Part shown: one piece after another, positions 1-64,000 of the stretch | Position numbering within the stretch: position 1 is the first letter of the stretch | How the letters are laid out: each line of letters begins with the position of its first letter | NCBI GenBank assembly: GCA_047495785.1 | Contig: JBLDXI010000007.1 | Coordinates: forward strand, 3,534,001 to 3,598,000 | Direction: 5' to 3' | DNA length: 64,000 bases | From: Lepidodermella squamata | Lineage: Eukaryota > Animalia > Gastrotricha | Notes under the pieces: generated by a model | Databases searched by the model: none | The model's input: the letters and a program-made list of their open reading frames with translations, nothing else | Told to the model about the DNA's origin: nothing | Program-made: the position numbers and the translations under genes

Positions 1-2199
1 CCTCGGCGACTAGTTGGTCATCATAGGCAAGGTAGCACTTGCCTTTTTGACCCAGTTGAAGGGACAAATGTAGCCCTTTGAAATTGCTGAAGATGCCCAA
101 GCGCCCGTTTGAGTCATTTCCTAAATTTCCCTTTGACATTGAACTGAGAAAACTTAATAAGAAACTCACCAACTGTCGCGAGATTCTCGGAAACTCCAAA
201 TACAAAATATCCGAAAGAATTCGGATCGTATTTCGAGCTTACGTCCATTTCAGCTCGAAATCCGCCATCTGGCAATGCGTTCACGACAAAGGCTGAGCCG
301 TAATCGATTGCCGGGTACGAAGTTAATTGTAGCCCATTAACATCGATACGAGCTCCTGACTGCAAAGAGAGATTCGCCGAGCTAGACGTTGACGGGTTCA
401 GTATGTCGAATGAGTTTGCGACGAGATAATCAGGTGGAAATTCCCACATTTCGGGAAGTGATAATGATGCAACATCAGGCACTGGCAATTCACCCGAACC
501 AGCAGTTGTGGGCGCTAATGTTGATTCAGTTGTAGTAATACTGGTGGATGAGCTCGGTGAACGGGTTGTTGAAGATTGACTTGTGGTTGGGCTCGCGGTA
601 CTCGGACTAGTGATAACACCAGTCGTTGAAATACTCGTTATAGGGATGGTTGTTGTTGATTGACTAATTGAAGTTGATGGCTGATTGGTGGTTGTTGTCG
701 AGGAAGATAGACTCGTTGAGGTTGAGGATGTAGTAGTAGGTTGATTTGAAGTGGTGCTGGTTATTGGTGACGTAGGTGATGTCGAAGAAGTCGGCAGCGT
801 CGTAGTTGTAGTTGAGGGTGCCGTAGTCGTAGAAGATGAGGTCGAAGAGGGACTCGTAGACGGCGATGTGGACGTTGTTGGGGTGGTCGTTGTAGAAGTT
901 GACTGTGTCGTAGAAGTTGTAGTTGGGGTGGTTGTAACTTGGGATGTACTGGTTGATGCAGTCGTTGCAGCAGGCGTTGAAGCTGTTGAAGACGTTGCAG
1001 CACTTGAAGAAAGTTTCCATAGATTAGCAGACTTGAGTGTGAAGTTACCTGCATGTTCAGGGGGATAAATATATCACTCAACACAAGCTTCAGTTTTCAA
1101 TAATTCTAATTGAATTCAGCGGAGACATAAAATTATGTCCCCACTGTTGTCTTCCATTCCCAAGTGATTGACGCAATTCACGTGGCTTTCAGTTGGGAAG
1201 ATTTACTCTCCGTGCTAATGGTCGCCTCAGTCCATTCGTTCTACTTATATCTAAATTTATTGATTTTTGTCCAAAGTGTTTTGAAAATATGTTTTCAATG
1301 CGCTTGTTGGAAATGAGCCAAATTCAAAATTCACAGATAGAAGCCCGTCGAAGGGCTTGGTTACGATTAGAAACATCACTAGTAGAACTTGAAAATCACC
1401 GTTATTCCCGCAAAATCCAAGCAGTCGGATTTTACAGCTACCGCCCCCAGCGATTGCGCCTACCCCAGAAACGGAGACGTCGCTGAAGCAAACAGCCGTT
1501 GGCGTTGCCCCGTTAGCCGGCAACTGTGCCACACCGGGCTGATGAGGTTGCAACAGGAGTAAGTGGCGGCTGCCCAGTTGCTGGCAGTCCAACAGCACCT
1601 ACGCCGGCGTAGGTAAAGCCATTCTGTCCAAACTGCTGCCAAACATGTAGCCCAGTAACCCCAGAAGCGTTTACTCCACCGGGACAAAAGTTGGCATCTG
1701 AATAAAAGTAAGTATACTTAGGCTTGTAAATACTTTCTGTTCAATGAATCTTCACATACATTGGCTGACCGCTGTGGATGAAAGCGTTACTCCACTCCAA
1801 TGATAGCTACCACCGGACGGGTATATCGTGTCGTAATCGATTTCCAACCGGAAATCGGTTGTGCCGCTCGGCATTGCTGTGCTGTAGCTCACCCTACCAC
1901 CCATTGTCGCAGGAGTCTGGACAAGCAGGCCGGCTGACGACTGCGAACCGCTTGGCAGGTATACAGAGCTGAAAAAGGCGCCGGCGGATGTACTGACTGT
2001 TGAGCCGACAAAAGAGTTGCTTGAGATAAATGTTGGAGTTCCCGCGTAGAGATAAGGCAAGGGCAGTGAAGCAGTGTCTGGGCTTTGGCAATCCACTAAA
2101 TATATATTATGAATATTGGCTACAATTTGATACTCAGGCCCAATACTCACCATCGACGGCCATTATCACCGCTGAAAGGAGAACTGTAAGTACTTTCAT
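1..2199 (-). CDS. Family member A (3' part off-window): signal peptide + D1 + Thr/Ser mucin stalk + D2; probably continues into a pLGIC
   Basis: ATG at 2199 gives MKVLTVLLSAVIMAVD, then a GT-AG intron, then QSPDTASLPLPYLYAGTPTF...FRLEIDY (D1). A Thr/Ser stalk lies at ~490-1015, and D2 begins PVPDVASLSLPEMWEFPPDYLVANSFD. The layout matches the complete channel genes in the window; the channel part itself is not visible. Confidence 0.8.
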
Positions 2200-2929
2200 T
2201 TATTTAGCTGAAAGCTGACTGCTGAATCTACAAGAGCAAATGTTTTTAACAATAATTCTCGAAGAGGGAAGGTCTGCGTTTCGCTATTTGGAGTTTTATG
2301 ACCAATGCATTTTTCATGAACTTCCATCCTCACTTCGGAGAGCAGTAAGTCGCTTTAAAAACATTTTTCAGAGGAATCACCATCCGCAGCTTTACATATC
2401 AATAATGCTATGGTAAGAGGCAGATTACGCACTCATGCGTAGTAGGACTCAGACGATATAGTACAGCGCAATGGATACGACATGAGCTAATGCTTCTTTA
2501 TTGGGATATATAATTTAGAATTTAGCCAGAGATCGAGGACTTTTTACGTTTTGTGGTATTGGATTAAGAATTTCGTGCAGAATTTTGCTCACCTATTGCG
2601 CTAAGCTTCACTTGAAGTTCGATCATGTGACCACTATTTGAGCGGGGAACTGTGATTCCTCGACGGGTTGATTCTGCTAAGATGTTTAAACACGCAGCTT
2701 GTCGATTTACGAATACGAAGGCAGGGCATAAAGATATTGGCCTATAATCACTATAAATGAATCACTGTTCACTGTTGAGCAGGGCGCAATTTCTGAAATC
2801 GGAACGCAGGTAGGCGGAGTTTTTTTAAGCATGCAATAAAATGCAGATAAACAAACCCCCATGGCGTTCGAAACTTTGTGAAAAACGTAGGGGTTTTAAC
2901 CTGTTGATTTGCAAATGTAGGCTAACAAT

Positions 2930-3950
2930 TTACACTCGATTTACCCCCCTCAGAGCTGGACCTCTGACCTATCTCAAACTCTTGACCTATCTTTACCCAA
3001 GCTGGAAACTATTCAGTTGATACCGTTCAGTTAATTATAGTTAATTACAATACGGGCTTGTACTACGCGAGCCCTCCAACTCAGTCGGGTATTTACACGG
3101 ATAGCGGGTGGATTAGCCTAAAAGTCTTGGCGCCTTCAACCAACACCAATTATCGAATTGAGCTCGATCTCGAAGTTGGTTACGCAGCAGCGAACAACGG
3201 CACATTAGCTTGATTCGAATTAAATTATTCGTCAGCATCATATTGCATAATACACATATCAGTATTGAGTGACCATAAAAATGAACGAACATTAATCGAT
3301 GGATTACCAGTCCTTACCTTTGGCACGAAATCGCCCCGAATGCTGTTGGCGGGTAAGCCACTATGGGGTTCCCGCCATTCACGACCTCATGACGGAAATT
3401 TAACCTCGGTTCGATACCGCTTGGATGGGCTTCGAAATGGTGCTGAAATCAACATTCAACACTTTCGCGCAATAGTCGCATGGAAATTCAAAATTATGAA
3501 AGGGGGATGTCCAACAAACTTTTTCGCTCACGCCTTTTTCTAAACTCTCTCAAGAATATCTCGAAAGAGCGATTGGATGAGAAATAATAGATAACAGTTC
3601 CACAAGTCTCTCTGTGATTTTGGAACCGTGGCTTTTGCTCCACTGCCCGATCCTATACCCTAAACGTTGTTCAAAATAGACAGTCTAACTTTGCTGATTG
3701 ACTTAGGGCGTCCTTGACCTGCTGCTTGTTGCTCACAAATGCTTCACGTTCTAAAAAGATGATCTTTGGCCTGATAGTAAGTGGGCGACCGACGACAACT
3801 ACACTTGCCCAGCGTAGATCTGCTGCGAACCCAAGTACGGCTGCGACTAGCACTCCAGTTGTATCGTCGTCAACAATTTGTGTATACCCGGCTTCAACCT
3901 CGAAAACTAACTCATCGGCTCTCAACCCTATGACAGCGCAACAACAAGCA
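2930..3950 (+). pseudogene. Degenerate remnant of a D1 + stalk family gene
   Basis: Scattered motifs with no continuous frame: YRIELDLEVGY (3151-3183; compare FRLEIDYDTIY), VAFAPLP (~3630; compare VAMAPLP), and KKMIFGL followed by a Thr/Ser-rich run (~3750-3930). Confidence 0.5.
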
Positions 3951-5151
3951 TTACTTGAGCTGCATATTCACCATGTTCACAAAGCTTTTATTGTTATCAC
4001 GTTAATCAGGTCACAAATACACAGTATTGCATCTATAGCTAATCGCAAGAATTTGCTTGAAAAGATTTAGGAATTTAGTTGTCTCCAGCAATGATTCCGT
4101 AAAATTCAGAGAGAGCGGGTCAAATTGAGCTATGTAGTGAACTTGTGTTGCTGATTCATAGCGCGATCACGCATGCCCGATAAACATGTGATTCCTTAGC
4201 CTGCCCTCAACCCCGACTTCAACTCCCAAAAAATTCGGAGGAACTCACTTTTGGTTCCATCATTTATGCGATTATTTCGTGAAACCACCGTGCAGCAATT
4301 CGAAACGATAATTCAATTAGGCATAATCATGGCTTATTAAGCGGCTTTTTTCATTCGTTTCTTAATGAGGGAGAAAAAAACGCTAATGAGCCCCTCACTA
4401 AACAAGTTAAGAGACAGCAATCCTGCCAGTTATATATGGGGTAGCAATAAATCAGCTAGTGCGCGCAAACATGGAAGTGTTGGCTTGAAACACACTGTAT
4501 ACTGTATCGCGTGACGTAGTGCCTTCGTTTTGAATTCAACTTTAGCACAGTTCACAGATAAATCTTGATTCAGAATTCGAAAGCTCTCTCAAAAGCTTGT
4601 CAATAGCTTTGATAGTTCTTACCCCTGGCGATTGGTTGTTGAGGAATCCTACTCGGCAGTTGCCTGTTTGTGGCTCATTAGTTATGGACAGCGGCATCGG
4701 TCGAAAATGTGAGTGGAGCTAGCAGATAGTGGGCGAATTGACTATCTTACTTCTCAGCGCTGCTGTGTAGATTTCAACTTGAAAGCTATTTTGAATAAAT
4801 GTTTCATGAAATGTGTTAAACTTTGCAATTGAAAGCTGAAAGATTTTTTATTATTCCCGACAGAAATTGCATGATTGCTAGTACATCATAGCTGCAGAGA
4901 ATCGAGGGGAAACACATGTTCTATTCTCAATCCTAGAGGTCATGGATTATTTAGCAGTAATAGGGTATTACGTGTGAATCAAAAGTGATGTCTCAAAAGT
5001 CACGAGTGCTGCGTAAAAAGCGATTTGGATGTTTACGAAGTTGTGCATGAGACCGAAATAGCAGCCCTCAAACAGCGTATATTTCCATCATTACAGACGA
5101 GTTCTAATCTGAAAGCTAAAAGCTTCGAGCACAGCTTTTGAAATTTTGAAG

Positions 5152-8100
5152 ATGATAACAAAAGCTGTTTTATTGATGGTGTTGCTGGTTGATATCGGTA
5201 ACGATCCCAATGAACGTGCATATTAAACCTTTTGATTTTCTCTTAAAGCCCACAGCCAGTCTCCAGACGTCGCAACCTTTCCGCTGCCTTACCTGTACGC
5301 TGGAACTCCGACATACAGATCGGCAATATCTTTCATCGGTTCATCGGTGTCTACAGGATATTTCAGTACTTTTGAAGCAGATCAAACTGGCGCTGGAATA
5401 TTGCTTCAAGATTTGGCTTACAACGGCGGGCGCATCCACTCTGGTACGGCTATTCCATCAGGCGATAGCAACTTTCGGGTCGAAGTTGATTACGACGCTA
5501 GCTATTCCAGTACAAGTCTGGCAATGTCAATGATTTCCTTCTCGTCAACATCTTACGGCTACGTCGTTGACGATCCGAGTAAAATTAATTCTTCATCTCA
5601 ATTCGATAGATATTTTCAACGTGTGTACAGACCCCTGTGACTATACAATCGACCCGACGGGTATTTCAGGGCTGTCGATTTGGCAGGAGCTAAAGCCGAA
5701 TGGAAAAACGTTCGCCTCAATGACTAGCCTTGGCAGTTCACCTTACCCGAAGATAGCAACATCAGCCACCGCCTGCGGGAGCTCCACTCTTTTTACAGCA
5801 TCAAGCTCAAGCTCGAGTTACCGATTAATCATTCAAGTGTACAACGACAAAGTAACTGTTGCTATGGCTCCGTTGCCAGCGAATGGGACCACAGAGACAT
5901 TGCTTTGTTTTGATGGGATAACGGCTACTTCAGCGAGCTCCAATGCAGGCAGTGGGAGTGCGAAGGTGAGATGGTTAGGCTTATGTAACAACGTCGGTGA
6001 GTTGCCACAATATTCCCCAGATTGATGAACCGAGAAAAAACGAATAGGAACCGTAACGGTTAAGAGGTTCAATTTTTGGAAATTGGCTACCAGTGTTTCG
6101 ACTGCTGCCGCATCTACGACTACAACACCTGTGACATCGACTACGGCCACTACTTCACCTACGTCAAGTTCAACTTCTCCAACTTCATCATCAACTACCA
6201 CCCCTACAACCTCTAGAACCCCTTCGACCACAACCCCGACGCCAAGTACCTCTCAGTCAACCTCTACAGCCACAACAGTCACCACAACGACATCTCCGTC
6301 AACATCCAAGGCAGCAACTACATCAACGCCCACGACATCAGCTCTCTCTTCAACTACGACAAGAGGCCACTTAACACCTGAGATCGATTCTTCAACGCTT
6401 CCCTTACCCTACACGTGGGCGGGTACGCCGATGTACCTAGCACAGAATTCATTCGATTTCACGAACTCGTCAATCGATGCGACGGCGTCGCTTTCCGTTC
6501 AAGCCGGAGCGATAATCGATTCAAGCGGATTGAAGCTCGACTCGTACCCTTTGATCGATTTCGGCTCTGCAGTGATTAGCCAGTCTCTGCCCTCCAATCT
6601 AAAGGCGTTGAGGATTGAGCTTGATCTTGCTTCGACTTTCGGTTCTCAAAACTATGGCTACTTTGTAATTGGTATTGGAAGTTCTTCTCCTGTTGCTGGT
6701 GAGTTGAATATCAAGTTGTTCATTCGAAAATTCACTTCAATATTCAGGAATCGACCCAAGCGGCCGGACAACATTGCTCCGTAACTACGATGGAATAATG
6801 TTATCACTTCAACTTGGTAATAATGGATCGTTGTATCTCTCATACAACACAACAGCTACCACTACAAGCCTAGTCGTACCTTTCCAGTACTCGCAACAAT
6901 CCAGCCCGATAACCAATATTTCGACGAACGGAACTGCGGCAATTCGCCTGATTGTCCAAGCTGTGGTAGATAAGCTGACAGTTGCTCTATCATCCTTAAC
7001 CTCTGGATGGCGAGACGTTTTGTTGGCCGATGCTCCCATAGCTGGTTTCAGTTCGTATCAACTAAGCAATAGTAGTGCTAAAATTAGATATTTCGGGATC
7101 AACGGTTCAAATGCTGATGTCACTGTGAAGGATACTCATGTTTGGGCCCTGCAAACATCCCCATCAACCCCGCTACCCACAACAACTGAGAAACCAAGAA
7201 CCTATGATTTCACTGCCAACACAACAGATTTCCCGATCCCGAATCTGATCGAAGGAAATATTTGCTCCTTCATTACAATTGAAGATCTCAAAACGTGTAA
7301 ATACATCAACTCGAATTACAGGTGGGGTCGTTATATTTCAACAATTTTTGAGAATTGAGTCCATTTTCAGGGCTCCAAATTATGGAACAAAGATTTATAT
7401 TCGACTTGACTTCGAAAACTTGATTGATATTAATGCGAAATCCCGAGAAATTCAAGCTTCTGCTAAGCTGACCTTACAATGGGTTGTAACTAACTGTCCT
7501 AGAGCTCCTTCAGTCAATGAAGCTGATCGAATCTACACCGTCAGTCGAAATGAAGTCTGGTCGCCTGTTCTACGCTTTGCCAACACATCCGTGGACAAGT
7601 TTATGGAGATCGATTACAAGGAGAAAGTTCATATAGTTTACTATCCAACTACCCCGAATCGCACGCTATTCTTTCATTGGATAATCTACGGCGTTTTCAA
7701 TTCAAGATGCGTTATGAAGCTGAGAAAGTTCCCATTCGACTCGCAAGTTTGCGATTTCACCTTCGTATTGGATGAATCTGATAAATTTCTGAGTTTTGCT
7801 GGTGCGAAGCTAGTGTTTGACAGGGATTTTGATACCGAGCTGTGGAAGCTTGTCAAATCAAGTACAGTCTATGGGACAACAGCATCGCTGCTCCGGCTAA
7901 ACGGATCGTCTAGCTATGCCACTTTCTACGTCGGTTTTTCGCGCGAACCCATGCCGTATCTAGTCAACAGCATGGCTCCCTGCTGGATCATAATGATACT
8001 TGTCTTCTCTTCACTTTTGTTCCAACCTGACGTTCCCGATCGACCGGTATTTGATGGAACGTTGCTACTGAGTATTATTGTGATCCAGTCAGACGTGCTT

Positions 8101-8364
8101 GATCAGATCCCTGAAACATCAGAATCTGTACTCATGGCTGAGTATATTCTGATTTTATGCGGATTGACAGCATTCATGGCTTTGTACGAGACGGCAATAC
8201 TTGCTGCATCGACATGCTATCCCGGTTTTATGCTTGGGGAATACAAGATCAAGATTTTACGTAGAGCTTGCAGCTATGCTCGAGCTCTGGACATTGCTTT
8301 CTTCTTGCTAAGCTTCGATTTGTTTGCCGCTGTCAACATTCACGCATCGGTTGTAGCTTTTTGA
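5152..8364 (+). CDS. Family member B: signal + D1 + mucin stalk (~93 aa) + D2 + Cys-loop ligand-gated ion channel
   Basis: MITKAVLLMVLLVDI, intron, AHSQSPDVATFPLPYLYAG. Stalk ~6087-6365. D2 starts PEIDSSTLPLPYTWAGTPMY. After a 49-nt intron (7322-7370), the last exon has WSPVLRFAN, Cys-loop CVMKLRKFPFDSQVC (C-x13-C), four hydrophobic helices, and M2 PDRPVFDGTLLLSIIV...IPETSE. Confidence 0.9.
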
Positions 8365-8633
8365 TCTGCGAAGCGGTATCTAATATATCCAAGTGACGTG
8401 GAATTTCTACAAATTTCTACTCATTCACCATTCACTCTGAAAATGTCATTTATTTGTCCTATGATTGCCCACATATTCCGTTCTGTATCATGAGTTCAAT
8501 GAAAAATTAATTGTTTTCCTGTTACCATATTATCTTAATTCACAACATCTTAGTATTCTAGAAACTCGTGAACATAGATTAGTGCGACTAGCCACCATAG
8601 AAGGAGGGCGTTAGATGAACAGGAAAAGGAGTA

Positions 8634-9119
8634 CCGTATATACCGAATTAGTTTACACTGCCTTATAATTTTTTGTTAGCCGTTCAAGTCCTGCCTTAAA
8701 TTCCGGGTCTGCCTTTTATTTAGGGTGTGCCTTATATTCCACAGATTCACAAAAGCGAACTCATCACATAGATTAGTTAGATATCAATTTCATCGCCAGC
8801 AATACTTCTTCTTTACCATGCGTCCCGAGACACCTCGGCGTAATCCTCGTCAGAACCCTCGTGGAAGAGCGTGCAGAGCGTTTTCCATGTCATCGTACCT
8901 CGATTTAAGCCCCGCACCCCCTAGGCGCTTGTGGTAATTTCCGGCGACTGTTTACACAAGGGATTACTCCCTGAGTGGATTACGCACGAGTTCGCATTCG
9001 CGGGCATGGGCCTTATAATTCGGTGATGTCTTATATGTTATTATTCGACCTCGAACCTCTGCCTTAAAATACGTTTCTGCCCTATAATTCGGCGTGGCCT
9101 AGTATTTCGGTATATACGG
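8634..9119. mobile_element. MITE, Tc1/mariner/pogo-like (486 bp)
   Basis: TIR CCGTATATACCGAA ... TTCGGTATATACGG, flanked by TA on both sides; no transposase. Confidence 0.85.
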
Positions 9120-9204
9120 TAATTAGCAAGAGTAAAGAGTGGCAAGTCTGGGCTGTCAAGCGCTCGATTCCGGGCCCTTTTAGTTTCGTGCGCCCCCCCT
9201 TCCC

Positions 9205-9610
9205 TCTCTCAACTTTAATTGCGCAAGCTTGTTAGCCAATTTTTTGGAATACAAACGGTTGATGAAATTTAGCGCTAACAGTTTATTTCCGACCATCAAG
9301 GCCAAGCTGTTTACAGAGCCCATTTTTCATGAAAAATGCAAGCGGACAATCAAGCAGAGAAATTAGCCGAATTATCTCGGTTTTCAGTTTTTCATAATCA
9401 ATTTAAAATATCCGCCTTAAGATTTTAATTATGATTTCTATTCAAGCCTAAACTATTCAACTTCATCTCGCTGAAGATGATTTCTGTTAGAAATCGAAAC
9501 GCCGGAAATAAACTGTTAGCGCTAAATTTCATCAACCGCTTGTTCGCCAACATGTGCCTGTTCGCGCAAATGTTCTTTTTTACCCTCTGCTTGTGCAATT
9601 AATGTTGGGG
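9205..9610. mobile_element. Foldback/MITE-like element
   Basis: Perfect 36-bp inverted repeat (9256-9291 / 9503-9538) inside an outer imperfect IR CAACTTTAATTGCGCAAGC / GCTTGTGCAATTAATGTTG. Ends and TSD are uncertain. Confidence 0.65.
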
Positions 9611-9779
9611 AAGTTTGATATCTTTATTTCCCCTGAATTTGAATATTGCTCATGAGGTTGCTCTTGTACCTTAGCCCGGTTTTGGGTTTTGGGGATACTT
9701 CAAGTACGATCTATGGCCTTATAAACGAGAAAATATCGACAAAAAAATGACTTCCGTTGGTACGTGTTCGATTGTCGTA

Positions 9780-10050
9780 TATAGCTTTGGCCTAACAGTC
9801 TTAACTCTCAACTGATGATCAAATCGCCAGTGGAAATGTGAACAGTCAGCTCTACACGGCATCAAGGGGACCCGTGGCGACGCGATTACGATTATACTTT
9901 CAGAATATGGATGATGGAGAATTGAGCATCTTGTCTCAACCTACAACTTTGGCACCTCGAACTTAGGACTCTCGTGACAAAAGCTCAGAATTCTTTATGT
10001 CCAACTTGATCGAAAAAGACAGCGTTTCAATAATTGAAACCGATTAATTG
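9780..10050 (+). pseudogene. Pseudogenic fragment of the D2 C-terminus and channel N-terminal linker
   Basis: Reads DQIASGNVNSQLY/(frameshift)GIKGTRGDA and LAPRT*DSRDKSSEFFMSNLIEKD, matching NQLASG.A.IQLYG.NG...D and PRTYDF..N...F.IPNLIEG of the intact genes. Confidence 0.7.
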
Positions 10051-10355
10051 ATATCACGAGTTCACCGACCCTGTGAACAGTTAACAGTGAGTCACTTTTG
10101 ACCGATTGAGCATACTCAGTTTGTAAAAACAAAGTAGCTGCCGGCGTTATCCTCTAACGTTAGAGGGTTAGGAGTTAGGAGTAACCAATACTTAATGAGT
10201 ACATATTGATCTTTTTTCCTTTCATTAGTTTCAACGTTATGAAACGATGAATGACGTAAACATTTTAAATAAGTATTGTTCGATATCCAAATAGCATAAT
10301 GAAGATTGTCTGCATCCTTTGCCAAGTGAAACGGGAAACATCGAAACATTGTATG

Positions 10356-10830
10356 TGTCGTAGTCTAATAAGCAATTTAGTTGGATTGGGAATCCAACTA
10401 GTTTAATAAGCAAACTTGTAAAAAGCTAGCTTATAAGGCAATCAAACACACTTATTGCGCGAAACATTACCTCCCTGGGGAAAGGCTTAGATTTTGAACA
10501 GCCTACTCGATTGATAGCGTCAAGCAATGTTTGAAATGCATTTTTGGCTATTTTTGATCCCTATTCCAATTTGCAAAATTAAATTTTGTTATGGTAGAGC
10601 CAGTGCCATTTCGGCGAAATAAACGAGACGGAACGGCCAATAAAACCACTTCTGACCTCCTCCAGGGTTGGATTCTCGACATTTTAGGTGAATTGCGTAA
10701 TATGTTGCTATTTAACCCAAACTTCTGGATTGGATCAATTATCACGATATATTAAACTAGTTTTTTGAGCAAATTGGCAAAAAACTAGTTGGATTCCCAA
10801 TCCAACTAAATTGCCTATTAGACTACGACA
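10356..10830. mobile_element. MITE with ~49-bp TIRs
   Basis: TGTCGTAGTCTAATAAGCAATTTAGTTGGATTGGGAATCCAACTAGTTT matches the reverse complement at 10782-10830 with one mismatch. Confidence 0.85.
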
Positions 10831-10832
10831 TA

Positions 10833-11651
10833 CCGTAAGGCGGTCTTACTTCGGACAGGGTAACTTCGGACACTTTTGACTTTGAACTGGAATTTTTCCT
10901 CAACCCCGGTGAATATAGAGACCGTTCAAATTGCAAACGATAGCCCTGAGTCTTGGCTTTCAAATGACACCAGAAACATTGAAAACAGATAAGAATGCGA
11001 AGAATAGTCCAACTTCTTGGCAGTCATGTCCCGCAACCCAAAATTGCTAACTTTTCACCAGGTAGGTATTTTTTGCTGGAGAGAAGCGGAAAAGATAGAG
11101 CACCATCGATTTAGTAATGCTGTCATGTTCAAACCAATTTTTAACGAAAATTTTGATCAGGAAATACTTTAGAAAACAAATTTTGTCCCGGGTAAGTTCG
11201 GACAGCTTCAAACTACGGGAAATTCAAAAAGATGTCAATTGACCTTGACATTTTTTAAACTCCATATTGTATTGAGAACAGCACTAAGCTGCGTTGGGAT
11301 CACAATTCAATATTGAGGGTTCGAATCCCTCATCATGCATTTTGGTTTTTTTTAAAGTTTTTTTTTCTTAAATCTGCTCACAAATTTCATCTCGCTTTGA
11401 TGTGAACTTTGACCCCAATCTAAATATTCACATTTAGCTGTCCGAAGTTACCCCAGTTGTGTCCGAAGTTAGCCGGACCAGTCTTCCTTCAATACCTGTA
11501 CGGGAAAAATTATTTCCGGAGTTGATACTAGAATATGCAGTTTTTCAAGGCGCATGTTTTGACATAAAGCCCGTCTAAAAATTCGTTCACCTCGAAAAAC
11601 TAAGCCCCAAAAACACGTTTTTGTCCGAAGTAAGACCGAAGTAAGACCGCC
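10833..11651. mobile_element. Non-autonomous TIR element (TA|CCGTA.. pogo/Tc1-like), right end damaged
   Basis: Left end TA-CCGTAAGGCGGTCTTACTTCGGACA. Right end TGTCCGAAGTAAGACCG(AAGTAAGACCG)CC lacks the terminal TTACGG. Internal (C)TTCGGACA / TGTCCGAAG subterminal repeats are present. Confidence 0.75.
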
Positions 11652-11683
11652 ATCATGAAGTCACGTTACATATCTTTTTGCAG

Positions 11684-13349
11684 TTATAACCACGGGCATT
11701 ACATAATGAAAAATTTCTACTTATGGAAACTGTCGAGCAGTAGCGCGACTTCGACCTCAACGCCTACGCCTTCAACGACAACTCAATCTTCTTCAAGTTC
11801 CACCACGACGATACCAACTTCATCAATCACAACAACGACGACTGCTTCAACCTCAAGTACAACGAAAAGATCAACAACGCCTTCGACAACTTCGACATCA
11901 CTATCTACTACTTCTACTACGACAGCTCCAACATCGACAACTTCAACGACGTCGAAAAGCTCAGCTGGAATATCACCTCTTGGAACATCACCAGCAGGCA
12001 CTTCAAGTACATCACTACAATCAACAGTAGCAACGAGCTTATCGACTAATGCTCCTTCAACGTCAGCTTCTGCGGTGGAAAAATTACCTACATCAACAAT
12101 AGCACTCTCAACATCGAGGATCGCAACCCCCTCATCGTCACTATCGATCACAACAGCTCCAACAGAGGAAAGAACATACAATTTCGCGTCAAATAGCACA
12201 AGCTTCCCGATCCCCGATCTCATCGAGGGCAATTACATCCCCTTAATTGCTGTCTCAGACCTAATGCCTTGTATGTACATTAACCCAAATATCAGGTTAG
12301 TACGTTCATCTAATGCAGAAAACGCGTATATCAATTGTTTTAGATCTCCCTATCCTGGAACAAAAATCTATGTGACGCTCGAATTTTATCGTCTAATCGA
12401 TATAAACGCAAAAGCCAGGGAGATATCTGTGGGCGGAAGCTTAACCATACAATGGGCGGTGAAAAATTGTCCCCAAGAAGTAACAGCCCCGAATGTCGAT
12501 GAAGCTGAACGTGTGTATACAATCGATAGGGCTCAGGTTTGGGTGCCCTATCTTCGATTCGCAAACACTTCAACCGACATCTATCTGCAAGAAAACTTTC
12601 GGGAGCAAGTTCAAATCGTCTACTACCCAACTTCGCCGAATAGAACGCTGTTTTTCCACTGGCTGAGGTTTGGCATCCTAACAGCTCAGTGTCAATTGAA
12701 ATTGAGAAAATTCCCATTTGACTCGCAGCGATGTGATTTCACGTTTGTTTTCGAGGAGTCAACTCGATTTCTTGAAGTTGCGGGTTCCGTACTTGAATTT
12801 GGCGAGTCATTCGAAAGCGAGATGTGGCGGCTCGATTCTACAGCATCGAAATTTGGTGTAACAAAATCGCTGCTTCGTAAGAATCAAACGTCGAGCTTTT
12901 TTCGATTCACAGTTGATTTTTCACGAAAGCCGACGCCATATTTGATCAACTTACTGGGTCCAGGTCTTCTCCTTGGAATGTTAACTTTTGCTTCACTGAT
13001 TTTCCAGCCTGATAATTCTGATCGAGCATCTTTCTCTGTTTGCTTGCTGTTGAGTATGATTGTTCTTCAATCAGGCGTTATGAATCAAATTCCCGAGACG
13101 TCGGAGCGTGTTTTGCTTGCTGAGTATATCTTAGTGCTGTGTGGGTTGTCCGGGATGATAACTTTGTATCAGGCCGTCTTAGTTGCTCTGATCTATCATT
13201 ACCCTGAAGCTATGTGCCAGAAAATGGAATTGTTATCGAAGAAAACTCGAACGAGCTGCGCTCGAGCCATGGACTTGATGGCCTTCTTTCTAGCCGTTGA
13301 CGTATTTTTAACACTCAATGTTTACGCTGTAGTTGTTGCGTTCGAATAG
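11684..13349 (+). CDS. Family member C: D1 tail + mucin stalk joined directly to a Cys-loop channel (no D2); 5' exons not found
   Basis: Splice acceptor ttttgcag at 11683, then KNFYLWKL (D1 end motif), ~147 aa Thr/Ser, and ERTYNFASNSTSFPIPDLIEG. An in-frame 48-nt intron lies at 12296-12343. Cys-loop CQLKLRKFPFDSQRC and four TM helices follow, with an intact stop. Confidence 0.8.
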
Positions 13350-13779
13350 TTCGCATAACTGAAACTCTTCACCTTGTCTGAGTATGGTAGGTCGTCTAGT
13401 CTGAACAGTTCGATTTTTTATTCATGACGTGCATTATTTGTGGCATTGTCTTGCCACGTATTGTCCTAATTATTTCCCTTTGCCCTCTTATCTCTTCGGC
13501 TTTAAGTTAAAGAGTATTTGGCTTGGAAAACGTTTCAATGTAGTACAATTTTATGGACGCGTCATTTTTCTGCTCTCGTTCTCGCGGTTTGTGTTTTCGG
13601 AGTTCGATGTAATTTATTGCATTAAAACTGCGTTCGCACTAATTATTCTTGAAGGAAGTTCACCGTGAATCCTAAAATGTACCAACCCGAATTTCATAAC
13701 TCCATAGTGGAACTTGTGACTCATTAATCCGTATTAAAATGAAATATGACAAAACTAATAGTGAGTATAAAGTATGACT

Positions 13780-14015
13780 AAGCTGATTCCAGATTCCATT
13801 ATACAGCTTAGTCAATTCTTATGGCCGTTTATTTTTATTTGCAATTTCCATCCTTTCTGGCCTCACTGGAATGATCGCAGTCTGTGAAGCTGCAATGTTT
13901 GCTGCTACATCGAAATCTCCGTATTATATTACAGAGAAAGGTCGTGTCATTAAGCGCTACGAAGGTCAGCTATGCTCGAGCGATGGACCTTGCAGCCTTC
14001 TCCATCTACTTTGAG
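13780..14015 (+). pseudogene. Remnant of channel M3-M4 region
   Basis: ILMAVY...ILSGLTGMIAVCEAAMFAAT and KVSYARAMDLAAFSIYF lie in shifted frames and match member G (ILSGLTGLMTLYEAIMFAAS; CYARAIDMAAFFIYF). Confidence 0.8.
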
Positions 14016-14603
14016 TGGCAAACAATATTTAATACTTACAGGCTAAATTGGATTTATACCCGAAAGCCGTTACTATAAGAATGTACTACGAGTGCAAGGC
14101 ATTTCATGATCTCCTGCGTTATCACTTGTATGATTTGCCTTTGATGTGTCCGGACCAAATCGAGTGATAAAAGTTACTGCTGACTTACTGGCTTTTGAGA
14201 AGAGTAATGATAAGGATGCTCCACATGTTCCTGCAGATCAAGGTTTGATAACCGATCGTATCACGCTGCGCTTGAAAATTTTATCATTCATTAATGACAA
14301 ATCGGAACTTGTTGCCGGTTGCTCGACACACTCGAAAAGGCAAGCGATCTCTAGGGGCTCGACCCTTTACTGCGAAAGTACAGGGAGTGTTAGAATATTA
14401 TCAATTGAATAAAATGGACTTCCACAAAATCATCATTATACATTCAGCAGACGCAAGGAGCGCTAAGTGTGCCGCCACTAGAATAACTGCCGATTTGACG
14501 TAAGTATAGTCCATAACGTCATATATTGCAAGGCCGACGTCAGTGTTGGGCGAAATTTATCTAGGTCGGACGAACTACAAAACAGCACACTTGAAGCTAT
14601 AAC

Positions 14604-17076
14604 ATGATTTTCTACTTGCCTTTCTTGGTCCTAACCTCCTGGCATCTAAGTAATTGTACACTTATAAATGTGTAACAACTTCTAATCATCTGCCTGTTGT
14701 CATTTTAGGTTTGGCGCTGGATCCTGATCCGGACATCGAATCTCTGTCATTGCCCTACCTGTGGGAAGGGTCTCCCGTGTACGACCCAACAAATTCTTTC
14801 GACGCCGTCAATGCTTCGATTTCGCAGTCTTACGCGTTCAATACGTGGGTCATTGCTCGGAATACAAGTTTGGGCTTCCAAATGAATGACAACAGCATCA
14901 GCACAACTGGCCGTATCACCAATGCTAACGTATTCTGGAAATTATGCTTGATTTTTTGAAACTAATCAAGCTTTTCAAGGTTGTTCCCAGTGGGAGTAAC
15001 AGCTTACGGATGGAAATCGACTTGATGGTGACGTATCCAATTATTGCAACAGTCAATGGATGGTTTGGCATATCATTTTCGACGACTCTTGTTTTGCATA
15101 GATTTTACGTAAATCGAAATTGTCAATATTGAAAAATTATCCTAACAGCACGCACTTCGAGCCCGACGTATTGCTATACAATGATGACCAATATGGCTGG
15201 CCCTTCTATCTGGCTGGAGATTAAAACAGGCGGAAGGCTGCACGTTACTATGGGTACCAACAGCTCAATCCCGCTGTATCCCACCATCGCGACTTCTTCC
15301 CCATCCTGTGGCAGCAGCTTCGTACTCAAATCATCTGGAACTAGCAACCTGCGCCTGATCGTACAATTTTACGGCGATACAGTCGAGGTGCGGCCTTTGA
15401 AAACATTAACAATCAAATTAACAGGGAATCAATTTTCTTAAGGCTGCAGTTGCCGCTCTCAGTGAAACGAACGCCTCCGTGAGCTCAATTTGTTTCACTG
15501 GCATGGCGGCTACGGGATTCGGGGCTTTGCTCAATAGCGGGAAAGTGAAGGCTCGAATTTCCGCGGAATGTGGCGAAACAGGTTAGTTCCTACATGTAAC
15601 CAATAAGACAAGACATCTTATGAATGGGGAGAAGTTACGTATAAAACATTTCGATGCTTCTTGTAGAAGTTAAAGATAAACCAGAAGTTCATTGATAATA
15701 CCTGAACCAGGCTAAAGGCTATCAGGGTTGCTGAGAAACTAAGAAATTAACAGAAGACAAAAGTGCGCCAGAAAAAGCCCAGTATTCTCGCAAAAGTTAA
15801 CAAGCCGACCACCTAAGTCCTATTCTCTCTCGTTGCCGTTCAAATGATGATTTTGAAGATCTACATCTTAAACCTCTTCGACAGCTGATTTTTGAAATAT
15901 TTTTTTTCATCGTGTCTCACAGGGTACACTATTATTAGGAAGATGTATTTATGGAGATTGCCCGCAAGTCAATCGACAGCTACATCAACAGCAACTACTA
16001 GTACAGCTTCGGCAGCTACTTCGACCACAATCAGAACAAGTCAAGCCACATCAGTTTCCAGCATGATGACTGAAACGACTGGCACAAGTTCGACAACTGC
16101 TACGAAGTTCACGAGCTCAACAGGTTCTACAAGTGCTACTAGTTCAACTACTGAGTCGAGTTCTACGAGATCAACGGCCGGGGATATTACTTCATCATCT
16201 GAAATGCAACCAACTTCAACATTGTCGTCAACCAGTACAGGCGAAGTTTCATCTGCAACTCCAACGTTGATCGGAACTTCAGGTGTTAACGAGAAGGTAA
16301 TAACCACATCTCCAGGTTTGTCCTTTTCTCGTATAATGTTGATATATTTTAGCGTTCTTATTCTGTCTTCAGTTGACTTCAACAGCTCTCTGGACATATA
16401 TTTCGTAATTGATAGCTCAAGATCGATACCCATGACACGCTTGCCGCGTTTGAAAGCGCTATTATTCATGTTGACGCGGGAACTCATGCTTGCTTCATCA
16501 GTTCGAGTGAGTTCTGTTTGCTCTTTCAATATTTGAATAAACCTATTATAATTCTTTGCCCGGTAGCTTGGAGTCATCCTATTCGGAGGCCGAACAGCTG
16601 GACAAACAATTTTAAAGCTTTCAGAGAGTCTGTATCGATTTCATGCAGTAGAAGCTATTGAATCTTTCTACAACACAACCGTTTACTTTGAAGGCCAGGG
16701 TGATGTTTTAAACCCTCTCAGCCGGCTGATAGACCCGAATGCATTCTCGTCGAGAGGTAAAAATAATTGCATGTTTTAGGAGCTACATTGATGATGAGCC
16801 TTTCTTATAGATGGATCCCGGCCGAATGCGATTCAAGTCGTGGTGATTTTTTCAGCATCCTCCTCCTGTGACGTCGCAGCTCTGGAGCAACAAATCGGTT
16901 TATTGAAATCAGTTGGCAGACGAGTTATTTTGATAGGCCTGCCATCAAATAGACGGCGTTGGAAGCAGTTATCCAGATTTAATGCCAATGGATTTCCAGT
17001 GTTGAAGGTTGATTCTTGGCTAGATCTGCAATCCTATTTCACGCCAATTTTTCAAGAATTGCACATGATTTCATGA
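14604..17076 (+). CDS. Family member D: signal + D1 + mucin stalk + von Willebrand factor A domain; no channel (predicted secreted)
   Basis: MIFYLPFLVLTSWHL, intron, LALDPDPDIESLSLPYLWEGSPVYDPTNSFD. Stalk ~15960-16310. VWA beta1/MIDAS LDIYFVIDSSRSI (DxSxS), then LGVILFG and RPNAIQVVVIFS. Stop at 17076 with no TM helix. Confidence 0.75.
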
Positions 17077-17529
17077 GTATGAAAGAACCCTAGCTACAAG
17101 CATTTTCACTTACTACAGCTCTCACCGTGTCATTGCTCCTTCAATTTAAGAAATCATCCGAATGCTTTCATAAAAAATCGAGCTTTGGATATAGCTTCGG
17201 AAAGTTTGTCTATCGTGTTGGTTCCCACATCCCATTTTTCAAGCACCCTGGATTCAGCATCAGATGCTCTCAACATTGAATTCTCATGTTCTGAACCTCT
17301 CCCTTAACAGTCCCTGAAAATCTCCCTCTAATATATTATCATTCTGGAGATATGTTCTTCATACCTAGGAACTTAGGTATTCAATGTAGGTATTCATGTC
17401 ACTCAGGGTATGTTAGCAAGGGAATCCTCACTTCATCAAGTTTGGAGCCTTGAATTCAGTCGAATTCACTTGCTACGAAGTCATACGTCTTCGGCGCTAA
17501 TGGAGAGGCTGCAGTGCCCAAACGCACGT

Positions 17530-18159
17530 GCTTTGTACAGTGACGTCAATATTGTAGCCATTAACACCGCAAGCTTGAATCGTCGCATGAATCGTCGCAC
17601 TTGCTAGCTGGCTCTCAGCCAAAACAGGTACGTCGACACTTGAAAGCAGGCGAGCAGTCGTTGTTTCGTTGAATCCAGGCAGATGTGTGACTGCAGCCTA
17701 GTGCGTGAAAATCGTTAGCGATGTACAAGCTAAAAGCCCGGGAAAAGCACTTACTGAAGCTTTGTCATTGGCAACTACCTCAATTAATACTCTTAAATTA
17801 GACACGACAACACCACTCGATTAGGTATTCGGTATTCCTTTGATTTCTGTAATAGAAATATTCGAAATGACGTTCGAATTTTTGCTATATAGGCGAAAGG
17901 TGGATCTCAGGCTGTCGCCGCGATTTTAGCATCATATAAGATATGAATGAAGAGCGCTGCAGTTTTTGAACAAGCTTTTCCTCGCATATCCTTCAACATC
18001 TGTTGTTGTGATCTTAGCAAAGGTCCATTGGTAGTTCTGTGAAAGCAGTGCGCAGGAAGCTACCTTGGGCGAAGCTGTTGTAGCTTCGAATAGTCCCAGA
18101 AGGACCGTTATCAGAAGTCTCGATAGTATGCAAGCAAAAGCCGGATTGCATTTTGCCAT
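17530..18159 (-). pseudogene. Internally deleted pseudogene copy of member F
   Basis: MAKCNPAFACILSRLLITVLLGLFEATTASPKVAS (compare F: MANCDRVFTCLLSGLLITALLRLLEATIPTPDVAS) is joined to YARKSLFKN (F D2: YGRKSLFNN). Nucleotides 17600-17930 align with F 38570-38900, including introns. Stops are present and the channel exon is absent. Confidence 0.8.
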
Positions 18160-18762
18160 GTTTTTTCAAAAAAGTAAAACACGCAGTTGATTTTGGCTTT
18201 GCTTCTATCTTCCCATAAGTATTCTGCGTGGGTTGGCTAATGGATCTAAAAATTACGCGCCCGTAAAAAAACGTTCATCAACTGTTGTTCTTTCTCGTCC
18301 GCGTCATACCGTTGCCTTTGTCCTTATGTTCCATAACCTGGAGACTAATCCATAATACATAGATTGTATGTACTCGACAGTAACCCCTTTTCAGCGTAAG
18401 GGAAAACAAATCGCAGGAACATGTTATATATTTTCTCATTTATCGAAATTAACATTATTTGAACCATAACGAGGCACGACTACACAACATGAACGATGAA
18501 CATAAACGCGGCATTTGCTATGATCTGAACGAAAAGGGAACAAATATATCCAAAATCGGAATGCAATTATTCGATGGAGCTTTTAACGGGAAGGTCAAAG
18601 ATCAAAGTCTCGATTTAAAATAACAAAACCTAACAAGGCCTGATATCGGGTTATCCAAAGATACCGAATTCCTGTGGTTATTACGTCAGCTCTTCTACTT
18701 TTCCAGGCCAATATAATCGTCAAGCATCATCAACTTCATCACCGCATGTCAAACATACACTT

Positions 18763-21700
18763 CTAAAAGACCACCAGCGATGCATAGATGTTTAGTACCA
18801 GGAAAGCATCGATGCTAATGCAGAATATTGAAACATCCATAGCTCGAGCATAGCTGATTCGCGCCTTGAAGAAAGCGAATCTTCCGTCATTATCTAGAAG
18901 GTAAGTGTATCTGCATGTAGCTGTGAACATTATTGCAGCGTATAGGGTAATCATCGAACACAGCCCGCAAAGAATCAGAATATACTCAGCCATGAGAACA
19001 GATTCCGAGGTTTCGGGAATCTTATCTAAAACTTGGGATTGGATTACAATCATGCTGAGAAGGAGGGTCCCAGAGAATGCCGGACGGTCTGGGCAGTCGG
19101 GATCAAAAAGCAGTGACCCGAAGACCAGGGTCAGTATAATGGCACACGGTGCCATGTTGTTGATGAGGTACGGCGCTGGCTCACGGGAGAAGCCAACAGT
19201 GAAAATGGCATAGCCAGCCGTTCCATTCTTTCGCAACGGCGACTTGGTAACGCCGTGTTTGTTGGACGCAGCATCGAATTTCCATAGTTCGCTATCGAAC
19301 GAGCCATCGAAGGCGAATCGCGAGCCGCCAAAGAACAGAAATTTATCAGCCTCGTCGAGCAGAAACGTGAAATCACATCGCTGCGTGTCGAACGGGAATT
19401 TTCTCAGCTTCAATATGCATTTCGATGTCATCATGCCGAGTCGTATCCAATGAAAAAACAGCGTGCGATTCGGGCTCGTTGGGTAGTAAGCTACCTGGAC
19501 TTGTTCCTTCCAGAACATTCCATTCTCCATGTACAGGTCGGATGTTGTGTTGGCGAATCGGATGCTCGGAACCCATACATCACTGCGCTTGACTGTGTAA
19601 ACACGATCGACTTCGTTGACATTGGGCGCCGTCACTTCTTTCGGACAGCCAGTGACCGCCCATTGTACAAGCAGTTGCGTCCCAGCAGCTATCTCACGAG
19701 CATTAGCATCAATGTCGAACAATTCTTTGAACTCCAAGGTAATGAAAATCTGAGTCCCAACGGCCGGAGATCTGGAAGAGACAAATTTACAGAAAAATCT
19801 GTATCGAAGCAAATTGCTATTACTTGACTCGGGAATTGATAAATTTGCAAGTTGTTAGGTCGCCCATTTTTATTAGCGGAACGAGATTACCGTCAATCAA
19901 GTTTGGAATATTGAAACTTGAAGTATTTGAGCTGAAATCGTAAGTTCTTGCAGGAACTGTGGTTGGCAGAGCTGTAGTTGAAAGCGAGGATTTCAGTTCC
20001 CAGATCTTAAGGCTTCGAACTGTTACATCAGCGCTGGATCCGTTTATTCCGTACAGTTGTATCTTTGCCATACCACTCGCTAGTTGATTCGCGCTGAAAC
20101 CAGGTACACTGACATCGCTGAGTAGAATCGTGCTCGTGGCATTGTTACCAATAGGGGCGATGGCGACGGTGATTTTGTCGCTCAAACTCTGAATTACCAG
20201 TTTGAAATTAGCTACTCTCGATCCATCGAATATGTTTAGAATTGGGCTAATAGAATTAACAAAATAATTCAGAGGGACTGTTTCGCTCGTGCTTGTCGGA
20301 ACTGCTTCATAAGATAGGTAAGCACTGCCGCCTTGACCGAGCTGAAGACATATATGAGCGCCGTCGACATTGCTGAAACTACCCATGTGCCCACTGGAAT
20401 CATTAGCTTGAAAAGAACAAGAGCTACAGAATGATGATGATGATGATAGCTCTGATTTTGTTACCTACCTACAGATGCGGGTTGACTGGTCATTCCTATC
20501 ACGAAATAACCTGAGGAATCTGGCTTGTAATCTGAAGTAACTTCCATCTCGATTCGAAAGCCGTCGGAACTGAGACTTGAAGGCAGGTTTGCGCCGACAG
20601 TGGCTGATCCGTAATCGATCGATGGATAATCGTCCAGTTTTAACCCGGTCGCGTCTAAAACAGCGCCACCCTGTAGAGAAACATATCCGCCCTCCGAGCT
20701 GAATGAGTTATTCGGTAGATAAGCAGGGATACCAGAGTGCATGTAAGGTAGCGCAAGTAAATTAAAATCAGGCTGAAGTGATGAGCTGCTCTGCTGTTGG
20801 GTAGTTGATGCTTGTCGTGACGTTGTAGTTGGATTCAGGGTTGTCGAGATTGATGATGCAGCGATACTTTTTCCTTGAGATGACAGCGGAGCTGTCGAAG
20901 GCGTAATAGTAGTGCTCGAACTTAGAGCGACCGAAGTTGTTGTTGTGGTGGTTAACATTGAAGTTGCTGACGATGTTATTGCCGGGCTAGAGCTCGTCGA
21001 AGTTGGGGTAGTCGATGATGCAGTTGTTGAACTCGATGGAGCGGTCGCTGTCGTAGTCATACTAGTGGTTGCCGTCGATGTTGCTGGTGTCGTTGTTGGA
21101 GTTATTAACGGAATCGTAGTAGTTGAGGTCAATGCAGGAGTTGTAGTCGTGGTAGTAGTCGATGTTAATGGAATTGTTGTCGTTGCGCTTGGACTTGGTG
21201 TGGCCGAAGTTGCTGTTGTCGGGGTCGACGTTACAGTTGTGGACGATGTTGTTGCCGTGCTGGAGCTTGTCGAAGTTGGCGTAGTTGATTTTGTAGTAGT
21301 TGAAGTCGATGGAGCGGTCGTAGTCGTGCTAGATGTCGATGTTGATTGAGTTGTTGTCGTTGTACTTGTACTTGAGCTGAAAAAAAAGAAATTCAAGCTT
21401 CCAAGACAAGAGCAAAAATATCCTATAGAGAAGCAATGGAATTTTATCACCGCCATGCTATACGTGATTTTAGTTCGGCATCAATTTTTCCGTCATCTGT
21501 TATTATGCTGCCTAAATACTTGAAGGAAGAAACTTTTCTAACTTTTGTCCAATCAGTCGCAGTTCATAATTTTTTGTTTCTTCTTCCTTCCCGCCTATGA
21601 TTATGTACTGAGTTTTTTCCACGTTGATTCGTAAAATATGGTAATATTTATTCGATAAAAACCCACAATTGGCCATCATAAAAATATTGACTGACCTCGT

Positions 21701-22948
21701 CGATGAAGCTCCATTTAAGCATGATCCTGGAGGTGGAAAAGTCGGTACAGTGGTCGTTCCCGATGTGAGGCCAAAAAAGATAACCCTTCGCACCAGAACA
21801 TCTCCAATGCCCCCTAGTGATCCCATTATACTAAGCAAGGCAGTGGGCGATCCCATCACAGCCGTGCCCATCGACGGGACAGGTAGGTCAATGAAACAGC
21901 TGCAAGTTTCCATGGTTCCATTAGCGGATAGTGGCGAAACAGCGACACTAGCAAGGTCATTTGCGACTTGAATGAAAAGCCGAAACTTGCTCGAGCCTGA
22001 GCCGTCTAAGAAACGAGAGCTGCCACACGCAGGGATCGATGTGGCATTCGGAGGATTGCCCGGAATCGGTTGGTATGTCGAATTTCTCGTCTGGTATGTA
22101 GAATACGCTAACCCAGATGGTTGCACCTGAAAGGCTGTGAAAAGGCCTCTCGGCATTTTAAATAGGTCAATGTTCGTCGCTGCGGCCGATCTCTCTAGAA
22201 ATAGGGTGAATAGAAGAATGAATCACTGTATTTTCATGAAACACTTACTATAAGATCCGATATCTTCCGCGATGTTCACAGTGAACCAGGCCATCGAGTT
22301 GTTTGTCGGATACGTAATTTCCGCGTCGATTTCAAGTCGAAAGTTGGCAGGTGAACATATTGTGAGCCCCTTTGAACATCTCGGATTTAGGCATGTTTAC
22401 ATCAGTTACAAGGTCAAGGGTGACGAATAAAAAGCGGCTTTTTATAACGTGAATGGCAGAAACAAACTACTTTTTACCTGTCACCTTTCATCTCGAATTG
22501 ATGTACACAAGCCTAAAATCCGACTTATTAAAACGACATGTAACCCTGATGAAGAAAGGGACCTAGCTACTTAATCAACAGCCGAAAACGTACCCCCGGA
22601 GAGTTGATGTGACCGTGAACAATTTGGGGCGATATTTGCGCCAGTTGGTACCCTGAGCCTGGGATTTCAACCACCGCACTGCTCGTGGAGAAGCCGCCGG
22701 AGGTGAATTGGTTCGATCCATTGTAGTAATCAAAAGAATTGTCGCTATCGAAACACGCGGCACCCTGAAAGCCGTACGGTAGCGGGTAAGAAGCTTCGTC
22801 TGGGGTCGGGTCACCAGCAAGTACTGCGGAAGAAATAGTAATACAACATAGTTGGACAAAACTGAAACATTTATACGCCAAACCTAAAGATACCCAGATT
22901 CTTCTTACCTATTTTGCAGATAAAAAATATATTCAGCAACCGTAACAT
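18763..22948 (-). CDS. Family member E: signal + D1 + mucin stalk (~200 aa) + D2 + Cys-loop channel
   Basis: MLRLLNIFFICKI, intron, VLAGDPTPDEASYPLPYGFQG. Stalk ~20775-21378. D2 starts QPDFNLLALPYMHSGIPAY. Cys-loop CILKLRKFPFDTQRC; M2 PDRPAFSGTLLLSMIV. Confidence 0.9.
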
Positions 22949-23829
22949 GTTGGAGATACGAAATTCGAAGCTTTTCGAATCGAAAATTAAAACGTCAACC
23001 ATTTGCTGGTCTGAAAAGCTAGATGGCATGCGATGTCACGGTCCGCTAGTCCGATTTGTCGTATTGACGAGAAAATAATGTTTTATTAACGAATTACGAT
23101 GTTAAGCTCGCGCATAAGTGGTAAAAACACATTAGTTTCCTTGGATAAATTATATTTAGAATTTAGAGCCTTTCCAGGGCATCCCCTACTTTCTTGTTTT
23201 TGCGTTATACTTCCTGGTCCCGCCCTAGCACTTGTTCCACGATCAGTGCATTTTTTCAAAGGACAAAAACATGCGGAAACGTGGAACTTGGATGTTTAGG
23301 TTCTACAGTTAATAATGAGTGCTCTGAGGTAAAAAATGATGCAGAATTCAACTAATCTATTGTCAAACGAATATAATTGACGGCTGGGTTGTTAATTGAC
23401 CAAGTGACCCAGCCGCCCATTTAAATTTCAAACGGGTCACTGAATTGAATAAGATTACGATATTATTTGTTTTAACTGGAAGCGCAACGTAACAATAAAA
23501 GTGTAATTTTATTCCAGATTTATGAAAACTCGCTGTTAGGTTCCTCAGCTCGAAATTGTGAGGGCCTCGTCACTCTTGGTTTGAAAAAAGCTAGGTGCCC
23601 TGCTTCTTGCAGAATTTCATCTAAATTTACTCATTTGCTTTATCGCTCGCGCAACTCATTTACCCGTGACTACGGTTTGCTACAAAAAAGGTCCTAACAA
23701 AGTGTCACTTGGTACGTATTCTGCTGGTTCATTTATTACTTACCCGGATTGTTCTTTCGCGTTACTGCTTACTCTGAATTTCTGCTGAATTTCTGCTTCT
23801 AAACTCGCCCACTTATTTAAAAAAAAACA

Positions 23830-24105
23830 ATAAATTCAGCAGCCGTCACTCGTTAGAGATACGAAATTGGAAGCTTTCTGAAATGAAAAACAAAGCGTGG
23901 ATACTGGTCTCAAAAGCCAGATGGCATGCACTGCCATTGCCCGATCATCTGTTTCTTCCCACCGAATTTTTCGATCGAGAGGGAAGTAATGTTTTATTAA
24001 CGAACCACCATGTTAAGTGGTAAACAGACCATTAGTTTCCTTGGATAGATTATATTTAGAATTTCGAGCATTTCCAGGCCTTGCCCTACTTTCCTGTTTT
24101 GCAGC
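23830..24105 (-). pseudogene. Diverged duplicate of member E first exon and upstream region
   Basis: Colinear similarity to 22925-23205 (e.g. ATTAGTTTCCTTGGATA.ATTATATTTAGAATTT in both); ATG TTA is replaced by GAG TGA. Confidence 0.65.
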
Positions 24106-24850
24106 TTTGCTATTTTATTGAACAATAACAACACGGCTGGGCTGTGTCAAAGTTTCCTAAATCGTCCACCGTGAATGGCGGTGAATGGTTAATGTTTTAG
24201 AAATCTTCGCAATTCTCGTCGCAATCGCAATTATTCGTCATTGAAAGCATTCTCACTTCCTTTCACAATTTCTCATCCAGAAAGTATAATTTGGAAGTTT
24301 TAAATCGATCAACCGTTCAGATCAACGCAACTCTTGCGCATCGCCGTTTTACATAATAAGCTGCTGATTGATAAGTTAGCTGTCTCGTAAAGTGACGAAC
24401 ACGCGGAAGTGGTTGGCCCTTTTCGTACACACTCTTGACAGGAGAGACTTCCTCATCAACTGTGTTGCTAACCAAGATACAAATAACTAATAGCTGCGCA
24501 TCTGAAAGGTGAAAGGTTGAATCCTCTCGCCAAGTCATTGTTCTTTCAATTTGAGAAGTCATCTGAGTTTCCATGTGCGCAGTGAACGTGGCTAAAGATT
24601 CTCTTCGATCAAGATGTCTGAGTTGATTCAGACTGGACGTCACGATCTGCCGACTGAGAACATGAAGAAGAGCTTGAAGAGCATAGGAAAACATAAAACA
24701 TTTACTCAATTTCAAGCAATTTCCAAGTGGTAATTTTGACAAACAAACAACAAATAAACGTCATCATTGTAGGGATACCCGGAAATAATTGTTCGCGGAA
24801 TCAGCGTGTTTTTTAAGGATCGATTTGGTGTTTGAAAAAGCAGTTTTGGA

Positions 24851-25429
24851 CAGTGCTTTGGATTTGATTTGATTTGATTTAAACCTTAAATCACGAATCA
24901 CTTCAACTCAATCAAAATCAATCATTTGCTGGAATTTTTCAAGTTAAATCAATCAAAATCAATCACAAGGGAATGTAAATCAGGATTAAATCATCCTTAT
25001 TTATTCATCGAATCCTCATCTCACCATAACAGAGTGTTTCAATCAGAGTATCACATGCGATCAAATTGCACTTGCGATGAATAAGAATTATAAAGCCTAG
25101 CTGCTAATGCAACAAAACGAGTGCTGCCTCGTGCAAGAGCCTATCATTGCCCGTAATAAACACCACGCCGCCTCACATTGCCACATTTTTGGTCTGTGGT
25201 TTGAGTTTGGCACGCGATTTTTTGTTACTTCCTCCTTTTGAGCACACATGCATGTACACGCAAGAAGTAAAGTAGGCTCAACTAAATCGCTATAAATCAA
25301 GCACCTTAAATCAAAATCAATCTAAATCATCGCATTACGATGTTAAATCAATCAAATCAAATCACGGGTAGCCAAAACGCCTATAAATCAAATCAAATCA
25401 AATCAAATCAAATCAAATCCAAAGCACTG
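24851..25429. mobile_element. hAT-family MITE (579 bp)
   Basis: TIR CAGTGCTTTGGATTTGATTTG / CAAATCAAATCCAAAGCACTG, 8-bp TSD GTTTTGGA on both sides, and (AAATC)n subterminal repeats. Confidence 0.92.
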
Positions 25430-25625
25430 GTTTTGGAGTTTAATTTTGGGGGTTGAAAATCGTTTTTTTGCGATTGCGGCCAAATGTTGCCCTTCTTGGT
25501 GTTTAAAAATTTCTCATTTGGTCTTTAAAATTTAAACTGTTAAACTGCTTAAAAAACACTGGCCGAATCAGCATAAAATTTTCTTAATTTTGCTATGAAT
25601 CGCGGCAACAACACAATAAAGGAAA

Positions 25626-25628
<3 letters not shown>

Positions 25629-25664
<36 letters not shown>

Positions 25665-25665
25665 G
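25629..25665. repeat. (GA)n microsatellite 3' of channel F' (copy at 37193-37229)
   Basis: Direct reading of the sequence. Confidence 0.95.
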
Positions 25666-25775
25666 CTCATAGGGCATGTTAATATAATGATGATAGACGA
25701 TGATAATTACAACATTGTTACTACACGCACGTGTTCCGCTAATTTCTTAAATTTGATTCTTGATCAAAACCTGTT

Positions 25776-27633
25776 TCAAAATGCGACAATAAGAGCATAG
25801 ACATTCAGGGTTATGAGTACATCAAAACAGATTAGGAAAGCTGAGACATCCATGGCTCGAGCATAACTGACAGCTGCGAATTTGATCGAAATCGCCTTTT
25901 CAGCCATTAGAATCTTCTCGTATCTAGTAGTAGCAGCTACCATAATCGCTTCGTAAAACACGAGTGCGCCGGTCAGGCCACATAAAATTAAAATATACTC
26001 AGCCATCAGGACAGATTCAGATGTTTCTGGGATGCTTTTCAAAACATCAGATTGCGTAACGATCAGGCTCAGCAGCAGAGTACCGGTAAACGCTGGCCGA
26101 TCTGGAACATCAGGCTGGAATAGCAAGGACCCGAAAACGAGGAGCGTTATGATGGCACACGGGGCCATGTTGTTGATCAAATAAGGAGCCGGCTCTCGAG
26201 AGAATCCTACTGTGAAGCTTGCATAACCAGAAGTACTATTCTTCCTCAGCAGGGATGAGGTTATACCGTATGTCGAAGAAGCCGCGTCAAGCTTCCACAA
26301 CTCACTCTCAAACGATCTGTCAAAGGTCAACCGGGTTCCGCCGAAAGTTAAGAACTTCTCATATTCGTCCAGTAAGAACGTGAAATCACACCGCTGCGAG
26401 TCGAATGGAAATTTTCGGAGTTTCAGGATGCATTTCGCTGTTATAACGCCGAATCTCATCCAATGAAAAAACAGAGTTCTATTCGGACTCGTAGGGTAGT
26501 AAGCTATCTGGACTTGTTCTTTCCATGTACTACTCTCTAGGTACAGATCCACAGTTGTATTAGCGAATCTAATACCAGGTACCCAAACTTCATCTCTATT
26601 GACCGTGTAAACCCGGTCAGCTTCATTCACGTCAGGAGCGGTAACCTCCACTGGGCAATTACGCACCGCCCATTGGACAAGGATTACGGCACCGGCTGAG
26701 ATCTCTTGAGCCTGCGCGTTAATATCTACCAAGGTTTCAAACTCCAGGGTCATGAAAATTTTGGTCCCGAAGTCTGGAGATTTGTTCTTCGTACCCAGTG
26801 ACTTACAGGTAGTCAAGTCACTCAGGGTTAGCAAAGGAAACATGCTGCCATCGATCAAATTTGGAATCTTGAATTCAGTCGTATTTGTTTCGAAGTCATA
26901 CGTCCTCGGCGTTGATGGAGTTGGCTGCAGTGCCCAAACTCGCGTGTTTTTCACAGTGACGTCAGCATTGTACCCATTAACGCCGTAAATTTGAATCGTC
27001 GCCAGTCCACTAGCTAGTTGATTTGCAGCCAAACCAGGTACATTGGCATTTGAAAGTAGGACAGCTGCTGTTGTTTCGTTGAATCCAGGCAGAGGCGTGA
27101 CAGCAGCCTAATACGTGAAAATCGTTAGCGATCTAAATTGGCATGAACCTGGAAAAAGCACTTACAGTGACTTTGTCGTTGGCAACCTGAACTAAGAGTC
27201 GGAAATCAGACACGACAACACCACTTGAGTTAGTATCCCTTCGAGCTCTGTAATGGAAAAGATTCGAAATGACGTTCGACTTTCTGCTATAGGCGAAAGG
27301 CGGAGCTCGGGCGGTCGACGCGATTTTAGCGTCGTATGCTACGAACAATCTTCCGCCTATGCCAACTTGAAGTGATAAATGAAGACCGTTGTAGTTGTTG
27401 AATAAGCTCTTCCTCCCATATGCGTCAAAATCTGATAGACGAATCTTACGAAAAATCATATAAATTCACCAAAACATACCGACAAGAGTTTGTGAGTTTG
27501 AAATTTCGAAAATTATGTAACTGAAAGAGTTAGGATCAAATTGGGTGCTGAAGTCGGTTTCAAAGCGAAAAGCAGCAGGGCTTTGCCCCTTCGGTAGCGA
27601 ATTCTCAATTTCCACCGCGCCAAAATCGTTCGT
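25776..27633 (-). pseudogene. Member F': 5'-truncated duplicate of F (partial D2 + intact channel frame)
   Basis: Identical to 37340-39197. It breaks inside the D2 exon (..TNDFGAVEIEN) where the EnSpm end begins, so it has no signal peptide, D1 or stalk. Confidence 0.85.
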
Positions 27634-28044
27634 AAAAACTGTAAAAACGAGGTTTCTATTTAGTATCCTAAGTAGTAACCATCACTACTCTTGGCGATTG
27701 TTACTTTAAAGGAATTTCATTGTTACTTTTGAGACCCCGGTTCCTTAAAAGCACCATCCTATCGAGTAATAATTACTAATTAATGCTAAGAAGTACCGTA
27801 CTATTTAAATGCCATTCGGTTTGAATTGTTGCTTTTTAGGTTGAATGGCCTGGTTCCGCTGCATCGGACGTTTACACTTCCAGAAAATAGCACACCATGT
27901 TCATAAACATCAAATTTTATTTCATTATGATCGACGTGCAACAGCTTCTTTCGCTATAGTAAAAAGCGGTATAAATATTTCAACTGATTGCAATATTTCA
28001 ACGGATAACTGAAATATTTCAAAAATATAACGACATCCAGGCGC

Positions 28045-31000
28045 TCAATGTGGCAAGCAATCAATGTTTAGATAGAAATGGTTGTTTAGGTGACTAATTA
28101 TGGGAAAAGATCTTTTCACTGACAAATCTTTCAAAGCTATAATCGCTATCTTCGAAGGTTGTGTGATCGAAACTAAGTAAGAAAAATATCGCCGACAAAA
28201 TCTTTCCAGAGAAATTTCAATAATTACAAAATAGATTTCAGAATTTACAAGAAATATTTGTTCGATTTGATGGAAGACAGGCTTGCTCGCATTTTCAAAC
28301 CAGCCCACAGTTGGCTTCGAGGTAGTTACAGCGGCGCCACGACAATAAAAAGCGCCTTTATAACGAATGGAGTTATATACAATCGCTACATCAGGAATGG
28401 TCAGATCATCCAGTTTGTAATTTTTCGACAGATATTGAAGAAAATCTTTCATATTTTTTTCTTTTCCTCCTTCCATGCAATCAAGCCGATCAAGTACGTT
28501 AATGAAGCGCACGGATTGAAATTTCGCCATGTTAAATATTTGAGAGATTGGGTTGTGATAATTTTTTGGTTCGAGTTTGGATAAGCCGCGCTCAAAGCCC
28601 AAAGAAGAATAAAACCGAGCAGGCCCGTAATCGCGAATTTGTTGAGGATAATGTACAAGGTTATGCAGTTTAGTGACAACAAAAGTTTCACCATAGGCTC
28701 GCACAGATAATTGCAAGAAGTGAAAAATTAAATTTTCCAAAATTTTTACATCATCGACAAATACATAGGGAGAATATATAAAAGCAATTATTCTATTCAA
28801 CAGTGCCAAGCAGCGGTATTCGATACAATCAAAAAATGTTGGTTTCAGTCGAAGAGGAGTAAAATCTAATATAAAACCTAATCGAGTCATCAGCATTTTC
28901 ATTTGGGTGGCGGTTTGGTGGCTGTGAAGCTCGCCTGACACGATCTTGAAATTCGGTGCCGGAACAGCCTCGTGTTTCGCGGTGTCGTCGAACGGGAACT
29001 TGTCGATCGCCTCGTTCATGGCGTCGTCCGTCAGGCCGAACTTGGTTTTTGCCGCTGTTAGGGCTCCGTTCATAATGTAGACACAGCCCCCCTCAAGGAG
29101 GTCATGCGCTGGCTCATTGACAATACAAGCAGGGAAAATAGGTCGCAAGTGCTGTATCTCAACGAACGCTGAAACGACGCCGCTAACTCCAGACTCCGAC
29201 ATTCTAATAGGAAGAATGAGAATTAATTAAGGAATTTGTCAATTGAATTGCGAAATATTTGGCAACATCCATTCCTTTGGGAATAATTTTTAATCTGGAA
29301 AATTCTAGCACCGCCAATAAAAAATCACCTGAGAAAATAATTCGCAAAAATTCCGCAGCATTATTTCAAAAAAATGCTGGAAAATTTGTCAGGGGATGTT
29401 GGTAGATTTACGAAAACAAGTTTCAAGCGAATTTTAATCATTTTTCTTAAATTGTTGACAACTTACTTAGACCTTCGTTCAGTGATAGTTACAGCTTTCA
29501 TCACTTCTTCAGCTTGAGATACGAGACTGTCGGCGGTGCGCATTTTCAAGTCTTTCGCTTCGTATACTTTGCCGAACTCGCCCCTTGTTAGCTCGCATTT
29601 GCTGCATGGTAGATTCGCTGAGAAGCTTTCAAGCATCCCAATCAGCTGGTGCTGAGCCAGATTGTCGCCAAGACCGCTGATCATCAAGATTTGAACTTTC
29701 TTGCTGTTGATGACGATAGGCTCGTCAATTTCGTTCTGAACAGCTCGAACCACTGAATTCAAAGCTAGAAAAAATTGCTTCAATTTCATATCGCTCTTTA
29801 TATCGAAATAAAATTAATTTATTTCAAATTTCTTCAATTTCAAAAACATTTTTTAGATTTTTCAAAAATCTGAAATTTTCAAATTAAAATTTCTTGAATA
29901 TTCATTTTTTAATTTTACCAATTTAAATTTCAATTATTTGAATGATTTTTAAATTTTAATTTTAATTTTAATTTTAATTTTAATTTTAATTTTAATTTTA
30001 ATTTTAATTTTAATTTTAATTTTAATTTTAATTTCGAATTCCTACATTTTTTTAATTTTCTTTGAATTTCAAATTTATTGTTGAAATCTTAAATTTTAAT
30101 TTCGAATTATGAGAAGAGAAAAAGTTTGTGTTACGTACCGACTGTTTTCCTCGTATCCTTAGCCAACTTACAGCACTTAGAAGCTGCTAGTAGAAAGTGG
30201 AATTCGGGTCTAGAAATTCAAAAGTTATATAAACTCCAAAAAATTGATAGCAGCATTACATCCGATCGAACTGGCGCGGCACCATTTTCCATTCGAAAAC
30301 GGCCAGCTTCTGCTTTCGCACGAATGTTCCAAGTGCTGCGACGGAGACGAATTCATCAAAGAATAAAAATATTGGCACGATGTAGTCATGTGGTACATTC
30401 GCGATCATTTGACGAATAGCTTGACCGTCAAGGGGCGATGACATGTAGCCCTGTTCCGTTGGCTGCAGAAGGCTTGTCTTGCTGAAAACTTCAAGCAGCT
30501 CGGGCCTCGAAGACAGGAAGTGGCCAACTTGTTTTGTGATCGGTAGATACTGAAAAGATTGAACACCGACGGGCTCACAGGGAGCTAATGCCGAGAGAAG
30601 CTTGCCTCGATTGTGGGTTGAGAGCATATTTTTGAAAATTTCGTTAAAAAACAACGTCGAGAAACCGCCCAGAAAATGTTGAAGCAATTTTTGAACAATA
30701 CTGCTGATGTAGTCGATGACAAAACAGACGAGAGTTTCGGAGGCAGTGAAGTCGTATTTCAGTTTAAAAACGAAATCGAGAAGCGAATTATTCAGAATTT
30801 TTGCCAATTGCTCCTCCAGCGATAATTTCAAATTCGATTTCTCGTCTTCCGGGCGGCAGTCAGTGGCTGGACTGCTTTCGAATAATGGAGATTCGCCCAG
30901 TTTCTTATCAGCCGCCGTACCATTTGTGACCGGCGTGGACGTAGTACTTCTAACGAACTTTGGGACGCATTGATGCTTCCGTAATAGATAATCGGTCGAA

Positions 31001-31065
31001 AAGGGACAGGCGCATTTTGAGCAAGTAAAAGACTTTTCTTGTTTATAAGGCTGATATGAAGCCAT
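28045..31065 (-). CDS. EnSpm/CACTA-type transposase (multi-exon)
   Basis: N-terminal CxxC..H zinc finger, then FLFFDEFVSVAALG..KQKL, LGDNLAQHQLIGMLESFSANLPCSKC, PAHDLLEG and KLHNLVHYPQQIRDYGP..SSLGFER. These motifs are in the order typical of animal EnSpm-like transposases. Confidence 0.85.
29952..30034. repeat. (ATTTTA)n microsatellite in transposase intron
   Basis: About 13 tandem hexamers. Confidence 0.95.
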
Positions 31066-31158
31066 TCTAGGAAGAACGAGAAATTAACGAATTCATATTG
31101 TTTTATTTTAATTTTCCGCGGCGAGATTTTTCATAACGTTTGAACATACAGTTGTATA

Positions 31159-31338
31159 CAGGGTGGCCAAAAAATTCTGCAGAGCGGGAATTCGATGCGC
31201 ATCATTTTAATGAGGAGTTTCAAGAAATTGAGGAGTTCCATTGGCAAAAGAATGCTTGAAATTCTTCAACTTCTTGAAACTTCTCATTAAATTGATACGC
31301 ATCGAATTCCCGCTGAGCCCAATTTTTTGGCCACCCTG
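31159..31338. mobile_element. Palindromic Tc1/mariner-like MITE (180 bp) nested in the EnSpm element
   Basis: TA-CAGGGTGGCCAAAAAATT ... AATTTTTTGGCCACCCTG-TA; the arms are complementary over ~70 bp. Confidence 0.88.
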
Positions 31339-31533
31339 TAGTATATAGTAGTAGTAGTATAGACTAGATAACTGGCAACGGGAAATTCCGATTTGTAAAT
31401 TGAAGCAAAGTTATGAAGCAAAGAAAGAGCTATACAGTACATAGGACAAGAGACAAATTCACAACAAACTGGGAAACCATAGATGCCAGCAAAATAAATT
31501 GAACTAGCACTATAAACGTTGATCGAAGAACAA

Positions 31534-33762
31534 CTAATTGTTAACATTAGCACGCCTCGATGATCTCAGAATTTGAGTCTCGGCCATTGTTCGCGGCTTC
31601 TTCGAGTTAATGGGTGTATTGTTGCTAGACCGTTTCGCCTTATTTGATGTTGGCACTGGCGTTGCGTTAGGCGGTTGCGTTGGGCGACCGCTTGTAGGCG
31701 TATTGCTTGTAGTTGGGCTTGAAGCTGATCCAGCACTACGACCGCGAATATTTGCGATGGCCATGGTTATCTGAAACAGGAAAAATGAATAATTATTCTA
31801 AAAAATCCAGCCTACCATAAATTCGATTTAAACTTTACATTTTCAAAATCTTATTTCAATTTTGAGAAATTTCCAAAAAAATTTCTAAATGAATTTAAAT
31901 TAATAAAATTTAATTTCGAAATTGTTCCAAAAAAAATTGTTTCAAAATTCAAAATCCAAATTTTTTTTCAGAAATCGAAAATTGCACTTAAAAATTTCAA
32001 AAAATAAGTTCAAAATTAAACTTAAAAAATTTTGAAATTACGATTTGGAAGAGTCTGAATTTAAAATTTAAAATATTAAACATACCGACTGGTCTACGTC
32101 AGTCAGGCTTTCATCATCATCATCATCGGCGACCTCCAAATTTTCTCCATCTGAGTCATTTCCATCGTCAGCTTGTTCAGCCTGTTGTTGTAGGTTTTGT
32201 TCTTGCTGTTGTTGTTGCTGCTGTGGTTGTTCGGCAGCTTTCATCGCGTTAGCGTTGCGCTTGATCGCGGCTGCCGCTACTGCTTTGCGATTCGATACGC
32301 CTTTTCTCACTTTGGCCCTGAAAATTCCCTGAATAAACACAATTTATTGCACTGTACAAGAACATTTTCATGAAATCAATTACCTGCTGAGCAGCCATAG
32401 GTAAAAGCAGGCCGTCAACCCTCGACGTTTCGTTGTCATGCGTCTCTCGCCAAGCCCGTTCAACGATTGCAAGGGCAATGGCGTAGTCGCCCTTAGCGAA
32501 AATACGGCCCTCATTTTGTTGAAGTATCTTGGTCGTCACGAACCGACACAAAATATCGAAGCTGGTAATTATCGTCCCACCGACCCACTCGTTGTAAAGA
32601 TGAGCATTAAATTGCTTAATATCATTCAGGGTAAATGCCAAATTCACTTGATCGCGCTAGAAAACCAAAAGCAATTAGGAATTAAAAATCAAGTTATAAT
32701 GCACATTAAAATTAAAAACAAGAACGACCTTAAATACAAGAAAAATTACTCACCTTCACAATATTATTGGATTCTTCCACAGCCTTGGGAGGCGCTGCTT
32801 TCCTCGCTGCTGCGAAAGCTGCGACCGTTTCGCAAGCTTTGCGATGGCCCATGACTGGGAAAAGCTCCTTGATGTCTTCATTTGTTAGCAGCGAAATACC
32901 GAGTTCATCCAGTTGGTTAGCTGAAAAATCACAGTTGAAATTAAAAAAAAACAAAAAGTTGAAACTAAATTTTAATGAGACCAAATTTTTCCACCGCTGA
33001 ATTTGAGGCTCCAGCACTAAATCTAGTGCAATCTCAAATTCAGTGATGGAACCCTTAATTTTGGGTGCGCACTTGGCTCACCCAAAATTAATTTATAAAT
33101 AATGGATTATTTTTTCTAGCGAGCGGATAAAGACAAAAATGACAATTCTGACGGAAAGGCTATCAGTCGATCGCTAATTGCGGGAGCGAAAATTTGTGAA
33201 GAACCCCTGCGCTATTTAGCTACAATTATTCAATGTGTCCCATAAGTAGCGCCCTAGAATAAGAGAAGAGGTCGCATCTCACGGCCAGGAAATTTTTAGA
33301 AAATTCAAAAAAGGGTAAAATTCCCGAACCAGTTACCATCGGGGTTTTCCGGGTTTAAATTAATTCAAATTAATTCAAATTTCCAGGAAAAAATTATGAA
33401 AATAAATTAGGGCGTGAAAAAAAGCGATGATGTGATAAATTCTACGACACGCGCTAAACTGTTACTAAAACATAAAAAAGCAGGCCAAGACATGAGTTTT
33501 GAAGCCCTCGATGCGTGAACAAATTCTAAAATATTTCACTAATTATAGAAAAATAAAACATGCGACTAAGTGGGTAGACCCAACGCCAGATGACATGGCA
33601 TAGCATATGGTAAATACAGGCGGCTGTTTTTAGGCCATAGCATCAGCCCGAAGGTAGCAATGCGAATAACTTACCAACAAAAGCCTCGCATAGTCGAGTT
33701 TGATGATCAGGATTAGCAACACCCGCGTCGGCAACCAGCTTCAAGAGCGCTTCTTGATCCAT
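31534..33762 (-). CDS. Transposon accessory protein with N-terminal SAM-like domain and Gln/acidic low-complexity tail
   Basis: MDQEALLKLVADAGVANPDHQTRLCEAFV, intron, ANQLDELGISLLTNEDIKELFPVMGHRK (SAM-like pattern), further exons with poly-Q and poly-D. Exon joins are approximate. Confidence 0.6.
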
Positions 33763-35488
33763 GGCGATTTAGGCGAGAAGTAACAATAAAATGAAATTTA
33801 ATTCTACATGATAAATGATAGAATGATGGCGAACTGAATTGACGGGAATTAAAAAAAAAAATTCCGCAATTTTCGCGGGGCAGAGGTCGTCAATCGGCAA
33901 ATATGGGAGTAACTATTGCCAAAGCTGCACTTGAACAAAACAAAATTATGGAGGCATTTCTAACATCACCCAGTCATCCGCGACAGTGTGAGCCTAAAAG
34001 GAAGGACGCAAAGCACACCTAGTATGTTTCGAGAAAAACAATTGAAAAACCTAGCTGTTGGCCAGTCAAATTGTAGGAAACCTTGGGACGATCATTTGAA
34101 ATAAAATAGTTCTAACATCAAGGCGCGAATTTGAAATAATGACGCAGGTGCCTTGGAATGGCGTGTTTGCGTGACTTCGTCCTGTCACACGCCGGGCGAG
34201 ATAGGTGTGAGAGCGTATCGTTGACGCGCGCGTCAGAGCGCGGCGCGGTGTTAAGATCGCCATCGTCGTTGTTGACATTTCGGCTTTACAAGTGGCATCT
34301 CTAAGTAGGCCGATCGGCAGCGGTGTAATAATAGGAGCGGTCGTGTTTAGGTTCACTAGATAGGCAGCGGTGTAATAATAAAAGTGGTCGTGTTCATAAT
34401 TTATACTTAAACAAAAGCTGCGGCGAAAACCATAGAGAAACGGTAAAAATTACGGCGTGATAAAAACGATTATGTTGTGAATAACGGTGATTATGATTAG
34501 TATTATCGCCAACGAAATAGTGGCAATAAAAAGCTAATAGAGCGGCAATATCATGGGCAAGACAAATAAATTCGCCGCGACTGAACGCGCGAGCAATAAA
34601 TTTGCCGCGAGAGCATGCTGCGACAGCGCAATTTTCTCGCATTATTTATAAAAGGTGAAATTTATCGTATATTCAAGTTATTAATTTCTTAAAATTTGTT
34701 GCATAAAACGATAGCATAAAAGCCTAATTCTTTATCGTCCCAAATTTTATAAAATGCAGAGAAAAATGCAGAGGCCTCGTTCAAAAAACTGACGCAGTTG
34801 CCAGCGGTTAACAGTCCAACAAACGACAAATAACGGACATTGATCGGCGCGGCCGCTAATGTAAATGACGCTTTACCGCCTGAAATGAAACAGTGAAATT
34901 AAACATTTTGGAATTTTGAAAATTCAAAAAAAACGAAATAATTCGCGCTAAAAATTGGAGGGCAGCCGCATCAGTACACAGCCGGTTGGTAATAAACGCT
35001 GAAAACATTTATCGCTAAAACAATAATTCCTATGAAAATTTATAAAAAAACACGCGTCGGCGGGTGAAAAATTAAGAAAAATCCGTGAAATAAGGCTACT
35101 GCAGGTAGCGGCAATAAAAGTATAAAAATATCCTGAAAATTCGATACGACGAAACACCAATTTGTCGCATGGAAATACTGGCATAATAACTGATTTAGAC
35201 AAGTTGAAATTGAAATGAAAACATCAACACTGCGCGGGCGAACAGCTGACAATGACCACGACGACGAAAACGACGACGATTTGTGCGCGACTAGTGCGCG
35301 CGCTCGCTTGCGCTCTGAATGGCACGCTCTATTCAGCAGACAATGGCCATTACCTCATCATTAGCCGCGCGCGTTAGCTAATAATTACCGTGCTGAATAA
35401 AGCGCGTGAACGATCAGCACCTTTGTGGCTATTCAGGAGACGACGGACTTTAAAAGCAAGAATAAAAAGGAACCACGTTTTTACAGTG

Positions 35489-37189
35489 CATGCACTGCCA
35501 TTGCCCGATCATCTGTTTCTTCCCACCGAATTTTTCGATCGAGAGGGAAGTAATGTTTTATTAACGAACCACCATGTTAAGTGGTAAACAGACCATTAGT
35601 TTCCTTGGATAGATTATATTTAGAATTTCGAGCATTTCCAGGCCTTGCCCTACTTTCCTGTTTTGCAGCTTTGCTATTTTATTGAACAATAACAACACGG
35701 CTGGGCTGTGTCAAAGTTTCCTAAATCGTCCACCGTGAATGGCGGTGAATGGTTAATGTTTTAGAAATCTTCGCAATTCTCGTCGCAATCGCAATTATTC
35801 GTCATTGAAAGCATTCTCACTTCCTTTCACAATTTCTCATCCAGAAAGTATAATTTGGAAGTTTTAAATCGATCAACCGTTCAGATCAACGCAACTCTTG
35901 CGCATCGCCGTTTTACATAATAAGCTGCTGATTGATAAGTTAGCTGTCTCGTAAAGTGACGAACACGCGGAAGTGGTTGGCCCTTTTCGTACACACTCTT
36001 GACAGGAGAGACTTCCTCATCAACTGTGTTGCTAACCAAGATACAAATAACTAATAGCTGCGCATCTGAAAGGTGAAAGGTTGAATCCTCTCGCCAAGTC
36101 ATTGTTCTTTCAATTTGAGAAGTCATCTGAGTTTCCATGTGCGCAGTGAACGTGGCTAAAGATTCTCTTCGATCAAGATGTCTGAGTTGATTCAGACTGG
36201 ACGTCACGATCTGCCGACTGAGAACATGAAGAAGAGCTTGAAGAGCATAGGAAAACATAAAACATTTACTCAATTTCAAGCAATTTCCAAGTGGTAATTT
36301 TGACAAACAAACAACAAATAAACGTCATCATTGTAGGGATACCCGGAAATAATTGTTCGCGGAATCAGCGTGTTTTTTAAGGATCGATTTGGTGTTTGAA
36401 AAAGCAGTTTTGGACAGTGCTTTGGATTTGATTTGATTTGATTTAAACCTTAAATCACGAATCACTTCAACTCAATCAAAATCAATCATTTGCTGGAATT
36501 TTTCAAGTTAAATCAATCAAAATCAATCACAAGGGAATGTAAATCAGGATTAAATCATCCTTATTTATTCATCGAATCCTCATCTCACCATAACAGAGTG
36601 TTTCAATCAGAGTATCACATGCGATCAAATTGCACTTGCGATGAATAAGAATTATAAAGCCTAGCTGCTAATGCAACAAAACGAGTGCTGCCTCGTGCAA
36701 GAGCCTATCATTGCCCGTAATAAACACCACGCCGCCTCACATTGCCACATTTTTGGTCTGTGGTTTGAGTTTGGCACGCGATTTTTTGTTACTTCCTCCT
36801 TTTGAGCACACATGCATGTACACGCAAGAAGTAAAGTAGGCTCAACTAAATCGCTATAAATCAAGCACCTTAAATCAAAATCAATCTAAATCATCGCATT
36901 ACGATGTTAAATCAATCAAATCAAATCACGGGTAGCCAAAACGCCTATAAATCAAATCAAATCAAATCAAATCAAATCAAATCCAAAGCACTGGTTTTGG
37001 AGTTTAATTTTGGGGGTTGAAAATCGTTTTTTTGCGATTGCGGCCAAATGTTGCCCTTCTTGGTGTTTAAAAATTTCTCATTTGGTCTTTAAAATTTAAA
37101 CTGTTAAACTGCTTAAAAAACACTGGCCGAATCAGCATAAAATTTTCTTAATTTTGCTATGAATCGCGGCAACAACACAATAAAGGAAA

Positions 37190-37228
<39 letters not shown>

Positions 37229-39197
37229 GCTCATAGGGCATGTTAATATAATGATGATAGACGATGATAATTACAACATTGTTACTACACGCACGTGTTC
37301 CGCTAATTTCTTAAATTTGATTCTTGATCAAAACCTGTTTCAAAATGCGACAATAAGAGCATAGACATTCAGGGTTATGAGTACATCAAAACAGATTAGG
37401 AAAGCTGAGACATCCATGGCTCGAGCATAACTGACAGCTGCGAATTTGATCGAAATCGCCTTTTCAGCCATTAGAATCTTCTCGTATCTAGTAGTAGCAG
37501 CTACCATAATCGCTTCGTAAAACACGAGTGCGCCGGTCAGGCCACATAAAATTAAAATATACTCAGCCATCAGGACAGATTCAGATGTTTCTGGGATGCT
37601 TTTCAAAACATCAGATTGCGTAACGATCAGGCTCAGCAGCAGAGTACCGGTAAACGCTGGCCGATCTGGAACATCAGGCTGGAATAGCAAGGACCCGAAA
37701 ACGAGGAGCGTTATGATGGCACACGGGGCCATGTTGTTGATCAAATAAGGAGCCGGCTCTCGAGAGAATCCTACTGTGAAGCTTGCATAACCAGAAGTAC
37801 TATTCTTCCTCAGCAGGGATGAGGTTATACCGTATGTCGAAGAAGCCGCGTCAAGCTTCCACAACTCACTCTCAAACGATCTGTCAAAGGTCAACCGGGT
37901 TCCGCCGAAAGTTAAGAACTTCTCATATTCGTCCAGTAAGAACGTGAAATCACACCGCTGCGAGTCGAATGGAAATTTTCGGAGTTTCAGGATGCATTTC
38001 GCTGTTATAACGCCGAATCTCATCCAATGAAAAAACAGAGTTCTATTCGGACTCGTAGGGTAGTAAGCTATCTGGACTTGTTCTTTCCATGTACTACTCT
38101 CTAGGTACAGATCCACAGTTGTATTAGCGAATCTAATACCAGGTACCCAAACTTCATCTCTATTGACCGTGTAAACCCGGTCAGCTTCATTCACGTCAGG
38201 AGCGGTAACCTCCACTGGGCAATTACGCACCGCCCATTGGACAAGGATTACGGCACCGGCTGAGATCTCTTGAGCCTGCGCGTTAATATCTACCAAGGTT
38301 TCAAACTCCAGGGTCATGAAAATTTTGGTCCCGAAGTCTGGAGATTTGTTCTTCGTACCCAGTGACTTACAGGTAGTCAAGTCACTCAGGGTTAGCAAAG
38401 GAAACATGCTGCCATCGATCAAATTTGGAATCTTGAATTCAGTCGTATTTGTTTCGAAGTCATACGTCCTCGGCGTTGATGGAGTTGGCTGCAGTGCCCA
38501 AACTCGCGTGTTTTTCACAGTGACGTCAGCATTGTACCCATTAACGCCGTAAATTTGAATCGTCGCCAGTCCACTAGCTAGTTGATTTGCAGCCAAACCA
38601 GGTACATTGGCATTTGAAAGTAGGACAGCTGCTGTTGTTTCGTTGAATCCAGGCAGAGGCGTGACAGCAGCCTAATACGTGAAAATCGTTAGCGATCTAA
38701 ATTGGCATGAACCTGGAAAAAGCACTTACAGTGACTTTGTCGTTGGCAACCTGAACTAAGAGTCGGAAATCAGACACGACAACACCACTTGAGTTAGTAT
38801 CCCTTCGAGCTCTGTAATGGAAAAGATTCGAAATGACGTTCGACTTTCTGCTATAGGCGAAAGGCGGAGCTCGGGCGGTCGACGCGATTTTAGCGTCGTA
38901 TGCTACGAACAATCTTCCGCCTATGCCAACTTGAAGTGATAAATGAAGACCGTTGTAGTTGTTGAATAAGCTCTTCCTCCCATATGCGTCAAAATCTGAT
39001 AGACGAATCTTACGAAAAATCATATAAATTCACCAAAACATACCGACAAGAGTTTGTGAGTTTGAAATTTCGAAAATTATGTAACTGAAAGAGTTAGGAT
39101 CAAATTGGGTGCTGAAGTCGGTTTCAAAGCGAAAAGCAGCAGGGCTTTGCCCCTTCGGTAGCGAATTCTCAATTTCCACCGCGCCAAAATCGTTCGT
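35489..39197. repeat. 3709-bp direct segmental duplication, copy 2
   Basis: Starts on the base after the EnSpm TIR (..TTACAGTG|CATGCACTGCC) and matches 23925-27633. Confidence 0.97.
36415..36993. mobile_element. hAT-family MITE, duplicate copy
   Basis: Same TIRs and GTTTTGGA TSD as 24851-25429. Confidence 0.92.
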
Positions 39198-41097
39198 TTG
39201 GAAAGAATTCAGCTGAATGCCTGCTGGCGTGACTTCGGCCCCAGGTTGCGTAGATATAACCCCAGATGCTTTGATATTTGAGTTGACAGCGTCGAATGAG
39301 TTAGAAGCGAGATAGACAGGATAACCCGACCAAAGCTTCGGCAGGCTCAGCGAAGCTATGTCGGGCTCTGGGATCAACAGATCATGCGTGGTCGATGAGA
39401 TTGAATCCAAGGTAGAATGGCTGGTTGCCGATAATGTAGATTCGATCGTTGACGAAGTAATGCTAGTTGCTGCTAGGCGAGTAGTTGTGGTCGTCGCTGT
39501 CGAAGATGAACTCATTGCTGGAGTTGATGTTGAATTCATTGCAGTCGTCGGTGTTGTGATGCTAGATGGATTGGTTGCAAGCGTCGTAGCTGTTTGCGTT
39601 GAAGAAATCGTAGTTGAAGAAGCATCTAGGCTTGATGTCGTAATAGGGACAGAACTTTTAGTAGGGGCTACAGTTGTAGCTGAAGACGTGCTAGTTATGG
39701 CTGTTGAAACTGTTGTGGAGGTTAGGCCCACAGTTGGACCCGAGGTTGCTGTAGTTGTCGATGACGAAGTTATCGCTGGTGTGGTGCTTGAAGTCGAACT
39801 CGAAGTTGCAGTCGAAGTTGTTGTAGTAGTAGGGGTAGTCGTCGAGGCTTCCGTCGAGGTTGTACTTGAGCTGGTTGTCGAGCTCTCAGTCGTTGTCGGG
39901 GTGCTTGTTGTAGTTGGTGTTGTCGTTGTTGTCGATGTCGTAGGTGTTGTGGTAGTTGTAGTATCAGCTGTCGTAGTTGAAGTACTGGTACTGGTGCTAG
40001 TCGTAGTCGTCGAGCTGGAAAGCAATCAAATAAGCAAAGCCCTCCTCAATTCTCAATCAGACCTTGAAGTCGTAGCTGCATAATTGACGCAGGTACCAGC
40101 TGGTGGGAAGGCTGTTGCACTAGAATTGCCAGGAGTCAGGCCAAAGAAGTAGGTTCGTGTCGCCAGAATGTTGCTAACGTTGCCCAAACTCGCGAACAAA
40201 GATGCCGTGCTGTATTGCGCCGCCATCACGTTAGTCGCCATGTTCGGAACAGGTATGTTGTCAAAACAAGTACAGGTCTCTGTCGTACCAGCTGCAGGTA
40301 GCATGGCTACCGCTAAACTAGCCATGTCGTTGACGACTTGAACGAAAAGACGAAAGTTGCTGATCCCAGAGCTATTGAGAAACGCAGCATTGCCGCAAGA
40401 TGCAACCGACGTGTAGTTCCACGGATTCCCAGGAAACGGCTGATTTGTTGTTGGAGCTGTTGTGTAGTAAGTTGCGTACACTAATCCACCGGGTTTCATG
40501 CGAAAGAAGAATTGCAGGCCTCTGAAGTTCCGGCAGTGAGAATATTCGGTCGTTACGCCACCAGTTGCTGCAAATTAAAAAATATAGCCGCTAAGTTGAG
40601 AACCAAACACTGGCAATGAAACTCTTACACCAATGAACGCCCTGGTCACTAATGGTAACAGCGAGCCAGGAAAATCCTGTTGCGATAGGATAAGTGGCTT
40701 CGATGTCGATCTCCATCCGAAAATTCGAGCTTGGGCATATGTAGCCCTGAGAAAATGAGTTAGAAGATTATGGGACTATAGCGGGTAACCAACATACCCA
40801 GCCAGAATAAATGAAGCCGTCTAGGATAAGGGGTGATATGCGAGCCAATTGGAATCCATTTGCCAGCTTCACAGCATCACTGGTGCCTGTATCGTAAGCG
40901 TTCGAACGGTAAGTTGTTGATGTATTCACAAGATCAAACGAGTTATTCTGGTCATAGCAAGGCGTCCCTTGGTAGCCCTGTGGCAGTGGATAGGAGGCTA
41001 CATCTGGTGTAGGTATTGTAGCTTCGAGTAGCCTCAGGAGGGCCGTTATCAGAAGACCCGATAGCAAGCAAGTAAAAACACGATCACAGTTTGCCAT
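37340..41097 (-). CDS. Family member F: signal + D1 + mucin stalk (~210 aa) + D2 + Cys-loop channel
   Basis: MANCDRVFTCLLSGLLITALLRLLEATIPTPDVASYPLPQGYQG. Stalk ~39380-40017. D2 starts PEPDIASLSLPKLWSGYPVY. Cys-loop CILKLRKFPFDSQRC; M2 PDRPAFTGTLLLSLIV. Confidence 0.9.
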
Positions 41098-42348
41098 GAA
41101 TTTTGTCCAGAAAAGTAAAACACGCAACCGCGGTGTTGGCTTCGCTTACAGCTTCCCGAAAGTAGTCTGGCGTGGGCTGGCTAATGGCTCAATATAGTCG
41201 CATCCAATATTCACAGTTGTCGCTTTTTCTCTTCTGTGTTACACTTTTCAAGTACCCCTGATGTTCCAAAAAGGACGCCGTCATGCGGCTACCAACGTTC
41301 CAGTCGAGGTCGATGTAGCTGTGGTAATTAAAAAGCACTTGTGAATCAAAACAGCGTTAGTTTTATTTACCTATAAGTAAAATTTGTTTAGTTTTGCTGT
41401 AGACAGTAACAGGTCATCACGATCTGACAATATCGCTCAATTTCAATATTTCTCAGTGTTTGTATTGCCAGGAATGTGATTGCTCGTCTTTCAATTTCCT
41501 CTGGGTTTTAACATGATCCAGGTGAGGACATCTTTGGGAATCAATGGAATTTTCATAAAAAATCAGCAGTATAAATGCCATCCGGCAGAGTGCGCGAAGT
41601 ACCTCGAACTATGGGGTATTTTCAGACCCACATTTTATGGACCAACGGGTCCCCCTGTGGTCTTTTTGGCATTTGCCACCTTAGCCTTCCGAACTGGGCC
41701 TTCCGAACGATACCCCTCATTCCCAACCGTACTTCGCGCCATCCGGAAAATTTGACGCACATCCTACGAGAGCTCTTCTTGTTATCATTCTGCGGACCTC
41801 AGTGGGGCCCTTGAAGCCTCATCGAGGTGGTTCAAAAACTTCAACCTATTGAAGTGGGAAACTGGATTATCATGAGCACATATGTCACGTATCTGGAGCA
41901 GCAACAAAAAGTGTCATTGACCTATTTGCTGACAATATCGCTTCGTTATTAGTTCATTGAAAATTGTCGTCTCACTTCGAAAATTTGAAAAATGAACTGA
42001 TAAATTGATAAGTGATCTAAAAAGGACAAAGATAATTGTCCTAACAAAAGTAGATCGCCTTAATTATCAGATAAAAACTAGGCGTTCAAGAAATCTCAGC
42101 GTCCTCTAACACGTGGGATTTTTTTGCTGGTCATTCTGAAAAAATCATCATGGTCATTATTTCATCATCATTAAATTCAAATTGTTTTCTGAATCTCTGC
42201 TGATATTTTAGTGTTTAATTTTGGATTATTCGTTGATGAAGATAATTCTGACATTATTTATCGTGATCGTACCGTCTTTTCGGTGTGTGCAAGTTCGTTC
42301 CCATGAAGCTGTATGTCCTTTTGTATAACGTCATTTACGTATTTTCAA

Positions 42349-45300
42349 GGTGCCAAACTCGTGGCCGAATCCAATATTCTATTCAATTGCGCCAGGTTAA
42401 ATTTTGTTATTATATGTTTCATCACCATATTTTCTTTGGTTGAAGAGCTCTCACTGGCGCGGAGACAGAATGTTGAGGCAGCGGTTGCTCTTTGGAGTGC
42501 TAGCTGTGTTCGGTTTCAGGAAAAGTCGGTTTTGGAAGCGGGTGAAGCTGGTCTGAGGTTTACGCTATCAGCCACTGGGTAAGCCAAACTTCCTATTTCT
42601 GAACCAAAAGGCTTACTATCTACTACTCTCTCATTCCAGGAGTTGCATGTCATTAACTGGGAAGAAAGTAGCGAGTGGATTTCAAGAAATGAAGCTGACC
42701 CCGGCCTGCGTCGACGTAAGTTGCTAAATTGTTGAATTGCCAAAAATTACTAGGAGTATTTGAATCTAAGCTTTTTTGAAACAAATTTTATCATCGCGTT
42801 GTATCTCCTTTCCTTCCATGCAGAGTCCTGGCGCCATCGCTCATGAAATCGGTCATGCTTTTGGATTGGTGAGTCCAAAACTAATCGCTTTCATGACTTC
42901 AACCTTCTGCTTCTCTTAGAGTCATGAAGTAAATCGACCGGATAGAGATCAATTCGTTACACTCGACCTTTCGTCTGTTATAAAGTCTGTATTCCTTGTT
43001 TTTTCTTTCACTCTTGAATTGGTTCTTTTTTATTCAACACAGTGGTGACATATTTAAATTCGATATTTTGACAAACGCTTGGTTCGACGGCGCGTACGAC
43101 TTCGAATCGATCATGCACCCACTTGCGAATCTATTGAGTGCTCTCGATGGGGCTCAGACCATTTGGCCGCGGGACATGACTTGGATGTCAGTAATGGGAC
43201 AGCGCACCCGTATTTCTATCTCGGATGGCATCAAAGTGACTCGATTACTCAATAAGTGCCACGGTAAGCTATTGAAAGCCTGATTTTTTCACTTTTTAAT
43301 GGTTTCTTCTTGATCAGCCGATAATTCGACATTTTGCGGAAATGGATATCTAGATTCCACAGGCCTCAGTTGTGTTTGCGCAGGCGGTTACACCTGGTCT
43401 GCCAGCGAAGGTTGTCAGCCAACAGCTTCAAACAATGTGGCTACATGCGGGCCGCAAAGCACGATAAAAGTGGCTCCATGTTCCAGGGGTTACATCGATT
43501 TGCCAACCAGTTCAGCCAGCTGCACATGGCAAATTTCTGCGGTATGACGATAGCTAGTTGTGTACACTTCAGGTCTAGAAATTTCTTCAATAAGTCCAAA
43601 CAAATTGCCGCGAAATGGTGAAATTATTGCGATAACTAATCATATCTAAAAACTTTGTCGAAATGTCAATGAATTATGGCACCCTCAGGACTCAGGTCAT
43701 GAAGTCGTCGAAATTTAAAAATAATTAATTATATAAGGTGGAATATTATTGTCTCATGGAAACCCTGGGATTTTTTATTTTTTCCCCCGAATTTTATCAA
43801 TAATTCCTATCATCTGTTAGGTGTTAAAAAAATAGCTCCCAAGCTCAGGCGCGTCCCAAACTCAGCCAATCTTTTCCACTTGGTTCATACCGCACTTCTT
43901 TTGGTACCACTCAGTGCCATATTCGGCATTCATTCGCAGTGGAGGATGTAAGATCCTCGAGAAAGAGGTTGCGTATAGGTATTTTCAGCCCCAAATTCAT
44001 TTGACGAAAGGGTCCCCCTTGTGGCGTTTTGGGGTTTTCTTACCACTCGAGGTTGGGATGGCACCCCCCGTATCCCACCATATTTCGCACACTGCCCATT
44101 CGCCACTTGTTCCGCACCAGGGCGTAATGGTGCGGAAAATGCGTTGTACGGCGTTGTACGAAAATGCGTCTTCGTTGTACCTGAATGACGAAAGGTGAAA
44201 AAGAGCTGATTCGCTATATTTATATACTGCGCAAGAACATGCCTGTTTTAACGGTTTTACTTAAAATAGGAAGGATCAGGCGTTGGTGGTCTGATTTTCG
44301 GATTCGACTCAAAGCCTTTCAGAACAATTGACGGTGCCTGTGGTTCTAAAGGTATGTCTCACGCCACCTGTTGATGGACTTGATTTAGTTGCAATTTCTC
44401 TCGCTAAAAGTCTCTGAATTTTATATTTGTATTCCATAGCAAATTCAACTCTTTGCAATGAATCAGACTACGTGGAGATCTTCGAAAAAGAAGCGCTAAC
44501 GAGGAGAAGGTTTTCTTTCAAATTATTTGACATTTTCTCTTAGCTCGTTTTCAGGTTTTGCGAATGCAGTGTCTCGGCGGGTAGAATATTTACGACAACA
44601 GCTAGCAGCGCCGTGGTTTACTTCAAAAAATCTTCCAGTCAACCGGCGAAGCCTACTCGGCTTTACTTTTACGCAACCTGTGAAAACGCTCAGCCAACTG
44701 CGGTCAGCCCTAACTGCAAAATTACACCAACAGGCTACGATTATCAAGGCAAACGATCCCTTCCATCTTCGAAATGCGTTCCCTGGAAAACCGTGAAATC
44801 GATTCGCCCATACGACCTGCCTCTTGGCAGGTCTGAACTATCAGTTAGAACGTGCCGCAATCCACTATCGCTTCCACATCCCTTCTGCTACCTGAGCAAT
44901 GGTGCTAAGAAGCCATGCGATCCAATACCCTACTGCCGTGAGATTTTTTAACCTTGTACCCAATTTCAACTGTGAAGATATACTCAGAACCTGTGTATCG
45001 ATGCATTTCCGCTTCCACAAGAGCATTCGTCGGCTGCCTGCCGTCTTGTCCGGCTGGATCATTTGCTGTAAAATTGTTCCTTCATCATGCCTCTAAAATT
45101 TTAATATTCCTTTAAATTATAGTTGACGTCTTTCTCGTCCAACAAGCCTTTGGTCTACATGGATCTGACTCCCTGCAACGCAGGGGTGAGTTTCAGATAC
45201 ATATATCGTTCTTGACGCGCAATATTTGAATTTGCGGGCATAGTGGATTTCTTATATTAGTGATAGCGCGCATATGACTGTGTGGGTGCGCGCGAGCGAA

Positions 45301-48300
45301 AAATCGATAGCTGCATAATTAGGAGCCGTTATATTTAGGAGCGTTTATGGCGCGCAACTGTCCGCTAATTGCACCGATTTTTGATGCGCATTAAAGTGCC
45401 GTAAAACAACTTGGGCACATCACCAACATTGATACCAAGAGCCAGGAAGCGCTTAAGAATTTATCCACCTTTATCCGCGAACTGATGTTTCAGATTACCT
45501 CTGTTGTTGAGTGCCATATTCCCTGCTAATTCTTTCTTTCATTAATCAAATCGATAAACAAAAAAGAAATTTATTTGTTTTTTTATTTGTTTTTCATTTT
45601 ATTTCCCTTTCAATTCATCGAATAGTGAGAATTCATTTCACGAGGAAACTGAAAAAGTGCTAAAAGTCAGCAGTGGATGCTGTCACAAATTGGGGGTTTG
45701 GGGGACTACCGTCAAAATTAGCGATACGTGCGGCCTCAATTCACGAATATTCTGATATTTTGACGGGCTATGAAATATTTTACGACCGGTCTGAAAGTTG
45801 CCAGAAACAAGGTTGCGAGGCCTGCGGCACATTATCATCTCTCCATTCACGAATTTTCCGGATTGTTTAATTCTGAAGTGTAATTTTTAGCTGGCGGAAA
45901 AATGTGAACATTTGTTAGCGAGATGGCCGTGATAAGATTGACACCGAGGCAAGCAAAATGGCATGCGCCTAGCCACGGAATGTCTTATTTATAAATTTCA
46001 AATAACTATTTTTCCTCCCACCTTAACGTGCATCATAGCCTGCAGTATCTATTCTCAAGATGTTACCGAGAAAAAAAAATTTACTGGGGGAAACCGACAA
46101 AAATCCGATTGGAAATAAATCGGTTATTTCACGTTACTTAGCCGGGCCTTATCGGATTGTTCCCGTCAATAATGCCAGGGTGACCTTCGGCAATCAATTG
46201 AACCATAATTCATTGCGTTTATTCATTTTTGGAGCAAGATAACGCCTATTAACATGACGAATCTCGGGAACATCCGAGAAACCCAAGAAAAATCCTTTCC
46301 AATTGCATTTGTTGCTTGTGATTTCGGCAGTTTTCATTAGAGGACCCCGCCCTAATTTCGGCCGCATTTCAGGTTTTTCCTACTTTGCCAGCCAGGTGAA
46401 TTTTTAGAAAATATTCGGCAAAAGCAGGCGTTCATTGGCTATCGAATGCCGCTTTCCGCAAGTCCGGACGAATTTACCTTGATTTATGGCTAATTTTTTA
46501 GTCACCCAGACACCCGGCCGGAATTAGGAAGCGGGGTGCCCTAATTTCGGCCACCTCATCCAGGTACACTAATACCATAAGTTTGGTATCGTTAGATTCG
46601 TCTCAAAAAGCTGACTATAAAAACCGCCTTTGTTGCTTCACCTGTGAGCTTATCCTTGACGACGTGATGCCTGAAACTTCAACTAGTTTTGACAGGTACA
46701 AGTTTGATAACTTGTTTTCTACCTAATAGTTGAAAAAGTTGAAAAAGTTGACATCGACAATAGGTGTGGCGTCAAATGGGTGCGTCCTGTGAAAATAGGG
46801 CCGATATCTTTCAATAGAGCGCATCGAGTTACCTATTTTCAAGAAACGTCACTACAGTCGCAGTATAATAATATCTGAAATTGATAATTGAAATTTCAAA
46901 AAATATTTTCTTTGTTTTTTATCTCAGTTTTTACCGCGTGGCTTATTGACAAAAAACAGTAGGAGCTACGGACTTGAGGTTATGACTGTTGGATAGCCCG
47001 TGAAGTTCTGCCCTAGGGACCGCGGTTTTATTATGCCAGGAGCTGCAGCGAGATCAATCACCAAAACTGCAGTACATTTTCAAGTTTTACTGCGCCTCTA
47101 ATAGCTAGACTGTGATGGCTACAATGGCGTGCTTAGTCTCGTTTGATTCGTCTTGAAATTCTACGTCGGTCTGTATCATTTTTACGTGCACGCAGAACAG
47201 GTAAATGACGGTAATCGACTGTGAGCGTGCAAAATGTGCCTGTGTGGACGCTTTTTAAAGTTCTACCGCGCCTCCTATAGCTAAAAAACGGTGAGGGCTA
47301 CGACAACGGGCTTATAGTCTCGTTCTATTCGTCTTGATATTTTGAGTCGGCGTACGCAATCGTTATATGCGCACAAAACTGCTACAGGTGTTCAAAATGT
47401 GATAGAAATCGTCAGCGAGTGAACGTGTGAGCGCCGCCGGCACGCTAAAAAATGCTGAAAAACTTCATTTTTCTCGTCTCTTATTTCTCCACAGCCACGA
47501 GGGATTTGGAAGCCAGCTTGGTTTCTAAAAATTCAGCGGAATATCCGCTACATTTTACGTGTATTCAAATGTGAGCGCTGTCAAGGTAAGATGTCAACAT
47601 AGTTGACGAAAGTCGGAAAATTTAAATTTAAATTTTCACTAAAAATTAATCGCGCGCCTAACGCTAAAGTCAAAAGAAAACTTGCGAATCTCGCGGCGGT
47701 TTTAGTACCGAAAAATCCGCCGCGTTTCAGAGAAACTGGGAATAAACTATGAACAGGATAAATTCCGCACCTGTAAGGTGTTTGGTGTGGGAAAAATACT
47801 TCGATGTCGTTATTAAGCGTCGGTTTTCGTGAAATTCTCACATTTGAAAATTCGTAGAAAATCAAGCGTTTATCCGATAATTACCGGGTTTCGTCTGTTC
47901 GATAAAACAGGTTTCGGCAAAATCTGTTATCCGTCCAACTAACCGCTCCAGTTTTTGCGTGCAGGCGCGAGGCATGACGCCGCGAAACCGCTTTATGATT
48001 GCGCGAATCCGGTTCGTGCAATCATAAAGCGGAAAATCAATACTTGCATATTAATGAGCGGCCGCTATTCGCTTCTCGGGCTTGTGAAACGTCGCAAGAT
48101 ATCCCAGCAAGATATCATCAAGATACCCGACGAGCGTAATTTCGGGTAATTTCACCTTCACGGTCATATATTTTTCCGTCGTTACATCCCGTATTTGATT
48201 TAAAGTGATGATTTACTAAATTCGCTGGAATTATCAAGAACGTCAAATATTCAAGGCATAGCGCAGCCACTTTTTACCGTAACCGAGAAAATCGCACAAT

Positions 48301-51300
48301 AGAGCGAACGAATTACCTGCCCAAGACGGCATACTTTTTGGGCAGATAATTTTTTTTCCAAAATAAGAAATATTCGCCGAAAAATCCATTCGCGTTCCAT
48401 TATTCAAATTACAGGCTCTATTGTGAGATTTTCTCGGCCTCGGTAAAAAGTGGCTGCGCTATGCAACTCTTAACTACCTTTAGACGCCCGGTATAAATTG
48501 ATTTTTCCACATTTTCCCTAAAAATTGAGGACTTATTCTCAAACAGATGGTACATAAGATATTTTGCACTGCAAATCTACGAATTCTCCGAAAAATAACC
48601 GAAAAACCCGATGGGAATGGTTTGGTAACATTCGCTATTCCACTTTACTCAAACGTTGCTCTTCAGATTTTTTCAGTCTAAAATATCAGGGCGACCTCAA
48701 GCAATCAATTGCACCTGGTTTTAACGCCTTCGATCACCTTTTAGAGCACTACGTCGCTGTTTATATGAAACTTCCGGGAATACCGGATACACCATAAATA
48801 TAGAGGGTGCTCCGTACGCTAAATTCTCGGAGATTTATTGGTAAATTATTTTTTTACTAGACTGCTATGACCGGCAGTTACTTTCCAGCAAGAAATTATA
48901 CGACTTTCTGTGCTACAGTTCATCGAAAAGTGTGATTTATGTCATTATCACCGAAGCCGAACTAGTCACCGCCTGACCCGTTTCAAACCGAAACTGTTCG
49001 GCTAACCAGCCCGAAACCTATCGGTGGAAAACAGAATTTTCGTCTTCGCTGTTAACTAGTCGATATTTTTTAAAGTTTTAGCGCTGCGTGGCGCATCGTT
49101 TCAGCGAAAATTAACGGCTGGTAGGCATCAAACCGGCAACCGGTTATTCCCGGTGAAATTCTGCGTTGTGGTTTATTTACGCAATCCCGATCCTTCCGGC
49201 TCGCTTTTTTAAAGCTAAAACATTATGAATTTGTGAGGGATACCTAACATAACATTTTCTAACGAAAAAATTTCAATTTCACTTGTTGAGTAGATCGTGT
49301 TTACCTTCGGTATTTTCAGTAAAATTACCGGGTTTTCTATTGAGTAATGCGCGGGTCTGCCAATGGCAACGAGTCGGTAGACCTAATGATTTCACCTTTG
49401 TGATTGAAGGAAACTACAAGCTGAGCCTATAGACTGAAAACAAAAAATGTTCACCGAAGAATTTTCGATTAGTGAGCGGACGAAAAGACCGATCCGCATT
49501 TAGGGTTTGTGAAAAAGCCAAGAACCCGGGATGATTACTACTCTGATGGTATTAGGATATCTCAGCTGTCATGGAAATACTAATAAACTATCCTAGTTGA
49601 CAAGAAGAATGAAAAAACTGGTAAAATCCGGTGTAGTATAGCAAAATACCGAAAATTACCGAACCATTCCCATCGGGTTTTTTTCGGGATTTATTGGGGA
49701 ATTCATAATTTTCTTCGGTGAAATCGTAGATTAATGACGTAAAGAGGCCTTTGATGGCACTTGTTTTGGAATAATAGTCGAATTGTGTGTAGACACGAAA
49801 AAAAATCAGTAAATTCGGGGTGTCTGAATGCAGTATCAAAGTTTCTTTCCGAATTTTTCAAATTTTGCGGAAAAATTAGACATTTGTATTAAATGACAGG
49901 TATTAAAATAACTTCTTGCCCCTAATCTACCAACTCACCGAAGAAAATAAGAAATCAACCGGAAATAATTCGAAATAACCTGATGGGAATGGTTTGGTAA
50001 TTTTCCATTGAATAATTGATGAGCCTGCTAAGGTCGTTGAAACGAGTCAGATCCCGTAAAACTGTTGTTTTAATTGCAGGAAACAGCCGTTAGAGCTTCT
50101 TAACTGAAAACAAAAAAATTTCACCGAAGAATTAACTTGCTGCGCCGACGTGAAATTTTTGGTACTTTCAGGTCTTTCCACACATTTGGTAGAAACACGC
50201 TTTCCCGTCTGAATTTGATTCTTAAACGTTTCTTCAATTTGAAAATAAAAAGATAGCCGAATGTAGTAGACATTGGCGCAAAAAAATCGGACAAAAATAG
50301 GAGTTTACCTGACGTTAACCGGACTAGCGCTCTTCATGTATTTTGCAAATATTATTGTTTCTACTCAGTGAAATTTCCCCAATGAAGCGTCCAATGCATT
50401 CTACGTTAAAATATTGGTCTGTTGCAACACTTGTTTTAATTATTGACCAGTTTTCAGGTGAGTTATCCAAGAAATAAAAAAACCGCGAGTTACAAAGAAT
50501 TTCGCCCGCGAAAACACGCCCGCATAAACGGCCCCTCATTAATATGCAAGTATTGATCTTTCGTTTGGTGCTCATACTGCATCATGCGCGTGCCGCGTAT
50601 ATAGCCAAGTTGCGCGCAGTAACTAATATATAAAAATCACTAGGCTCGCAATTCAAATATTGCGCGACAAGAACGATATAGTGTGTTTGAATCATCCACG
50701 TTGTCAACTAATTTTGATGTAGATTGCTCGATGCTGTTATTCACCTCAAACTGCTTCCTACGAAGTCGGCCCTGCAAAGTTCAAATGCCGGAAACATCAA
50801 GTTTCGGTGTGTTACAAGCAACCTATAGCCCTGATTATAAATTATCGATCTTTTGCTAGGTTAAAATATTTTCGATTAGTCAGACGTCCACTTACCGCGA
50901 AAATCATAACAAAGCTATTCAGACTTGCGTGAACAGCAATAACCCTATCTTCATCCGCTGCGCCGTTAGTAGAAACTCTCGAACAGCTGATTGCGTAACA
51001 CATGCCGGATCATGTCCGCCAGGAACAGTTAACTCTTTTTCAGCATATTTTTTCTTATATCTCTAAGTAATTTCCCCTTTTGACAGGCTGCTTTTGGGTC
51101 ATTTTCTTCGTTTGCGAATTGCATGTTGGACGTGAGTTCGAATAGCCAACTGTTCAACGGGACTGTGTGCATCGACGCGCTGGGCACTTACGTCTCAAAT
51201 GTGCCCAACCAAGCGAACGCGTTCAGTTACCTTGACGAGAATGGCGACGCGGTAGATCTACAGCTATGTCCAACTGGCTTCGATTTCGAACTCCGTACAT

Positions 51301-51329
51301 GTGGATGCTCAAAGCGCAGCCGCAAATAA
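42349..51329 (+). CDS. Astacin-family (M12A) metalloprotease 1: protease + EGF + CUB-like + kringle + Cys-rich + C-terminal chitin-binding-like module (start codon not determined)
   Basis: Spliced zinc motif HEIGHAFGL|SHEVNRPDRD, Met-turn YDFESIMHP, EGF-like CGNGYLD..CVCAGGY, and kringle GYDYQG..CVPW..CRNP...PFCY. C-terminal CPTGFDFELRTCGC. Colinear with paralog 2. Confidence 0.8.
45204..50678. mobile_element. ~5.5-kb non-autonomous TIR element in an astacin intron, superfamily unassigned
   Basis: TIR TATCGTTCTTG(A/T)CGCGCAATATTTGAATT at both ends, flanked by TA. It has many internal direct and inverted repeats and no ORF over 100 aa. The equivalent intron in paralog 2 is only ~80 nt. Confidence 0.8.
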
Positions 51330-52929
51330 GCCAAAACATCTCTAAAATTCATTAATGGCAAACTTCTCAAACTGACTAAACAAAGAGCGGACTTATTATA
51401 TGGATGTTATAATCTTTGAAATCTTCACATATTATTTATTGTACCATAAAACCCAGCGTTACTACATTTCCATAATGGAAACTTTACCCCCTTCAGTTCT
51501 CAAACGATGCTTGTCACTTTGCCTCTACATTACTGTATTACCAATACACACTGATTACAAATATTCCAGAAAATAAAACAACAATTCAAGGCTTGATTTT
51601 GCTCCAAAATATTATCTAAATTATTTACTTTCAGCTTCTATGTTATTATTCATACCTAATGAGTATCAGGTTCAATTTCAATTCAAGCTCGGTCTATTGA
51701 TTTAATTGGAAAAAGTGACCCTAGCCTTAAAACCGTTCATGCAGTTTCGAAAAGCTGGTCCAGCTTCTAAATATGGTCAAACGCCAACAATGAATAACTG
51801 CACCTCTTCGAAATGAGATCAAGATGGAGCCTGGAATGTTGCTACCAGCGAGAAAACGACTGGAAAGACAAGGATTCTCAGCTAGTCGTTACCAGTCGGG
51901 TCAGAATTTTAAACACGGAATCAATTGATAAACCAATCTCTAAATTTTGAGCTCATTGGCGTGGTCTTTTCTGGTCTGACCGGGTCTAAATATTAGTGGA
52001 AAAAATGGTCGCCAATAATTTACCACCATTTTTTATGGTTCATTCATTTTCTTGTGTGATAATTTATTTTTGTGGAATTTCGAAACCAGTTTTCGAATTG
52101 TAGCTCTAGGAGATTACGAATCTACCAAAAGCTGGGTGTGGACGTATCACGTTTTCGGCACTTTTCCAACTAGAACATGGCAAAAAGTGGATGTCATTGA
52201 AATCAAAATATTGTCATTGACATTGTTATGGACAATACGGCTCCGTTGTGCATTATGTATTTTGATATCTAAAATTGTCTTCTCACGGAAAAAAAATAAA
52301 AATGATCTTGAAAGGACAACGAAAATTGTCGTCGAATAAAGTAGATCACCTTAATTGTGGAATAAAACAGGACTACCTAGAGAAAGTTCGGCTGACCTAG
52401 ATAAAATCATGTTCAGGCTCATTTGTTGGTCATTCAAAAAATGGCGAGGTTCAATATTTTAATGCTATCAAATGAGATCGTCTGCAATATAATAGTGTTT
52501 GTGATTTGCCTTTAGGGCCCGCAAACAGTGTTGGTGTTTCGATTTTGAACCACTGCACCCTTGTTCGAGATTTCATTGGTTTTTTTGCGACAGTCTAAAT
52601 TTGATAACTTATTGTTTTATTTCTAATTTAATGCTTTCTTCCAGTATTTAACAATAAGTTAGTTCTCTTGGGTTTATGCCAATATTTTTTGGCCAAGCTG
52701 TGGCCAGCTAAACTAACATAGGAGAGTATTCGCAGTACTACGATTTCGAAAAATCCCAGAAATGTAATTTCAATGATAACTCTCAATTGTTTAGGTTTAT
52801 GATGCGATGATTCATTCCTTGATAAATTTCGGCCTTGTCTTTCTGACCTCATTTCTGCCACCATGTCACAGCGACGAGGTTTGTTAGGGATCAGCATGAT
52901 ATAGGTTAATTATTATCAATATTTTTCAG

Positions 52930-55900
52930 GTTACAAAATCATGGCCGAATCCGATATTTTTCTCTATTGCTCCAGGTTAGATTTTTTTGGCGTCTCGCCT
53001 GGTGAGTTACATTAATTATTGATCTAATGAAAGGATTCACTTCGGCTCAACGGCAGAGCATTGGAAAGGCTATTTCTATGTGGAGTGTTAGCTGTGTGAA
53101 ATTCCAGGAAAGGGAGACCTTGGTTCAGGGTGAAAGCGGCTTAAAGTTCACGCTGTCACCCACTGGGTAAGCCTGCCTTCTTATTTGCTAGTTACGCTTC
53201 TGAATTGTTTCTTTCTAGTAACTGCTTCTCAAGGACCGGGAAACAAGTTTCGAGTGGATTTCAAGAAATCAAGTTAACTCCAGCGTGCATAGATGTGAGT
53301 TGGATGTCGTTAGTTGCAAGTTTGATAGGAAATTAGTACAGGAGAATGGAGAAGCATGTCCTAACTTGAGTTTTTCTGCCAATAGACTGCTGGCGATATC
53401 GCCCACGAAATCGGACATGCATTCGGCATGGTGAGTAACTCGCAATTTATCTGTCTTCTTCAATTGAAATTGACTTTGATCTCGCGTTTTACAGATTGAC
53501 GAAATCAATCGTCCTGATAGTCAACAATTTGTAACTTTCGATTTGACTTCAGTCTCTCGGTATTTATTCTTGCTTTTAACCACGTTCCTATTCGAAATCT
53601 TCATATTGTTTATCTCTTACAGGGCTGATAAAATGAAATTTAACGTCTCGTCGACCTCTTGGTCGTACGGCGCTTACGATTTCGAGTCAATCATGCACCC
53701 ACCTGCCAACTATTTGAGCTCGTTGGATACAAAGCAGACTATATGGCCGCGAGATATGACTTGGATGTCAGTCATGGGACAGCGGAGTCGCATTTCAGTT
53801 TTGGATGGTATCAAAGTGACTCGATTTCTGAACAAATGCCACGGTTAAATTTGCTGCCATGTTACAGATGATCACTACATTTTCATTATTTATCAGCTGA
53901 TGTTAAGATAATTTGTGGCAATGGTTTTCTCGACTCGACGGGACGCAGTTGCAGATGTGCCAGTGGCTTCCAATGGTTTGCCAAGGAAGGCTGTGCGCCA
54001 GCTTCTGTGAATGACTTCGCCAAATGTGGACCGCTGAGCGAGATTAAAGTTGCCGAATGCTCAAGAGGATACATCGATTTGCCGACTGTGTCGACGAGCT
54101 GCCTTTGGCAAGTGACATCGGTATAATTTTCAATTGTTGCTTGAATTTTCGGTCGGCTGGATTTTTTGTATCTTTCCGAATGTAAATTGCAATAACATTT
54201 GTGTGATATTATCCATCAGGATGGATCAACGATAGGAGGACAGATTTTTGGATTCGATTCAAAACCGTTCAGAACTGACGCTGATGCATGCGATTACGGA
54301 CGTATGCCTAGTTTAAAAAGAGTAATTATAGTTGTCAACCATACATTGCTTAGCGACTTCGACGCTTTGCGAGGACACGGATTACGTTGAGATATTCGAT
54401 GGAAATTCGCTATCGAGAAGAAGGTTTTTCGTTTTCATACACGCATCTGTCACATCGTCGTTTTTTCCCGCAGATTTTGCGAATGCAGTGTCACTGCGGG
54501 CCGAATTTTCACGACCACAGTCAACAGCACTATGGTTTACTTCAAAAAAACTTCTAGTGGCATGGCGAAGCCTACACGGCTCTACTTCTACGCAACTTGC
54601 GACAATGCCACGCCAACCTCGATCGGCTTTAATTGTAAAATTACTCCGAAAGGCTACGACTATCAAGGCAAACTAACGGCGAAGCCGGGGAAATGCATTT
54701 CTTGGAGTCAAGTCAAGAATTTCCGTTCATACGACCTGCCGCTTGGTAGATTCGAACCGTCGGCGAATACTTGCCGAAATCCGCTATCGTTTTCCGAACC
54801 CTACTGCTACCTCAAGAATGGTCCTACTGCGCCCTGTGATTCGATACCCATGTGTCGTAAGCTTTTCATTCAATAATCGAAATTCTGCTCATCTCAAATC
54901 ACAGAGCCTGTCTACCGATGCATTTCCACTGAGCGCAGAGAGTTTCTTGGTTGCTCGCCGTCTTGCCCAACGCTATCTGTCCCGGTAAAGTCTTTAAATT
55001 ATTTTTCTTCTCGTTGTCGATGCTGCTCTATTTTAGCTCACTTCTTTCACTTCAAGCGAACCATTGCGCTATATCGATCCAACTTTGTGTCAAACGGGGG
55101 TGAATTTTTGCTTATTACCGGCGATATTTTTCAGTGTTTTGAGAACTTATTCAGTTATGCTTACATTTTTCTAATTTCTAGTCCGCTCGATGTTGCTATT
55201 CACTTCTGACTGCTGTATACGAAGTCGGACCTGCTAAGTTCGCATGCGGGTAAGAACAAATTTCAGTACGTTGTGTTAGAATAAGCTGTAGTTATTACGT
55301 CAGTGTTTCATACTAGATCAAAATATTCGCAGACTCCAAACCTTCTCTCTATCGCATAAATCATAACAAGGCACTTCGAACTTGCATTGATAGTCCTCGT
55401 GAAATCTTCAATCGATGTGTTCTTGATGCCAATTCCCCTACCGTTGACTGCGTCAAGAAGGGCGAATCTTGTCCAAATGGAACGGTGAGCTTTTGATTGT
55501 TGCTGTGCCCTGTTTCTGAACAAGGAAGGTTTTTGTTCAGATCGCCGTCGGATCGTTTTCCTCGTTCGCTAATTGCTTTTTAGGCGTAAGGTTTTGTCAA
55601 TTTCGCCGTTGATACCAGTACTAATTTTTAGCATTATAGAAGCTTTTCAAAGCCTGTTCCTCAATCGACAAACGTATTCGGTGCATTGACGCACGCTTGA
55701 ATTGTAGCAAAGATGAAGTTGAGGTAACCGTAACCATCTCATACATCCAACATTTGATATCGCTGAATTACTTAGTCGATCTCACTTTGAAGTACCAATA
55801 CTTGTTTCAATCAGGTCACAACTGATGCCGAGTTACTTTGCCCGTCCGATGGGCAAACCACAACTTCAAGAAACGTGGCTGTAACGTCGCCTGCTACAAC

Positions 55901-56701
55901 TACGATTGATCACGGAAAGAAAGCTGCCGATGCATTCTGCGTCGCGAGCCAAACTTCGCGCAATGCTAAGGATTTGCTCGCAGATCCAGATGAGTGCCAT
56001 CATTACTACCAGTGCTTCTACTATAATGAAACTTCCGCGTTTGGTATCCGGCGTGTATGCCCCGAAGGCACTTCCTGGCGCGAAACCATCCTCTCGTGTG
56101 TGCCTGAGGTCGACCCAGCCCGCCCATGCCACGATCCATGCACCGATGCTACGCTGAACGTTTACTCGGGCGCGCTGCTAGGTTGCCGCACTTACTTCAA
56201 ATGCTTCCATGGTATCTCTTACAGCCAGTGCTGCCCAATAGGTACATTTTCCATTATGTTGAATCGCAGTTAGATGAGTAGGACAGGATGATGTTCAATT
56301 CGCTGTTAAGTTGGACTTTCCGCAAATTCAAAGTCTTAGTGTAGCAGTGTGTAACTTGCATGTAACTTGCAGAATGGTACATTCCAATCTTGTTAGCCAT
56401 CACGTTAGCCTTTTAATTTCCAGGTGAAATGTACAATGACGCAACCGCCAGTTGTGTCAAATCAGATGAGTGCACGGGCAGCTGCACGCAAGTGGGCCCA
56501 CCTATTCCGACCACAGCCGCGCCATCAAGCCGATACAACGAGACAGTGTGCCAAGACTCTTGGGGCTCTTTCATCTCCACTGTACCGGGCAAGGCCAACG
56601 CTTTCTACCTACTTGACGCTGATGGCAACCCAACTGACACCCAGGTGTGCCCGAAAGGTGTCGATTTCGACCTCAATTCTTGCTCTTGCCTAGTTGAGTG
56701 A
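52930..56701 (+). CDS. Astacin-family metalloprotease 2: protease + EGF + CUB-like + kringle + Cys-rich + chitin-binding type-2 (peritrophin-A/CBM14-like) repeats (start codon not determined)
   Basis: HEIGHAFGM|IDEINRPDS, YDFESIMHP, kringle GYDYQG..CISW..CRNP..EPYCY. C-terminal DPDECHHYYQC...CPEGTSW....SC, GCRTYFKC....SQCCPIG..Y.....SC and CPKGVDFDLNSCSC. Confidence 0.82.
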
Positions 56702-57109
56702 TGTGACTATCTCACGAGCTGAAAGTGGCTGATAGATTATTATAGTAATCCTTACTTATCGTTGATATTTCGATGAAATACAACTCAAACCTTTATTTCG
56801 TGACGCCTGTATAGAAGTGACATGGGCAACAAGAATAAAAAAAAAAATTTGGCCATTATGAACTATGAGCGGCGACAGGATCTGATTTAGGTGTTAGTTC
56901 ATCGTCAAATTTTTTAAAGACTTTGCCAAAAAAGCAATTAAATATTTTATTTCAACATCACACAAGATCTGCATCAAGTCCAAATGTTGCGCAAATTCGA
57001 AATTAAATTGTTATAATCAAATATTATCAAACCATGAAACCATCAATCGCCAAGACTACAGGAAAAATTCGAGTGAAGTGGGCTAGCTTTCCGGCTTCAA
57101 TGAGACAGA

Positions 57110-60100
57110 CTAAAATACAACAATAGCTGCATAGAGATTGATGACTAGAAATATGTCGAAGTATATGAAGAAAGCAGCCATGTCAATCGCCCTAGCGTAG
57201 CAAATCTTCTTGCAAAGCCCAATTGTCAAAAATCTCGTCATCAATTGCGGATACTTGACAGACGCTGCGAACATGATTGCCTCATACAGGGTCATGAGCC
57301 CAGTCAACCCGGACAAAATCAGCATATACTCTGCCATGAGGACTGATTCTGTTGTTTCAGGGATGAGATCCAAAACATCGGATTGAAGGACGATGATACT
57401 CAGCAAAAGTGTCCCAGAGAAAGCGGCTCGGTCTGGAACATCCGGCTGGAAGATCAATGAGCCGAAAACTAGCGTGATGATCATCGAACAGGGCGCTAAG
57501 CTGTTGATCAAGTAAGGAACCGGTTGGCGGGCAAATGTGACGGTGAATGTTGCGAAACTCGAGGTGCCGTTTTTCCGCAATAAGGACGTAGTGATACCGT
57601 AGACTGATCGCTGATTTTCCAACGTCCACAGCTCGTCGTCGAGAGAGTCTAAAAAAGTCAATTGGACTCCTGCGAAATTGACAAATTTGTTCGATTCATC
57701 CAGGGCGAATGAAAAATCGCATTGTTGTGTGTCGAAGGGGAATTTTCGCAGTTTCAGCCAGCATTGCGACTTGAAGTAGCCGTATCGCATCCAGTGGAAA
57801 AACAGCGTGCGATTTGGGGTTGTTGGGTAGAAACCCACGAAAATTTGTTCCTTGAAGCCGTTTTCCATGTAAACATCTGTCGTAGCATTCGTGAATCGCA
57901 TGCTTGGCACCCAAAGGTCGTGCCTACTGACCGTGTAGACACGATCAGCTTCGTTCACGTCAGGGGCTGTAGTCTCCCGTGGGCAGGCGGTAACAATCCA
58001 CCGAACTATTAAGCAGCCGGATAAGGATATTTCCCGCGCTTTTGCATCAATTGTATTCAGCCGATCAACCTCGAGGCTCAGGTATATTTTGGTACCAAAA
58101 GCTGGAGACCTACAAATTGCAAAACAGGCGTTAGTTGAGGCTTGGAACATGGAAATTGTACTTTCTGTTCCATAAGCGAAGTAAGATACCTGTTTATTCC
58201 CACTACTTACCTGTTTTCTGTATTAAGTGCCTCGCATGTGTTTAGATCCTCGATTTTCACTAGTGGCCGGATGTTTCCATCGATCAAATACGGAATCGAG
58301 AAATCAGAAGCGTTAGACGCAAAATCATAGCTTCTCGGGCCCGTAGGTATTGGTGTCGTCGATTCAGAGGGCTCAAGGCTCCATACGCGAACGTTTTTCA
58401 CGGTCGCATCTCCACTAGTACCACCCAATCCGTACAGTTGAATGCTAGCATTTCCACTAGATAACTGATTCCCGTTTAAACCGGATACGTTCACATTGTC
58501 TAAGGCAATAACTGATACTGTATCGCCGTAGCCTGGTGAAGGAACGAGAGCGACCTGAACAAGATTGAACTAGTGATTGAATTTCATTTCACACATTTGA
58601 AAGCATACTGTGACTTGATCATTCACGTTTTGAAGAATGACCCGGAAATCGGCTGTACCAGAGCCGTTGAAGATGCTACTGAGCGAATCACTCGCGTAGT
58701 TGTAGTTGAGAGGGATGGTTTTGTTTGATGGGGTAGCATCATAGGCAAGGTACAACTTCCCATCCCCCGCCAGTTGAAGCGACAAATGGAGGCCCTCGTA
58801 GTTGGTCAGTGAATCAGGGCCCACTGCCGACCGTTTCTTACGACCAGCTGTTGCAGTAGCTGAGAGAAAGTTTAGATGCTTTATAGCCTTAAATCCGATA
58901 ACTTACTAATTGTCCCAATCGATTTCGTGATTGCGAGAACCAGGTAGCCTGATGAGCCGTTCACTATATTGAATTTCGAGCTTACCTCGATTTCAGCTCG
59001 AATAGGAACTAGGCCAAAGTTGGCCGGCAGCGGTTCAACCATCCTAGCAGACCCGAGATCTACGTTCGGGTAGGAGTTCAGCACAAGACCTGTATTGTCG
59101 AGACGAGCTCCATATCCAGTGACAAATTTAGCCGTAGCGTTCATCGACGTATTTGAGTCGAACGATAGATGGCTCAAGTATGTTGGCTGTCCAGACCACA
59201 TGTAAGGCAAAGGCAGAGATTGGGTGTCTGGGGTTGAAACCAAATCGCCCAATGGCTTTGCAGTGGTTGAGGTAGTCTGCTGAGTAGTTGAAGCGGTCGT
59301 AGAGCTCGTACTGGTGGTCGTTGGGGTTGTTGTCGTAGTAACTGGAGTCGTAACAACTGTCGTTGTTGGGGTAGTGGTGGTGCTCGTGGTTGTTGTTGAG
59401 CTTGTCGAAACAGTTGGCGTCTTGGTCGTAGTTGCAGTAGACGTAGTAGTGCTGGTTTTCGTGGTGGATGTCGTAGTTGGGGTTGGCGTTGATGTTGTAC
59501 TCGTTGATGTACTTGGTGTGGTGCTGGTCGAGCTTGTCGTAGGCGAAGTTGTTGTACTCGGGATTGGGGTTGTTGAAGGGGTTGTCGTTGTTGGGGTTGT
59601 GGTACTAGTAGAAGTACTCGATACTGTAGTGGTAGGGGTACTGGTCGATGTGCTGGTTGTTGTAGTTGTTGGGGTCGTAGTCGAAGTTGTAGTTGGCGCA
59701 GTGGTTGTCGATGTTGGAGTCGTACTTGTAGTAGTTGTAGGAGTAGGAGTCGTAGTCGTAGTTGTTGTAGTAGTAGTGGTAGAAGTCGTGGCAGTTGTGG
59801 TGCTTGTGCTGTTCGACAATCTCCAGAAATAGAACTTGTAGATGTAAGCTGTCGCTCTCCCAATAGTGGCGTGGGCATTGATGCGTAACTTCACAGTTCC
59901 AGACGCCATGTCCGCATTTATTCCAGTTATATCCACGTTATCAACGCAAACTTGGGCCTGGGTTCCAAATGGCGCCATCGCTACAGTCAGCCTTTCCCCA
60001 TAAACTTGCATGATGAGGCGAAATCTAGCCGACCCTGACGCACCGAAGAGCCCTGTCCCACAGCCAACTGACGAAGTGGCCACTATAGGCGAGCAAGGAA

Positions 60101-60786
60101 GACGGCATTTGCAGTTATTGCAAATGCCCGATGGCGATGACAAAACTTTCATCCGCCCATTATTCATCATTTCTTGGAACACCGCGAAGCCCTTGAATGT
60201 GTCCATAATATCCCATCTCCCATCGCCCCCGGCACCTGTTTTAGAATCATCTGCAGCTTGAAAATTCTAGGCAAATGAACGTACTGTAATCAGGCGACCA
60301 ACTTGAGAAAAACGCAACAAGATGGGCGGGATTTGCGCTAGAGTAGACTGTATCATAATCCACTCTGAAATCCATTTCCGCTCGCCAGTTTTGTGTATTC
60401 GTCGCAAAATACTGAAAATTAATGAAATACTGAGCTCTGACAGCTAAAATATTGAATGCTCACTTCATTAGACGCGATTCGTCCGTAATCTACGCTGCTG
60501 CTCATGCTGGCCAGCCTGTAACTATCGGATAGCTGAGTGCAGTCGTAGTTCATAGCGATTGTAACACTGCTTGCAATGCTCGAGTTAGCCTCGTCAAATG
60601 ACATTCCTGGAACGTAGGTTGTAGGACCCGAGAACATATAGGGCAGTGGAAACGAAGCAGTATCCGGGTTTGGGTTTAGCCCATCTGATAAAAAACAAAT
60701 TTGAATGATTCACTTGTTTTGAAGGATACAAACTTACGGGCAATTTGAACTAGTAACAGAAATGTAATCATATCCCAACAGCGCAT
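57110..60786 (-). CDS. Family member G: signal + D1 + mucin stalk (~185 aa) + D2 + Cys-loop channel
   Basis: MRCWDMITFLLLVQIA, intron, HGLNPNPDTASFPLPYMFSGPTTY. Stalk ~59262-59820. D2 starts PDTQSLPLPYMWSGQPTY. Cys-loop CWLKLRKFPFDTQQC; M2 PDRAAFSGTLLLSIIV. Confidence 0.9.
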
Positions 60787-61743
60787 ACTTGGTTCTGTTC
60801 AAGAATCTGATCTGAGAATGTATGTCGCAGTTTTTATTCAAAATCCAGAGCAACTCTTGGATGATAAAAAGCGTGACGATGGCTGTACCTCGTGCCAAAT
60901 TTAACCGCAGGTGAACCAAGTGATGTCGGCGTAGAAATGCATTAGCACCGCTAAAGCCACTTTCCCAGGCCCCTAGCATCCATTAGGTACTAACGCCAGA
61001 CGATCTTTGTCTGTGAATTATTGCCCCAAAGTCACATGCCTTTTAAAATTCAAATGACGTCATACGGCATCCATCATAATAGCGGCAAATGGCTGTATTC
61101 GAGGTCCATTTCGAAGTGGAGTGGCTTCGCGGCTAAATTTTCCGCGATTCGCACAGTACATCCAGGGTACTAGCGATTATTCAACCCCCTCAGTTTGGCA
61201 ATATCGAAGGATTCACTCAATAAGTAGTGGTTTCCACTTTTGCATGACTTTTGTATGATAAATGCAGCAAGTTCGATTCTCTGAACTTTTGATAGAGATA
61301 AACAACAGTGCATTTGTTTCTCGCTTTTTTAGTTCAAACTTGTGATGTATTTTGATGGCGCGTCTGAGTTGAATTCTATCCCTGATTCTCGAGACAGATA
61401 AGGGCGGCGTTGAACCATCGATGACGAAATAGATCAATCAGCCCCTCCCATTGCACCACAGGGGCGTCAATCAGCCGACGTCGAGGTGTACTTGGTACAA
61501 ACTTGAAGCAGAAAAATAAAATATCGATAATGAATGCAAATGCTTCGAAAAAGTTGACTGAAAGCTTCAAAGTCGCTGTATCTAAGCTCGGGAATCTCTT
61601 AAACGTGTCTATCATTACGCGCAATAATATCATGCTTATTATTGTTTCATTTTAGTTGAAAATGACTGCGAAAGGATTGGCGTGAATTTTCGCTGTAAAC
61701 TCCTAGCAGTCGACGCTACAATGAGGAATGTAAACAAGAAATA

Positions 61744-62845
61744 ATGTTGCAGCTAGGACTACACGTGCTATCGCTTCTTTGCTTGGTCCATGAAACGCAA
61801 TCTCGCTCGCCAGAGGCTTTACTGGATGAGAACTATAAGTTGTGCTTAAATGATACTGTCTCTGATTTAACTGCTCAGAAATATTTCTGCCGGTTCGACA
61901 ATCGCAATCGTCATCCATTGCTAATCCTAGCTCCAGTCAAAGAGGAAATCTTGAGTTTGTACCCACCCATCGTTATCTTGCACGACATTGCCTCAGAGGA
62001 GGACATTCAAGCTTTCATATTGCATGCTGAAGCAAGTTTGAAAGATGCTTTGCTTGCCGCTGCTAGTGAATCCCCGCAATATTCGCTGCGATCGCAAAAA
62101 GTTGCCTGGATAGAAAATTCTCACTTCCCAGGCCTTTCAGCCCGCTTGGAGGCGTACACTGGATTGAATGCTCACAATGACGGTAAAGTCTTGCAAAGAG
62201 CTTCAACTATTTAGACGAGGTAGCTTGTTTTCGAAGGCTGCGAGACCTATCAAGTTGGGCATTACACAGTTGGAGGACGTAGGTTGACTTAATCATCGGG
62301 CGAATTCATGTGCGCTGTCTCTGTTTCAGATTTCAAACCTCATTATGATTATTACATGAAGGACTTCGAATACATGTCACTAGTTGGAAATCGAATCGCG
62401 ACGGTTCTGATATATCTGAATGATGTTGAAGAAGGTGGCGAGACAATCTTCAATAAATTAGGACTCAAGGTTAGACCAAAACGGGGTTCGGCCTTGTTCT
62501 GGTACAACTATCATCGGAATGAAACCCGAGACACTAGAACACGCCATGCGGCTTGCCCCGTTATTAAAGGCGAAAAATGGGTAAGATTTTAAGGGAATTG
62601 CTACTCGGAATCACGACGACTTTGATATTTTTCAGGTTGTTAACAAGTGGTTTATCTGGCGTGGTCAATTATTGCATAAACCTTGTGGTCTGAAACCCGA
62701 AGAACCTTACACTGTCGACGATTCTATCATGACGACTGCAGCTCGCCGGGTTACATTCAACAAAGACTTATTTTTCGCATCAGATTATGAGACTTTGTTT
62801 CTAGAAGGAATTGCAAATTACAGGGCAGGAGACATCGTCTATTGA
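61744..62845 (+). CDS. Prolyl 4-hydroxylase alpha-like 2OG-Fe(II) dioxygenase (short form, signal peptide + catalytic domain)
   Basis: LILAPVKEEILSLYPPIVILHD, YQVGHYTVGG, iron motif PHYD, GNRIATVLIYLNDVEEGGETIF, and TRHAACPVIKGEKW|VVNKW; three short GT-AG introns. Confidence 0.9.
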
Positions 62846-63312
62846 CAATGACTAATGCTTTGCTCTTTTATCTTTGCCCTTCAGTCGCTTAATCAGTCAA
62901 AGGTGTTTATGTAGTTTATTTTTTATTTTTTTGCAGCGTAAACCCATTTAAAAAATCCTTAGTCTTAAGAAGCACGTTTGTTGCATGCGCTATATTGATG
63001 TTTATGTAAGTATTTTGTATAGAGTATTAAAGGATGTAGTAAGGGCATGATATTGTATGTAGCATGAGAATATAAGGCATTCCATTCAACAATAGTGAGA
63101 AAGCGTGGTCAGTATTAAGCTCAGTCATAGCTGCTTCATTACTATCATCGATCAAGCAACGTTCACAGAGAGCAATATTAATCAATTCTGAACCTTACAA
63201 TTAGAGACAATTACAGTTCCTATCACAATGTAAATTGTCACTAGCGAAGAGACTTAATTTTTAAAGCTAGCAAACAGTTCACGAAAATTGATACGATGAG
63301 TCGAGCCTCTCC

Positions 63313-64000
63313 TTAGCTTCGCTGGCGCTTTTCGTCCTTTTCACTGGAATGCACAATCGGCTTGAGGCGAGATTTAAACATTTCAATAATTTCGCTTTTC
63401 GAACGCTTCCTATAACCGTCAAATTGAACGAGATGGTCTGCTAGCTTTTCGAACTGCCCCAGGAAAACCATGGGCGCAAGAGCGGCGAAGTCGATGCCGT
63501 CGAAAATCAACGCGTCCTCCTCGGCGTGCCGCTCAAGCGTATCTAACATGCGCTGTGGTTCATGCGTCCAGTGCAGCTGTGAATTTGCGTGATGTACGAT
63601 GTGATACGAATCGTTGTACATAATATCAGGAAAATTGCAGTTGTTAGTCGTTGATTTGTACGGGCTGCGCGGGTTACTCGGGTCGATGAATATGTGCTGC
63701 GAAAAGTTGCCAAGCATGCTCGAGAAGCAGGTAAAGAAAAATGGTATCACAAATACGTAGAGTGTCGCGGCTGGATTCAACTTGTAGAGAAAATACAATG
63801 TGCTCAGGTAGATCGCTTCATTTATCAAGGCGTGGGCGATTAGTTTATACCGGCGCCTTCTGAAAGCGTAATAGGGAAGCTCGACCCACGAAGCCATCCA
63901 ATATCGCATGAAGTAGATGAGATAGCTTCGAATAAGGCTTCGATCGTACGGTTCAGTGCTGCTCACGTCATAAGGGAAGATGTTGTTCTCGCAATGATGC
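63313..64000 (-). CDS. Membrane fatty acid desaturase-like protein (5' part off-window)
   Basis: His boxes HHCENN (window edge), GNFSQHIF and NDSYHIVHH, with two hydrophobic segments between them. The frame is open for all 688 bp. Confidence 0.75.
   Translation of the reverse strand, partial: HHCENNIFPYDVSSTEPYDRSLIRSYLIYFMRYWMASWVELPYYAFRRRRYKLIAHALINEAIYLSTLYFLYKLNPAATLYVFVIPFFFTCFSSMLGNFSQHIFIDPSNPRSPYKSTTNNCNFPDIMYNDSYHIVHHANSQLHWTHEPQRMLDTLERHAEEDALIFDGIDFAALAPMVFLGQFEKLADHLVQFDGYRKRSKSEIIEMFKSRLKPIVHSSEKDEKRQRS

Follow-up and report, generated by a model that had tools for sequence, protein, structure and literature searches.

A single transposon of probable CMC type between perfect 3.7-kb direct repeats in Lepidodermella squamata: a probable variant of transposon-end-mediated flanking duplication with one repaired joint

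Duplications of flanking DNA that are mediated by transposon ends have been well shown in genetic screens, with P in Drosophila and with Ac in maize. To our knowledge, natural cases that are perfect to the base are rare, above all in other animals and for CMC elements. In P-element hybrid element insertion (HEI), the joints of the products are made by the transposase and are exact, and an 8-bp target-site duplication (TSD) is common to the reciprocal product. HEI was reportedly described by Gray, Tanaka & Sved in 1996 and by Preston, Sved & Engels in 1996.

Reversed-ends transposition of Ac yields the structure TE-segment-TE-segment, in which two elements are present and the 8-bp TSDs are diagnostic (PMC3744419). 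In maize it was also reported that the ends of aborted transposition-linked replication were sealed by NHEJ/MMEJ with 0-9 bp of microhomology, showing that mixed transposase-plus-repair products do occur (PMC4270019).

The locus described here lies in a window of 64,000 nucleotides (the whole stretch of DNA that was analysed) and has the order X-R1-TE-R2-Y, in which X is the flank before R1, R1 and R2 are the repeat copies, TE is the element and Y is the flank after R2. Its right joint is exact, its left joint is imprecise, its outer borders are native and its first gene copy is truncated. As in P HEI, one cut-and-paste element was kept where the two copies of directly duplicated adjoining DNA meet, the outer sequence is otherwise unchanged and the event took place in an animal germ line; unlike P HEI, one joint is imprecise and carries filler, the element appears to belong to the CMC superfamily and no donor footprint is seen. 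The locus resembles maize Ac/Ds alternative transposition (PMC3744419) in that the endpoints of the duplication are transposon termini and no border repeat is needed as a substrate for NAHR, but it differs from the reversed-ends products in that it lacks a TSD and has a single element and a single repaired joint. With the maize re-replication and composite insertions (PMC4270019) it shares one transposase border, one NHEJ/MMEJ border and flank copies on the kilobase scale, whereas those insertions hold two elements and their repaired joint is inside the insertion, between flanking sequences, and not, as here, at the element's own terminus. A second young channel-gene duplication was found 785 kb away (C7:4383538-4402863), with the structure TE-S-TE-S-TE, three identical Tc1-like copies and two gene copies. 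That duplication, which is of the NAHR type, is likewise perfect, young and transposon-associated and concerns a channel gene that is paralogous and lies in the same cluster on the chromosome; there, however, recombination probably used the repeats themselves as its substrate, whereas here host DNA forms the repeat and the element is single. The locus would be a variant of the known transposon-end-mediated flanking duplication, with a probable CMC element and one repaired joint.

In a self-comparison of the window at an offset of 11,564 bp, positions 23924-27633 equalled 35488-39197 with 0 mismatches, and it is clear from the alignment that the identity breaks off sharply at both ends. The right inverted repeat ends on the first shared base, a G at 23924/35488, so that the host repeat proper is one base shorter and comprises the two copies below, given together with the MITE inside them.

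23925-27633, + strand: repeat copy 1 (R1), 3709 bp, 100% identical to R2
35489-39197, + strand: repeat copy 2 (R2), 3709 bp, 100% identical to R1
24851-25430, also 36415-36993, strand not given: MITE inside the repeat, 580 bp, with 30-nt perfect inverted ends

The original prediction of identical 3.7-kb copies that end at 27633 and restart at 35489 was borne out, with 0 mismatches in 3709 bp even within the microsatellites. A genome DNA search found paralogues of R elsewhere at 76% identity or less, which makes the identity of R1 and R2 a strong outlier; the duplication looks very young, as had been proposed. The same kind of search placed further copies of the 580-bp MITE on C36, C11 and C16 at 98-99% identity. 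No alternative allele or haplotig of the locus was found when the assembly, which is collapsed, was searched.

Between the repeats lies the element, with the following features.

27637-35488, - strand: CMC (Mirage-like) DNA transposon, 7852 bp, single-copy in the assembly
28045-31065, - strand: transposase gene, reading toward R1, whose exon ORFs match the profile of its relatives
31157-31340, strand not given: palindromic MITE of 184 bp, nested within the element and lying just upstream of where the transposase starts

The element appears to be an intact-looking transposon of the CMC (CACTA/Mirage/Chapaev) group. Its termini are of the CMC type (5'-CA…TG-3'), reading CACTG at the right and AACTG at the left, and both ends read CACTG in two copies of a sister family. 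The transposase exons were compared singly with a family profile of 804 positions built from relatives; the three large ORFs (~31065-30256, ~29789-29463 and 29202-28045) matched positions 32-302, 350-429 and 435-795 collinearly, with E-values in that order of 4e-24, 7e-17 and 6e-69, and a probable small exon lies at 30208-30137. In the alignment, FFDEF corresponds to the D of the family, GDNLAQH…CSKC to its D…C(2)C and HDLLEGG to its E. The C(2)C follows directly after the second D (GDNLAQH…LPCSKC), and the consensus CRxC is (near-)invariant in an alignment of 63 sequences; a clear H(3-4)H spacing was not found in the large exon ORFs. In the sister family the coding blocks are likewise conserved. 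An exhaustive HMMER search returned 359 relatives at E<=1e-3, the best at 1.3e-41. When the 63 long relatives were compared with Pfam, weak matches were obtained to DUF4218 (11/63), Transposase_21 (5/63) and Plavaka (3/63); the bit scores displayed lie under the curated cut-offs, and the rest are known as E-values alone, the best being 1.4e-5 to 1e-4. Pfam gave no match to the element's own ORFs at E<=0.01 and just DUF4218 (E 0.097) at E<=10, a PDB sequence search gave nothing meaningful, and a word-based protein search with the 385-aa ORF gave no match, probably owing to its length window.

No second copy of the 7852-bp element was found by a whole-genome DNA search of the 121-Mb assembly, and a whole-genome search for its terminal pattern revealed nothing above background beyond its own two ends. 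A single copy is what one would expect if the element had arrived by cut and paste and left its donor site empty. Matches on C74 were considered as a donor copy and rejected, being transposase-exon fragments of 300-500 bp with ~85% identity within a segmental repeat. The nested 184-bp MITE occurs at least 40 times in the genome, its copies being 89-95% identical.

TSDs of CMC elements are 2-5 bp long, with 2 bp in Mirage-like and 3 bp in plant En/Spm elements. It had been proposed to read the TSD length from other genomic copies of the element; the element itself has no second copy, and the sister family supplied two, which carry CACTG…CAGTG ends and 2-bp TSDs (TG/TG and AA/AA). By this 2-bp length the element is of the Mirage-like and not of the plant En/Spm-like kind, so that its earlier designation as an EnSpm transposon holds for the CMC (CACTA/EnSpm-group) assignment but not for the plant type, whose TSD would be 3 bp.

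The inner joints were then read from the ends of the element.

27634-27636, strand not given: filler at the left joint, AAA; if 27637 is counted in, the joint can be taken as AAAA in place of the terminal C
27637-27654, + strand: left terminal inverted repeat, first base A for C (AACTG)
35471-35488, - strand: right terminal inverted repeat, with an intact CACTG end fused exactly to the first R2 base

R1 is followed by the AAA and then by AACTGTAAAAACGAGGTT, and the right terminal inverted repeat reads CACTGTAAAAACGTGGTT when reverse-complemented; the two match at 16 of their 18 positions, and both are placed exactly at the repeat borders. The change of the terminal C to A is confined to the left end, and the right end retains its C. 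Since the left end is collinear, with no indels, with the CACTG left end of the sister family, the first base of the element is 27637. The end alignment in this way upheld the predicted AAA filler, the A in place of the first C and the right end at 35488. The AAA is missing from the native R/Y border (…TTCGT/TTGG…, the slash here and below marking the joint). Because the terminal C reads A and the AAA is absent from that border, the left joint reads as a product of end-joining, not as one made by the transposase. A filler of three to four A's is too short to tell which repair pathway acted. A templated filler was also considered, as GTAAAAAC at the junction repeats positions 5-12 of the inverted repeat, and was set aside as compatible at most, four A's being too uninformative. 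The element is flanked by two different dinucleotides, AA and CA, and a short TSD is therefore missing at R1-TE-R2, in agreement with the prediction; judged by the 2-bp habit of the sister family, the missing TSD seems to belong to the anomaly.

The two outer borders of the duplication were compared with paralogues within the window.

23915-23934, strand not given: native X/R border (…AGATGG/CATGC…), no footprint
39188-39207, - strand: native R/Y border, between the codons Q and T (…GIQLNSFQ/TNDFGAVEIEN…) in the D2 exon

An older paralogous segment at 22880-23230 runs straight across the X/R point (AGATGGCATGC). At the R/Y point, which 7 paralogues cross ungapped and in frame, the Y side of the D2 exon comprises exactly 828 bases, that is 276 codons. 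No excision footprint was found in this comparison at either border. The X/R-end and R-start/Y borders have no common sequence beyond one base, and tandem duplication by NAHR was rejected, there being no pre-existing repeats of greater length at the borders of the duplication. Neither an X/left-end junction (X/CACTG…) nor a right-end/Y junction (…CAGTG/TTGGAAAG) occurs anywhere in the assembly.

The repeat covers the 3' half of the coding region of a channel gene together with 1.85 kb of its 3' flank.

25776-27633, - strand: fragment of a lectin-headed Cys-loop channel gene, 5'-truncated, within R1
37340-41127, - strand: channel gene B, intact, from ORFs and paralogue matches

Gene B consists of a signal peptide and D1 (~41127-40053), a mucin-like stalk with the start of D2 (40025-39030), the remaining D2 (39023-38697) and the channel (38596-37340); its signal peptide, D1 and stalk lie solely past R2, at 39198-41127. 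The fragment in R1 holds the last 56 codons of the stalk/D2 exon, the remaining D2, the ligand-binding domain (Pfam Neur_chan_LBD on the ORF 25776-27032, E 2e-9) and the membrane domain. It was found to have neither a start codon nor a signal peptide, and reading from the element into R1 gives stops and then …VFTVF/TNDFGAVEIEN without an ATG. From its sequence, the R1 copy would be a fragment and not a functional duplicate of the channel gene, with the gene at R2 staying whole. The original prediction that a channel gene had been copied is thus right for the 3' half and the flank but not for a complete gene. Since the R1 copy is 5'-truncated by a breakpoint in an exon and has neither start codon nor signal peptide, the duplication added no receptor to the family, and the suggested direct mechanism of receptor-family expansion is not supported by it; the locus alone is no demonstration of such expansion.

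Because the inner repeat borders match the termini of the element to the base, random chimeras or slippage are unlikely at these points, and a rearrangement mediated by transposon ends is by far the best supported class of explanation. Within it, we lean toward an aberrant, half-completed transposition of the single-copy CMC/Mirage-like cut-and-paste transposon, an explanation that we hold to be somewhat probable. The order of events, the template and the repair would then be as follows. The transposase would have joined the right end exactly to the intergenic sequence …GATGG/CATGC…, 1.85 kb downstream of gene B, with the left end staying unintegrated. The free X-side chromosomal end would have gained a copy of the next 3.7 kb, either because it was joined to a sister chromatid or homologue broken at R/Y, or because its 3' end primed DNA synthesis templated by the intact complementary strand, by the sister or by the homologue. 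End-joining would then have connected this copied end to the element's free left end, with loss of the terminal C and gain of a few A's. The product, X-R-(AAA)-TE-R-Y, would retain the original gene intact at R2+Y and carry a promoterless, 5'-truncated duplicate at R1, downstream of the transposase gene. For the copy length of exactly 3.7 kb and the stop between two codons, chance alone is offered as explanation.

A classical alternative transposition from a resident copy, of the Ac sister-chromatid or P hybrid-element type, is the less probable rival. The left end of one sister and the right end of the other would both be integrated by the transposase 3.7 kb away, yielding the flanking direct duplication with the element at its joint and a reciprocal deletion. 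A lone element exactly between direct repeats without a common TSD is the expected product, the reaction is documented for Ac and P (PMC3744419) and the transposase looks intact. A joint made by the transposase should be exact, however, and at the left joint the terminal base is altered and filler is present, which speaks against the earlier proposal of an Ac-like event in which both ends joined sites 3.7 kb apart; that joint points to end-joining repair, not strand transfer. The sister-chromatid form, also proposed, and the hybrid-element form would each need a footprint or a perfectly restored site at X/R or R/Y, yet both borders are native, and a resident copy at R/Y would have interrupted an exon. 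The reversed-ends form predicts two elements, as in the TE-segment-TE-segment product of Ac (PMC3744419), whereas the single-element R-TE-R here accounts for the only two occurrences of the terminal pattern in the genome.

An assembly artefact appears unlikely. An assembler could have crossed inside the identical element between homologues of the forms X-TE-R-Y and X-R-TE-Y, and the perfect identity of R1 and R2 down to the microsatellites, the collapsed assembly without haplotigs and the further perfect duplication at C7:4383538-4402863 would suit such a haplotype switch. It would nevertheless require a single-copy element to have inserted on two separate occasions, at sites 3.7 kb apart and once in an exon, and the abnormal left joint as well, and the assembly lacks any of the X/left-end and right-end/Y junctions; random amplification or read chimeras, for their part, would not place both breaks within 1 nt of the termini. 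Very improbable indeed is a scheme in which replication slippage or end-joining first made a plain tandem duplicate of R and the element later inserted by chance at R/R, since the insertion must strike the one joint among 3.7 kb, the 2-bp TSD usual in the sister family would have to be missing (AA against CA) and the damaged left terminus remains.

The half-completed transposition might also reflect a habit of the host, doubtful as we judge this to be, in which the free 3' end at a half-finished insertion is extended by hundreds to thousands of bases before sealing. If so, kilobase-long 'target-site duplications' would accompany DNA transposons as well as LINEs and Penelope-like elements, and one shared mechanism of repair synthesis, represented at this locus by a DNA transposon, would be a routine source of partial gene duplicates. 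With all four of its borders preserved, the locus can show how a failed transposition is resolved, through one enzymatic and one repair joint, and it provides a concrete case of a gene cluster gaining 5'-truncated fragments downstream of a transposon gene.

Self-comparison of the window revealed that positions 23924-27633 recur 11,564 bp further on as 35488-39197, with sharp loss of identity at either side. The first common base, G, is also the final base of the right inverted repeat of the intervening transposon, so the host repeat starts at 23925 and 35489. The original prediction of identical 3.7-kb direct copies with borders at 27633 and 35489 was borne out, with 0 mismatches over 3709 bp that contain two microsatellites and one 580-bp MITE.

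Features of the duplicated locus (window coordinates) and copies of the sister family (contig coordinates)
23925-27633: R1, first copy of the repeat R, 3709 bp, identical to R2
24851-25430 and 36415-36993: 580-bp MITE with perfect 30-nt inverted ends CAGTGCTTTGGATTTGATTT…, inside the repeat
25776-27032 (= 37340-38596), minus strand: ORF for Cys-loop ligand-binding domain and membrane part
27634-27636: AAA filler between R1 and the element
27637-35488: element, 7852 bp, between filler and R2
29226-28048, minus strand: ORF matching profile positions 435-795, E 6e-69 (partly by construction)
29813-29466, minus strand: ORF matching profile positions 350-429, E 7e-17
31083-30259, minus strand: ORF matching profile positions 32-302, E 4e-24
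31157-31340: palindromic MITE, 184 bp, two 84-nt arms 87% complementary, nested in the element
35489-39197: R2, second copy, 3709 bp, identical to R1
C29:3,614,489-3,621,301: sister copy, 6.8 kb, CACTG…CAGTG ends
C11:892,057-898,893: sister copy, 6.8 kb, CACTG…CAGTG ends

The assembly searched comprises 121 Mb in 151 contigs, the window being C7:3,534,001-3,598,000. Remaining genomic paralogues of the repeat reached at most 76% identity, and neither R nor the sequence that follows it was represented by an alternative haplotig in the assembly. Copies of the 580-bp MITE on contigs C36, C11 and C16 were 98-99% identical, indicating that this family was mobile recently.

The element reads AACTGTAAAAACGAGGTT at its left end and CACTGTAAAAACGTGGTT at its right end (reverse-complemented). 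It is single-copy by whole-genome DNA search, where the only other matches were the nested MITE, exon fragments on contig C74 and the sister family on C29 and C11; its terminal pattern was found nowhere else in the genome above the reversed-pattern control. In DNA the sister copies share 97.9% identity between themselves and 67-71% with the element, and their transposase matches that of the element at 73% protein identity over the last exon. As the left end is collinear base for base with the sister ends, 27637 is the position of the terminal C and reads A, in agreement with the predicted left end (A for the first C, after AAA) and right end at 35488. The absence of an ordinary short target duplication was likewise confirmed, the flanks being AA and CA as against 2 bp in the sister copies (TG/TG and AA/AA). 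The change at the left terminus has probably left the element immobilised. The nested 184-bp MITE, with at least 40 genome-wide copies of 89-95% identity, sits directly upstream of the transposase start. The C74 fragments (L008:4971-5373 and L009:4642-5079) are 300-500 bp long, correspond to the first exon of the transposase at ~85% identity and are embedded in a segmental repeat of ~89% identity; they may represent pieces of the element's own family that were captured or have decayed.

No significant Pfam match was obtained with the element ORFs, and a word-based protein search likewise retrieved nothing for the 385-aa ORF (28045-29202, minus strand). An exhaustive HMMER search with the same ORF recovered 359 relatives (best E 1e-41), the best being proteins of 760-850 residues. 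Weak matches to DUF4218 (11), Transposase_21 (5) and Plavaka (3) were seen among 63 long relatives, those with displayed bit scores falling under the Pfam curated cut-offs; these families lie on the CACTA/EnSpm side. A profile built from the relatives matched three minus-strand ORFs in collinear order, the exon ORFs being searched one by one. The element carries the family's D (FFDEF), D then C(2)C (GDNLAQH…CSKC) and E (HDLLEGG), and no clear H(3-4)H motif was seen in the separately read exon ORFs. The CMC/CMCT group has been described with a C(2)C motif, CA..TG termini and target duplications of 2-5 bp (PMC12730594), which the CA…TG termini and 2-bp duplication of the sister family match. The name EnSpm thus appears correct at superfamily level, with the element closer to the Mirage type than to plant En/Spm. 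Further minus-strand ORFs in the other half of the element, at 31534-33017 and 34066-35202, gave no Pfam match; one block (32435-32671), with 44% protein identity to its counterpart in the sister family, suggests an accessory gene.

An older local duplication (22880-23230 versus 23783-24130, ~75-90% identity, ~905 bp apart) covers the border between R1 and the preceding host DNA, X, and served as an internal 'empty site' control. Its diverged copy at 22880-23230 reads …AGATGGCATGC… uninterrupted across the homologous point, so X/R1 is native and without footprint. The border of R2 with the following host DNA, Y, falls between codons Q and T of …GIQLNSFQ/TNDFGAVEIEN… in the minus-strand exon 39030-40025; seven window paralogues align gap-free over it, and by this alignment R2/Y is native as well. 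The right end of the element joins R2 exactly. The joint of R1 with the left end is inexact: the terminal C is lost or altered, and the 3-4 A's have no counterpart at the native R/Y site. With both outer borders native and both inner borders novel, an intact X-R-Y must have gained 11,564 bp (filler, element and R).

The evidence points to a transposon-end-mediated event. Because the inner borders match the element termini to the base, random chimeras, slippage and NAHR were ruled out; chimeras arising in amplification or in reads would not have breakpoints within 1 base of both termini. An assembly artefact from a heterozygous insertion cannot alone create both inner borders. The one remaining artefact, in which the assembly crossed within the element from an X-TE-R-Y to an X-R-TE-Y haplotype, is improbable: a single-copy element would have had to insert twice at sites 3.7 kb apart, once into an exon, and the odd left joint would still need explaining. 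Alternative transposition, as originally proposed, fits only in outline: a transposon-end origin stands, but the textbook pathways fit the structure less well. The sister-chromatid or hybrid-element pathway requires a resident copy at X/R or R/Y and predicts two exact joints together with, at one outer border, either a footprint or a perfectly restored site; at this locus one of the joints is inexact, and the outer borders are both native. The Ac reversed-ends pathway yields two elements, as TE-segment-TE-segment (PMC3744419), whereas only one is present.

A half-completed transposition would explain the structure most economically. The right end would have integrated at …GATGG/CATGC…, leaving the left end free. 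The X-side end would then have acquired a copy of R. This could have come from joining to a sister or homologue with a break at R/Y, or from synthesis on an intact template primed by the 3′ end of X. End-joining of the extended end to the left end would have lost one base and added A's. In maize, products that combine transposase action with NHEJ/MMEJ are on record (PMC4270019). The junction GTAAAAAC repeats inverted-repeat positions 5-12, which is compatible with templated filling, but the match is too short to carry weight.

A second duplicated locus, of a paralogous channel gene, lies 785 kb farther along the contig (C7:4,383,538-4,402,863), where a perfect 19.3-kb array alternates three identical 2986-bp Tc1-like elements (inverted ends TACAGTGCTCCCTCG…, TACAGTG…; TA flanks) with two 5184-bp segments that are identical and each carry a Cys-loop channel domain of 36% identity to that of the window. 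The array has the pattern that unequal exchange between the element copies at its flanks would leave, or may be a loop in the assembly, and differs in architecture from the window locus, where one element lies between host repeats. A long-tract repair-synthesis habit common to several element types in the L. squamata genome has a low probability.

The repeat encodes, on the minus strand, a Cys-loop ligand-binding domain (Pfam Neur_chan_LBD, E 2e-9) with the membrane part, and further holds the end of the second lectin-like domain, D2, plus 3′ flank over 1.85 kb. Only past R2, at 39198-41127, do the signal peptide, first lectin-like domain and mucin-like stalk occur, so R2 plus Y forms the intact gene. 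The claim that a channel gene was copied therefore holds for the ligand-binding and membrane part and not for these N-terminal portions; R1 has about the C-terminal 580 of ~1,100 codons. On reading from the element into R1, no ATG precedes …TNDFG and stop codons are met instead. The transposase gene (28045-31065, minus strand) lies head-to-tail with the channel fragment (25776-27633, minus strand), ~410 bp apart over the left end, and is directed at R1, so read-through transcripts, or trans-spliced transposase/channel chimeric RNAs, are conceivable. A channel product without signal peptide would not be a receptor. Expansion of the receptor family by the present event is unsupported, R1 being a truncated fragment lacking signal peptide and ATG. 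As assembled, the locus is a very young, transposon-end-mediated segmental duplication. Its general kind is known, the mixed signature of its joints is unusual, and it yielded a truncated gene fragment and no new receptor.
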